DNA of 40,887 nucleotides from an uncultured Enterobacterales bacterium (GTDB lineage: Bacteria > Myxococcota_A > UBA796): assembly GCA_964554315.1 (NCBI GenBank), contig CAZKOI010000004.1, forward strand, positions 1-40,887. The letters are read 5' to 3'. Position 1 is the first letter of the stretch; each line of letters opens with the position of its first letter. This document shows positions 1 to 40,887 of the stretch, piece by piece. Made by a program: the position numbers and the translations under genes. The notes beneath the pieces are model-generated. The model was given only the letters and a program-made list of their open reading frames with translations. It did not search any database and was not told the origin of the DNA.

Positions 1-29
1 ATCAACAACGAAATCAGTGCCAGACGCAT
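1..29 (-). CDS. N-terminus of a gene running off the window (MRLALISLL..., signal-peptide-like)
   Basis: ATG at 29 on the minus strand, GGAGG Shine-Dalgarno just upstream, hydrophobic start; truncated by the window edge. Confidence 0.55.
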
Positions 30-68
30 GGGCCCTCCGAGGGGGAGAGTCTACGACAGGCAGACCTC

Positions 69-105
69 AAACAACAGCCCCTCGGCCACGGACCGAAGGG
101 CGGTT
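69..105 (-). terminator. Probable intrinsic terminator of the upstream lipoprotein gene
   Basis: Minus-strand hairpin AACCGCCCTTCGG-TCCGTGG-CCGAGGGGCTGTT followed by GTTT, just after the stop at 129. Confidence 0.55.
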
Positions 106-128
106 GATTCTCCCGCTGGGGGCTAGGC

Positions 129-1388
129 CTAGAGGCTGTACATCATGTACTGGAGCGTGAGCACCACGTCCGCGTCGGCGTTGTTCGCCACGCGGAAGGA
201 CGAGAAGGCCACCTTGCCGTCGCCGGAGGCGAAGCTCACCAGCAGCGGCGAGTTGCCGAGGCTATAGACATTGGTACCCAGCCGATACTCGATCGGACCG
301 CTCATGTGAACGCTGACGGTGGGGTCGACTCCCTCAATGGGCGGCCAAACCGGCAGGTCAAACTCGACTTGGGTCGTGTCGGTCTCGAGCCAAGCCGCCA
401 AGGCTCCGTCCGACACCACGGCATTCACGATCCCGTTCTCGCCCAGCTGGGCCGCATCCGGGACTTCATCCGCCCCCACAAAGTCGATGGCCTCGGGCCA
501 GCCGCGCTCGACCACATCGTAGGCCCAGTCGCTGGCGTACACAGACCCACCCGCTGCCACGTAGTTGCGGAGGTTGTTGATGATCTCATCCGCCATGTCG
601 AGCGGCTCCTCGGGCACACCGCCGTCGGCATCCGCGTCGCCGTCGGTGCCTTCGTCCGCATCAGCCCCGCCATCCGCGTCCGCGTCCGCGTCCGCGTCGC
701 CGCTCATGCCCGTGTCGTCCTCTGCACCCTCATCGGCATCGGCGTCCTCATCCATGTCAAAGAGCGGCCCGCCATCCGCGTCCGCGTCTTCCTCCTCGTC
801 GGGGGGCCGGGGATAGACGATGCCCTCCTCGACATGGCCCCCGTTGAAGATGATGATGTCGAACTCCAGCATCTTGTCGAGGTCGCGGAGGAAGCCCGCC
901 ATCTCGTCGCCCACCTTGCCATCGACGAGCTCGTAGTTCGCAAAGCCCATGTGCTGAAGCACATCCTGGAAGTCGTCGTAGTCCCCGGTGATCACCGCCA
1001 CATCCAGCTCGAGCGGGTCGAAGCAGTCCGGCTCCTCGAGCACCACCTCCTCGCCGTCGTCCACCTCAACCTCGTGAGTCTCGAGGATGGCGTCACCGTA
1101 CTGCACGTACACGGTGTACGCCGAGCCAGCGGGCATTGGATCGAGGAGGAAGTAGCCATCCCGATCGGTGTAGGAGATGCGCGTGTCGTAGAGCTTCCCA
1201 GAGTCGTCCACGAGGTTGGCATAGACCATCGCGTCAGGCAGCCAGTGGCGCCCCGAGGGATCACAGACCCGCCCCAAGATGGTGCCCGGCGAGAGGCCGT
1301 CCTCGACCTCAGGGTCCTTGAAGAAGGTGTTCTCCGAGCAACTGTACAGTCCAGCAGCGAAGAGGCTCAGGGTGAGTGCGTGACGCAT
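129..1388 (-). CDS. Lipoprotein with carboxypeptidase-regulatory-like beta-sandwich domain, acidic Asp/Ala linker and GATase-like C-terminal domain
   Basis: Start moved to MRHALTLSLFAAGLYSC (lipobox-like); TDRDGYFLL motif; DADADAD low-complexity insert; GGSVYASDWAY motif. Confidence 0.7.
   Translation of the reverse strand: MRHALTLSLFAAGLYSCSENTFFKDPEVEDGLSPGTILGRVCDPSGRHWLPDAMVYANLVDDSGKLYDTRISYTDRDGYFLLDPMPAGSAYTVYVQYGDAILETHEVEVDDGEEVVLEEPDCFDPLELDVAVITGDYDDFQDVLQHMGFANYELVDGKVGDEMAGFLRDLDKMLEFDIIIFNGGHVEEGIVYPRPPDEEEDADADGGPLFDMDEDADADEGAEDDTGMSGDADADADADGGADADEGTDGDADADGGVPEEPLDMADEIINNLRNYVAAGGSVYASDWAYDVVERGWPEAIDFVGADEVPDAAQLGENGIVNAVVSDGALAAWLETDTTQVEFDLPVWPPIEGVDPTVSVHMSGPIEYRLGTNVYSLGNSPLLVSFASGDGKVAFSSFRVANNADADVVLTLQYMMYSL
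614..788. repeat. Coding hexamer repeats (GCGTCC/GCATCC)n encoding Asp-Ala runs
   Basis: gcatccgcgtccgcgtccgcgtccgcgtcg at ~670-699 plus related copies; protein GDADADADADGG, GDADADGG, DADADGG. Confidence 0.75.
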
Positions 1389-1464
1389 AGCGTGCTCCGT
1401 GGTGGCGGTAAATCTAGCGCTTTGCGCGCTACCGCGCACTTCCTAAATAAGGGGGATTGACCTC

Positions 1465-1499
1465 GTTGACGTTAGCCTCGGTCCCTACCGAGGGTCAAC
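1465..1499. other. Intergenic stem-loop downstream of moaC
   Basis: GTTGAC...CCTCGGT-ccct-ACCGAGG-GTCAAC inverted repeat; no clear U-tract. Confidence 0.4.
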
Positions 1500-1515
1500 A
1501 GATCTCTTGGCTTTG

Positions 1516-1995
1516 TCACCGGTTTGGGGCTGTCCAGTCGCCCGACTTACCGCCCCGCTTCTCAAGCAAGCGGACGCCATCGATGCAGATGCCCTTGTCG
1601 ATGGCCTTGGTCATGTCGTGGACCGTGAGGGCCGCAGCGCTGACCGCCGAGAGCGCCTCCATCTCGACTCCGGTGCGCCAGCAGGCCGAGACCTGGGCCT
1701 CTATCCGTATCGCGTCGCCCACACGCTCCACGGAGACAGAGACGGCATCGACGGGGAGCGGGTGGCAGAGCGGAATCAGGTCGGCGGTGCGCTTGGCCCC
1801 CTGAATACCGGCCAGCTCGGCGATCGCGAGGACGTCCCCCTTCTTGACGCGTCTCTCCGTGATCGCATCGAGGGCCTCCGGCGCCATGCGAACCCAGCCT
1901 TCGGCGCGCGCCATCCGCGGAGTCATGGGCTTGTGGCCCACATCCACCATGGACGGACGCCCGTCCTCGCTGATGTGCGTGAGTGACGTGCTCAT
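1516..1995 (-). CDS. moaC: Cyclic pyranopterin monophosphate synthase MoaC
   Basis: LTH...MVDVGHK, KKGDVL, LIPLCHPL, TGVEMEAL, DMTKAIDK, KRGGKSG motifs; ATG at 1995 overlaps the upstream TGA (ATGA). Confidence 0.95.
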   Translation of the reverse strand: MSTSLTHISEDGRPSMVDVGHKPMTPRMARAEGWVRMAPEALDAITERRVKKGDVLAIAELAGIQGAKRTADLIPLCHPLPVDAVSVSVERVGDAIRIEAQVSACWRTGVEMEALSAVSAAALTVHDMTKAIDKGICIDGVRLLEKRGGKSGDWTAPNR

Positions 1996-3263
1996 GCGTC
2001 CCGCCAGAGGGGGCAGGTCAAGCATCGCGGGCCACCCCGGCCCCGGGAGAGCTCACTCCCGACCAAGTGAACAGCGATTCGCCGACCGCTGTCGAAGAGC
2101 GCATCAACATCGCCCTGAAAGTCCGCAGAGAGGGTCGCGAGGTAGCCGGCCGGGCTCATGACCTCAAAGCCCGCCTCGCCCATCGCAACCGCCGTGCGGT
2201 GGTTGCGGGCATAGCCCACCACCACGCCGGGTCCGAGCGCCACGTAGTTGGCCCCGTCTGTCCACTGCTCGCGCCGTCCGTGAATCGGATGACCGCCGCC
2301 GCACTGGACGGCCTCGATCGGGTGTCCCGCGGCGGCCAGCGCCTCGATCAAGTGAAGGTCGCCGTCATCAACCACCGTGCGGCCGCCCTCGAGGCTCAGG
2401 CTGAGGACCCTGGCTTCCTCCGAGCCTCCCGGCTCCAGCAGGGGCGTGTAGACCACCCCTGAGGTCCGGTCGGTGAGCGTGAACACCGTGTCGAGGTGCA
2501 TCGAGCTCCGCTGCTTGGGCATCTCCACCACAAGCACGCGCTCGAGCCCCTCGGAGAGCAGCTCCGTGGCCAGCTTGATGATCATGGCCCAGCTGGTTCG
2601 CTCCGAGGCCCCGATGCAAGCGAGCGCTTCGGATACCACGAGCACATCTCCGCCCTCAATGGTCAGCGGCGCCGAGCCTCCAGCCTCGTGAACTCGGGTG
2701 GAGCTCCTCGCGATCCGTGCGGACTCGAAGCGGGGATGGCCCTCAAACACACTCCATGCCAGCATGGTCTCGCGGCGCCGGGCCGGCTTGTTGGCATTGC
2801 CGACGACGATCGTCTCGCCCACCACTGCCGCCAGGTCGCGGGTGAAGATGAGGTTGGGGGCCGGCGCAAAAATCGGCTTTCCGCTTAGGCTTCCGCCGAT
2901 CGTGCCCACGACCATGGTGGCGGCCAAGGCTTCCGGGTCGAGCGCCGCCAGCTGCGCCACCTGCCGATCTCGGAGACGCTCCGCCTGCGCCACGTCCTCG
3001 ATGAGGGCCGAGCGGCTTTCGTCTTCGATGAGTGCTTCGCCCAACAAGGTCTGAAACGGCACCACCTCGGCTACGGAGGCGAGGACATCACAGAGCTGCT
3101 GGTGCTCATCGGAGGCGGCCCGCACGTCGACGAGGTCATCGAACAGCAGGTACTGGGGCGAGGCCGGATCAATGTGTTCAGGGAGCATACGCTCCATTGC
3201 AGGACCTGGGGGGTGGATCACCACGCTCCTCAGTCGGCCAACCTCGCTCACAACCTTGATCAT
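1992..3263 (-). CDS. arcA: Arginine deiminase family protein
   Basis: SEVGRLRSVVIHPPG, LLFDD, PNLIFTRD, IEGGDV, MHLDTVF, ELSRGRGGPRCLTCPLWRD; catalytic Asp/His/Cys intact. Confidence 0.88.
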   Translation of the reverse strand: MIKVVSEVGRLRSVVIHPPGPAMERMLPEHIDPASPQYLLFDDLVDVRAASDEHQQLCDVLASVAEVVPFQTLLGEALIEDESRSALIEDVAQAERLRDRQVAQLAALDPEALAATMVVGTIGGSLSGKPIFAPAPNLIFTRDLAAVVGETIVVGNANKPARRRETMLAWSVFEGHPRFESARIARSSTRVHEAGGSAPLTIEGGDVLVVSEALACIGASERTSWAMIIKLATELLSEGLERVLVVEMPKQRSSMHLDTVFTLTDRTSGVVYTPLLEPGGSEEARVLSLSLEGGRTVVDDGDLHLIEALAAAGHPIEAVQCGGGHPIHGRREQWTDGANYVALGPGVVVGYARNHRTAVAMGEAGFEVMSPAGYLATLSADFQGDVDALFDSGRRIAVHLVGSELSRGRGGPRCLTCPLWRDA

Positions 3264-3308
3264 GTTGCCGACCTAACACACGAGCGAGGATGCGATAGGC
3301 TGGCCGAC

Positions 3309-4592
3309 ATGAAGAGATCCATCGCCAGCCTCTATCGTCGTGCATCGGCAGGGGAACTGCCCCTCTCGGATACGTGGTGGGCGCAGCGGGTGATGAATGT
3401 CATCCACCTGGCGGTGATCGTGACCCAGCAGACCGCCCAGGACCGGCTGCCGGTGCGTTCTGCGACGCTGGCCTATTGGACCGCCGTGGGTGCCGTCCCG
3501 CTGATGGTGCTCGCGTTTGCGCTCACCGGCGAGCTGGGGTTGACCGAGGTCACGGTGGAGGCGGTGCGCGGAATCCTGTACGACACGGTCCTCTCCGACG
3601 CCGTCGGCGATGAGATCTCGGCGGTGGTGGAGAACTTGCTCACCCGGGTGGACCTGAGCACGGTCGGGAGTGTCGGCGTCTTGGGCTTGATGGCCATCAC
3701 CAGCCAGATCTACTTTCAGGTCGAGCTGGCGGTGAACGACATCTTCTCAACCCGACTGCATCGGAGCTGGATCTGGCGCTTTGTTCTGTTCAACCTGTCG
3801 GTGCTGGTCGCTCCCGTCATCGTGGCGACGGGCATGGTCTTGAGCGCTCGACTGCCGGAGACGGCCAGCGCTGTCGGTGTGGTTCTTCCATGGCTGATGA
3901 CGTCTCTTGCCTTCGTGGTGGCCATCAAGTACCTGCCCAACACGCCCGTTAAGTGGCGCTCCGCCGTCATCGGCGGGCTGGTCTCGGCCGCCCTCTTCGA
4001 GGGCGCGAAGCGCGGCTTCACGCTCTACACCGACCTCCTCGGCACGCGAGATAGCATGGCGCGCCTCTATGGCTCGGTGGCCTTCCTGCCCGTGTTTCTC
4101 ATCTGGCTCAACTTTGTGTGGCTGGTCATCTTGATGGGGGTCGAGCTCTCGTACGTCATCGACAAGGGAAGCCAGCTGCTCGATGTCCAGCGCGAGCGCG
4201 CACTCGACCCTCACGCAGCCCGGCGCCACCCCGACGGACTCTTTGCTCTCGGCGTGCTCTTGGCGCTGTACGAGGCCGCAGATGAAGGGCCGGTGACCGT
4301 GTCCCGAGTGGCGGATGTGGCAGGCGTCCCCCGCCATCACACGCTCGCGGCGCTGGAAGTTCTAGAGGACGCCGGCGTCGTGCTTCTGGACGGCAGCACG
4401 CAGCGGTGGAGCCCGTCTCATGACGCGTCTCACATCACGGCAAGCGAGGTGCTTCGGGCTTGGCAGAGCCTGGCTGCCCCCAACTGGATCGGTGATTGCC
4501 TCGGCGGCCAGTTGGTGGCCAAGATGCAGCTTCGTCTTGAGTATTCCGCCAACACCAGCATGGAGGACCTGCGTCGCGAGGTCACCGCGTGA
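3309..4592 (+). CDS. YihY/BrkB family inner-membrane protein with C-terminal winged-helix-like extension
   Basis: SATLAYWT...VP, KYLPNTPVKW, LFEGAKRGF, LYGSVAFLPVFLIWL..W..IL.G.E motifs; C-terminal VSRVADVAGVP...LEVLEDAGVV; start placed at ATG 3309. Confidence 0.85.
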   Translation: MKRSIASLYRRASAGELPLSDTWWAQRVMNVIHLAVIVTQQTAQDRLPVRSATLAYWTAVGAVPLMVLAFALTGELGLTEVTVEAVRGILYDTVLSDAVGDEISAVVENLLTRVDLSTVGSVGVLGLMAITSQIYFQVELAVNDIFSTRLHRSWIWRFVLFNLSVLVAPVIVATGMVLSARLPETASAVGVVLPWLMTSLAFVVAIKYLPNTPVKWRSAVIGGLVSAALFEGAKRGFTLYTDLLGTRDSMARLYGSVAFLPVFLIWLNFVWLVILMGVELSYVIDKGSQLLDVQRERALDPHAARRHPDGLFALGVLLALYEAADEGPVTVSRVADVAGVPRHHTLAALEVLEDAGVVLLDGSTQRWSPSHDASHITASEVLRAWQSLAAPNWIGDCLGGQLVAKMQLRLEYSANTSMEDLRREVTA

Positions 4593-6199
4593 GACGGATC
4601 CTGGGCGGACTGTCGCTCTTCTTGGCGCTCCTCGGAACCGGGGCGATCTTGGGCCAGATTGGCCTCGAGCAATCGATCGAGGACCGTCTGATGGCGGCCG
4701 GCGTGTCGTGGGAGACCAAGGATGTCGCCGTCGGACGAATGAGCTGGGACAGCCTGACGAGCGAGGCGCTCTCCGCAAACCGTCTCACCATCGAGCTCGG
4801 ATGGCCCATCAAGGTTGAGATCTGGGCACCAACGATCGATGCCTCCAAGATCGAGCGCTGGATTCGGCCGTCGACGGTGTCCGCATCATCGGAGTGGAGG
4901 CCTCAGTGGGAAGCCAAGGCCTTCGACCTGTCGGTTCAGTGGGAGGACGAGGACCTGGTGACCGGGCTCGACGGCGCCCTCTACCCGCGAATCATCATGA
5001 CGAACGGAGAGACGAGCATCTCCGCCTCTCTGCACCCCCGCATGGGCGTCTCACTCGCCGGCACTGTGACCGGGCAGCTCCCCCATCCGAATCTTTCCGG
5101 AGCCGGACAGCTGGACTTTCAGCTCGGCAGTACGGTGACCTTTCGTTTGACCGCTGCGAGCGCACAGACCCATCACCCCTTTATCGCGGAGGATGCCTTG
5201 CCTCCCACCGCTCTCCACGCTGAGGGATCATGGGACAAGCGAAACGGCTCACTGAGCGCCCGCGGCAGCTTTGGCGATGTGGGCTGGAGCGCAGAAGGCC
5301 AAGCCGCCACCGACCGCGTCGTCCTCGATGTCGCCATCCCCCTGACTCCGCTCGCGAAGGTCGTCGATCTATTCGGGCCTGGCGTTCCCGAGGCTCAGGT
5401 ATCGGCCATCAATGGCGATGTCTCCTTGCAGGCCCACATCACGGGCCCGGAGTGGGCGTGGGCTCTCGAGCCGGGCGCGCGCGATCTGGCTGTCTCCGGC
5501 GCGGTGCCCGCCGACTTCGGTCAACCCATCGTCCGCTGGCGGTCCCGCGATCGGCGCCACTGCGGAGACGACGTCGAGTGCGTGCCCCGAGAGGTCCAGC
5601 ACATCACCGGGCCGCGCACGGCAGGCTGGGTGTCGCTCGCGGCCGCGGGGTGGATGCCCGAGGCCGTCATTGCCGCCGAGGACATCCGCTTTCGCTCCCA
5701 CCCCGGCTACGACCTCATTGCGATCCAGGAGGCCCTCGCTGACGCGGGCTCGGACGAGCGCCTGCGAGGGGGCAGCACCCTCACCCAGCAGCTGGCGAAG
5801 AACCTGTTCCTCGACGGCCGCCGAACACTCCGACGCAAGCTCCGCGAGCTGCTTCTTGCCATGAGCCTCGAGGAGCGAATGACCAAGGATGCCATCCTCA
5901 CGCTGTATCTGAACGTCGTGGAGTTTGGACCCGGAATCTGGGGAATTCGGGATGCTGCAGAGGCGTGGTTCATGAAGACCCCGGACCAACTGACGGCCAA
6001 GGAGGCGGCCTTCCTCGCGTCGATTCTTCCAGCGCCAGAGATGTGGCACAGGCGGCTCTCAAGCGGGGGGCCTGTTCCTCACGCCCGGGTCAACGCCGTC
6101 CTCGATCGCATGAGGCGGCGCGGCAGCCTGAGTCGTACCGACCATGCCGAGGCCCGCGCGGAGGACCTGCGCGTTGTGCCTCCGGTCGACTCACTCTGA
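4589..6199 (+). CDS. Peptidoglycan transglycosylase (GT51, MtgA-like) with long N-terminal periplasmic region
   Basis: AAEDIRFRSHPG, RGGSTLTQQLAKNLFL, RKLRE, YLNVVEFGPGIWG motifs; no transpeptidase domain; GTGA overlap with the YihY gene. Confidence 0.88.
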   Translation: MRRILGGLSLFLALLGTGAILGQIGLEQSIEDRLMAAGVSWETKDVAVGRMSWDSLTSEALSANRLTIELGWPIKVEIWAPTIDASKIERWIRPSTVSASSEWRPQWEAKAFDLSVQWEDEDLVTGLDGALYPRIIMTNGETSISASLHPRMGVSLAGTVTGQLPHPNLSGAGQLDFQLGSTVTFRLTAASAQTHHPFIAEDALPPTALHAEGSWDKRNGSLSARGSFGDVGWSAEGQAATDRVVLDVAIPLTPLAKVVDLFGPGVPEAQVSAINGDVSLQAHITGPEWAWALEPGARDLAVSGAVPADFGQPIVRWRSRDRRHCGDDVECVPREVQHITGPRTAGWVSLAAAGWMPEAVIAAEDIRFRSHPGYDLIAIQEALADAGSDERLRGGSTLTQQLAKNLFLDGRRTLRRKLRELLLAMSLEERMTKDAILTLYLNVVEFGPGIWGIRDAAEAWFMKTPDQLTAKEAAFLASILPAPEMWHRRLSSGGPVPHARVNAVLDRMRRRGSLSRTDHAEARAEDLRVVPPVDSL

Positions 6200-6943
6200 G
6201 GGCGGACACTGATCCGTGAAGCTGTAGCCATTTCCAGAGGCGGGCACCCCGGTGAGCGAGTTCTTGGTGTCACCCGAGAAGGTCCACACTCCGAGCCAGC
6301 CTTCCGTCTCTCCCGCCGGCCGTACCGGTGCCGTCATGTTTTCATAGCGGACCGTTCGCGAGAAGCGGAGGCGATCCATGAGGCTGTCCCAGCTCACCGA
6401 ATCACCGAACGCCCGAGCGATGTACAGGGCGTCGTCTTCAGGGGTAGGAATCGCCCCTGAGTAGCTCAAGGCCGACCCCATGAGCCGTCCATCGACGTAG
6501 ACCCTAAACTGAGTGGGGTCGCTGTCCTTGACCACCGCCACGTGATGCCAGTCCGCGTCAGGGGCCTCATCACGGACTTCCCCCTCTTGAGTGCTGAAGA
6601 CCAGGTCCCCGCCTTCGATGCCCAGCCACCACGCCTTGTCGGGTCCCAGTGAAACCAGCGTACGGGTCTCGCCCAGATCCACCGCCTGAAACCAAGTCCA
6701 GAACTCAAGGGTGAAATCCTGTGTGGTGTAGAAGCCCCCCTCCGTGAGCGCCTCGCTGCCGATGTTTAGGTACCCGTCGTCCTCGAACGAGACGGCACGA
6801 CAAGGCTCGACGGGTGCCGCGGTGTCGTCTTGCTGGGGAGTGGATCCAGTGTCGTCACCGCCCGGTGCGCCCCCCCACGGCCGAGGGGGCGGCAGGCAGC
6901 CTTGGGTCACCCCTAGGATCAGAAATGGCGCCAATCGGAACAT
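6191..6943 (-). CDS. LamG-like jellyroll domain lipoprotein
   Basis: Lipobox-like TQGC; DFTLEFW, WHHVAVV, RVYVDG, MDRLRFSRTVRY. Confidence 0.75.
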   Translation of the reverse strand: MFRLAPFLILGVTQGCLPPPRPWGGAPGGDDTGSTPQQDDTAAPVEPCRAVSFEDDGYLNIGSEALTEGGFYTTQDFTLEFWTWFQAVDLGETRTLVSLGPDKAWWLGIEGGDLVFSTQEGEVRDEAPDADWHHVAVVKDSDPTQFRVYVDGRLMGSALSYSGAIPTPEDDALYIARAFGDSVSWDSLMDRLRFSRTVRYENMTAPVRPAGETEGWLGVWTFSGDTKNSLTGVPASGNGYSFTDQCPPSE

Positions 6944-7023
6944 CTCCTCGCATCATAGCGCCTGCCGCAGTTTTCGGCCTCCTCGGGAGCAGGTTACCGT
7001 TCATTCGGCCACGGGAGGCAGGT

Positions 7024-8019
7024 ATGCAGCGCCAATTCGAGGAGGGCACCACCCTCGACAGGTTCATCTTCGAGACCACCAAGGAGCATGCCGACGCCAC
7101 AGGCCAGTTTGCGACCCTGCTCAAGCAGGTGGCGCTGGCCAGCCGACTCGTCTCCGCGCGTGTCAACCGAGCCGGCCTCGCGGGAATGCTGGGCGCCACC
7201 GGCGAGATGAATGTTCAAGGCGAGTTTGTGCAGAAGCTCGATGTCTACGCGAATGAGACATTCAAGCGCGCGCTGGAGCATCCCGGTGTGTGCGCGGCCA
7301 TCCTATCGGAGGAGGACGAAGAGGCCACTCTGACGCCCGAGCGCTTTCACTCGGGCCGCTATGTCTTCTGCATGGATCCGCTCGATGGGTCCTCGAACAT
7401 CGATGTCAACGCCACCATCGGTACCATCTTCGGCATCTTTCGTCGGCGCTCTCCCGAGGGCGAGCGCGCCACGGCTGAAGACATCCTCCAGCGAGGAACG
7501 GAGCTGGTCGCCGCCGGCTACGTGGTGTACGGATCGGGCACTGTCATGGTGCTCGCCGTCGACGGGCAGGTCAACGGCTTCACGCTCGATCCGGTGGTGG
7601 GCGAGTTCTTCCTTAGCCACCCCGACATCCGGCTCGCGCCACACGCCAAGACCTACTCGGTCAACGAGGGCTATGCCTACGCATGGGACGAGCGCTTGCG
7701 CACCTACGTCGATGGACTCAAGCAGCGCCGCGAGGGATGGCGAGCCCGCTACATCGGCTCGCTCGTGGCCGACTTTCACCGCAACCTGATCAAGGGCGGC
7801 GTCTTTCTGTACCCGGGCACAACCTCGAGCCCAGAGGGCAAGCTTCGGCTCTTATACGAGGCCTTTCCGCTCGCTTACATCGCCGAGGCGGCCGGGGGGG
7901 CGGCATCAAGCGGCACGCAGCGCATTCTCGAGGTCGCTCCCTCCGAGATGCATGCGCGCACGCCACTGTTCATCGGAAATCGTGAGAACGTCGAAGCCAT
8001 CGAGGCCGTGCTTCGATGA
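7024..8019 (+). CDS. fbp: Class 1 fructose-1,6-bisphosphatase
   Basis: NVQGE..QKLD, SEE, DPLDGSSNIDVN, RYIGSLVADFHR, GKLRLLYEAFP; GGGAGG SD before ATG 7024. Confidence 0.95.
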   Translation: MQRQFEEGTTLDRFIFETTKEHADATGQFATLLKQVALASRLVSARVNRAGLAGMLGATGEMNVQGEFVQKLDVYANETFKRALEHPGVCAAILSEEDEEATLTPERFHSGRYVFCMDPLDGSSNIDVNATIGTIFGIFRRRSPEGERATAEDILQRGTELVAAGYVVYGSGTVMVLAVDGQVNGFTLDPVVGEFFLSHPDIRLAPHAKTYSVNEGYAYAWDERLRTYVDGLKQRREGWRARYIGSLVADFHRNLIKGGVFLYPGTTSSPEGKLRLLYEAFPLAYIAEAAGGAASSGTQRILEVAPSEMHARTPLFIGNRENVEAIEAVLR

Positions 8020-9047
8020 CAGCCGGCCTCCCGGGGGCCTTTGAGGTTCAAGCGGACGAGGTGCACACCCTGTGTCTCCATGGGGACGCGTCAGCAGCGC
8101 TTCGCGTACAGGACCTCGAGCTCACGGTCGAGCCCAGCTTGCACATCGAGCGGACCACGCTCCCCGCGGGGCCAACCCGCCCTCCCGTCGTGCTGGTCCA
8201 TGGCTTCGCCCAGAACCGCTTCAGCTGGCACACCAGCGTTCGCTCAATGTCCGGCTGGCTGGCTGCGCAAGGCTGGGATGTTTGGAACCTTGAGCTGCGC
8301 GGTCACGGTCGGTCCCGACGAAAGGGACAGTCGGTCGCCACCACCTTCGCGGACTACCCCAAGGACCTCAACACGCTCGCAGACCACATGGCACAACCCG
8401 CCTTCTGGATCGGACACTCGCTGGGCGCGAGCGTTGCCTATGCGGCCGTGGCCGCCCGTCCTCAAGAGGCACGCTGCGCCGGAGTGGTGAGCATCGGCGG
8501 CCTCTACCGGTTTGGTCAAGCGGGTTGGCTGATTCCCGGTCTTGTTCGAGCGACGAAGAAACTACCCGGCAATGTCGACATCGGGGACATTCAGGTTCAC
8601 ACCGGCCTTTCAGGGCGAATTCTCGCCCGCCTCTTTCCCCTGGTCGACTTGGCAGCCTATGGCATGCCGGTTGCCGGGTGGTGGCCTGGATCGGTCGAGC
8701 CCGAGCTCGCGAAAGAGCGAATGAAGCGGGGGTTTGACTACATCCCCGTGAGGGTCTGGCAGGAGATGGCTAGCTGGGCGGCAGCCGACGACGCCCCCTG
8801 GGACGCGGGCTGGCAGGCGGCTTCCGTACCCAACCTCATCATCCTCGGGGACCGAGACAGCATGCTCTTTCCGGAGGAGGGCCGGGCAGCCTTTGATCGA
8901 TCGGGGGCAGGGGACAAGACCTTGAAGATTCTCGATGACACCGACGGCTTGACCCACTGGGGTCACCTCGACATCGTCCTCGGCAAGTCTGCACCTGCCC
9001 ATGTATGGACCTTGATCAATCAGTGGATGAGCGCACGCTCAAGCTAG
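8016..9047 (+). CDS. Alpha/beta fold hydrolase (lipase/esterase-like)
   Basis: VLVHGF, ELRGHGRS, GHSLG nucleophile elbow, GDRD, WGHLDIVLG; ATGA overlap with fbp. Confidence 0.85.
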   Translation: MTAGLPGAFEVQADEVHTLCLHGDASAALRVQDLELTVEPSLHIERTTLPAGPTRPPVVLVHGFAQNRFSWHTSVRSMSGWLAAQGWDVWNLELRGHGRSRRKGQSVATTFADYPKDLNTLADHMAQPAFWIGHSLGASVAYAAVAARPQEARCAGVVSIGGLYRFGQAGWLIPGLVRATKKLPGNVDIGDIQVHTGLSGRILARLFPLVDLAAYGMPVAGWWPGSVEPELAKERMKRGFDYIPVRVWQEMASWAAADDAPWDAGWQAASVPNLIILGDRDSMLFPEEGRAAFDRSGAGDKTLKILDDTDGLTHWGHLDIVLGKSAPAHVWTLINQWMSARSS

Positions 9048-9071
9048 CCTCCGGACCGCACCTATCCGCCC

Positions 9072-9110
9072 AAAAGAGCGAGGCCTCGCCACCGGAGTGG
9101 CGAGGCCTCG
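9072..9110 (-). terminator. Intrinsic terminator between convergent genes
   Basis: Perfect 14-bp stem CGAGGCCTCGCCAC/GTGGCGAGGCCTCG with 4-nt loop; CTCTTTT tail on the minus strand. Confidence 0.85.
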
Positions 9111-9128
9111 GAAACACGTCGACGCGAA

Positions 9129-10124
9129 TCAGATGTCGAAGCGGGCGGACATCGAGGCCGCAAAGGGCTCGCCCACCCCGGCACCGGTCAGGAAGAACGG
9201 ACCGTCCATCACCTTGTCTGGACTGATGGTGAAGTCGATGTCGACCCCTTCGAAGTCAATCGATGCGCCAAAGGCTGGCGTCACTGGAGCCGTCATGATG
9301 TCGAACTCTTCATCTCCCATCGGGACATTGGCATCCAGAGCAGAGACCACCGAACCGCGAAGACCAAACCAGTCGTTGATGGCGAACTCTCCAGCGATGT
9401 TGATCTGAGCCAGCGTCAGATCGATCGCCATGTCGCCCTCCTCGGGCTTCGTGATGCCCGCGCGCGGTCCGAGCGTCACGGCAGCACGCGAGCGATCGGT
9501 CTTGAAGCGCCAGCCCATGTCATAGGCACCATCGATGATGATGTTCTTTCCTTGGTAAGCAAGGTTTGCACCGTAGGCGGTGACCTCCGACTTGGTGAGA
9601 TCACGGCTTTGAATGTAGGCCGTGATGTCCGTGTTGTCTTCGCCCTTGGTGAATGCTCCACCGTAGGCCATGTCCGACTTTCCGCTGGTGATGCCGTATC
9701 CACCGCCCACCGTGACATTGTCCTTGTTGATCGCACGGAGCATGACCATGTAGCCCGTGTCGCCGTCGGCCGCGTAGTAGCTCATGTCCGAGCTACCCGC
9801 CGTGTTCTGCTCGATACGCATCGACCGACCATCGGCCTTGTACGTGGCGGAGAGCACACCCCCTTGCGGACCGATCGCCGCTGGCGCAGCTGCAGGGTCT
9901 GCAGGATCTGCAGGATCGCCCGCCCCCGCTTCAGGCACGGCCGCCTGTCCTTCAGCGATGTCGAACCACATGCTCGCCTTACCGTTGTCTGTGCGCGCGA
10001 AGTACCGTCGATAGTCGGTCTCATCGGTCAGGCCCGCATTGGATTGGAAGGCATTGACGCGTGCGTCCGTTGCGAAGGCTTGGGTCGAAAACAGCGCGAT
10101 GGCTGCGATGGAAAACTTGTACAT
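9129..10124 (-). CDS. Exported, probable outer-membrane beta-barrel protein of unknown family
   Basis: Signal peptide MYKFSIAAIALFSTQAFA with GGAG SD; amphipathic beta-strand pattern; C-terminal SMSARFDI; DPADPADPA insert. Confidence 0.65.
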   Translation of the reverse strand: MYKFSIAAIALFSTQAFATDARVNAFQSNAGLTDETDYRRYFARTDNGKASMWFDIAEGQAAVPEAGAGDPADPADPAAAPAAIGPQGGVLSATYKADGRSMRIEQNTAGSSDMSYYAADGDTGYMVMLRAINKDNVTVGGGYGITSGKSDMAYGGAFTKGEDNTDITAYIQSRDLTKSEVTAYGANLAYQGKNIIIDGAYDMGWRFKTDRSRAAVTLGPRAGITKPEEGDMAIDLTLAQINIAGEFAINDWFGLRGSVVSALDANVPMGDEEFDIMTAPVTPAFGASIDFEGVDIDFTISPDKVMDGPFFLTGAGVGEPFAASMSARFDI

Positions 10125-10205
10125 TGGACACTCCATGGGCAATGTCAGGTTGGCTCGAGGTGATCGAGCGAGGGCACCAGCAAGCTTGCTGTGCTGACAC
10201 CTCAA

Positions 10206-10221
10206 TGCACGTTTTGTGCCA
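10206..10221 (-). promoter_or_regulatory. Sigma54 (-24/-12) promoter for the outer-membrane protein gene
   Basis: Minus strand TGGCACAAAACGTGCA: exact GG-N10-GC spacing, ~80 nt before the ATG. Confidence 0.65.
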
Positions 10222-10255
10222 CCCTAGCCAAAAGGTTGACGCGCCAACACTTGTG

Positions 10256-10270
10256 CTAGAAACCTTCTAG
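10256..10270. promoter_or_regulatory. Palindromic candidate regulator-binding site
   Basis: CTAGAA-ACC-TTCTAG perfect inverted repeat upstream of the sigma54 element. Confidence 0.35.
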
Positions 10271-10405
10271 ACATTGCCACCCCTTTTGCGCATCAATAGA
10301 GCAGAAGGTGCGTAGGGCGGTTCGCACCTGTTAATCCTTCGACACCGCCCGGAGAGGTGTAAGACATTCATCATTGACCCACCGTTCCTGTTCACTGCAG
10401 GCGCC

Positions 10406-10915
10406 GTGATTGCGCTGGCTTCACGCCGGCAGATCGTGGCGAAGACACCGAATCTCTTAGGGGCCAGTGCAGCCGCGGCCCTTGGCTTCGCCGTGTTTTT
10501 TTGGATCTCCGTGACCTGGTTTGTCTTTCAGGCGCCCGACTGGATGCTCAGCTACACCATTCCGTCCAACCAGCTGCCCATGGTCGGCGTGCACGCCTTG
10601 TTTCTGCTCGGCCTCCTCCTGTCCTCGATGAGCGGCCATGTGCTCACCGCCGTCTTCATCCAGCGGGGCCAAACCAAGCTCGCGGTCGCGACGCTGGCAT
10701 CCGGAATGGTGTGCTGGCTAGGCCTATGGCTGCTTACCTTGGACCGCTACATGGTGGTGGGCACCTATGATGAGTTCGCCGCCGGTGCAGCAACGCCGCT
10801 CGTCGAGTCCACGATCTCCGGTGCGATGAACTTCGCCGGAGTCGCCCAGGGCCTTGTCGGCTTCGGGCTGGTGGGGGCCTGCTACACACACGGAAAGAGA
10901 CTGAGGGCACGCTGA
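10406..10915 (+). CDS. Hypothetical multi-pass membrane protein (true start possibly ~10370)
   Basis: Four to five hydrophobic segments; TGATG overlap with the ALDH; frame is open upstream to 10316. Confidence 0.75.
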   Translation: MIALASRRQIVAKTPNLLGASAAAALGFAVFFWISVTWFVFQAPDWMLSYTIPSNQLPMVGVHALFLLGLLLSSMSGHVLTAVFIQRGQTKLAVATLASGMVCWLGLWLLTLDRYMVVGTYDEFAAGAATPLVESTISGAMNFAGVAQGLVGFGLVGACYTHGKRLRAR

Positions 10916-12429
10916 TGTCATCCTTACCTGTCATTGATCCTCGAACGGGCGAAACCACCGGCCAGATCGAAACGACCCCCGTCGAGACCATTCGAGAACG
11001 CCAAGCACGTGCCCGAGAGGCACAGACCGCATGGATGGACCTTCCGCTCGCCGACCGTAAGACTGCGGTGGCGGCGCTTCATCAAGGCTTCCTCGCCCAG
11101 GCTGACGCGATCGCCGAGGCCCTTCTCGAAGACTGCGGTCGGCCTGCTGGGGAGGCATGGACCGCCGAGATCGTGGCCAACCACGAGCTGTTCGGATGGT
11201 GGCTTGGCCACATCGACGACTTGCTCACGGCCACCCCGGTCGACCTCAACCCTATCAACTACCCGGGCAAGACCGGGCGGGTTCGACTCGATCCGAAGGG
11301 CGTGGTCGGCTTGATCACACCCTGGAACCTCCCCGTTGCCATTCCCCTTCGTACCATCATACCCGCCGTTCTGGCCGGTAATGCTGTGGTGTGGAAACCC
11401 TCCGAGCACGCCCCTCGGACTGCAGAACTGCTCGCCAAGCTCTTTGCTGCACACCTCCCTGAGGGGCTGATTCAGCCCGTCATCGGTGCGGCAGACCAGG
11501 GCGCTGCGGTCGTGACCGCCGGCGTCGACATCGTCTTCTTTACGGGCAGCGTGGCGACAGGCCGAAAGGTCCAAGTGATGGCCGCTGAGCAGGGCATTCC
11601 ATGCACTCTGGAGCTTGGCGGTAAAGACGCGGCCGTTGTGCTAGCGGACGCCGACATCAACCGAGCCGCGGATGGCATCACCTGGGCGGCCTACGCCTTC
11701 GCGGGCCAAAACTGCGCTGCAGTTGAGCGGTGCTATGTTCACAATTCGGTCCTCAGCGCCTTCATTGAGGCCGCTAAGACCCGAACCAAGCGACTCCGCC
11801 AAGGCGAGGATGTCGGACCTCTGGTGACCGAGGCCCAGCTTCGAACCGTTCAGCGGCACGTCGAAGATGCCATGCAGCGCGGCGCGACCGTCGTGTGTGG
11901 GGCCGATGCCGGCGGGCCCGGGTTTTATTATGCACCGACACTGCTGACTCATGTCCCAGAGGACGCCTTGGTGCTCAATGAAGAAACCTTCGGCCCCGTC
12001 CTCCCTGTCGTGGGTTTTGACGCGCTTGAGGACCTACCCGATCTCGTGAATCGTACCGCGTACGGCCTGACGACTTCGATCTGGACGAGCGATGTTGAGC
12101 TGGGCGAGGCGCTCAGTGAGCAGTTCGACTGCGGTGTGGTCACGATCAACAACCACAGCTTCTCTGGCGCCCTCGCCTCCGCCGCATGGGGAGGTACAAA
12201 GGATACGGGTCATGGCGTCACCAATTCACGGTTTGCTCTGTACGAGATGACCCGGCCGCGAACCATCATTGCGGACCGATCACGGCAGCGCGAGATGTGG
12301 TGGTATCCCTACAATGACGCCCTGCTGAAGGTGACCCAAGGTCTGGTTGAAGTGTCGCGTTCTGGTGGGAATCGGTTACCCGCACTGGGTCAAGTCGTCG
12401 CCGGTCTGGTGCGACGCTGGAAGGAATGA
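10915..12429 (+). CDS. Aldehyde dehydrogenase family protein
   Basis: ITPWNLP, WKPSE, FTGSVATG, LELGGKD (Glu), AGQNC (Cys), EETFGP; C-terminal EMWWYPY extension. Confidence 0.93.
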   Translation: MSSLPVIDPRTGETTGQIETTPVETIRERQARAREAQTAWMDLPLADRKTAVAALHQGFLAQADAIAEALLEDCGRPAGEAWTAEIVANHELFGWWLGHIDDLLTATPVDLNPINYPGKTGRVRLDPKGVVGLITPWNLPVAIPLRTIIPAVLAGNAVVWKPSEHAPRTAELLAKLFAAHLPEGLIQPVIGAADQGAAVVTAGVDIVFFTGSVATGRKVQVMAAEQGIPCTLELGGKDAAVVLADADINRAADGITWAAYAFAGQNCAAVERCYVHNSVLSAFIEAAKTRTKRLRQGEDVGPLVTEAQLRTVQRHVEDAMQRGATVVCGADAGGPGFYYAPTLLTHVPEDALVLNEETFGPVLPVVGFDALEDLPDLVNRTAYGLTTSIWTSDVELGEALSEQFDCGVVTINNHSFSGALASAAWGGTKDTGHGVTNSRFALYEMTRPRTIIADRSRQREMWWYPYNDALLKVTQGLVEVSRSGGNRLPALGQVVAGLVRRWKE

Positions 12430-13193
12430 ACGTGAGCCGTCGACCCCGCCCCCCTCGTTTTCTTGGTTTAGATCTTGCCTGGGCCCCGCGCCACTCCTCC
12501 GGGGGTGCGATCATGGAGCTGCATGAAGACGGCCTCAAGCTCGTCTCCAGCTGCTCGCTGCGAGCTCACGAAGACATCCTGTCCTGGATCGCGAGAAATC
12601 GTGGACGTGACGGCGTCACCGTGGCCGTCAACGCGCCCATCATTGTCGACAACATGGGCGGCCAGCGCCCCTGTGATGCCCAACTGCATGAGCACTTCTC
12701 TCGGCACAAAGTCGACGAGTATCAAGTGAACCTCGTGAACGCGTCGCACCCCCGAACCATCGGGCGAGCACTGATGCGAATGGGCTTCGATCCTGACCCG
12801 TCTGCGACCGGCGACAGGGTCATCGAGACCTACAATCAAGCCACGCAGGTGCTGCTCTTTGGTGTTGAGCGACCCGTACGCCTTAAGGTCGGGCCTGTCG
12901 GCGCACGCAAGGACGCGGTCGCGCGCTACCGAGAAAACATCGACACCATGCTCACGGACTCGTACCCCTCCATGGTCGACAGCCCCGCCCTGGACGAGTT
13001 GATTGAGGCGGACCTGCCTAACTGCAACGGCAGCCGTGTCGGCGAGCTTGAGGAGCGACTTGAGGCCGTACTCTGCGCCTACACAGCGGCATACCTCAAT
13101 GTGCGGGGCCCCGAAGACTGCGCCTTCTTGGGCGACCTCGATCGAGGCTACGTCTTGCTCCCAACAACCCGGGCCGCTCCCGTCGAGGCCTAG
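12426..13193 (+). CDS. DUF429-like protein (predicted RNase H-fold)
   Basis: FLGLDLAW, VAVNAPIIVDN..GQRPCD, IETY, EAVLCAYTA, GDLDRGYV motifs. Confidence 0.75.
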   Translation: MNVSRRPRPPRFLGLDLAWAPRHSSGGAIMELHEDGLKLVSSCSLRAHEDILSWIARNRGRDGVTVAVNAPIIVDNMGGQRPCDAQLHEHFSRHKVDEYQVNLVNASHPRTIGRALMRMGFDPDPSATGDRVIETYNQATQVLLFGVERPVRLKVGPVGARKDAVARYRENIDTMLTDSYPSMVDSPALDELIEADLPNCNGSRVGELEERLEAVLCAYTAAYLNVRGPEDCAFLGDLDRGYVLLPTTRAAPVEA

Positions 13194-13283
13194 TCTCGGC
13201 GCGACCGTCGCCGCGACCGTTCAATCCTGCTGGCTTCCCGTACTGCGCTGGGATAGCCGCCCATCCTGTATTGGGGGACGATC

Positions 13284-15824
13284 GTGAGCAACCACTTCTT
13301 GACCGACAAGTCGCTTTCGCTCGAGGCGGCCTTCTTCGGCTATGCCGTCGATAAGGCCCCGAGCTTTGCCGAGCCCGGAGTCGAGGCACACTACGCGCCG
13401 GATGTGGGTTTTCGCCTGAAGCACATCGACCTTCGTCTCACCATCGACCCGACCGCCGGAACACTCTCAGGCGAGGCCCGCCTTGAGATCTTGCCGCTGA
13501 GGACGGGCTTGGGGGAGGTCGTCCTCGACTTCGACGATATGACCATCGACCAGGTCGTGAATGAGGAAGGCGCATCGCTGGAGTGGCACGCGGAAGACGG
13601 GCGACTGACGCTCCATGGCGTCGCCAAAGCCGGAGAGACGATCGCCATTTCCTGGCACGGCAAGCCTGCTCGCGGTCTGTACTTCACCGGTCCAACCGAG
13701 GCGGAACCTGAGCGCCCCCACATGGCTTGGTCTCAGTGCCAAGATGAAGATGCGCACTTCTTCTTTCCCTGCATCGACCACCCGTCGGTCAAGTGCACGT
13801 GGACGATGGCATTCACCATCCCCGGCGGCATGCAAGCCATCGGTAACGGGCGATTCGAGGGCCAGGAGGGCAACACTTGGCGATGGAGCCAGGCGGAGCC
13901 CATGCCGGCCTACCTCTTCACAGTCTGCGTGGGCGACTTCGCCGTCTATACCGACGAGAGCGATCGCGTACCGGTGCGCTACTTGGCCCCCAAGGGGGTC
14001 TCCGATGAAGACTTCAAGCGCATCTTTGGAAAGACGCCGCGCATGATCGCCTTCTTCGAGGAGCGCTACGGACACCCTTACCCTTGGCCTCGGTACGACC
14101 AAGTGGTCGTTCATGACTTCATCTTCGGTGGCATGGAGAACGTGGCGTCGACCACCCTGACCGATCTCTGTCTCACCGACGAGCGCGCAGCCATCGACTG
14201 GGATGCCGAGGACCTGATCGCCCATGAGCTTGCTCACCAGTGGTTCGGCGATCTCCTGACCTGCCAAGACTGGTCTCAAGGCTACCTCAACGAGGCCTGG
14301 GCGACCTACTCCGAGGTGCTCTGGAAGACCCATGACCTCGGCGTGGACGAGGCCACGTATCACCTCTTCGGCGATCTCAAGAACTACCTCGCGGAGTGCG
14401 CCAGTCGCTACAAGCGGCCCATTGTGACCTACCACTTCCGCGAGCCGATCGATGTGTTCGACAGACATCTGTACGAGAAAGGCGCGCTGGTGGTGCACAC
14501 CCTCCGTACCTTCCTCGGCGACGAAGCATTCTGGGCCGGTGTCGAAGACTACCTCCACACCAATGCCCACACGACTGTCCACTCCCGGGACTTCCAGGTC
14601 GCGATGGAGAGGGCCTCTGGGCGGAATCTTGACGGCTTCTTCAACGACTGGGTGATGAGCGCGGGCCACCCCGTGCTCACGGTGAAGATTGGCCACAGCA
14701 AAGGTCTGCTGAAGATCACCCTCACCCAGAAGCAAACGGGCGACGGTGTCCCGAACGTCTACCACTTTCCGCTGGCCTTCAAGGTGGTCACGAAGGAGGG
14801 AACTCGGGACTTTACGCTTCCCGTCGGAGAGCGAACACAGACCTGGTCAATACCGCTCGACACATCACCCGATCGCGTGGAGATTGATCCAGGGTTTCGC
14901 GTCTTGGCGAACATGAGTGTCGAAGGGTCCACGAAGCTGCTGAAGGCCTCACTTCAGGGCGATGGGTGCGTCGTCGGACGGATACGTGCGGCAAAAGCGC
15001 TGGCTAAAGATGCCTCTCCTGCGGCGCTTGATGCCCTTGCGGAGGCGCTGCAGCAGGAGCCCTTCTGGGGGGTCCGGGCCGAGATCGCCGCGCTGCTCGG
15101 CAAGAACGGCACCGACGCCGCGCGGGCAGCCCTCCTCGCCGGTCTCTCAGATGACCACCCGAAGGCGCGAGGGCCGATCGTCAGCGCGCTGGGCGAGCTG
15201 CCCTCTCACCCCGACATCATTGCCGCGCTGATGACCATCGCGACCCAGGGCGATCCTTCGCTCCAGGTCGAGGGTGGCGCCGTGCGCGCACTCGGGAAGC
15301 TGCGGGCCCCTGGAGTGATCGACCTTGCACTCGCCGTCGCCGAGCGGCCCTCATGGGGCGCGGTACTGACCTGCCGAGCCCTCGAAGCGATGTCATTCAC
15401 GAAGGATCCTGCGGTACTGCCACACATCCTCCGATGGACCGAGAACGACAAACCTGAGCGAGCCCGCTGTACCGCCGCCGCCGCCCTCGGACGGCTCGCT
15501 CGAGAGGTCGAGGCCGTTCATGATGCTGCGATTGACCGCCTCATCGAGCTGGTCAAGACAGGAGGCTTTCGCATTAAGTACACCGCGGTCTCGACGCTGG
15601 GATCGTCCGGCAGCACGCGCGCGCTCGGCACCCTCCGGTCCATCCACGAAGGCCAGTCCGACGCACGGGTTCGCCGAGGGGCGTACGAGGCGATTCAACG
15701 AATCAATAAGACCAACAAGCAGGGCGGCGATGTCGGACAACTTCGCCGGGACGTTGACGCCCTCGTGAAGGACAACCAGAAGCTGCAAAGTCGCATCGAC
15801 AACCTGGAGCGCATGAGCGACTGA
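13284..15824 (+). CDS. pepN: M1 family aminopeptidase with C-terminal HEAT repeats and coiled coil
   Basis: GGMEN, HELAHQWFGD...LNEAWATY zinc motif, YEKG; HEAT-like repeats and terminal coiled coil. Confidence 0.92.
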   Translation: MSNHFLTDKSLSLEAAFFGYAVDKAPSFAEPGVEAHYAPDVGFRLKHIDLRLTIDPTAGTLSGEARLEILPLRTGLGEVVLDFDDMTIDQVVNEEGASLEWHAEDGRLTLHGVAKAGETIAISWHGKPARGLYFTGPTEAEPERPHMAWSQCQDEDAHFFFPCIDHPSVKCTWTMAFTIPGGMQAIGNGRFEGQEGNTWRWSQAEPMPAYLFTVCVGDFAVYTDESDRVPVRYLAPKGVSDEDFKRIFGKTPRMIAFFEERYGHPYPWPRYDQVVVHDFIFGGMENVASTTLTDLCLTDERAAIDWDAEDLIAHELAHQWFGDLLTCQDWSQGYLNEAWATYSEVLWKTHDLGVDEATYHLFGDLKNYLAECASRYKRPIVTYHFREPIDVFDRHLYEKGALVVHTLRTFLGDEAFWAGVEDYLHTNAHTTVHSRDFQVAMERASGRNLDGFFNDWVMSAGHPVLTVKIGHSKGLLKITLTQKQTGDGVPNVYHFPLAFKVVTKEGTRDFTLPVGERTQTWSIPLDTSPDRVEIDPGFRVLANMSVEGSTKLLKASLQGDGCVVGRIRAAKALAKDASPAALDALAEALQQEPFWGVRAEIAALLGKNGTDAARAALLAGLSDDHPKARGPIVSALGELPSHPDIIAALMTIATQGDPSLQVEGGAVRALGKLRAPGVIDLALAVAERPSWGAVLTCRALEAMSFTKDPAVLPHILRWTENDKPERARCTAAAALGRLAREVEAVHDAAIDRLIELVKTGGFRIKYTAVSTLGSSGSTRALGTLRSIHEGQSDARVRRGAYEAIQRINKTNKQGGDVGQLRRDVDALVKDNQKLQSRIDNLERMSD

Positions 15825-15850
15825 CGGTACACTCCCTCATCGGAGGGTGA

Positions 15851-16873
15851 GTGGCGCGTGTAGTGGTCGATGCAGTGGGCGGCGACGGGGGTCTCGACGT
15901 CGTCTTGGACGGCGTGTGCCAGCTGAGCCTCGAAGAGAGCGACATCCAAGTGCTGCTGGTGGGCGATGCTGACGCCATTTCTGCGGGCCTCACCACCCGT
16001 CGACACAACCCTGCTCGGGTCATGATTCAGCACGCCGGCCCCGCGATCGCCATGGACCAAGACCCTAGGGAGGCGCTCGAACAGTCACCCGAGGCATCCA
16101 TCTTGGTCGCCATGCGTGCCCTTGCCGAGGGACGAGCAGATGCCTTGGTCAGCGCGGGCCACACGGGTGCAACCGTCCTCGCGGCCAGCCAGCTCCTCCC
16201 TCGACTCCCTGGAATTCGGAGGGCCGCGCTGGCCGCAGTACACCCTACGGAGGGGCGCCATGGACCCCGAGACGATCCTTTCTCTCTCATCCTGGATGTG
16301 GGTGCGACCTTATCGGCGACGGAGGAGGACCTGATCAACTTCGCCATCATGGGCTCGGCGTATGCCAGCGTCATCTCTGAAAACCCCCACCCCTCGGTCG
16401 CCCTGCTCTCCAACGGCTCAGAGCCCAACAAGGGCACACCCGCTATTAAGGCGGCCCATCGCTCGCTTTCGGCGCATCCCGCCATCAATTTTGTCGGCAA
16501 TGTCGAGGGCCTCGACCTCCCGCGAGGTACCGCAGATGTGGTCGTTTGTGACGGCTTCTTAGGCAACGTGGTTCTAAAGATGCTCGAAGGCGTGACCGAG
16601 GTGGTGACGGATCTGGCGCGAGACGCGTATGCTCGAAAGTTCTTGTGGCGGCTGGGACTAACGATGCTCTCACAGGGCCTGCGCCAGCTTCGAACCATGA
16701 CCGACTGGAAGCAATACGGTGGCGCCCCTCTGCTGGGATTCGATGGTGTGATCATCAAGGCCCACGGACGATCAAATTCTCGAGCCATCCGAAACGCAAT
16801 AAAGGTGGCAGCCAAAGCTCATGATCGAGGTCTCTCCGAGGAAATTCGAAGAGGCATCGAAGCCCACGGCTGA
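15851..16873 (+). CDS. plsX: Phosphate acyltransferase PlsX
   Basis: VDAVGGD, SAGHTGA, LDVGA, NGSEPNKG, FVGNVEG, DVVVCDGFLGNVVLK..EG, YGGAPLLG..G.IIKAHGRS. Confidence 0.92.
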   Translation: MARVVVDAVGGDGGLDVVLDGVCQLSLEESDIQVLLVGDADAISAGLTTRRHNPARVMIQHAGPAIAMDQDPREALEQSPEASILVAMRALAEGRADALVSAGHTGATVLAASQLLPRLPGIRRAALAAVHPTEGRHGPRDDPFSLILDVGATLSATEEDLINFAIMGSAYASVISENPHPSVALLSNGSEPNKGTPAIKAAHRSLSAHPAINFVGNVEGLDLPRGTADVVVCDGFLGNVVLKMLEGVTEVVTDLARDAYARKFLWRLGLTMLSQGLRQLRTMTDWKQYGGAPLLGFDGVIIKAHGRSNSRAIRNAIKVAAKAHDRGLSEEIRRGIEAHG

Positions 16874-16977
16874 CCTAAACTCCATTTGGGACACGGGTTC
16901 CTGTTCGGGAAGCAAATTTCCCTCTGCGAGTTCAGCCCTTGTCGGATATGGCAAACATCACCACCCGGAGCGAGGCT

Positions 16978-18141
16978 ATGAGCGACGACAAAGTGCTCTT
17001 CGAGATCACCGAACAACACCTCAATACAGGCCTTAGGCGATTCCCGGTCGGCCATGTCCGAACCAGCCGGGTCGACCCCGAGCAGGGTGTCTCCTATGTG
17101 GGCTATCCCATTGCTGATCTTGCCTCCCTTGACCCTGAAGCCGCCATCTACCTCCTGTACAACAAGGAGCTTCCCAGTGATGCCGAGCTTGCGGCGTTCA
17201 AGGCGGACATCGCCTCCCGTGCCGCCGTCGACCCCGCCGTCATCAACGTCCTCAAGAGCCTCCCGAAGGATGGCCACCCAATGGAGTGGCTCATTAACGG
17301 CCTGACCCTGCTCGGCATGACGGGAAAGACGGGGGACTTCTACCAAGATGGCCTCAACCTCGTCGCTCGGTCTGCAGAGCTGATCGCCAACATCTTCCGC
17401 ATTCGTTCGGGGTGGGGTGAGCCCATCCCCTCCGACCCGAGCCTTGGCCTCGTCGAGAACTTCGTTCACATGCTGGGTGTTCCCGGCGCCGACAACGATA
17501 AGCTCACTACGCTCTTGCGCACCTTCTACGTGCTTCACATGGACCACGGCGGCGGCAACCTCTCGACCTTCACGGGCAAAGCCGTCGCTTCCGGCCACGC
17601 GGACCAGTTCTCGAGCCTTGCCGCAGCGATGGCGGGGCTGTACGGACCACTCCATGGCCGCGCTAACCAAGAGTGCCTCAACTTCGTGAAGACCGTCGGC
17701 ACCACCGACCCCGACGAGATCGAGCAGTTTGTTCGCGACACCCTGGCCAGCGGCGGCAAGATTTTCGGATTCGGACACGCGGTGCTGCGGGCAGAGGATC
17801 CCCGCGCGACAGTGCAGTACGGACTGGGCCGAGAACTCTGCCCCGACGATCCTCTGTTCAAGACCGCGCTCGCCATGCGCGAGCGTGCGGTAAAGGTGCT
17901 GAAAGAGAACCCCAAGATCTCTAACCCTTACCCCAACGTCGACGCCGTCTCCGGTACGCTCTTGAACGCGAGCGGTTTGACCAACGCCGAGTACTACACC
18001 CTGCTGTTTGGCTTCGCCCGAATCGCGGGCATCACCGCCCAGATCGTGGACGAGCGCGTCCACATGCGTAATGGGCGAGGCGTACCGATCTATCGCTGCT
18101 CTTACGTCGCGGAGAACCAAGCTCCCCGCCGACTTCGCTGA
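16978..18141 (+). CDS. gltA: Citrate synthase, eukaryote-like type
   Basis: HMDHGGGNLS, GLYGPLHGRANQE, IFGFGHAVLRAEDPR, NPYPNVDAVSG; start placed at ATG 16978. Confidence 0.9.
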   Translation: MSDDKVLFEITEQHLNTGLRRFPVGHVRTSRVDPEQGVSYVGYPIADLASLDPEAAIYLLYNKELPSDAELAAFKADIASRAAVDPAVINVLKSLPKDGHPMEWLINGLTLLGMTGKTGDFYQDGLNLVARSAELIANIFRIRSGWGEPIPSDPSLGLVENFVHMLGVPGADNDKLTTLLRTFYVLHMDHGGGNLSTFTGKAVASGHADQFSSLAAAMAGLYGPLHGRANQECLNFVKTVGTTDPDEIEQFVRDTLASGGKIFGFGHAVLRAEDPRATVQYGLGRELCPDDPLFKTALAMRERAVKVLKENPKISNPYPNVDAVSGTLLNASGLTNAEYYTLLFGFARIAGITAQIVDERVHMRNGRGVPIYRCSYVAENQAPRRLR

Positions 18142-18177
18142 GCTCCTCTCCAACCACCCGAAACTCCGAGGACAGCC

Positions 18178-19416
<1,239 letters not shown>

Positions 19417-19419
19417 ACC

Positions 19420-20295
19420 ATGGCGGTACTCGTTGACAACAACACCCGACTGATCTGCCAGGGAATCACTGGCGGTGCAGGGTCTTTTCACTGCGGCCAG
19501 ATGCTGGACTACGGCACCAACCTCGTCGGAGGCGTCACCCCCGGCAAGGGCGGTCAGTTCTTCAACGGCAGCGTCCCCATCTTCAACACCGTCGAAGATG
19601 CTCGGGCGGCCACCGATGCGAACGCGTCGGTGATTTTTGTCCCGCCTCCCTTTGCGGCCGACGCAATCTGCGAGGCCGTCGATGCCGGGATTCGGTTGAT
19701 CATCGTGATCACCGAGGGCATCCCCGCGAACGATATGGCTCGAGCTTGGGCCTACATGAAGGGTAGAGACGTTCGCATGATCGGTCCAAACTGCCCCGGA
19801 ATCATTACGCCTGGGCAGTGCAAGATTGGCATCATGCCCGGGCACATTCACACCCCCGGCCGGATTGGTGTTGTGAGTCGTTCCGGCACCCTGACCTACG
19901 AAGCGGTGGGGCAACTCTCGGCCGTCGGCCTTGGCCAGTCCACCTGCATTGGCATCGGCGGCGACCCCATCATCGGCACCAACCACACCGATGCGCTCAA
20001 GCTCTTCAATGACGATCCGGACACCGATGCCGTGATCATGATCGGGGAAATCGGCGGCTCAGCTGAGGAAGAGGCGTGCGCGTGGGCCAAGGACAACATG
20101 AAGAAGCCGGTGGTCGGCTTCATCGCGGGAGCCACGGCCCCTCCTGGGCGCCGCATGGGTCACGCCGGGGCCATCATCTCAGGCGGACAAGGGACCGCAG
20201 AGGCGAAGTTTCAGGCAATGGAAGCCGCTGGAATCCACGTCGTTCGCAGCCCCTCCGAGATGGGCTTGAAGATGAAGGAAGTCCTCGGACTGTAG
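19420..20295 (+). CDS. sucD: Succinyl-CoA synthetase alpha subunit
   Basis: [45 protein letters not shown] (phospho-His). Confidence 0.97.
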
Positions 20296-20312
20296 AACTT
20301 TTCCATAGGCTA

Positions 20313-20355
20313 ACCAATAAAAACCCCCCGACGATTCGGGGGGTTTTTATTTGGT
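20313..20355 (+). terminator. Bidirectional-type intrinsic terminator after sucD
   Basis: AATAAAAACCCCCCG-ACGATT-CGGGGGGTTTTTATT. Confidence 0.92.
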
Positions 20356-20397
20356 TTTCGGCTTTTTTGTGAGGTTTTGTTAATGTGTTTTCAATAT
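20354..20397. promoter_or_regulatory. Candidate CarH/LitR-type operator (11-bp phased direct repeats) next to a TTGACA box at 20404-20409
   Basis: GTTTTCGGCTT / TTTTGTGAGGT / TTTGTTAATGT / GTTTTCAATAT; the third unit's reverse complement ACATTAACA matches AnnTnnACA. Confidence 0.4.
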
Positions 20398-20457
20398 TGA
20401 GGGTTGACACAGCAATGTTTTGCGAGCATTTTCCCGGCGTCAACCACGAGGTGACCT

Positions 20458-20667
20458 ATGGAAACCATCACGAACCCCGTCCTCATTGATGCCGCCTTGA
20501 CCATCATCATGGCGCTTGCTCTCATTGGCGGCACCGCCGCCGCGCTGTGGCTGCTGCCCTGGAGCGACCAAGCCATACGGTCCGTGGACAAGAGCTTGAA
20601 TCCGGTCGACCTGACGGAGGAGGTTCCCCTCCCGCGTCTAGCCGTTCCTCGCTCCCAGCTGGGGTAG
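20458..20667 (+). CDS. Small single-pass membrane protein (69 aa)
   Basis: GAGGTG SD, ATG, one strongly hydrophobic helix ending LWLLPW; 3' end overlaps the convergent regulator gene by 30 nt. Confidence 0.7.
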   Translation: METITNPVLIDAALTIIMALALIGGTAAALWLLPWSDQAIRSVDKSLNPVDLTEEVPLPRLAVPRSQLG

Positions 20668-21549
20668 CCGATCCGCAAGGAAGGCCGAGAAGTCCTCCAG
20701 CGACCGGAACGTGTGAGAGCCCTCAATACCCTCGGCGCCCTCACCCCCGAGCCATATCTCGACCCCACGAGGCAAGAGACCCCGAAGCTCCGCTACCGTC
20801 TTCTCATTGTCATCGGTCGATGAGAAGGCCGACATCGAGAGGCACACGGCTGACGCTCCCACCCAAGTCGAGGCCGCTGAGACGGCGGAGGGTGGCGAGT
20901 CTGCCCCGATAAAGACGACCCGATATCCGCCCAACACAAGGCAACACGCCACGAGATGGAGACCCAGCGCGTGACTCTCTCCGACTGGCGTGGCACATAC
21001 GACAGCGGGGCCCTTGGCCTCGGCGTTGAAGACTCGCCACTCAGAGGCGAGAAAGTCGCGGAGCACCTCGGACGCAAAGTGCTCGTGTTCAATCTCAATC
21101 TCACCGGAAGCCCACCACTGACCGAGTTCCGACAGGAGCTCGCCCGCCCGTGAGTGCACGAAGCTACGGAGCCCTGACTCCGCAACCTCGGATCGGAAGC
21201 TCCGAAAGAGGCCATCCGCGTCAAACTCTCGGGTGCAGCGCAGAAACTCTTCCGTGCCTGACCTCACTCGCGAGCCCCGCATCGGCACGACCGGGCCGGG
21301 AGGCGGAAGCAGGGCCTCCAGCTGGACCTTGGTCATCTCAAGCACCTGGGCTGGGCGATGCCCAAGCCGGATGGCGCGGGAGACCAAGGTTAGAAACTCC
21401 ACGACCTCCTGGCCGTATACGCGGTGACCGCCGTCGGTTCTCTCCGGCTTTGGGTACCCGTAGCGCCGTTCCCAGTTTCTGAGCGTACCCTCCGACAAGC
21501 CCACCGCCTTAGCGACGGCTCCGATGCTCATCAGTGGTCCAGTGGTCAT
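20638..21549 (-). CDS. MerR-family cobalamin-binding transcriptional regulator (CarH/LitR-like photoreceptor)
   Basis: HTH SIGAVAKAVGL..TLRNWERRYG and wing RTDGGHRVY; W-x9-EH (WASGEIEIEHEH); ExHxxG (GESHALG); Rossmann tail; CAGGA SD before ATG 21549. Confidence 0.88.
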   Translation of the reverse strand: MTTGPLMSIGAVAKAVGLSEGTLRNWERRYGYPKPERTDGGHRVYGQEVVEFLTLVSRAIRLGHRPAQVLEMTKVQLEALLPPPGPVVPMRGSRVRSGTEEFLRCTREFDADGLFRSFRSEVAESGLRSFVHSRAGELLSELGQWWASGEIEIEHEHFASEVLRDFLASEWRVFNAEAKGPAVVCATPVGESHALGLHLVACCLVLGGYRVVFIGADSPPSAVSAASTWVGASAVCLSMSAFSSTDDNEKTVAELRGLLPRGVEIWLGGEGAEGIEGSHTFRSLEDFSAFLADRLPQLGARNG

Positions 21550-21582
21550 GTTATCCTGCCTGCTCGAGAAGGTGTTTCGGTA

Positions 21583-21588
21583 ATTATA
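21583..21588 (-). promoter_or_regulatory. Candidate -10 box (TATAAT) of the CarH-like gene
   Basis: Perfect TATAAT on the minus strand ~34 nt before the ATG, in an AT-rich divergent intergenic region. Confidence 0.5.
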
Positions 21589-21644
21589 TAGCATTTGATT
21601 ACTTTTTACGACACCGAAAACCGTATTTGCCGCAAGCCTAGAAC

Positions 21645-21666
21645 TTTGATAAACTTTTGAACATGT
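21645..21666. promoter_or_regulatory. Candidate CarH-type operator: two tandem 11-bp repeats over the TonB receptor start
   Basis: TTTGATAAACT / TTTGAACATGT, resembling TTTGTTAATGT at 20376. Confidence 0.45.
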
Positions 21667-24299
21667 TTGTGGCGCTAGTGATGTGCGGCATCGCCGTTGC
21701 CGACCCCGTCGTAGACTCCCCTCCCGGAGCCGACTCCGGTCCGTCTTCGGAGACACCAGCAGAAGACATCGAGGCCACGCCCGAGCCGGACGCTCGAGAG
21801 GATGCCTCACCCCAAGCCGCCATGACCGGTCCAGTGCCGATCTTCACCCCACCCCCCGTGTACCCCCCCGATGCTCTGGCGGCAGGCGCCGGGGGAAGCG
21901 TCCTCCTCTCTCTCGAGATTGACGAGGAGGGGGCCGTCATCGCCGTCGAAGTCCTGGACGCCGATCGCCAGGACTTCGCCGCCGCCGCCGCACTCAATGC
22001 ACGCTCATTCCGCTTCTCTCCGGCCACACTCACGGATGGGTCGTCAGTGGCGGTCACCATTCAGTATCGCACGGTGTTCGAAGCAGAGAAGGCAGCGCCA
22101 ATCTCGGTGGAAGGCTTCGTTCGCGAGGCGGGCCCTCGAATCCCGCTTCGCGGTGCTTCTGTCATGGCCCTCAGTGCCGAAGGGGAGCGCGTCCTCACAG
22201 AGACAGACGATGCTGGAGGCTTCAAGATGGCCGGCCTCGACCCGGGTCCCTGGACCGCTCGTGTCTCGGCACCGGGCCATGTAACCGATACCTTCGAGTT
22301 CACCGTCGAGCCCGGCCAGGTCGCATCGGTCAAGGCATTTCTGGTCCGGGACGAGGTCCGTACAGGCCAAGTGGCCGACCAAGAAATCGTGATCGTCGCG
22401 GTCGCACCGGAGACCGAGGTTACCGAGCGAAGACTGACCCGGGAGGAGGTCCGGTACCTACCCGGAACAGGTGGGGACGTCGTGAAGGTGGTCCAGAACC
22501 TTCCGGGGGTAGCCCGGTCTCCCTTCGGTACCGGCAACCTTCGCATTCGAGGAACAGCCCCAGAGGACTCCCTGTACTATCTCGACGGCGGACGCATCCC
22601 CATCGTGTTCCACTTCGCAGGACTCACCACGGTTCTGGCATCGGACTTCCTCGAAGAAGTGGCCTACCTCCCGGGAAGCTACACCGTGCGGTACGGGCGT
22701 GCCCTCGGTGGCCTCGTCGACCTTCGAACCGAGCGACGCCTCCCCGAGCGTTCGAGTGGCTACGCATCGGTGGATGTCTTTCAGGCCTCTCTCTATGTGC
22801 AGCAGGTGATCGGTAACCGAGATGCTGTGACCGTCTCGGCTCGCCGCTCTTACGCCGATGCCGTCCTCAACCCCATCCTCAACAAGGGAGACCTCACGGT
22901 CCAAGCCCCTCGCTATTATGATGTGCAGGCTCGCTGGTCGCGCAAGCTCGACAGCGGATGGACCGACCTCCTCCTTTTTGTGTCTGACGACCGATTTCGC
23001 TTCTTGGGGCAGGGTGAAGACGAGGTGGTCCTAGCCGGCTACGCCACGCAGTTTCAGAAGGCACGGTGGTTGACCAACTGGGACCTCGGGTCCGGCCGCA
23101 GCCTCGAGGTCTCCGTCGTCATGGGTCCGGAGAAGAAGTTCTTCGAGAATGATGGAAGCAGCCAAGCCTACGAGCGCGAGGCTCGGATCTCCACTCGCCT
23201 CGAGTACAAGCAAGAAGAGACCCAGACACGCGATATCGGGTGGCTGGTCGGCACGGACCCCAACTTCAACCGCACGTCGTTTCTCTATGACATCGCCGGC
23301 CCCCCTGAGCGGGCCGTGTCAACCAACCGCTGGGCACCGAAGGAAGAGGGCGCAGAGAACATCTGGCAGCCGAGCATCTACGGCGAGGTCTCCGCACGCC
23401 TGGGCGCCTTTAAGCTCCTCCCTGGTCTGCGGGCCGACGCCCAAATCACCGATGCCGCTACGGTGGTCAGCGTCGATCCCCGCCTGAGGACCGTGTGGGA
23501 GGTCAGTGATCGCACCACGCTCAAGGCCGGCGGGGGTCTGCACACACAGGCACCGACCTCAAGGCAGCTCAGCCCAAGCTCAGACGGCAACCCCGACCTC
23601 GCTGCCGAGAAGGCCTATCAATACAGCCTCGGCGTCAAGCAGGTGATCAACCCCTGGCTGGATGTCGACCTGACCGGCTTCTACCACCACCTGACGGACC
23701 TTATATCGGGACGCGAGGACCGCTTCTTTTTCTACTCCGGACCTCCTCCTGTGGGCCCCTACGACACCGACCCGTACGCCAACGATGGGACGGGGCGAAC
23801 CTTCGGCGTGGAGTTTTTAGCCAACGTGAAGACGGAGACTACCAACGGCTTTCTCTCGGCAACGTGGAGCCACTCCGACCGCGTCAAGCGACCGGGGGGT
23901 GAGCGAACCCTGTTTCCCTACGACCAGCCCCTCGTCGTCAACGCCCTTGTGTCGCAGAAGCTGCCTAAGCGGTGGCGCATTGGTGCCCGAGTCCGGTACG
24001 GATCCGGGAACCCCTACACGCCCGTCGAGAATCGCATCTTCAACCACGACCGACGGGAGTTCATTCCCGTCTATGGCGAGCGAGACAGCGGACGTCTGCC
24101 TCCGTTCTTCTCCCTCGATATTCGCATCGACAAAGACTACGTCTTCAAGAAGTGGACCTTGACCACCTACCTCGACCTCCAGAACGCCACCTACGCGAAG
24201 AATGTGGAGAATCTGGGTTATTCGTACGACTACCGGGAGGAGGAGCCCACCTTGAGCTCTCCTCCCCTACCGGCCTTCGGGCTGCGGGGTGAATGGTGA
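21663..24299 (+). CDS. TonB-dependent receptor with N-terminal TonB_C-like and carboxypeptidase-regulatory-like domains
   Basis: Signal peptide; PVYPPDA..AG..GSV.L.L.IDEEG.V (TonB C-domain); TDDAGGF; plug LPGTGGDVVKVVQNLPGV..IRG, RYGRALGG; barrel ending GLRGEW; start at 21663 or 21657. Confidence 0.9.
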   Translation: MFVALVMCGIAVADPVVDSPPGADSGPSSETPAEDIEATPEPDAREDASPQAAMTGPVPIFTPPPVYPPDALAAGAGGSVLLSLEIDEEGAVIAVEVLDADRQDFAAAAALNARSFRFSPATLTDGSSVAVTIQYRTVFEAEKAAPISVEGFVREAGPRIPLRGASVMALSAEGERVLTETDDAGGFKMAGLDPGPWTARVSAPGHVTDTFEFTVEPGQVASVKAFLVRDEVRTGQVADQEIVIVAVAPETEVTERRLTREEVRYLPGTGGDVVKVVQNLPGVARSPFGTGNLRIRGTAPEDSLYYLDGGRIPIVFHFAGLTTVLASDFLEEVAYLPGSYTVRYGRALGGLVDLRTERRLPERSSGYASVDVFQASLYVQQVIGNRDAVTVSARRSYADAVLNPILNKGDLTVQAPRYYDVQARWSRKLDSGWTDLLLFVSDDRFRFLGQGEDEVVLAGYATQFQKARWLTNWDLGSGRSLEVSVVMGPEKKFFENDGSSQAYEREARISTRLEYKQEETQTRDIGWLVGTDPNFNRTSFLYDIAGPPERAVSTNRWAPKEEGAENIWQPSIYGEVSARLGAFKLLPGLRADAQITDAATVVSVDPRLRTVWEVSDRTTLKAGGGLHTQAPTSRQLSPSSDGNPDLAAEKAYQYSLGVKQVINPWLDVDLTGFYHHLTDLISGREDRFFFYSGPPPVGPYDTDPYANDGTGRTFGVEFLANVKTETTNGFLSATWSHSDRVKRPGGERTLFPYDQPLVVNALVSQKLPKRWRIGARVRYGSGNPYTPVENRIFNHDRREFIPVYGERDSGRLPPFFSLDIRIDKDYVFKKWTLTTYLDLQNATYAKNVENLGYSYDYREEEPTLSSPPLPAFGLRGEW

Positions 24300-25123
24300 G
24301 GTTTTGCCTGATGCTGGTGATGGTGGGGTGCGGTGAGACCTCTCCCGAGACACTGATTGATGAGCTTCGGGTGATCGCCAGTGTCGCTGAGCCGCCCGAG
24401 GTTCAGCCTGGAGCGACCTTTGACTTCACCTCCTACGTCGCCAACCCGGATGACCGGGTCGGGGCGATGGCGACCTGGGTCTGCACCAACCTCGGCGAGG
24501 GATGCATCGAGGCGGCAGGTGGCACGGTGAGCCTGGCATCGGCGGCGCTGGAAGGAGAAGCCCAGGTGTGGACCCGGACCTTGGACCTGGCCTCCGCTCT
24601 CGCTCCCGTGGTCGCGGAGGGACCCGTCACCGCGACCCAGGTCTGGACGATGGCCTGTCGGCAGGACACCTGCCCCGTGCTCGATGCGATCGCGTCTCTC
24701 TCTCCCACCGATCCGTGGCCCGAAGAACTCCGCAACGATCTCGCCAACCCCACGACCTGGATGGCGGACCTCCCGATGGCCGACGTTAGCCTGGCCTACC
24801 AATTGCTCACCGCTTCATTCTCCGACGAGCCTCACCAAAATCCGACGCTCACACCTGCCGCCGACATGCCCACGTCGCTCACCAGGGACCAGACCTTCTC
24901 CTTGCCCTTCACGGTCGATGGAGACTTTGCTGAGCAGGCCCAGGTATACGGATCCATCACCGGCGGTGGCTTCAAGATGCCGAGCACGTACGTGGAGGCG
25001 GGTGACACCATCACCCTCGAAGGCACCGCACCAAAAGATGCCGAAGAAGCTCGGATATGGGTCACACTGGTCGATGGCCAGGGCGGGGTCGCGGTGTGGA
25101 CCGAGTCGCTTCCCGTCGAGTGA
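24293..25123 (+). CDS. Lipoprotein partner of the TonB-dependent receptor
   Basis: Lipobox MVGC; LIDELRVIASVAEPPEV and DGQGGVAVW motifs; overlaps the receptor stop. Confidence 0.8.
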   Translation: MVRFCLMLVMVGCGETSPETLIDELRVIASVAEPPEVQPGATFDFTSYVANPDDRVGAMATWVCTNLGEGCIEAAGGTVSLASAALEGEAQVWTRTLDLASALAPVVAEGPVTATQVWTMACRQDTCPVLDAIASLSPTDPWPEELRNDLANPTTWMADLPMADVSLAYQLLTASFSDEPHQNPTLTPAADMPTSLTRDQTFSLPFTVDGDFAEQAQVYGSITGGGFKMPSTYVEAGDTITLEGTAPKDAEEARIWVTLVDGQGGVAVWTESLPVE

Positions 25124-25208
25124 GCCCCCAAACACCCCGCTCTTTGGCGTTACATCTGCTCGGTTATCGGTTAGCGATTCCCACCCACGAGAACCTCGGA
25201 GCAACCGC

Positions 25209-25892
25209 ATGAGCTGGATCAGCCGATTCCTGCGTTCAACCCTTGGGCAGAAGTTCGTGATGGCCTTGTCGGGCCTCATGCTGATCGGCTTTGTGGTCGC
25301 TCACATGCTCGGCAACCTCCAGGCCTTCCTCGGACGCGACGCCCTCAACGACTACGCCGCCCTGCTGCAGGGCAACCAGGGGCTGCTCTGGGTCGCCCGC
25401 ATCGGCCTCATCGGTGCCGTGGGCGCCCACATCTGGAGCGCCTTCAAGCTCACCATGGCCTCAAAGGCCGCGCGACCGGTCAGCTACAAGAAGCGGTCCT
25501 GGTTTGATGAGCGCTACGCCGTTCGGACCATGCGCGTGGGCGGTGTCATCCTGCTGGCGTTCATCGTCTACCACCTGCTGCATCTCACGCTCGGCACGGT
25601 CCACGGGAGCTACAAGCCCTGTGCGGACGTCGGGGGCGTGTTCACCTGCTTCGCCTACGACAACCTGGTGAGTGGACTGAAGCATCCTCTCATCGGCGGC
25701 TTCTACGTGGTGGCCCAGCTCTTCCTTGGGCTCCACATCACCCACGGCTTCTGGTCGATGACCCGCACCCTCGGTCAGGGCAATCCACGCTTTGACAAGC
25801 CCGCTCGGACGATCGCCAGCGCCCTAGGTGTCATCATCACAATCGGCAACTGCTCGATTCCTGTGGCCATCATGGCCGGCATCTTGAGTTGA
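25209..25892 (+). CDS. sdhC: Succinate dehydrogenase cytochrome b558 subunit
   Basis: [20 protein letters not shown], haem-ligand His residues, HITHGFWS; GGAG SD before ATG 25209. Confidence 0.92.
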
Positions 25893-25902
25893 GGGAACGC
25901 AC

Positions 25903-27845
<1,943 letters not shown>

Positions 27846-27849
<4 letters not shown>

Positions 27850-28598
27850 ACCTCAAACTACATGTTTGGCGCCAAAATGGTGCGTCGGAAAAGGGTCACT
27901 TCGAGACCTACGAGGCCACCGATGTTCTCGAGGACATGTCCTTCCTCGAGATGCTCGACGTGGTCAACGACAAGCTCGAAGCCGAGGGCCGGGAGCCCAT
28001 CGCGTTTGAGTCCGACTGTCGAGAAGGCATCTGTGGTGCTTGCGGCTGCATGATCAATGGCCAGCCCCACGGTCACAAGGACAGGACGACGACGTGCCAG
28101 CTGCACATGCGGGAGTTCAACGACGGCGACGAGATCGTCATCGAGCCCTTCCGCGCGAAGGCCTTTCCTGTCATCAAGGACTTGGTCGTCGACCGATCGG
28201 CCTTTGACCGAATCGTGCAGGCGGGTGGCTTCATCACCGCGCGAACGGGGTCGGCACCCGACGCCAACGCCAATCCTGTGGCCAAGGTGGACGCCGACCG
28301 AGCCTTCGATGCGGCCACCTGCATCGGCTGTGGGGCCTGTGTTGCTTCTTGCCCGAACGCTGCCGCCATGCTGTTCACGGGCGCGAAGGTGACCCACTTG
28401 GGCCTCTTGCCTCAGGGCCAGCCCGAGCGCTTCATTCGGGTGGATAAGATGGTCAACCAGATGGACTCCGAGGACTTCGGACACTGCAGCAACTTCGGTG
28501 AGTGCACCCTGGCCTGTCCAAAGTCGATCAGCTTGGACGTCATCTCGCAGATGAATTCCGACTACCTCAAGGCACAGTTCAAGTCTCGCGAGGGCTAA
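27846..28598 (+). CDS. sdhB: Succinate dehydrogenase iron-sulfur subunit
   Basis: [45 protein letters not shown]; ATGA overlap with sdhA. Confidence 0.96.
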
Positions 28599-28652
28599 GA
28601 AGTACGCGCGTCTGGTCATACCCGATGCAATACTGAACCCGCGGAGGACACC

Positions 28653-29084
28653 ATGAAGATTGCTTTATTGGGGCTTATCGTCGCGAGTGGCTGCGGCAGT
28701 GCTGCCGACGACACCCACAGCATGCATCACGACCACGGCGACTCCACCCTGCCGGAGGACTTCGACGATTCCACAGAGAAGACCACCGCATCGGGGATCC
28801 TGGTGACCTACAGCACGGCACCCAATCCCCCTGTGGAGTCCGAGGAATTCAGCGTCATCCTCTCGCACAGCGGCGGTACCATCGTCGCGGTTGATGCGGC
28901 GATGCCAACCCACGGCGGTCACGGAATGAACGTCACTCCTCGCCTGGAGGACGACGGAACGGGAACCGTTGTTGTGAGTCCCTTTCAGTTTCACATGCCG
29001 GGCTATTGGGAGATGGTGGTCGACCTAGAGAACGACGCGGGGCAGGAAGAGCAGGTACGGTTTGACATGGCCTGCTGTGGTTAG
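28653..29084 (+). CDS. YtkA/FixH-like lipoprotein with His/Met/Cys metal-binding motifs
   Basis: GGAGG SD; lipobox ASGC; HSMHHDHG; AMPTHGGHGM; FHMPGYWE; C-terminal MACCG. Confidence 0.78.
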   Translation: MKIALLGLIVASGCGSAADDTHSMHHDHGDSTLPEDFDDSTEKTTASGILVTYSTAPNPPVESEEFSVILSHSGGTIVAVDAAMPTHGGHGMNVTPRLEDDGTGTVVVSPFQFHMPGYWEMVVDLENDAGQEEQVRFDMACCG

Positions 29085-30348
29085 GCTCCTCCTCTTCCTC
29101 GCTCTGTGCAGCTGCGCCGCACAGGATGATGCCGCTAAACCTAGGCAGACGTTCAGCGACGCTCAGATCGAGCGTCTCCTGAGACATCGCTTCGATTCAG
29201 AGCCCGTGTGGGATGAAACCAACCGGGTCTCGGGCGACGCCGCCGCCGAGCGTCTGGGGCAGTATCTCTTCTTCGACCCTGGCCTCTCGGCATCGGGAGA
29301 GCACAGTTGCGCCACCTGCCACCAGCCCGAGCATGGATTCGCTGACCCGGAGCGGCTGTCCACGGCTGTAGGGACACTACTTCGCCACACGCCAACCATC
29401 ATCAACAGCAGCTACAATCGATGGTTTTATTGGGATGGACGCTGCGATACGCTCTGGTGCCAAGCCGCCAGCCCCATCGAAGCCGCACAAGAGCATGGCT
29501 CGAATCGACTCGCCGTTGCTCACCACATCGCGGCCGACGCTGACCTCAGCGAGGCCTACACGGCCGTTTTTGGACCGCTGCCCGACCTCAGCGACACCAC
29601 CCGATTTCCGCTCAATGCGATGCCAGCGGACGATCCTGAGGATCCACTCCACGTGGCCTGGACATCCATGACAGACGAGGATGCCTTCGCAGCAACAGAG
29701 GTGTTCATCAACATCACGAAGGCCATCGCCGCATACGAGGCGGTCCTGATCCAAGGCGATGCTCCGTTCGACCAGATGCTCGAGGCGTTCACGGCGGGCG
29801 ACGCCTCGGGGGGCTCGTCGATCAGCGAGAGCGCAAAGGTCGGCGCCAAGCTCTTTGTGGGCGAGGCCAACTGCTGGGCGTGCCACTCGGGCCCGACCTT
29901 CACGAATCGGGAGTTCCACAACGTCGCCCTGCCCGCCGTCGATGGAATCGACAACGAGAGCGCTGGTCGGTATGACGGGATCGACTCCTTGCTGGCGAAC
30001 CCATTCAACAGCAAAGGCACCTTCAGTGACGACTCTTCTGGGGCTAGCGAGAAGCTCGACCACCTGGTGCAGAGTCCCGAACAGCTCGGTGCATTCAAGA
30101 CACCGTCGCTTCGCAACCTGATGGACACCCCTCCGTACATGCACGGAGGGCACTTCGAGACACTCACCGACGTGGTCACACACTACAGCGAAATGGATGA
30201 CCCCCCAGCCGTCGGGCACCGCGAGGAAATCCTCCTGCCGCAGCTCTGGTCAGAGATGGAAATCACCCATGTCGTGGACTTCCTCGAGAGCCTGCAGGGC
30301 GCCCCTATCGACGCGCAGCTCCTCACGCAGCCCGAGAGTCCGCTCTAG
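29077..30348 (+). CDS. Dihaem cytochrome c peroxidase/MauG/MbnH-family lipoprotein
   Basis: LGQYLFFDPGLS, CATCH, RHTPT, FYWDGR, CWACH, FKTPSLRN, PPYMHGG; lipobox LCSC; start GTG 29077 or TTG 29062. Confidence 0.88.
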   Translation: MVRLLLFLALCSCAAQDDAAKPRQTFSDAQIERLLRHRFDSEPVWDETNRVSGDAAAERLGQYLFFDPGLSASGEHSCATCHQPEHGFADPERLSTAVGTLLRHTPTIINSSYNRWFYWDGRCDTLWCQAASPIEAAQEHGSNRLAVAHHIAADADLSEAYTAVFGPLPDLSDTTRFPLNAMPADDPEDPLHVAWTSMTDEDAFAATEVFINITKAIAAYEAVLIQGDAPFDQMLEAFTAGDASGGSSISESAKVGAKLFVGEANCWACHSGPTFTNREFHNVALPAVDGIDNESAGRYDGIDSLLANPFNSKGTFSDDSSGASEKLDHLVQSPEQLGAFKTPSLRNLMDTPPYMHGGHFETLTDVVTHYSEMDDPPAVGHREEILLPQLWSEMEITHVVDFLESLQGAPIDAQLLTQPESPL

Positions 30349-30941
30349 ATCTCTCGCCGATTGGTGATGGCCCGAGCCACGGAGCTTCGATCCGCGTACT
30401 CAATCTCTGTTCCAACCGAGATGCCGTGCGCCAAACGGGTCACCTTCACATCGAGGGGGCCGAGAAGCTTCGAGAGATAGAGTGCGGTGGCATCGCCTTC
30501 GACATCGGGGTCGGTGGCGATGATGACCTCCGTGACAGTCCCCTTGCCGACGCGCTCAAGCAAGGAGCCGATGTTGAGCTCGTCCGGACCCACTCCGTCC
30601 AGCGGGGCGATGGCGCCACCCAACACATGATAGCGACCACCGAACTCCCCCGCTGCCTCGATCGCCTTCACATCCTGCGGTCGCTCGACGACGCAGATCA
30701 GACCGGTTTCCCGCCTCGGGTCTGCACACATTGGGCAAGGATCTACGGCGGAGACATCACCGCATACGGTACAGCGCAGCATCGCGGCGGGCAATGCGGT
30801 GAGCGCGGCCCCAATCTCAGCGGAGACCTCCGGCGGCTGTCTCAGCAGCCAATAGACCAGGCGAGTCGCACTCCGCTCGCCCACGCCCGGAAACCGCTTC
30901 AGCTGAGCGATGGCCATCTTGAGGGGGTCGACCGTTTCCAT
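30345..30941 (-). CDS. recR: Recombination mediator RecR
   Basis: FPGVGERSATR, C4 zinc finger (CTVC...CPMC), ICVVE, YHVLGG, EVIIATDPDVEGDATA, TRLAHG. Confidence 0.96.
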   Translation of the reverse strand: METVDPLKMAIAQLKRFPGVGERSATRLVYWLLRQPPEVSAEIGAALTALPAAMLRCTVCGDVSAVDPCPMCADPRRETGLICVVERPQDVKAIEAAGEFGGRYHVLGGAIAPLDGVGPDELNIGSLLERVGKGTVTEVIIATDPDVEGDATALYLSKLLGPLDVKVTRLAHGISVGTEIEYADRSSVARAITNRREI

Positions 30942-31621
30942 CAGTCAATCTCCTCCGGCGAGAGCACCGGTGGGGTGGGTGCGCGATGGTCTCGGTGGAC
31001 GGACCGGATCGCTGCGTCAAAGTAAGCCACAAGAGTGGTGATGTCCGTGTCCTGGGCGATCCGTTCCTCAAGCACACGCTGAGCCTCTGCGGCTTCGTGG
31101 GCGAGGGTCTCACGATGAGTCAGCCGTTCACTGTCTTCGGCGCGTCGGAGCACAGACACGGAGGCACAGCCCGGAAAGAAGCCCTGTACACCAGCAAGGA
31201 GTCGTGGATCACGGTTCGTCGCACTCACATGATTCGCCCGAAATCCCTCTGGGAACTCCAGCCTCAGCACCGGTGGGCTCACACTCACAAAGATGCAGTC
31301 CTTTGCCCATACCTCGTAGCGGGGACCACCCGCCTCAAGCCATGCCCGAAAGGCGCCGAAGCGTTGCTCATCAGACCAGTCCTCGGGAATGTCAGGAATC
31401 GCATCCGGATCAGCCTCGACAGGCTCGTCTTCCTCGGCAGGGCTAGCCGCTTCGACGGAAGGCTGCTCAGCGGGGTCCTCGGCAGGGCGCATCGACACCG
31501 CCGCGATCTGCTCAGGTGGTGCACCCCCCTGTGAGGGCGCCTCCTCTGGTCGCGGCGCTGGCGGAGGCGGCAGTGACTCCGGCTCGAACACAGCCTCCGA
31601 AGACGCCTGCGCCCCGTCTAT
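30941..31621 (-). CDS. dnaX: DnaX (tau) C-terminal part: Pro/acidic linker plus domain V-like region, in the -1/+2 frame relative to the dnaX core
   Basis: Frame is open from the TGA at 31642-31640; W...F..WL, VLRLEF, DTDITTLVAYFDAAIRSV resemble tau C-termini; TGATG coupling to recR; start uncertain (ATA 31621, GTG 31591, or frameshift). Confidence 0.72.
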   Translation of the reverse strand: MDGAQASSEAVFEPESLPPPPAPRPEEAPSQGGAPPEQIAAVSMRPAEDPAEQPSVEAASPAEEDEPVEADPDAIPDIPEDWSDEQRFGAFRAWLEAGGPRYEVWAKDCIFVSVSPPVLRLEFPEGFRANHVSATNRDPRLLAGVQGFFPGCASVSVLRRAEDSERLTHRETLAHEAAEAQRVLEERIAQDTDITTLVAYFDAAIRSVHRDHRAPTPPVLSPEEID

Positions 31622-32847
31622 AGAGACGGCTCCTTGTCGTCAGAGGTCGACCGAGGCGTGGCTCCTTTACGCGGGGGCGGAAGGGCAATTCCTCCCGCGT
31701 CGCGGATGCGCTGCTCCAGATCATCGAGGCGATGCAAGAGGCGATCGATGGGCTGAGCAGGGCGTATGCTGACCAGGCGAGCGACCGCCATCTCGAGCAC
31801 AAGGCGAGGCCTGTTGGACCGTGCCACCTGGTCATGAACATCGAGCATGACGTGGAATGCTCGAACCAGCACATCCGTGTGGCTCCGCTTGACCAAGGCC
31901 TCCAGTCGCTCACGCTCATCCGCTGGCACGTCGAGGTACTCTCTCGAGCGTGGGCTGAGCCCAACCAAGGTGGCGTTCCTGAGCAATGTCAGCATCTCAG
32001 CCGTGAACTCTGAGAGCTCAAAACCGTAGCCGTAGACGGCATCTATAGACTGTAGGCAACCATCCGCATTGGCATCTAGAATGCCCTCAAGCATCTGGTA
32101 GAGGAAGGCGCGATCGACGAGCCCGAGAATGTCCGACACCTGCTCCTTAGTTGGCTGCTCGCCCGCAAAGCTGATGACTTGATCGAGAAGACTCTGAGAG
32201 TCTCTCATCGAGCCTTCGCCCGCACGCGCGATGAGACGAAGCGCATCCTCACCAATCTGAACCCCCTCTGCCGCCGCAATGTGCCCGAGGCGAGCGATCA
32301 CGACATCGGGCGGAATACGCTTGAAGTCAAAGCGCTGCACCCTCGACAGGATCGTATCGGGGATACGCTGGGGCTCCGTCGTCGCAAACATGAAGACCAC
32401 GCTCGGCGGAGGCTCTTCGAGCGTCTTCAGCAGCGCATTGAACGCACCCTTGGACAGCATGTGGACCTCGTCCACGATGTAGACCTTGGACTTGCCATGG
32501 ACGGGCATGTACCGAACGCTCTCACGGAGCTCCCGAATGTCGTCCACCGAGTTGTTGGAGGCCCCGTCTATCTCAATCACATCGGGGCTCGACCCGGCAA
32601 GAATCTCCGTGCAACTGGCGCACTCCCCACAGGGCTCCGGCGTGGGGCCATCGACACAGTTGAGCGCTCGTGCAAGGGCGCGGGCAGCGGTGGTCTTACC
32701 CACACCTCTGGGCCCAGAGAACAGGAAGGCGTGATGGACCCGACCCAGCGCGATCGCATTGCGGAGGGTACGGGTCACGTGAGTCTGACCCGCGATCTCG
32801 TCAAATGTAGTAGGGCGCCACTTTCGGGCGATGGCCTGGTACGTCAT
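31618..32847 (-). CDS. dnaX: DNA polymerase III gamma/tau, N-terminal clamp-loader domains I-III (409 aa)
   Basis: ARKWRPTTF, GPRGVGKTT Walker A, zinc module CGECASC, EIDGAS, IVDEVHMLS, LLKTLEEPP, TILSRVQRF, GSMRD. Confidence 0.96.
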   Translation of the reverse strand: MTYQAIARKWRPTTFDEIAGQTHVTRTLRNAIALGRVHHAFLFSGPRGVGKTTAARALARALNCVDGPTPEPCGECASCTEILAGSSPDVIEIDGASNNSVDDIRELRESVRYMPVHGKSKVYIVDEVHMLSKGAFNALLKTLEEPPPSVVFMFATTEPQRIPDTILSRVQRFDFKRIPPDVVIARLGHIAAAEGVQIGEDALRLIARAGEGSMRDSQSLLDQVISFAGEQPTKEQVSDILGLVDRAFLYQMLEGILDANADGCLQSIDAVYGYGFELSEFTAEMLTLLRNATLVGLSPRSREYLDVPADERERLEALVKRSHTDVLVRAFHVMLDVHDQVARSNRPRLVLEMAVARLVSIRPAQPIDRLLHRLDDLEQRIRDAGGIALPPPRKGATPRSTSDDKEPSL

Positions 32848-32862
32848 GGCAGTCCCGTAACT

Positions 32863-32886
32863 GAAAAAGAGGCCCCAGGTGATGGC

Positions 32887-32887
<1 letters not shown>
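32863..32887 (-). terminator. Possible weak terminator/processing hairpin between ffs and dnaX
   Basis: Minus strand GGCC-ATCACCTGG-GGCC followed by TCTTTTTC. Confidence 0.4.
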
Positions 32888-32973
<86 letters not shown>

Positions 32974-33006
32974 ACCACCACCTTGGGCCGCGCACAATGG
33001 CGCAAA

Positions 33007-33094
33007 TGGCGGAGAGAGTGGGATTCGAACCCACGGTAGGTTGCCCTACACTCGCGTTCCAGGCGAGCACCTTCGTCCACTCGGTCATCTCTCC
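33007..33094 (-). tRNA. tRNA-Ser(GGA)
   Basis: GGAGAGA acceptor, anticodon arm CTCGC-CTGGAAC-GCGAG, long variable arm, GTTCGAATC, encoded GCCA. Confidence 0.96.
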
Positions 33095-33120
33095 ATATAA
33101 AAACTTTGGACGTCATGAAG

Positions 33121-33208
<88 letters not shown>

Positions 33209-33211
33209 TGA

Positions 33212-33685
33212 TTACTTCTTGGCTCGCACACGCCGAAAGAATGTCCGGAGCGTATCGGCAGCCTCATCCGCCCGAACACCGGATGTGACCTCAAACCGAT
33301 GGTTTAGCACCGGATGGCTTGAGAGGTCGCCGAGTGTACCCAGGAAGCCCCCGCGGGGATCCGTCGCTGCATAGACACAGCGTGGAACGCGAGCATTGAC
33401 CATCAGGCCTGCACACATCGCACAGGGCTCTAAGGTCACGTAGACTGTGCAGCCTTCGAGACGCCAGTCACCGAGCGTTCGGGCGGCCTCTCGCATGGCG
33501 ATAAACTCCGCATGAGCCGAAGGATCACCGTCCACCTCGCGGCGGTTGTGAGCCGAACTGATGACCTTGCCCTCATGCACGACGACCGCCCCAACGGGAA
33601 CTTCACCCATCTCAGCCGCTGCGTGGGCCTGTGCAAGCGCCAGGTCCATGAAGTGCAGGTCCTCAGTTAGAACCATTTTGTCCAT
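33212..33685 (-). CDS. tadA: tRNA adenosine(34) deaminase TadA
   Basis: GEVPVGAV, DPSAHAE, YVTLEPCAMCAG, LNHR, FFRRVR. Confidence 0.94.
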   Translation of the reverse strand: MDKMVLTEDLHFMDLALAQAHAAAEMGEVPVGAVVVHEGKVISSAHNRREVDGDPSAHAEFIAMREAARTLGDWRLEGCTVYVTLEPCAMCAGLMVNARVPRCVYAATDPRGGFLGTLGDLSSHPVLNHRFEVTSGVRADEAADTLRTFFRRVRAKK

Positions 33686-33773
33686 TCAAAGATCGTCCCT
33701 CTGCAGGGTCCCTTGGTTTATCTCGGGGCTAGACCCTGTCAACCGATGTCGAGAAGCGATTAGGGGTTGATCC

Positions 33774-34046
33774 ATGTTTGACCTCCGTCGACGAGTACTG
33801 AACCGAATCCGCCGCATGGTCCGGAAGACCGACCACCGTGCGCCCGTGATCTCCTTTAACGGCGAGATGACGATTGATGAAGCCTGGACCGCTCACCCGC
33901 GCGCGCCCGAGGTCTTTGCCCGATACAACCTTCCCACGTGTGATGGGTGCTCCGTCCGTTTTGAGGAAACCCTAGCCGAGGCGTCGGAGGCCTACGGCAT
34001 CAACCTGGATCGCTTCCTGAGCGACCTCAACGCCTTAGGGATATAG
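33774..34046 (+). CDS. Small DUF1858-like protein with CxxC motif
   Basis: EMTIDE...HP...EVFARYNLPTCDGC...ETLAEA...YGINLD.FLSDLN. Confidence 0.72.
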   Translation: MFDLRRRVLNRIRRMVRKTDHRAPVISFNGEMTIDEAWTAHPRAPEVFARYNLPTCDGCSVRFEETLAEASEAYGINLDRFLSDLNALGI

Positions 34047-34053
34047 TGGCCCC

Positions 34054-34827
34054 ATGATTACGACTCTGTTGATGATAGCGCTTGGCTCTGCCCAAGCCGA
34101 GACCTCCCTCAACCTCACGGCCTCTGACGGCAGTCGCGTGCATGCGGTCGCCACGCTCGAAGCAGGAAGTAAGAAGGGGGTGATCATGGCACACATGCTG
34201 GGCCGAGACAGCTCGGACTGGGCGTTCCTCAGCAAGAAGCTCCACCAGACCAACTTCGCCACGGTTGCCGTCGACCTCCGCGGGCACGGAAAGAGCGCCA
34301 AGGCAGACACGGCCCTCAGCGATGGGGACTACAAGGCGATGCTCGGCGATCTTGAGGCCGGCGTCTCATGGCTTCGCAGCAAGGGCGTGGACGAGATTAG
34401 CTGCGTCGGGGCGAGCATCGGTGCCAACCTCTGTGCACAGCTCGGCGCAAAGGACCCTCGCATCGTCAACCTGGTGCTCCTGTCCCCCGGTATCAACTAC
34501 AAAGGCATCACGAGCGGGGATGCCGTTGCCGCTTACGGAGATCGGCCTGTGTTGATCGTTGCGGCGGAGGACGATCGCTTCGCCCCTCGCGTCGCTGCGG
34601 CGCTTGAAGAGGCCGCGAAGGGCCAAGTTCACTATGAACTCTTGCCTGAGGGCGGACACGGGACCAAGATGCTCACGCGAGTCCCCACCCTCGAGGGGAC
34701 CGTCATGAGCTGGCTGGCCGGCACCTTCAAGCTCGTGACAGGCGAGATTGTTCGTCCGACTGCGGAGGTGAAGCGAGTCAATGAAGAGATCCAGACCTCC
34801 GGCCGGAAGATGCAGGTTCATCAGTAG
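34054..34827 (+). CDS. Secreted alpha/beta hydrolase
   Basis: Signal peptide; DLRGHGKS, GASIG nucleophile, EDD, GHGT. Confidence 0.85.
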   Translation: MITTLLMIALGSAQAETSLNLTASDGSRVHAVATLEAGSKKGVIMAHMLGRDSSDWAFLSKKLHQTNFATVAVDLRGHGKSAKADTALSDGDYKAMLGDLEAGVSWLRSKGVDEISCVGASIGANLCAQLGAKDPRIVNLVLLSPGINYKGITSGDAVAAYGDRPVLIVAAEDDRFAPRVAAALEEAAKGQVHYELLPEGGHGTKMLTRVPTLEGTVMSWLAGTFKLVTGEIVRPTAEVKRVNEEIQTSGRKMQVHQ

Positions 34828-34860
34828 TCGCCTCCGTGACGGCGCGACCGACGCCCCGCT

Positions 34861-35670
34861 CTACCAAATGAGCGCCTCGGCTACCTTGCCACGCTTTGCT
34901 GCGTCGCGGTTGATCGCCCGGTTTGCAAAGATCTCGATCCGCTCGAAACCTTCCGCGTAGAGCGCATGGACCTCCGGTACGCTGGAGTTGCTGAGCAGAA
35001 CCGTCACCCCTCTTTCCTTGAGTCGCCAGGCCAAGTCGCGAAGCTCGGCTTGGTCGTCGAGGTCAAAACCGTTCTTGGTGTAGGCGGTGAAGGAGGCCGT
35101 CGAAGAGGCCGGCACGTAGGGTGGGTCAAAGTAGACAAAGTCTCCCTCTACACACCGGTCCTCCACCGACCGAAAGTCGCTGTGGAGAATCTCGACGCCT
35201 TGGAGTCGCTCCGATGCCGCTCGAAGGTTCTCCGCGTCACAAATATTGGGGTTGCTGTAACGCCCAAACGGTACGTTAAACCCTCCGGACCGATTCACCC
35301 TGTACAGACCGTTGAACCCCGTCTTGTTGAGGTAAATCATCCAGGCCGCGAGATCCTCATCCGTGTCCGAGTCAATGTCTCGTTCTCGCATCTTCAGAAA
35401 GAACGACTTCTCGTTGGGGTAGGTTGACAGACGCTCAATGACACCCTCGGGGTTGTCCCTCACCGCAGTGTAGGTTCGAACCAGTCGCGGGTTCCAGTCG
35501 GAGAGCACCGCATGCTCAGGAGCGGTGTCGAAGAAGAGTGCCCCACCGCCCACAAAGGGCTCGTGGTAGACGCCAATCTCTCCGGGCACTCGGGCTCGCA
35601 GATGTTCGAGCAGCTGGCGCTTGCCGCCTGCCCACTTGAGAAAAGGTTTCGCGGGTCGTAGTCTTGACAT
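34861..35670 (-). CDS. dam: Dam-family (D12 class) DNA adenine methyltransferase, orphan
   Basis: KPFLKWAGGK, EPFVGGG, YLNKTGFNGLYRVN..GGFNVPFG, YFDPPY, LLSNS. Confidence 0.9.
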   Translation of the reverse strand: MSRLRPAKPFLKWAGGKRQLLEHLRARVPGEIGVYHEPFVGGGALFFDTAPEHAVLSDWNPRLVRTYTAVRDNPEGVIERLSTYPNEKSFFLKMRERDIDSDTDEDLAAWMIYLNKTGFNGLYRVNRSGGFNVPFGRYSNPNICDAENLRAASERLQGVEILHSDFRSVEDRCVEGDFVYFDPPYVPASSTASFTAYTKNGFDLDDQAELRDLAWRLKERGVTVLLSNSSVPEVHALYAEGFERIEIFANRAINRDAAKRGKVAEALIW

Positions 35671-35735
35671 GCCAACAGATTACACAGGTGCAATAATGTC
35701 TGCAAACGTTGCACATGAAGTGAGACTATAAAGTT

Positions 35736-37724
35736 ATGCATGAACTTGACACGTCACCTCTTTTTGCCCTGCAAAAAATTATTTTGTGGTGCGCACTGAC
35801 CGGAGCCTTGGGCTGTGACAACGGTGCGGGCAAGCCCTCTGATGCAGGAAGCGGATCACCGTGCGACACGCTGCGTTTTCCCGACACGGATGGCGATGGA
35901 TACGGGGACAACAGCCTCGGCGAGAGGCGATGCGCCACCGAGGGGTGGGTGACTAAGGGCGGCGACTGCGACGAGACCGATAAGGACCGACACCCCGGCG
36001 CCGTAGAGCGCTGCGATGGGACCGACAACAACTGTGACGGGACCATAGATGACGACAGCGCCATCGAGGCGACCCATTGGTTCACCGACAACGACGGTGA
36101 TGGTTATGGCGCGGGCGCCCCGCTCACCTACGGTTGTGAGGGCACATCCGACGCGGTCGCCAATGACGATGACTGCGACGATACCTCGGAGATCTCCAAC
36201 CCGGATGCCGAGGAGGTCTGCGATGAAATGGACAATGACTGCGATGGTGAGGTCGACGAAGGCGAAGTCACGAGCGGTCAGACTTACTTCTGGGATGAGG
36301 ACGGCGACGGCTACGGCGACTCCAGCATCACCCGAAAAATGTGTGCTCTAGAAGACGGCTGGAGCATCGAGCCGGGCGACTGCGACGAGAGCTCTTCATC
36401 GGTACACCCTGAGGCGATCGAGGCCTGCGATGGGGTTGATCAAGACTGCGATGGAATCGTCGACAATCGATGTCAGATCACGGAGGATCCAGACGCGGCA
36501 GCTTGGAGGCTTGAGCATCCCGGCCCCGGGATCATCCTGAACACGATGACGACGGCGGACCTGACGGGAGACGGTGTGGATGATCTGCTGGTCGCCTACA
36601 ACGATCTCAACGTCGCGCTGTTTCAGGGACCGCTCGACGAGGTCGAGGACGCCTTGTGGTCCACGCCGGCCTTATCCTCCACGATCGGCTTTGGGCGCGG
36701 TGCCACCACCACTCATGACCTTAGCGGTGATGGGACGGTAGACCTTGCAATGCCTGTTCTCTCGTACGGCACACACGAGACGTCGATCAGCGTCTTCTTC
36801 AGCCCGCTCTCCAGTGCACCGGATTGGTTGCATCCTGACAGTGCGCTCATTCTGGATTCGAGCTTCACCTGGGGCTATGCAGGACTCGAAGGCATGGCGG
36901 CGGCAGACTTTGATCATGATGGCGCAGTGGACATCGTCTTCGAGACGAGGCAAGACGGGGGCGAGATCTACCTATGGACATCGGTCGGCGAGGAATCGAC
37001 TGACCTCGATGACGTGAGCTCTTGGAGTGTGCCGCGAGAAGATGGCGCTCTCAGCCCAAAGGCGGGCGACTTCAACGGCGACGGCGGTGCGGACCTTGTG
37101 CATGCCAGAACATCGCATGAGCTCGGGGTCGTCATCGGCCCTATCGACCTCGGCGGCGGACTCGCGCCGACCCACCTCCTCGAAGATCCCGACGAGACCT
37201 ACCGCCTCGACCAAGGGCTCTGCATTGCAGACCTGGATGGGGACGGGCGCGACAACATCGGCGCGGCAGCCCAGCACAACATCGACGACACCCGGCGAGC
37301 GTCCGAGCTCTGGATCTTCGCACCCGAAGACTCTGGCTCCGTACCCATCAGCAAGATCGTCGAGGGGCTCGACCCTCAGCCTGCGGTTTACACCTGCGAA
37401 GACATCGACGGCGACGGCATCATTGACGTCATGATGCAGCGACCGGGGGTCGACACTGAAAGCGGCGAGACCGTGGGAGCTGTGCACGTGTTCTTCGGGC
37501 CCCTGTCGGGCTCCGTCGATGAGGATGAAGCGGACCGGATTCTGATGGGCGAGACCCCGGGCGACCGGTTCGGCTACCTCGTCAACCTCACGGACTACGA
37601 CGGCGATGAACATCAAGACCTGATGGTCGCCGGGAGAACATCGGATGTGTTGATCTTCACAACGGGAGACTGGCTCAGCCCTTGGTGGACGCCGGCCGCT
37701 AGCTCCAGCCCCTCGGCCGAATGA
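35736..37724 (+). CDS. Lipoprotein with three Cys/Asp 'putative metal-binding motif' (MopE-related) repeats and FG-GAP/VCBS repeats
   Basis: Lipobox ALGC; 3x DxDGDGYG...DCD...PxAxExCDxxDNDCDG; then DLTGDGVDDL, DFDHDG, DFNGDG, DLDGDG, DIDGDG, DYDGD repeats. Confidence 0.85.
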   Translation: MHELDTSPLFALQKIILWCALTGALGCDNGAGKPSDAGSGSPCDTLRFPDTDGDGYGDNSLGERRCATEGWVTKGGDCDETDKDRHPGAVERCDGTDNNCDGTIDDDSAIEATHWFTDNDGDGYGAGAPLTYGCEGTSDAVANDDDCDDTSEISNPDAEEVCDEMDNDCDGEVDEGEVTSGQTYFWDEDGDGYGDSSITRKMCALEDGWSIEPGDCDESSSSVHPEAIEACDGVDQDCDGIVDNRCQITEDPDAAAWRLEHPGPGIILNTMTTADLTGDGVDDLLVAYNDLNVALFQGPLDEVEDALWSTPALSSTIGFGRGATTTHDLSGDGTVDLAMPVLSYGTHETSISVFFSPLSSAPDWLHPDSALILDSSFTWGYAGLEGMAAADFDHDGAVDIVFETRQDGGEIYLWTSVGEESTDLDDVSSWSVPREDGALSPKAGDFNGDGGADLVHARTSHELGVVIGPIDLGGGLAPTHLLEDPDETYRLDQGLCIADLDGDGRDNIGAAAQHNIDDTRRASELWIFAPEDSGSVPISKIVEGLDPQPAVYTCEDIDGDGIIDVMMQRPGVDTESGETVGAVHVFFGPLSGSVDEDEADRILMGETPGDRFGYLVNLTDYDGDEHQDLMVAGRTSDVLIFTTGDWLSPWWTPAASSSPSAE

Positions 37725-38889
37725 TTCCGAGAACGGTCGTGTAGCCGTGTAGCCACGTCTGACCATTGACCGGCCCAATCTCTCCCGAGCAAAACAGACC
37801 GCCTATCGCGACCCCGCCCAAGTAGCGTGTCGCCATTCCGCTGTCGTGGTCAGGCTCCCCAAAGAAGCGCCTCCCTCTCCCCAGACAGCTGAACATGACC
37901 GTCCCCTCCGTTTGATCGACGGCATGCGTCCTGGCGTGCTGGGCGAGCACATCCTCGAGATCCTTTCGGGAGCTCTCCGCGTCCCGAACGTGGAACTGAA
38001 CCACCTGCCCTTCCTCGACCAAGGCACCTATCGCCAGTATCTCGCTCTGACGGTCCATACCCATGAGGTGGCGGATGAGAAAGTCGCCCTGCCGATACCG
38101 CTCGCGGCCCTTCTCCATCCCAATCCCGACCATCGGTAGGCCTCGAAAGAGCGCCTGGTCTGCCTCATCGAGGTCCGAAAACATGGCCTCGAGCTGCTGG
38201 AGTGCGGGCTCTCCCGACAGCGACCTCACCAAGTTCTTCTCCGCATCGGTGACCACGAACGGCCGACCGACTGGACGACACCCCTGGGCGACCACAGGGA
38301 GAAGCTCGATGTCTCCGAACATCGCGACGCCGACCGCCCCTGAGGTGACAATCTGATCGTTGAGAACGAGGATGTTGTCCCCCGGACCGTCTCCACCAGA
38401 GGCGAGACCTCCCACCTTTACCTGGCCGGGAAACGCAACATCGAGGCTCGCCATCAATCGACCCGGCTCACAGCTGAAGGGATCGAGAAGGACCATGAAG
38501 CTCGGCTGGTGCTCGGGCTCGAGCCCCAGAGTCTCGCTCCACCGATGGGCCAGCTCATCGACGCTCAACCCCTCCTCGCCCGTGTGGTGAAAGCCCACGA
38601 CGGCCGCATCCGGTAGTACGCCCGCCATCAGCGAGAGGCTCATCTCGCCTTCGACCTCTTGGCCACCACCGACCACGCCTCCGCCGCTACAGCCCAGCAG
38701 GTTGGCCTCCGGGTACTCCGCTCGCAGATGAGAGAGAAAGACCTCCCAGGCATCGACATCATGACCACACGCGAAGATCAAGATGAGGTCGACCGGTGTG
38801 TCTCCGAGCTGGTCTCGTATCGCCGCAATGGCAACACCGACCGCCACAGCCGGCTGGGTCTGAGTAGAGAGGGCGGAAGACCAGCGCAT
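37699..38889 (-). CDS. FIST N/C domain protein (NosP-like sensory family)
   Basis: LLGCSGGGVVG, VGGLASG, VAQGCRPVG, FLIRHLMG, QFHVRDA, FSCLGRG, GLFCSGEIGP, LHGYT. Confidence 0.88.
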   Translation of the reverse strand: MRWSSALSTQTQPAVAVGVAIAAIRDQLGDTPVDLILIFACGHDVDAWEVFLSHLRAEYPEANLLGCSGGGVVGGGQEVEGEMSLSLMAGVLPDAAVVGFHHTGEEGLSVDELAHRWSETLGLEPEHQPSFMVLLDPFSCEPGRLMASLDVAFPGQVKVGGLASGGDGPGDNILVLNDQIVTSGAVGVAMFGDIELLPVVAQGCRPVGRPFVVTDAEKNLVRSLSGEPALQQLEAMFSDLDEADQALFRGLPMVGIGMEKGRERYRQGDFLIRHLMGMDRQSEILAIGALVEEGQVVQFHVRDAESSRKDLEDVLAQHARTHAVDQTEGTVMFSCLGRGRRFFGEPDHDSGMATRYLGGVAIGGLFCSGEIGPVNGQTWLHGYTTVLGIIRPRGWS

Positions 38890-38919
38890 GTGCGATCTTA
38901 AGCCGTTTCATCACTCAGG

Positions 38920-40887
38920 TCAGGGGCAGCTCCCACCCGAAGCGTCATAGTCGATGTTGAGCACGTACGACCCGTAGGATGAAGACGAGTAGCCATCCAC
39001 AACGATGAAGACCGTGTCGCCCGCCTCCAGCGAGACGTCGACCCGAGAGCGCAGCCCGAGCGACGGCGAGCCGTAGTAGTCGTCGTTGCAGGCAATGCTC
39101 GTGCCCTCGCAGGCGTCAAGGACCCGCAAGAGGGTGTCGTAGGAGCTTCCTTCCGTGGTCACCGTGTAGCATGCGGTCTCAGGGGCCTCGAACAGGAAGA
39201 ACCGGTCACGTGCCCCCGAAGAGCCACACTCTCCGTAGGTGTAGGTGTCGTCTTCCGAGGTGGTGTCGCCCGATCGAACCGCAGCACCGGTCTCTGTACC
39301 GAGATCCTCGTCCTCGACATAGCCATGGTCTGGGCAATCACAGTCCGAGTCCAGATCATCGACCAATCCATCGCAGTCGTTGTCGATCCGGTCACCGCAC
39401 GCCGAGCCGACCTCGCGGGCCTCAGGGCTCACCGCACCTGAGCCATCGTCACAGTCGGTCGCGTCGGCCACCCAGCCCGACGGCGCCTCACACGTGACCA
39501 AGGTGGTGCCGATATCGCCGAACCCATCGCCGTCGAGATCCCGATAGAACGTCGAGTCCGGACCCTCGTCTATCTCTCCGTCACAGTCTTCATCTCGGCC
39601 GTCCTCACAGTCCGCGTAAATGCTCGGGTTGACCAGATCGTCCGTGTCATCGCAGTCGGTATCGGATCGCACGTGGTCCGCTGGTGCCGAGCATGCCATC
39701 GTGGCCTCTCCAGCGCCGAACCCATCCCCGTCCGCGTCATAGAAGTACGCTTCGAGCGGCCATGACTCATCGATGACCCCATCGCAGTTATCGTCCACAC
39801 CATTACAGCTCTCTGAGCGGCCCGGATAGACCGTGTCGTCGTCATCATCACAGTCGGTCCCGTCGACCACATACCCGGTGACTGGCGCGCAATCGATGAT
39901 GCGATCCATGGATGTGCCGTAGCCGTCTCCGTCGAGATCGCGGAAGAACACCAAGTCCGACAGCTCTTCGTCGACGATTCCATCACAGTCGTTGTCCTTG
40001 CCGTCGCAGAGCTCGGACATGTCCCCATGAACATCGAAGTCCTCGTCGTCGCAGTCGCCGCCGACACCCACAAATCCGGAGGGCGGGTAGCAGCTGATCG
40101 CCGTCACCAAGGGATTCCCTCGTCCGTCGCCGTCCCAGTCCTCGAACCACTCGCTCATGGCATAGCCGTCATCGACCGCGCCGTTGCAGTCATCGTCGAG
40201 GCCATTGCACGCCTCCGTCCCGTCGGGCGAGACAGAGCTGCGCGAGTCATCGCAGTCTAGGTTGTTGTCGACAAAGCCCGTCGGTCGAGCGCAGGCGGCC
40301 TGCGACACATCGGGGTTACCGAAGCCGTCGCCGTCGAGATCCCGGTAATAGACCGTTCCATCCGCAGCATCGGTGTCCGTGATGCTGTCGCAGTCGTTGT
40401 CCACCCCATCACACACTTCAATGGCACCGGGCGAGACGTCCGGGTCGCGGTCATCGCAATCCCCGGGAAAGCGACTGGCTGCAAGCGGCGTTTCGCAAGA
40501 GACCCAGGACTCTGAGGCTCTGCCCCATGAGTCGCCATCAAAGTCTCGGTACCAGAGCGACCCATCGGTCGGGTTTGGGCCATCGACCTCACCGTCGCAG
40601 TCGTTGTCTACGCCGTTGCACGACTCCGTGTTCCCCGGAAAGCGTGTGGGGTCCGCATCGTCACAGTCCCCCGCTTCGAGGCTCACACCGTCACCGTCTG
40701 CATCGGTTTCTTCCGGGACCGGTGGAGCCGTGTCCGGCGCGCCTGAGTCTGAGCCCGTGGCGGTGTCGTCGGCCGACTGACCACTGTCTGGGGTTCCGGA
40801 GTCCGACCCATTGCCCGAGTCATCCAGCGGCGGGAGGGGGGGAGGAGGCGGCGGCGGGCCATCGGTTCCATCCGAGCCACAGCCAAT
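38920..40887 (-). CDS. Lipoprotein with seven Cys/Asp 'putative metal-binding motif' repeats and C-terminal beta-sandwich; 5' end off the window
   Basis: Frame is open beyond the track's GTG 40686 to the window edge (IGCGSDGTDGPPPPPPPLPP...DADGDGVSLEAG); seven DCDD...CxxxDxDCDG units; C-terminal GSSYDTLL...ACNDD...IVVDGY. Confidence 0.85.
   Translation of the reverse strand: MGCGSDGTDGPPPPPPPLPPLDDSGNGSDSGTPDSGQSADDTATGSDSGAPDTAPPVPEETDADGDGVSLEAGDCDDADPTRFPGNTESCNGVDNDCDGEVDGPNPTDGSLWYRDFDGDSWGRASESWVSCETPLAASRFPGDCDDRDPDVSPGAIEVCDGVDNDCDSITDTDAADGTVYYRDLDGDGFGNPDVSQAACARPTGFVDNNLDCDDSRSSVSPDGTEACNGLDDDCNGAVDDGYAMSEWFEDWDGDGRGNPLVTAISCYPPSGFVGVGGDCDDEDFDVHGDMSELCDGKDNDCDGIVDEELSDLVFFRDLDGDGYGTSMDRIIDCAPVTGYVVDGTDCDDDDDTVYPGRSESCNGVDDNCDGVIDESWPLEAYFYDADGDGFGAGEATMACSAPADHVRSDTDCDDTDDLVNPSIYADCEDGRDEDCDGEIDEGPDSTFYRDLDGDGFGDIGTTLVTCEAPSGWVADATDCDDGSGAVSPEAREVGSACGDRIDNDCDGLVDDLDSDCDCPDHGYVEDEDLGTETGAAVRSGDTTSEDDTYTYGECGSSGARDRFFLFEAPETACYTVTTEGSSYDTLLRVLDACEGTSIACNDDYYGSPSLGLRSRVDVSLEAGDTVFIVVDGYSSSSYGSYVLNIDYDASGGSCP

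Follow-up and report, generated by a model that had tools for sequence, protein, structure and literature searches.

A regulator of the CarH/LitR family, encoded between sucD and sdhC, probably controls its own gene and a divergent operon for a TonB-dependent receptor and a lipoprotein through tandem repeats with the core TTGAAYA. This reading is drawn from sequence and is given a probability of roughly 60%. CarH, the model photoreceptor based on B12 and also used in optogenetics, is known in nature mostly for controlling carotenoid genes. The window is a 40,887-nucleotide stretch (positions 1-40,887 of contig CAZKOI010000004.1, assembly GCA_964554315.1) of an uncultured Enterobacterales bacterium (GTDB Myxococcota_A; UBA796) from a marine/salt-marsh myxobacterial genus. 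Its genome (G000) is 4.2 Mb in size and 95.9% complete, and its class II ribonucleotide reductase, together with two cobalamin riboswitches, shows that the organism uses B12. It was compared with four genomes of the same genus (G005, G002, G001 and the 72% complete G003) and with two other genera of the same family (g5 and g6).

The gene order is sucD (19420-20295), a 69-aa ORF, carH, the TonB-dependent receptor, the lipoprotein and sdhC (25209-25892), as the preliminary description of this DNA had placed the regulator. The last 30 nt of carH overlap the small ORF. The AT-rich regions reported on both sides of carH were confirmed as dips in GC content to 0.46-0.47 at 20200-20499 and 0.48 at 21500-21699, compared to 0.565-0.705 in the rest of 18000-28000. 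No terminator-like site was detected in the gap upstream of sdhC, across which the preliminary description had suggested a speculative read-through into sdhCAB. The features of the locus are listed in Table 1.

Table 1. Features between sucD and sdhC, in window coordinates.
Feature	Position	Strand	Basis or remark
Intrinsic terminator after sucD, end of the sucCD unit	20316-20351	+	16-pair stem and T run
Three 11-mers of the preliminary description; AT-rich stretch upstream of the small-ORF promoter	20365-20397		Not supported as CarH operator
Candidate small-ORF promoter, sigma-70 type (TTGACA, 17 nt, CATTTT)	20404-20432	+	Sequence inspection
69-aa single-pass membrane protein	20458-20667	+	GAGGTG ribosome site upstream
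CarH-family regulator, MerR winged helix-turn-helix and AdoB12-binding module, 303 aa	20638-21549	-	Profiles, motifs, alignment
Perfect TATAAT, candidate carH -10, within repeat pair 1	21583-21588	-	Sequence inspection; putative position
Repeat pair 1: TTATATAGCAT TTGATTACTTT	21584-21605	+	Proposed autoregulation operator; rank 4 (20.2 for the pair)
Candidate receptor promoter (TTGCCG, 17 nt, TAAACT)	21627-21655	+	Sequence inspection; putative
Repeat pair 2: TTGATAAACTT TTGAACATGTT	21646-21667	+	Proposed operator covering start codon and -10 of the receptor; rank 9 (16.2 for the pair)
TonB-dependent receptor	21663-24299	+	N-terminal TonB_C and CarboxypepD_reg, then plug and barrel (Pfam)
Lipoprotein partner, 276 aa, invariant Cys13	24293-25123	+	Start overlaps receptor stop by 7 nt
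Gap before sdhC, 85 nt	25124-25208	+	-10-like GTTAYA element, also present in G005 and G002

All the CarH hallmarks ascribed to the regulator were found. These are RxWERRY (LRNWERRYGYP), W-x9-E-H (W146, E156, H157) and ExHxxG (G-E191-S-H193-A-L-G196). The W-x9-E-H residues and the E, H and G of ExHxxG are invariant in 10 family sequences, and both motifs align to those of Thermus. The W-x9-E-H motif caps the adenosyl group, while the lower axial His sits in E/DxHxxG. An N-terminal MerR-type winged helix-turn-helix was identified at residues 7-69 by Pfam (MerR_1, 6.2e-11; MerR, 2.2e-10). The four-helix bundle and Rossmann B12-binding module of CarH/LitR class I was also recognized, with both Pfam scores just below the gathering cut-offs (B12-binding_2, PF02607, 1.4e-4, 22.4 against 23; B12-binding, PF02310, 6.4e-6, 26.4 bits against 32.1). 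The regulator aligned full-length to the Thermus thermophilus CarH chains 3WHP/5C8D (E 6e-28, residues 1-277). Against NCBIfam NF052513 'HTH-type transcriptional repressor CarH' it reached 126 bits (E 1.7e-36), where 400 are required of an equivalog, and is by this profile a relative of the seed proteins and not their equivalog. Judged on its sequence it is an ordinary member of the CarH/LitR family with an unusual, putative target. Contigs from the RNA library of one salt-marsh run span 20540-21550; as contigs, these are no proof of transcription. The module had been described as lacking carotenoid genes, and the search of the whole genome agreed. It gave no crt cluster and no crtI-type desaturase above cut-off (best score 48.5 bits, cut-off 238.1), and the single SQS_PSY gene adjoins an inositol monophosphatase-family gene and an MFS transporter gene. 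Control of carotenoid genes, which is typical of CarH/LitR class I and does not define it, was not found in this genome.

The 113-bp gap between carH and the receptor gene (region B, 21550-21662) contains two tandem pairs of 11-bp repeats comparable to the CarH repeat TnnACA. The five 11-mers listed in the preliminary description were all present exactly where it had placed them. Pair 2 is its 21645-21666 repeats moved by 1 nt, and pair 1 is a second pair which it overlooked. Each pair is spaced at 11 bp, only two repeats per site are clear, and the full TnnACA occurs in just one repeat, TTGAACATGTT. The published CarH operators described in PMC9304148 are tandem 11-bp repeats nnnnTnnACAn overlapping the -35 or -10, and sites with only one or two full repeats, together with degenerate copies, are bound.

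A matrix built from 15 sites at carH promoters of g5 was scanned over the 8.4 million positions of the G000 genome, and pairs 1 and 2 took the ranks given in Table 1. Four pairs scored at least 20; the reversed matrix gave none, and 20 column-permuted matrices averaged 0.15. Nine scored at least 16, compared to three and a mean of 1.8, respectively; the score of pair 2 lies in the range where control matrices also yield 2-5 genome matches. Shuffles of region B reached the observed score in 0/2000 cases in G000, 6/2000 in G002, 15/2000 in G001 and 44/2000 in G005, and none of 2000 did so for the region upstream of the receptor in G003. The repeats at 21645-21666 are thus more than chance, which does not extend to those at 20365-20397 (250/2000). 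The exact pattern TTGAWNANNNNTTGAWNA had six matches in G000, pair 2 among them, and there were 14 in five same-genus genomes compared to one for the reversed control. Among these matches are the gap between carH and receptor in G005 and G002, and the DNA upstream of DCC1 in G005, G002 and G001. Four genomes of the genus have the region B motif at the corresponding position, and it is found at the receptor start in G005, G002 and G001. The carH-proximal site is on the plus strand in G000 and on the minus strand in G005 and G001. Rank, shuffles and conservation together support operator-like behavior of the repeats at 21645-21666.

In g5 all four gaps between carH and a sigma factor gene hold tandem TTGAATAGTAT TTGAATAGnnn with extra TGAAYAG copies. 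Three of the four tandems are complete within the extracted gap, and in L032 the second copy enters the next ORF. At the receptor homologues of g5 and g6 the motif was not significant: between 494 and 1675 of 2000 shuffles did equally well for four regions, and 45/2000 for G010. The link between repeat and receptor is thus genus-specific.

The receptor is 59-72% identical in genomes of the same genus and 41-49% identical across the family, and the lipoprotein gene always comes after it. The AlphaFold2 model of the lipoprotein (pLDDT 92.8) is mostly beta strand by DSSP. Its structural matches were only generic beta-sandwiches (TM 0.21-0.33), and searches including Pfam and NCBIfam assigned it to no family. 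The order small ORF, carH, receptor and lipoprotein between sucD and sdhC is shared by G000, G005 and G002. In G001 carH, receptor and lipoprotein lie together outside the TCA cluster, and sucD, the small ORF and sdhC are contiguous. Since the three genes stay linked there, the receptor and lipoprotein are the best local candidates for CarH targets, as had been proposed. The same comparison separates the small ORF from carH.

The proposed mechanism follows the behavior of the family. In the dark the repressor would bind adenosylcobalamin, oligomerize and occupy the tandem 11-bp direct repeats. In light the Co-C bond would be broken and the repressor released. Pair 1 would overlie the TATAAT of the carH promoter, giving autoregulation, and pair 2 the likely -10 and start codon of the receptor-lipoprotein operon. 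From pairs over both promoters, the output would be light-induced, B12-dependent expression of receptor and lipoprotein. The promoter assignments are guesses because a consensus scan called no promoter, including those of the receptor and the small ORF. The candidate receptor promoter would initiate at about the ATG at 21663, which has no Shine-Dalgarno sequence before it, giving a leaderless transcript. A small regulon would also hold a DCC1-like oxidoreductase/SDR operon; in four of the five genomes having the DCC1-like gene, it is closely preceded by tandem repeats.

The preliminary description had made both AT-rich regions CarH operators and the small membrane protein a further target. This full model is very improbable. 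In its favor, 20367-20397 is the only match in the window to three classical CarH repeats, and the TTGACA at 20404 itself fits TnnACA. The match has three mismatches, however, and 12 of 100 shuffled windows gave at least one such match. With the family matrix the region was not significant in any of four genomes (shuffles as good: G000 250/2000, G005 1249/2000, G002 142/2000, G003 438/2000), and the sucD-side repeats are not supported as an operator. A stretch similar to 20365-20397 is present in two genomes that have no adjacent carH, G003 and G001. Copies of the small ORF (44-57% identical) follow sucD in G005, G002, G003 and G001, with sdhC directly next in G001, and a TTGACA/TTTACA-N17-CATCTT promoter is conserved at all four. 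The ORF and its promoter thus persist without carH alongside, which argues against the small protein as a target. It matched no Pfam or NCBIfam family. The small ORF and the sucD-side AT-rich region belong to the TCA/sdh neighborhood, outside the carH module.

The TTGAAYA repeats could instead be operators of a second B12-binding regulator of the genus, or be common to both paralogues, and the CarH of the window would then be redundant or narrower in role. This is possible and rather unlikely. The second regulator keeps the B12 motifs, differs in its DNA-binding domain (by eye, an excisionase-like HTH at the N-terminus) and adjoins a 157-aa gene and a photolyase gene. It is present in G005, G002, G003 and G001, and in G000 (C596), where it is cut by a contig end. 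Its own divergent promoter in G003 carries TTGAACACGTT TTGAACATTTT, and there the photolyase gene faces the regulator. In G003 the receptor is also preceded by a strong pair (26.1), and no MerR-type carH was found in that genome, at the sucD/sdhC locus or elsewhere, so another protein may bind the motif; this genome is only 72% complete. CarA and CarH sharing one operator is described for Myxococcus in PMC9304148. Against this explanation, the carH promoter of g5 carries the motif in a genus with no homologue of the second regulator, where only cross-matches to the g5 carH and short N-terminal HTH-only matches were obtained. The window repeats also sit in the promoter region of carH itself, the usual autoregulatory position. 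A point against the main reading is that the photolyase-related gene of G000 (C354) had no TTGAAYA-type motif by eye.

A B12-status circuit, in which the apo-repressor is off the DNA without AdoCbl, the receptor imports a corrinoid or related tetrapyrrole and light only destroys the ligand, is improbable. It would agree with the need of CarH-type proteins for AdoCbl in DNA binding (PMC9304148), with an uptake receptor as target and with a weak partial match of the receptor to the TonB-B12 models (TIGR01779/NF007926; 43 bits, cut-off 599.7). With that score, and with no riboswitch found in the window, the receptor was not classed as BtuB-type, and the lipoprotein model offers no ligand hint. 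The better candidate for B12 import is another receptor, on C290, which a cobalamin riboswitch (111.5 bits) precedes; similarity between the two receptors is limited to a stretch of 124 residues with 26% identity. Because the riboswitch-controlled receptor lies elsewhere, B12 import by the carH-adjacent one, and with it the suggested 'B12-gated uptake', is unsupported. Little credence is given to the receptor as a bystander, with the repeats being AT-rich promoter sequence or chance and CarH acting only on distant genes. The guessed promoters would allow it, and carH homologues have other neighbors in each of the other genera examined. A match to the classical Fur-box consensus at the receptor start of G001 (16/19, 0/2000 shuffles) hints at iron control there; it was not significant in G000 (1813/2000), G005 (488/2000) and G003 (1482/2000). 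The ranks with an independent matrix, the control matrices and shuffles, the element conserved at the receptor start in four genomes and the joint relocation of the three genes in G001 speak against the bystander reading.

Proteobacterial CarH/LitR-type light regulons without carotenoid genes include photolyase, cyclopropane-fatty-acid synthase and folate genes ('PhrR', class II LitR). Photolyase-linked genes likewise lie beside the second regulator of G003 and the g5 carH, which faces a sigma factor gene and then a photolyase-like gene (seen in G009). To our knowledge no TonB-dependent receptor belongs to such regulons, and a search of the literature on CarH/LitR with a TonB-dependent receptor or light regulon found no such target by title or abstract. 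Thermus thermophilus CarH/LitR (3WHP, 5C8A, 5C8D-F) shares the domain order, W-x9-EH and the His of ExHxxG, and, as described in PMC9304148, divergent genes whose promoter elements, putative ones in the window, are overlain by tandem 11-bp repeats. In Thermus the repeats are three TnnACA copies and the target is a carotenoid gene (crtB), whereas the window has two TTGAAYA pairs, a putative receptor and lipoprotein target and a genome in which no crtI-type gene was found. The CarH/CarA proteins of Myxococcus, Cystobacter, Sorangium and Haliangium come from the same phylum, bind operators with few full repeats and include two paralogues that can share an operator (PMC9304148). Their carH genes are in or near crt clusters. 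The window protein also falls short of the CarH equivalog cut-off, and the second regulator differs in its DNA-binding domain.

The earlier interpretation held for the carH-receptor gap and the receptor-lipoprotein pair, and found no support for the sucD side, the small protein and B12-gated uptake. Half of the original idea was a neighborhood coincidence, a caution for regulons deduced from adjacency alone. The operator variant (TTGAAYA, 11-bp spacing) and the short candidate regulon are concrete and can be tested with one purified protein. Control of a receptor would be an unusual job for a B12 light sensor. Speculatively, CarH in this apparently carotenoid-free genus may have been rewired from pigments to light/B12-gated TonB import of a nutrient or cofactor, perhaps a photolabile tetrapyrrole, with two B12 paralogues sharing a TTGAAYA code. 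If true, a conserved link between CarH and uptake in an uncultured Myxococcota genus would extend B12 light sensing beyond photoprotection to light-timed import.

The window derives from an uncultured Myxococcota genome and its features are listed in the table together with related features elsewhere. The carH module is located between the small ORF and sdhC. The two gaps beside the regulator have a GC content of 0.46-0.48 compared to 0.565-0.705 in the surroundings. A preliminary description had quoted 11-bp repeats from both gaps and called the gaps AT-rich; the 11-mers were found exactly where it had placed them and the base composition was as described.

Features of the window and related features in the same genome (G000) and in two genomes of the same genus (G003, G005)
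Feature	Position	Strand	Score or remark
citZ	16939-18141
sucC	18178-19416
sucD	19420-20295
Strong terminator after sucD	20316-20351
Small ORF	20458-20667	+	69-aa single-pass membrane protein
carH regulator	20638-21549	-
TonB-dependent receptor	21663-24299	+
Lipoprotein	24293-25123	+	ATG overlaps receptor stop
sdhCAB	25209-28598
Two tRNA genes and small SRP RNA	32881-33208	-
Cobalamin riboswitch	C290:3330-3505		111.5 bits; before TonB-dependent receptor and family-less 376-aa protein
Cobalamin riboswitch	C18:19389-19566		111.8 bits; before family-less 328-aa protein and two M16 peptidases
Second regulator, G003	L119 (C139) 668-1477	-
Second regulator, G005	L127 (C272) 2229-3023	+
Second regulator, contig-end fragment, G000	C596:1551-1901

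The regulator comprises a MerR helix-turn-helix and a B12-binding region, for which both B12 models scored slightly below the Pfam gathering thresholds. It matched the NCBIfam CarH model (E 1.7e-36, 126 bits) without reaching the equivalog cut-off of 400. Residues 1-277 aligned with Thermus thermophilus CarH (chains 3WHP and 5C8D, E 6e-28), with W-x9-EH and the His of ExHxxG in register. W146, E156, H157, E191, H193, and G196 were invariant in ten aligned family homologues. By sequence the regulator belongs to the CarH/LitR family, of which it is an ordinary CarH-type member, with a putative response to AdoB12 and light. No other full-length CarH-type gene was found in the genome (4.2 Mb, 95.9% complete). 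Scanning the contigs of other genomes with the regulator returned the three same-genus loci, one distant match, and nothing further.

CarH operators are described in PMC9304148 as tandem 11-bp repeats of the form nnnnTnnACAn lying over the -35 or -10; CarH still binds sites in which only one or two repeats are full and the others degenerate. Another genus of the family, g5, was used as the source of the motif. In all four g5 genomes carH is divergent from a sigma-factor gene, and at L033, whose flank was scanned, a photolyase-like gene comes next after the latter. The g5 carH gap contains tandem TTGAATAGTAT TTGAATAGnnn, with inverted copies in 4/4 genomes and additionally TTGAACAGTAT in 2/4. 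A matrix trained partly on G000 sites, taken from a pattern inspired by the window, was rejected as circular. A matrix from 15 g5 sites only was used instead and pairs 11 bp apart were scored over the whole of G000. Two pairs at the carH/receptor gap, 21584-21605 (pair 1) and 21646-21667 (pair 2), ranked fourth and ninth in the genome. Four pairs scored at least 20, compared to none with the reversed matrix and a mean of 0.15 with 20 column-permuted matrices; the corresponding counts at a score of at least 16 were nine, three, and 1.8. The score of the carH/receptor gap was equalled in 0/2000 shuffles in G000, 6/2000 in G002, 15/2000 in G001, and 44/2000 in G005, while that of the region upstream of the receptor in G003 was reached in 0/2000. 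The exact pattern TTGAWNANNNNTTGAWNA occurred six times in G000. Across the five same-genus genomes it had 14 matches compared to one for the reversed control, and the carH-receptor gap contained it in both G005 and G002. As a candidate operator the receptor-side repeats are well supported by sequence. The preliminary proposal of an operator here is upheld by matrix rank, shuffling, and conservation, but it had overlooked pair 1.

Weaker pairs were present upstream of carH in two genomes of other genera (G006, 15/1000 shuffles; G027, 20/1000) and a marginal one in G007 (80/1000). None was present in G023 or at either G018 copy. The motif was not significant upstream of the receptor in g5 and g6. 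The g5 receptor-lipoprotein pair and a photolyase-related (DPRP) gene are divergently oriented (L083, 1816-3498/3593-6130; L085, 5955-7637/7732-10269). The 95-nt gap between them contained no significant motif and so this adjacency is an unexplained coincidence.

Read from the sequence, pair 1 overlaps an exact TATAAT on the strand of carH (21583-21588), a candidate element 34 nt ahead of the carH ATG, where an AGGA ribosome site is present. Pair 2 overlaps TAAACT (21650-21655), a candidate receptor promoter element that follows TTGCCG (21627-21632) at a distance of 17 nt and lies 7 nt upstream of the start codon of the receptor. This codon, the ATG at 21663, has no Shine-Dalgarno, and the reading suggests a leaderless receptor transcript. 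A consensus promoter scan of the gap called no promoter, so both promoter assignments are hypothetical.

On the sucD side, the sole match in the window to three classical CarH repeats was at 20367-20397 with three mismatches. This was rejected as evidence as 12/100 shuffled windows matched equally well. Of 2000 shuffles of the AT-rich sucD-side gap, 250 reached its score in G000, 1249 in G005, 142 in G002, and 438 in G003. The gap resembles a promoter belonging to the small ORF itself, with TTGACA, a 17-nt spacer, and CATTTT followed by GAGGTG and the ATG, and this putative promoter is kept in all five genomes bearing the ORF, whether carH is adjacent or not. The preliminary model is partly supported, for the receptor-side repeats and the receptor as their probable target. 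The sucD-side repeats, which shuffled sequence reproduces this often, and the small membrane protein, which persists with its promoter without an adjacent carH in G001 and G003, are not supported as parts of the CarH system. The small ORF in G001 (L112, 2540-2728) lies 110 nt before sdhC, and from this spacing the conserved 69-aa protein may serve the succinate dehydrogenase operon as a small partner. At their 3' ends carH and the small ORF overlap by 30 nt with no terminator, and a small-ORF transcript in the window would run antisense into carH. No terminator was found between the lipoprotein gene and sdhC, and transcription may continue from one into the other. A -10-like GTTAYA element before sdhC is common to G000, G005, and G002.

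Gene order in G005 and G002 was identical to that of the window (citZ-sucC-sucD-small ORF-carH-receptor-lipoprotein-sdhCAB). Identity to the window was 88-94% for the TCA proteins, 52-54% for the regulator, approximately 66% for the receptor, and 49-52% for the lipoprotein. In G001 a 4.6-kb contig has carH facing the receptor, adjoining an OPT-family transporter, and the remaining part of the receptor and the lipoprotein are on a second contig; its TCA cluster runs sucD-small ORF-sdhC-sdhA with nothing intervening. G003 (72% complete) has sucD-small ORF, approximately 400 bp, then receptor-lipoprotein-sdhC, with no carH between the small ORF and the receptor. From these arrangements carH, the receptor, and the lipoprotein form one unit within the genus, and the small ORF is outside this unit as part of the sucD/sdhC neighborhood. 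In G004 (80% complete) homologues of carH, the lipoprotein, and the DCC1-like protein described below were not found, and 820 bp upstream of sdhC matched no query. A lipoprotein profile found the receptor-lipoprotein pair in 14/16 genomes of the family. Receptors across the wider family were 41-49% identical and located away from suc/sdh and from carH. At eight carH loci in seven genomes of other genera the neighbors differed every time and no crt gene or receptor was beside carH. A metagenome scan with the lipoprotein alignment gave seven loci, all on short contigs. One possibly reaching the carH-receptor gap was 98% identical to the window and added no footprinting depth.

The best-scoring site in G000, occupying ranks 1 and 2, was on contig C458 (1630-1675, L091), with four repeats of approximately 11 bp on the minus strand (TTGAATATGTT TTGTATAGGC TTGAATAGGTT TTGAATATTGG). 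They take up the space separating a cytochrome-c-domain lipoprotein gene from a 109-aa ORF and a Ser/Thr kinase gene. None of the five same-genus genomes had a homologue of the 109-aa protein, and an identical 18-mer in G005 (C336) and G002 (C186) was set aside as a different locus. Rank 3 (C263:4146-4178, L089) has three phased repeats before an operon of a DCC1-like thiol-disulfide oxidoreductase and an SDR; two unknown genes together with an NmrA-like gene are oriented away from this operon. These repeats lie approximately 10-20 nt ahead of the start codon in 4/5 genomes, and they are conserved, with TTGAWNANNNNTTGAWNA matches, upstream of the orthologue in G005, G002, and G001. The hemH/epimerase-DUF1731 gap (C476) scored 14.0 in G000 and was dropped from the regulon, as no conservation was apparent by eye in G003, G001, and G004; the stretch upstream of the epimerase in G005 and G002 resembles the tail of a different coding region and not a hemH start. 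Tandem TCAATAGGTTT TCAATAGGCG at C453:305-335 (L090), one base off the motif core, are approximately 360 nt upstream of the gene for a class II (B12-dependent) ribonucleotide reductase and could be an NrdR-type or a B12-regulator site. Palindromes of the type CTGAAyATATGTTCAGT at C39:4642 and C569:1092 resemble the myxobacterial LexA box.

A second B12-binding regulator may have operators in common with the MerR-type CarH, by analogy with CarA and CarH of Myxococcus, whose operators are described as common in PMC9304148. It keeps W-x9-EH and DxHxxG, and its N-terminal helix-turn-helix is of another type that by eye resembles an excisionase. The gene is present in G005, G002, G003, and G001, and in G000 it is truncated where the contig ends. 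A 157-aa gene without a name is encoded divergently from it, and the next gene in G003 looks by eye like a photolyase. The G003 gap between the divergent genes contains tandem TTGAACA repeats (TTGAACACGTT TTGAACATTTT). The second regulator was not found in the other genera searched, g5 included. The motif was assigned to the MerR-type protein because g5 has it at the MerR-type carH promoter without the second regulator. Iron control of the receptor through Fur is hinted at in G001, where a box matching 16/19 positions of the classical consensus lies at the receptor start codon (L025, approximately 3680-3700), but the match was significant in G001 only and not in G000, G005, or G003. CarH remains the preferred regulator of the receptor-side repeats.

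In the receptor a TonB C-terminal domain (residues 65-142) is fused in front of the plug and a CarboxypepD_reg domain that precedes the plug. This N-terminal stretch also matches the beginning of the NCBIfam model of the myxochelin receptor MxcH, and no PDB sequence matched the receptor at E 1e-5. Two cobalamin riboswitches and the class II reductase, with the C290 receptor behind one riboswitch, indicate by sequence that the organism uses B12 and that the window receptor is not an obvious B12 importer. The two receptors have only a 124-residue stretch in common, at 26% identity. The predicted lipoprotein fold is confident (pLDDT 92.8) and mostly beta strand, and the model matched generic beta-sandwich proteins only (TM 0.21-0.33). 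The lipoprotein has no family, none of its 51 homologue clusters has a functional name, and its Atlas matches were Myxococcota hypothetical proteins.

One salt-marsh metatranscriptome run gave three low-depth contigs, 95-99% alike, over 20540-21550 only. They span the carH gene together with the last part of the small ORF and are no proof of transcription, starts, strand, or level; the lack of coverage over the receptor is uninformative. For the crtI family the best match in G000 was 48.5 bits against a cut-off of 238.1, and a single squalene/phytoene-synthase-like gene lies between inositol monophosphatase-family and MFS transporter genes. No link of CarH/LitR to a TonB-dependent receptor was found in the literature, judged mostly from abstracts. 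The probable target of the regulator is the TonB-dependent receptor with its lipoprotein and, in a genome without a recognizable carotenoid pathway, such a target would be unusual for the CarH family.

Follow-up and report, generated by a model that had tools for sequence, protein, structure and literature searches.

Two-ORF dnaX of a marine myxobacterium, a candidate for programmed ribosomal frameshifting by +2 re-pairing

The dnaX gene in the window, the stretch of 40,887 nucleotides that was analysed as a whole, is a two-ORF gene that is probably decoded by programmed ribosomal frameshifting, most likely +2 re-pairing of a tRNA (probability roughly 0.6). The host is a marine myxobacterium, in which this replication gene lies in two overlapping reading frames. 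Standard decoding would give a 409-aa gamma-like clamp-loader subunit whose TAG stop comes one codon after the shift site. Some of the ribosomes would enter the -1/+2 frame within AAG GAG CCG UCU CUA UAG, yielding a tau of about 634 aa that would carry the polymerase- and helicase-binding C-terminus. To judge from the comparison of related loci, recoding of some kind at dnaX is very probable, and the odds for +2 re-pairing specifically are put at slightly better than even.

An earlier note, made from the letters of the window, had described a split dnaX with a 409-aa core running to TAG and a C-terminal part in the -1/+2 frame; this is borne out by the ORF list, and all coordinates of that note were found to be correct when the sequence and the ORF list were re-checked (Table 1). 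ORF1 ends in ...TSDDKEPSL followed by TAG (31620-31618) and matches the Pfam families PF13177 (DNA_pol3_delta2, 4e-45), PF22608 (DNAX_ATPase_lid, 9.8e-15) and PF12169 (DNA_pol3_gamma3, 1.1e-24). It is a DnaX clamp-loader subunit in which the N-terminal AAA+ module, the lid and domain III are all present. According to the ORF list, the -1/+2 frame is open from 31639 to the TGA at 30943-30941; ORF2 is made up of a proline/glutamate-rich linker and a conserved domain of about 150 aa. The ATG of recR (30941-30939) overlaps the ORF2 stop as TGATG, the arrangement at 30943-30939 from which coupling to recR had been proposed. A gene for tRNA-Ser(CGA) is also found upstream of dnaX. A scan of the dnaX region gave no A/T run of at least five, in agreement with the earlier statement that the shift stretch is without an A-run, and no X XXY YYZ heptamer occurs in the ORF1 frame or in the shift window. 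If the proposed shift is true, dnaX is mis-annotated in this order as a short gene and a hypothetical protein.

Table 1. Features of the dnaX locus; positions are those of the window
Feature	Position	Strand	Basis or remark
dnaX ORF1, gamma-like core (domains I-III)	31618..32847	-	409 aa, ORF list
SD-like AAGGAG (codons Lys-Glu), proposed stimulator	31630..31635	-	sequence and conservation
Spacer codon CCG, 3 nt	31627..31629	-	sequence
UCUCU: proposed take-off UCU 31626-31624, same proposed landing UCU at +2 31624-31622	31622..31626	-	sequence
CUA, rare Leu codon; would be in the A site while UCU is in the P site	31621..31623	-	codon usage
ORF1 stop TAG (gamma terminator), one codon past the proposed shift codon	31618..31620	-	sequence, ORF list
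TGA closing the -1 frame upstream, 5' limit of the shift window	31640..31642	-	sequence
ORF2, putative tau C-terminal part	30941..31624	-	227 codons from the landing codon; TGA 30943-30941
recR	30345..30941	-	ORF list; Pfam RecR/Toprim domains
tRNA-Ser(GGA), reader of UCU/UCC, same gene cluster, upstream	33007..33094	-	ARAGORN
SRP RNA (ffs), directly upstream of dnaX	32881..32976	-	Rfam RF00169, 58.8 bits

ORF2 aligns to the C-termini of the continuous DnaX open frames of relatives (643-817 aa), with 42% identity over residues 15-230 to the continuous 685-aa frame of G003. The dN/dS of the C-part among split lineages is 0.06-0.30 for the 16 of 45 pairs with computable dS, the remaining 29 being saturated in dS. 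The C-part is under purifying selection and functional, and the comparisons identify ORF2 as the probable C-terminal part of tau, as had been proposed. ORF2 has no Pfam match, a PDB profile search gave no match at E <= 1, and a Foldseek search with the ORF2 model (mean pLDDT 71.7) gave nothing at E <= 0.001, 5fkv_E being reached at E = 0.14. With VIA-align, the E. coli tau C-terminal domain (5fku_E) matched the model at rank 4, with Z 5.5 and an rmsd of 2.9 over 103 residues; DnaA domain I scored above tau (Z 7.0).

The break in dnaX is no assembly artefact. Contigs of four runs from four studies, one of them of RNA, were aligned to 31000-32200 and contain zero inserted or deleted letters. One contig (X1) spans the whole interval and another (X5) spans 31530-32200; a metatranscriptome contig (X9) spans 31510-31738 and is identical to the DNA across the site, though, as RNA evidence in the form of a contig, it hides minor variants. 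The contig X2 (31497-31647) reaches no more than 27 nt beyond the stop at one end and was therefore not scored as bridging.

Relatives were compared as MAGs or metagenome contigs throughout. A split dnaX was found in 13 of 32 related contigs, with the C-part always in the -1 frame, and in two of five other genomes of the genus (G002 and G005), both -1, so that the frame break is conserved and exceeds chance. The count leaves out L040, which ends before the junction, and L051, a 1.1-kb contig with its stop elsewhere, inside domain III. In all 13 split loci the 0-frame stop lies one to three codons past the Ser codon; it is TAG, TAA or TGA, at differing positions, and in L034, L036, L042 and L061, for instance, the 0-frame is otherwise open for at least 30 codons. 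When the stops of all lineages are pooled, the room left for a shift site common to them is C AAG GAG CCN TCY and one further codon. The continuous relatives have a -1-frame stop three to seven codons past the site (9/9), which in eight of the nine is NNT GAR, the T being kept though the amino acid varies (GCT, ACT, AGT, GTT, CCT); T3 in the genes of these relatives is 0.22-0.31. Since this stop is kept, the same site would give gamma there. On a tree of the N-part the split forms make up three groups, and a single split clade was rejected on 1179 columns (AU p = 0.0038) and also on 552 columns (AU p = 0.016). By these trees, the split or continuous state has changed more than once, and such repeated change fits the flipping of dnaX arrangements between two forms that is mentioned in a review (Atkins et al. 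2016, PMC5009743).

AAGGAG-NNN-TCY is invariant at synonymous sites in all 20 sequences of the genus, split and continuous, and the SD 3 nt before UCU that had been pointed out in the window is thus conserved. The two SD codons are AAG (20/20) and GAG (20/20), whereas eight other columns of invariant Glu mix GAA and GAG, and AAGGAG encodes only 54% of K-E dipeptides genome-wide (observed/expected 0.75). At the Ser position, 14 of the 20 use TCT and six use TCC, none TCR or AGY, and other Ser columns vary; the spacer codon varies freely among relatives (CCG, CCT, CCA, CCC, GAA, TCG, TCA). The Lys-Glu pair encoded by AAGGAG is part of an acidic motif whose conservation reaches further within the family, and AAGGAG is therefore conserved partly at the protein level. 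The longer motif put forward for comparison, which included CTA and TAG, held as far as TCY; CTA and TAG are not general, CCG and TAA or TGA being found as well. TCT makes up 10% of the Ser codons in the window. CTA, which had been presumed to be rare, accounts for 3.2% of Leu codons and TTA for 0.8%, and one or the other is retained in all four lineages of the window's junction type; at other junctions of the genus (g1) the A-site codon is CCG, a common one (31% of Pro codons).

AAGGAG-NNN-TCYYY occurs 16 times in the genome, with a switch of ORF at dnaX only. In 18 of 19 distinct sequences, the 48 nt upstream contain no further SD-like pentamer; a second AAGGAGCC, to which attention had been drawn, is present at 31667-31660 but only in the lineage of the window (1/19 distinct sequences). 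No 16S rRNA gene was recovered in the MAG, and the anti-SD was hence assumed; a 13-nt motif of the 16S tail gave one match, in an unrelated place. The absence of tRNA-Leu(UAG) among the 35 tRNAs found is uninformative in a MAG without many tRNAs. When the 70 nt after the Ser codon were folded at 20 loci, no conserved hairpin and no 3' stimulatory structure were obtained (z -0.92 to +1.63, 100 mononucleotide shuffles each).

In the decoding proposed here, tRNA-Ser(GGA) would be held on UCU in the P site with the rare CUA in an empty A site. The internal Shine-Dalgarno sequence AAGGAG, 3 nt upstream, would pair with 16S rRNA and strain the complex forward; the tRNA would un-pair and then re-pair on the overlapping UCU two bases downstream, with AUA as the codon where decoding would resume. 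In the part of the review that deals with such stimulators, forward shifts are stimulated by an SD 3 nt upstream and -1 shifts by an SD at 9-14 nt (Atkins et al. 2016, PMC5009743). At +1, tRNA-Ser(GGA) would meet CUC, with which it is unable to pair, and the frame of ORF2 is +2/-1. Landing at +2 is imperfect in some lineages, namely L035 (UCU UUA to UUU) and L046, L057 and L061 (UCC CCG to CCC), and none of the seven TCC-type sequences lands on a Ser codon at +2. For the lineages with imperfect landing, a -1 slip on U UUA or C CCG would be an alternative. A +2 hop had been the first of two models in the earlier note; its elements are backed by the SD, the +2 UCU repeat, the rare CUA and an analogue in a second family. 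The mechanism itself (+2 rather than an unusual -1), the ribosomal nature of the shift and its efficiency are inferred. The side argument drawn from tRNA-Ser(GGA) fails; the tRNA is encoded upstream in the cluster but has an ordinary 7-nt anticodon loop.

The second family (f7) belongs to the same order, and a split dnaX with GGAGG-NN-GAG-AG(G/T) was found in 24 of the 25 genomes examined. GAG recurs at +2, the SD lies 2-3 nt before the repeated codon, a stop follows 0-2 codons on, and the C-part is in the -1 frame. AGG accounts for 2.1% of Arg codons and AGT for 3.2% of Ser codons. In L067 and L076, a TGA in the -1 frame limits the shift to GAG AGG TAG; in the exception, L092, GAGAG is missing and the C-part lies in the +1 frame. 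No canonical start was found within 14-119 nt after the stop in 11 genomes checked. The f7 signal is an independent analogue of that of the genus. In families f2, f3, f4 and f6, short N-part open frames ending at contig ends were left unscored (L071, L079-L082 and L084, 6/20; L100, L101, L103 and L104, 4/20).

A -1 frameshift, in which the tRNA paired to the codon that follows Ser (CUA, UUA or CCG) slips back by one base or the A-site tRNA binds out of frame, is unlikely; its product would be one residue longer. This is by far the commoner route into a -1/+2 frame in the sections of the review on frameshifting (Atkins et al. 2016, PMC5009743), and U UUA (L035) and C CCG (L046, L057, L061) re-pair well where +2 re-pairing is poor. 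However, U CUA to UCU in the window is without cognate -1 re-pairing, AGG to GAG in f7 pairs at only two of three positions, and in L067 and L076 a GAG tRNA slipping -1 would land on TGA. Neither X XXY YYZ nor a 3' structure (z -0.9 to +1.6, 20 loci) accompanies the site, and the SD is 3-6 nt upstream, as compared with the 9-14 nt given in the same review for -1 stimulation.

It is quite unlikely that there is no recoding, with gamma alone made from ORF1 and ORF2 translated separately as a free tau C-terminal protein. Translation would start either by termination-reinitiation at the AUA stop overlap, the second model of the earlier note, or at an internal GTG (31591), with AAGGAG as the RBS. 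AAGGAG is indeed spaced 8 nt from the ATA that follows it, which forms an ATAG overlap with the stop; GTGA, TTGATG or CTGA overlaps are present in L042/44/62, L054, L046, L057 and L061, and an SD before the stop is common in coupled genes, as a passage of the review has it (Atkins et al. 2016, PMC5009743). Against this, the -1 codon over the stop varies by lineage, being ATA (L034-36), CTA (L037), GTA (L048, L053), CTG (L057, L061), GTG (L042/44/62, L054) or TTG (L046). A canonical start overlaps the stop in only three of eight junction types and five of 13 split loci (L042/L044/L062, L046, L054), and canonical NTG occurs with TGA stops in three of four lineages, which is about the expectation from base composition. 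Downstream, the first ATG, GTG or TTG comes only after 179 nt in L037, where the 60 open codons include an EVP repeat, after 89 nt in L048 and after 74 nt in L053, and these start-less stretches of 25-60 codons look coding (codon-position GC 0.78/0.54/0.63). Starts within 14 nt of the stop were found in none of the 11 f7 genomes checked, and the conserved -1 stop and the synonymous constraint in continuous relatives would be left unexplained. The C-terminus of E. coli tau couples polymerase and helicase to the clamp loader when tethered to the core, and by this knowledge an untethered fragment could not do so. Re-initiation at AUA is disfavoured by the varying -1 codon and by the f7 junctions without starts near the stop, and the comparison of relatives favours programmed recoding as the probable alternative to it.

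Correction at the RNA level, by an RNA polymerase that skips two bases (or adds one) at UCUCU or GAGAG, is very improbable. Transcriptional slippage is the presumed route in Thermus and in the known two-ORF dnaX genes, according to the parts of two papers that treat them (Antonov et al. 2013, PMC3711429; Atkins et al. 2016, PMC5009743), and UCUCU and GAGAG amount to 2.5 dinucleotide repeats. There is, however, no homopolymer of at least five, the site reads UCUCC, UCCCC or UCUUU in many lineages, none of these being a repeat at the nucleic-acid level, the metatranscriptome contig equals the DNA across the site (minor variants being hidden in contigs), and the SD and the rare A-site codons would have no role. 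A UCU to UCC landing, by wobble, fits tRNA re-pairing and not realignment of RNA polymerase, and therefore counts for a ribosomal shift. That the break is an indel of the assembly, or that the gene was recently inactivated and is a pseudogene, might be given some weight by a source MAG of 672 contigs with 6% contamination and by a junction adjoining a repeat-rich linker, where relatives show contig breaks and an N gap. This reading is refuted as far as present data go: the junction is identical in four independent assemblies, the break is common to many lineages at species level whose C-parts show saturated dS and a low dN/dS, and the genome is without a second full dnaX, the only clamp-loader paralogue being 35% identical.

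The -1 shift of E. coli dnaX concerns the same gene and likewise involves two products with a common N-terminus, an internal SD stimulator and a stop near the site; the continuous relatives of the genus share its topology, tau being in frame and the -1 frame closing 3-7 codons on. Its A AAA AAG heptamer and its SD about 10 nt upstream are absent here, no 3' stem-loop was found, and the shift is needed for the long product here and for the short one there. With prfB (RF2), the SD 3 nt 5' of the P-site shift codon is shared (AAGGAG-CCG-UCU here; GGAGG-NN-GAG in 24/25 of f7). The step is +1 in prfB, whereas +2 is needed here; the slow codon is the stop itself in prfB and would be a rare sense codon here (CUA, UUA, AGG, AGU), with the stop one or more codons on; and the autoregulation of prfB has no evident counterpart at dnaX. 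The spacer of E. coli prfB, in anti-SD register, is one base longer than that of dnaX here. Thermus thermophilus dnaX likewise gives two DnaX products by a non-standard frame change at one site and needs a run of nine A; no such run is present here, and the RNA contig equals the DNA.

Two-ORF ('reversed') dnaX genes described in parts of the literature likewise have two adjacent ORFs, a -1 break in the DNA and a tau that needs recoding, and a small indel is enough to turn this arrangement into the E. coli type or back (Antonov et al. 2013, PMC3711429; Atkins et al. 2016, PMC5009743). In 12 of 17 such genes, runs of 7-10 A are present and transcriptional slippage was presumed (Antonov et al. 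2013, PMC3711429). The conserved signal described here is free of A-runs and consists of an SD 2-3 nt before a codon repeated at +2, and then a rare codon. The main text of that paper is without a description of the other five genes, which may therefore overlap this clade. As far as these sources describe it, two-ORF dnaX is known, but with A-runs, and the A-run-free signal of SD plus repeat is a new variant. In the +2 shifts and short hops reported for synthetic constructs in E. coli (Weiss et al. 1987, as mentioned in the review), a P-site tRNA likewise detaches and re-pairs at a matching codon downstream, favoured by a slow A-site codon; those events were low-level, whereas here, if the reading is true, a conserved signal is utilised in an essential gene.

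No utilised +2 frameshift was found in the review literature, as represented by passages of Atkins et al. (2016, PMC5009743), and no Myxococcota dnaX recoding was found in the searched literature, the supplements of Antonov et al. (2013) being outside its scope. Tentatively, and with odds a little short of even, Myxococcota may use an undescribed conserved class of programmed +2 ribosomal frameshift that sets the tau:gamma ratio of the replicase at a site so efficient that lineages flipped repeatedly, and which would be the first natural utilised +2 shift. Such a class would be marked by an SD 2-3 nt before a P-site codon repeated at +2 (UCUCU/UCUCC in the genus, GAGAG in the second family), with a rare A-site codon and a nearby stop after the repeat; its flip states would be an in-frame tau with gamma made by the shift, and the reverse.

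Tau is an essential organiser of the bacterial replisome, and its synthesis would hinge on a shift without a classical slippery sequence. If +2 re-pairing by a close SD is true, the mechanism of prfB would be extended to a new step size, and a natural system would be at hand for testing the influence of mRNA-rRNA tension on the direction and length of shifting. Conserved recoding across a whole bacterial order would then escape gene finders and recoding screens that look for A-runs or X XXY YYZ. The occurrence of split and continuous forms around one site is also a clear case, in nature, of the role reversal that has been predicted where shift sites are highly efficient.

The break in dnaX of the window is real, conserved and functional. 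The layout of the junction described in the earlier note (AAGGAG, CCG, UCUCU, CUA and a second AAGGAGCC) was recovered when the positions were re-read in the sequence, and its claim that the downstream frame (ORF2) is the tau C-terminal part was borne out by matches to the C-termini of relatives' continuous DnaX frames. DnaX domains were present on ORF1 in Pfam, where ORF2 had no match. An indel at the junction, which the earlier note wished to exclude, was not found: part of the stretch was present in 20 of 24 listed public runs, and contigs from four runs, each of a different study, were aligned to 31000-32200 and showed no inserted or deleted letters, at the level of assembled contigs, in which rare variants would be invisible. 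The X1 contig covers the whole interval with 4 substitutions, that of X5 covers 31530-32200 and that of the metatranscriptome X9 covers 31510-31738; the X2 contig stops 27 nt beyond the TAG and was left out as bridging evidence. The window's genome has no second dnaX, the only paralogue found being at 35% identity.

Features of the dnaX junction and flanking genes
Feature	Position	Strand	Remarks
dnaX ORF1	ATG 32847 to TAG 31620-31618	-	409 aa, ends ...TSDDKEPSL
TGA closing the -1 (= +2) frame 5' of junction	31642-31640	-	
C-part frame	open 31639 to TGA 30943-30941	-	stop overlaps recR ATG as TGATG
SD-like AAGGAG	31635-31630	-	sequence
Spacer codon CCG	31629-31627	-	sequence
UCUCU, codon UCU with second UCU at +2	31626-31622	-	sequence
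CUA codon	31623-31621	-	sequence
Second AAGGAGCC	31667-31660	-	sequence
Zinc-dependent nucleoside/tRNA deaminase-family protein	33212-33685	-	PF14437 3.6e-36, PF00383 2e-29; flanking gene
Di-haem cytochrome c peroxidase	29062-30348	+	PF03150 3.5e-36; flanking gene

Genes for tRNA-Ser(CGA), tRNA-Ser(GGA) and SRP RNA lie 5' of dnaX. recR (30345-30941) is directly 3' of the tau C-part ORF (30941-31624), with the TGATG overlap, and no ybaB/ebfC-like gene lies between dnaX and recR in the window.

Relatives carry both split and continuous genes. Outside the genus, all nine matched genomes of the family had continuous dnaX frames of 621-817 aa. Within it, the split of G002 and G005 coincides with that of the window, G003 has a continuous dnaX of 685 aa, and G001 and G004 are continuous over the junction up to a contig end or N gap. 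Among 32 loci drawn from metagenome and genome collections, some of which come from genomes already listed as G001, G002, G004 and G005 or nearly duplicate one another, 13 were split directly after KEPS (L034-L037, L042, L044, L046, L048, L053, L054, L057, L061, L062), giving about 11 distinct split junction sequences. Another 13 were in frame beyond the junction (L038, L043, L045, L047, L049, L050, L052, L055, L056, L058, L063, L064 and L065, the last counted here with its frame reaching the contig end), and four were continuous over it until a contig end or gap (L039, L041, L059, L060); L040, which stops short of the junction, and L051, with a stop elsewhere in domain III, were left out. A Pro/Glu-rich repeat linker just 3' of the junction breaks assemblies (L002/L023/L059 of G004, L003/L020 of G001, L006/L017 of G005), with a gap of 359 N in G004 and the contigs of G001 and G005 ending there, and the known dnaX frames there end at these breaks.

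The conservation of the frame break that the earlier note proposed to check holds in these 13 loci and in G002 and G005, and every split form requires the -1 frame. Their zero-frame tails (KEPSL*, KEPSLRS*, KEPSPGR*, KEPSPAR*, KEPSPAS*, KEPSP*, KEPSPVA*) and stops (TAG, TAA, TGA) vary. In N-part trees the split forms made three groups, matching three junction types; a single clade was rejected (AU p = 0.016 with 552 columns, p = 0.0038 with 1179 columns) for a group defined after the first tree was seen, in trees whose deep branches have no resolution.

Constraint was assessed on an alignment of 20 split or continuous sequences of the genus. At the junction, Glu is always GAG and Lys always AAG (20/20 each), and GAA occurs 1-12 times in each of the other eight invariant-Glu columns; genome-wide, K-E dipeptides are encoded by AAGGAG in 623/1156 cases (observed/expected 0.75). 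The junction Ser is TCT in 14 and TCC in six, other TCN-type invariant Ser columns being mainly TCG and TCC. TCT makes up 10% of Ser codons in the window, and CTA and TTA 3.2% and 0.8% of Leu codons. No other SD-like pentamer lies in the 48 nt 5' of the site in 18 of 19 distinct sequences, and the second AAGGAGCC, pointed out in the earlier note, is restricted to the window's lineage (1/19).

Programmed recoding is the best explanation, with a probability of about 0.8. AAG GAG CCN TCY is the conserved part of the junction, and the stops of all lineages limit a shared shift site to it plus one codon. No A/T run of at least five is present in dnaX, nor an X XXY YYZ heptamer in ORF1's frame, and no 3' structure was found downstream of the site. 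The signals of the genus and of family f7 of the same order have in common an SD-like element with GGAG ending 3 nt before the P-site codon, the same or a synonymous (same-tRNA) codon two bases further on and an early zero-frame stop; the A-site codon is rare in f7 and in part of the genus junctions. A review puts the distance of a stimulatory SD at 3 nt for +1 sites and at 9-14 nt for -1 sites; a forward shift is indicated, since the spacing here matches that of forward sites. Because re-pairing at +1 is impossible (CUC, AGA) and at +2 perfect, SD-driven +2 re-pairing is favoured. The UCU hop of the earlier note agrees with the spacing, the re-pairing and the parallel in f7, and is the leading predicted mechanism, given slightly better than even odds: tRNA-Ser(GGA) would re-pair on UCU to give ...KEPS-IDGAQ.... 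Re-pairing at +2 is poor in L035 (landing UUU) and in TCC-type junctions (landing CCC or CCA); a -1 slip, on U UUA or C CCG, is possible there instead. CCG, the A-site codon of some junctions, is not rare.

The 16S rRNA gene was not recovered from the MAG. Its 35 tRNA genes include no tRNA-Leu(UAG), for which CUA would be the cognate codon; this is only a lead, as the MAG is incomplete and the tRNAs for Asp, His, Lys and Phe are missing from it too. In L037 (2085-2110) a second AAGGAG lies inside the shift window (AAG GAG CCG TCT CTA AGG AGC TAA), so that the AAG GAG pair comes again in the -1 frame 14 nt further on.

Re-initiation at AUA to make a free C-part, also proposed earlier, fared poorly. 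The -1 codon over the stop differs by lineage (ATA, CTA, GTA, CTG, GTG, TTG), and the distance from the stop to the first ATG/GTG/TTG of the C-part frame is 179 nt in L037, where 60 codons with an EVP repeat stay open, then 89 nt (L048), 74 nt (L053), 38 nt (L061), 29 nt (L034, L035) and 23 nt (L057); hence, no start signal is conserved. Codon-position structure is strong in the pre-start stretches (GC 0.78/0.54/0.63).

An N-part search over the whole order matched 142 of 151 genomes, and short N-part frames were found throughout f7, in which 25 of 30 matched genomes were looked at. In 24 of these (L066-L070, L072-L077, L086-L091, L093-L099) a second, independent signal is present: ...PEGER... 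is encoded as GGAGG-NN-GAG-AG(G/T), with a stop 0-2 codons on, and the C-part follows in the -1 frame. GAGAG offers an identical GAG at +2, on which tRNA-Glu would make the same SD-driven re-pairing. Arg (AGG) and Ser (AGT) interchange at the junction with AG constant; of the 972 Arg codons in f7 dnaX genes, 2.1% are AGG, and 3.2% of their Ser codons are AGT. In L067 and L076 the shift is only possible within GAG AGG TAG, because a -1-frame TGA immediately precedes the +2 GAG. No canonical start was found near the stop in 11 genomes checked, the first lying 14-119 nt downstream. The sole exception, L092 (G052), has GAC AGG TAG without GAGAG and a tau-like C-part in the +1 frame.

Three f4 loci (L078, L085, L105), one of them (L085) from a one-contig 9.4-Mb genome, have an N-part frame 408-493 aa long, followed by the C-part in the -1 frame. 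Their site differs, with six consecutive A in L078 and L085 (AAA AAA CCN) and a G GGA AAA heptamer in L105; they probably belong to the classical two-ORF dnaX genes of the A-run or -1 type. In f6, the N-part stops early mid-contig in L083 (G098) and L102 (G086), with a C-part-like ORF in the +1 and -1 frame, respectively.

Sequence comparison indicates that the C-part functions as the C-terminus of tau. Among 45 pairs of 10 complete split C-parts, dS was saturated in 29 and dN/dS was 0.06-0.30 in the other 16. A C-part model (pLDDT 71.7) matched the E. coli tau C-terminal domain with Z 5.5 over 103 residues, a middling score and lower than that of DnaA domain I. The f7 C-parts (alignment A2) matched those of the genus weakly (hhalign probability 64%, E = 6e-5).

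The continuous relatives resemble E. coli dnaX sites in having a -1-frame stop shortly past the site, 3-7 codons past the landing codon in 9/9. In eight it is NNT GAR with T constant, the codons before GAR changing (GCT, GCT, GCT, ACT, AGT, GTT, GTT, CCT) in genes with T3 of only 0.22-0.31. As a -1 stop lies that near at 15-35% of positions per gene and the lineages are related, this supports a recoding site without settling the matter. The TGA of these NNT GAR stops is found one base later in the PSPAR/PSPGR group, which puts it in frame. A one-base indel (mod 3) between site and stop would swap the roles of the two products, as described for small indels in a passage of Atkins et al. 2016 (PMC5009743). 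L028 and L065, from another genus of the family, have a continuous dnaX with AAG GAG CCT CTT CCC CGT AGG and a -1-frame TAG four codons past the SD-like hexamer; from these, the arrangement of SD and early stop may be older than the genus.

Two-ORF dnaX genes with tau made by recoding were described, in the main text of Antonov et al. 2013 (PMC3711429), for 17 genes of 12 genera, 12 of the 17 carrying runs of 7-10 A, and are mentioned in Atkins et al. 2016. Neither Myxococcota nor an SD-plus-repeated-codon signal appears in that main text or in the literature passages searched. The title of Weiss et al. 1987 names +2 shifts, and a 2025 preprint has them as model predictions, with reporters that cannot separate +2 from -1; no utilised natural +2 shift was found in the passages covered. 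The split dnaX described here is a variant of the known two-ORF dnaX, new in its signal, which is apparently widespread in one order of Myxococcota.
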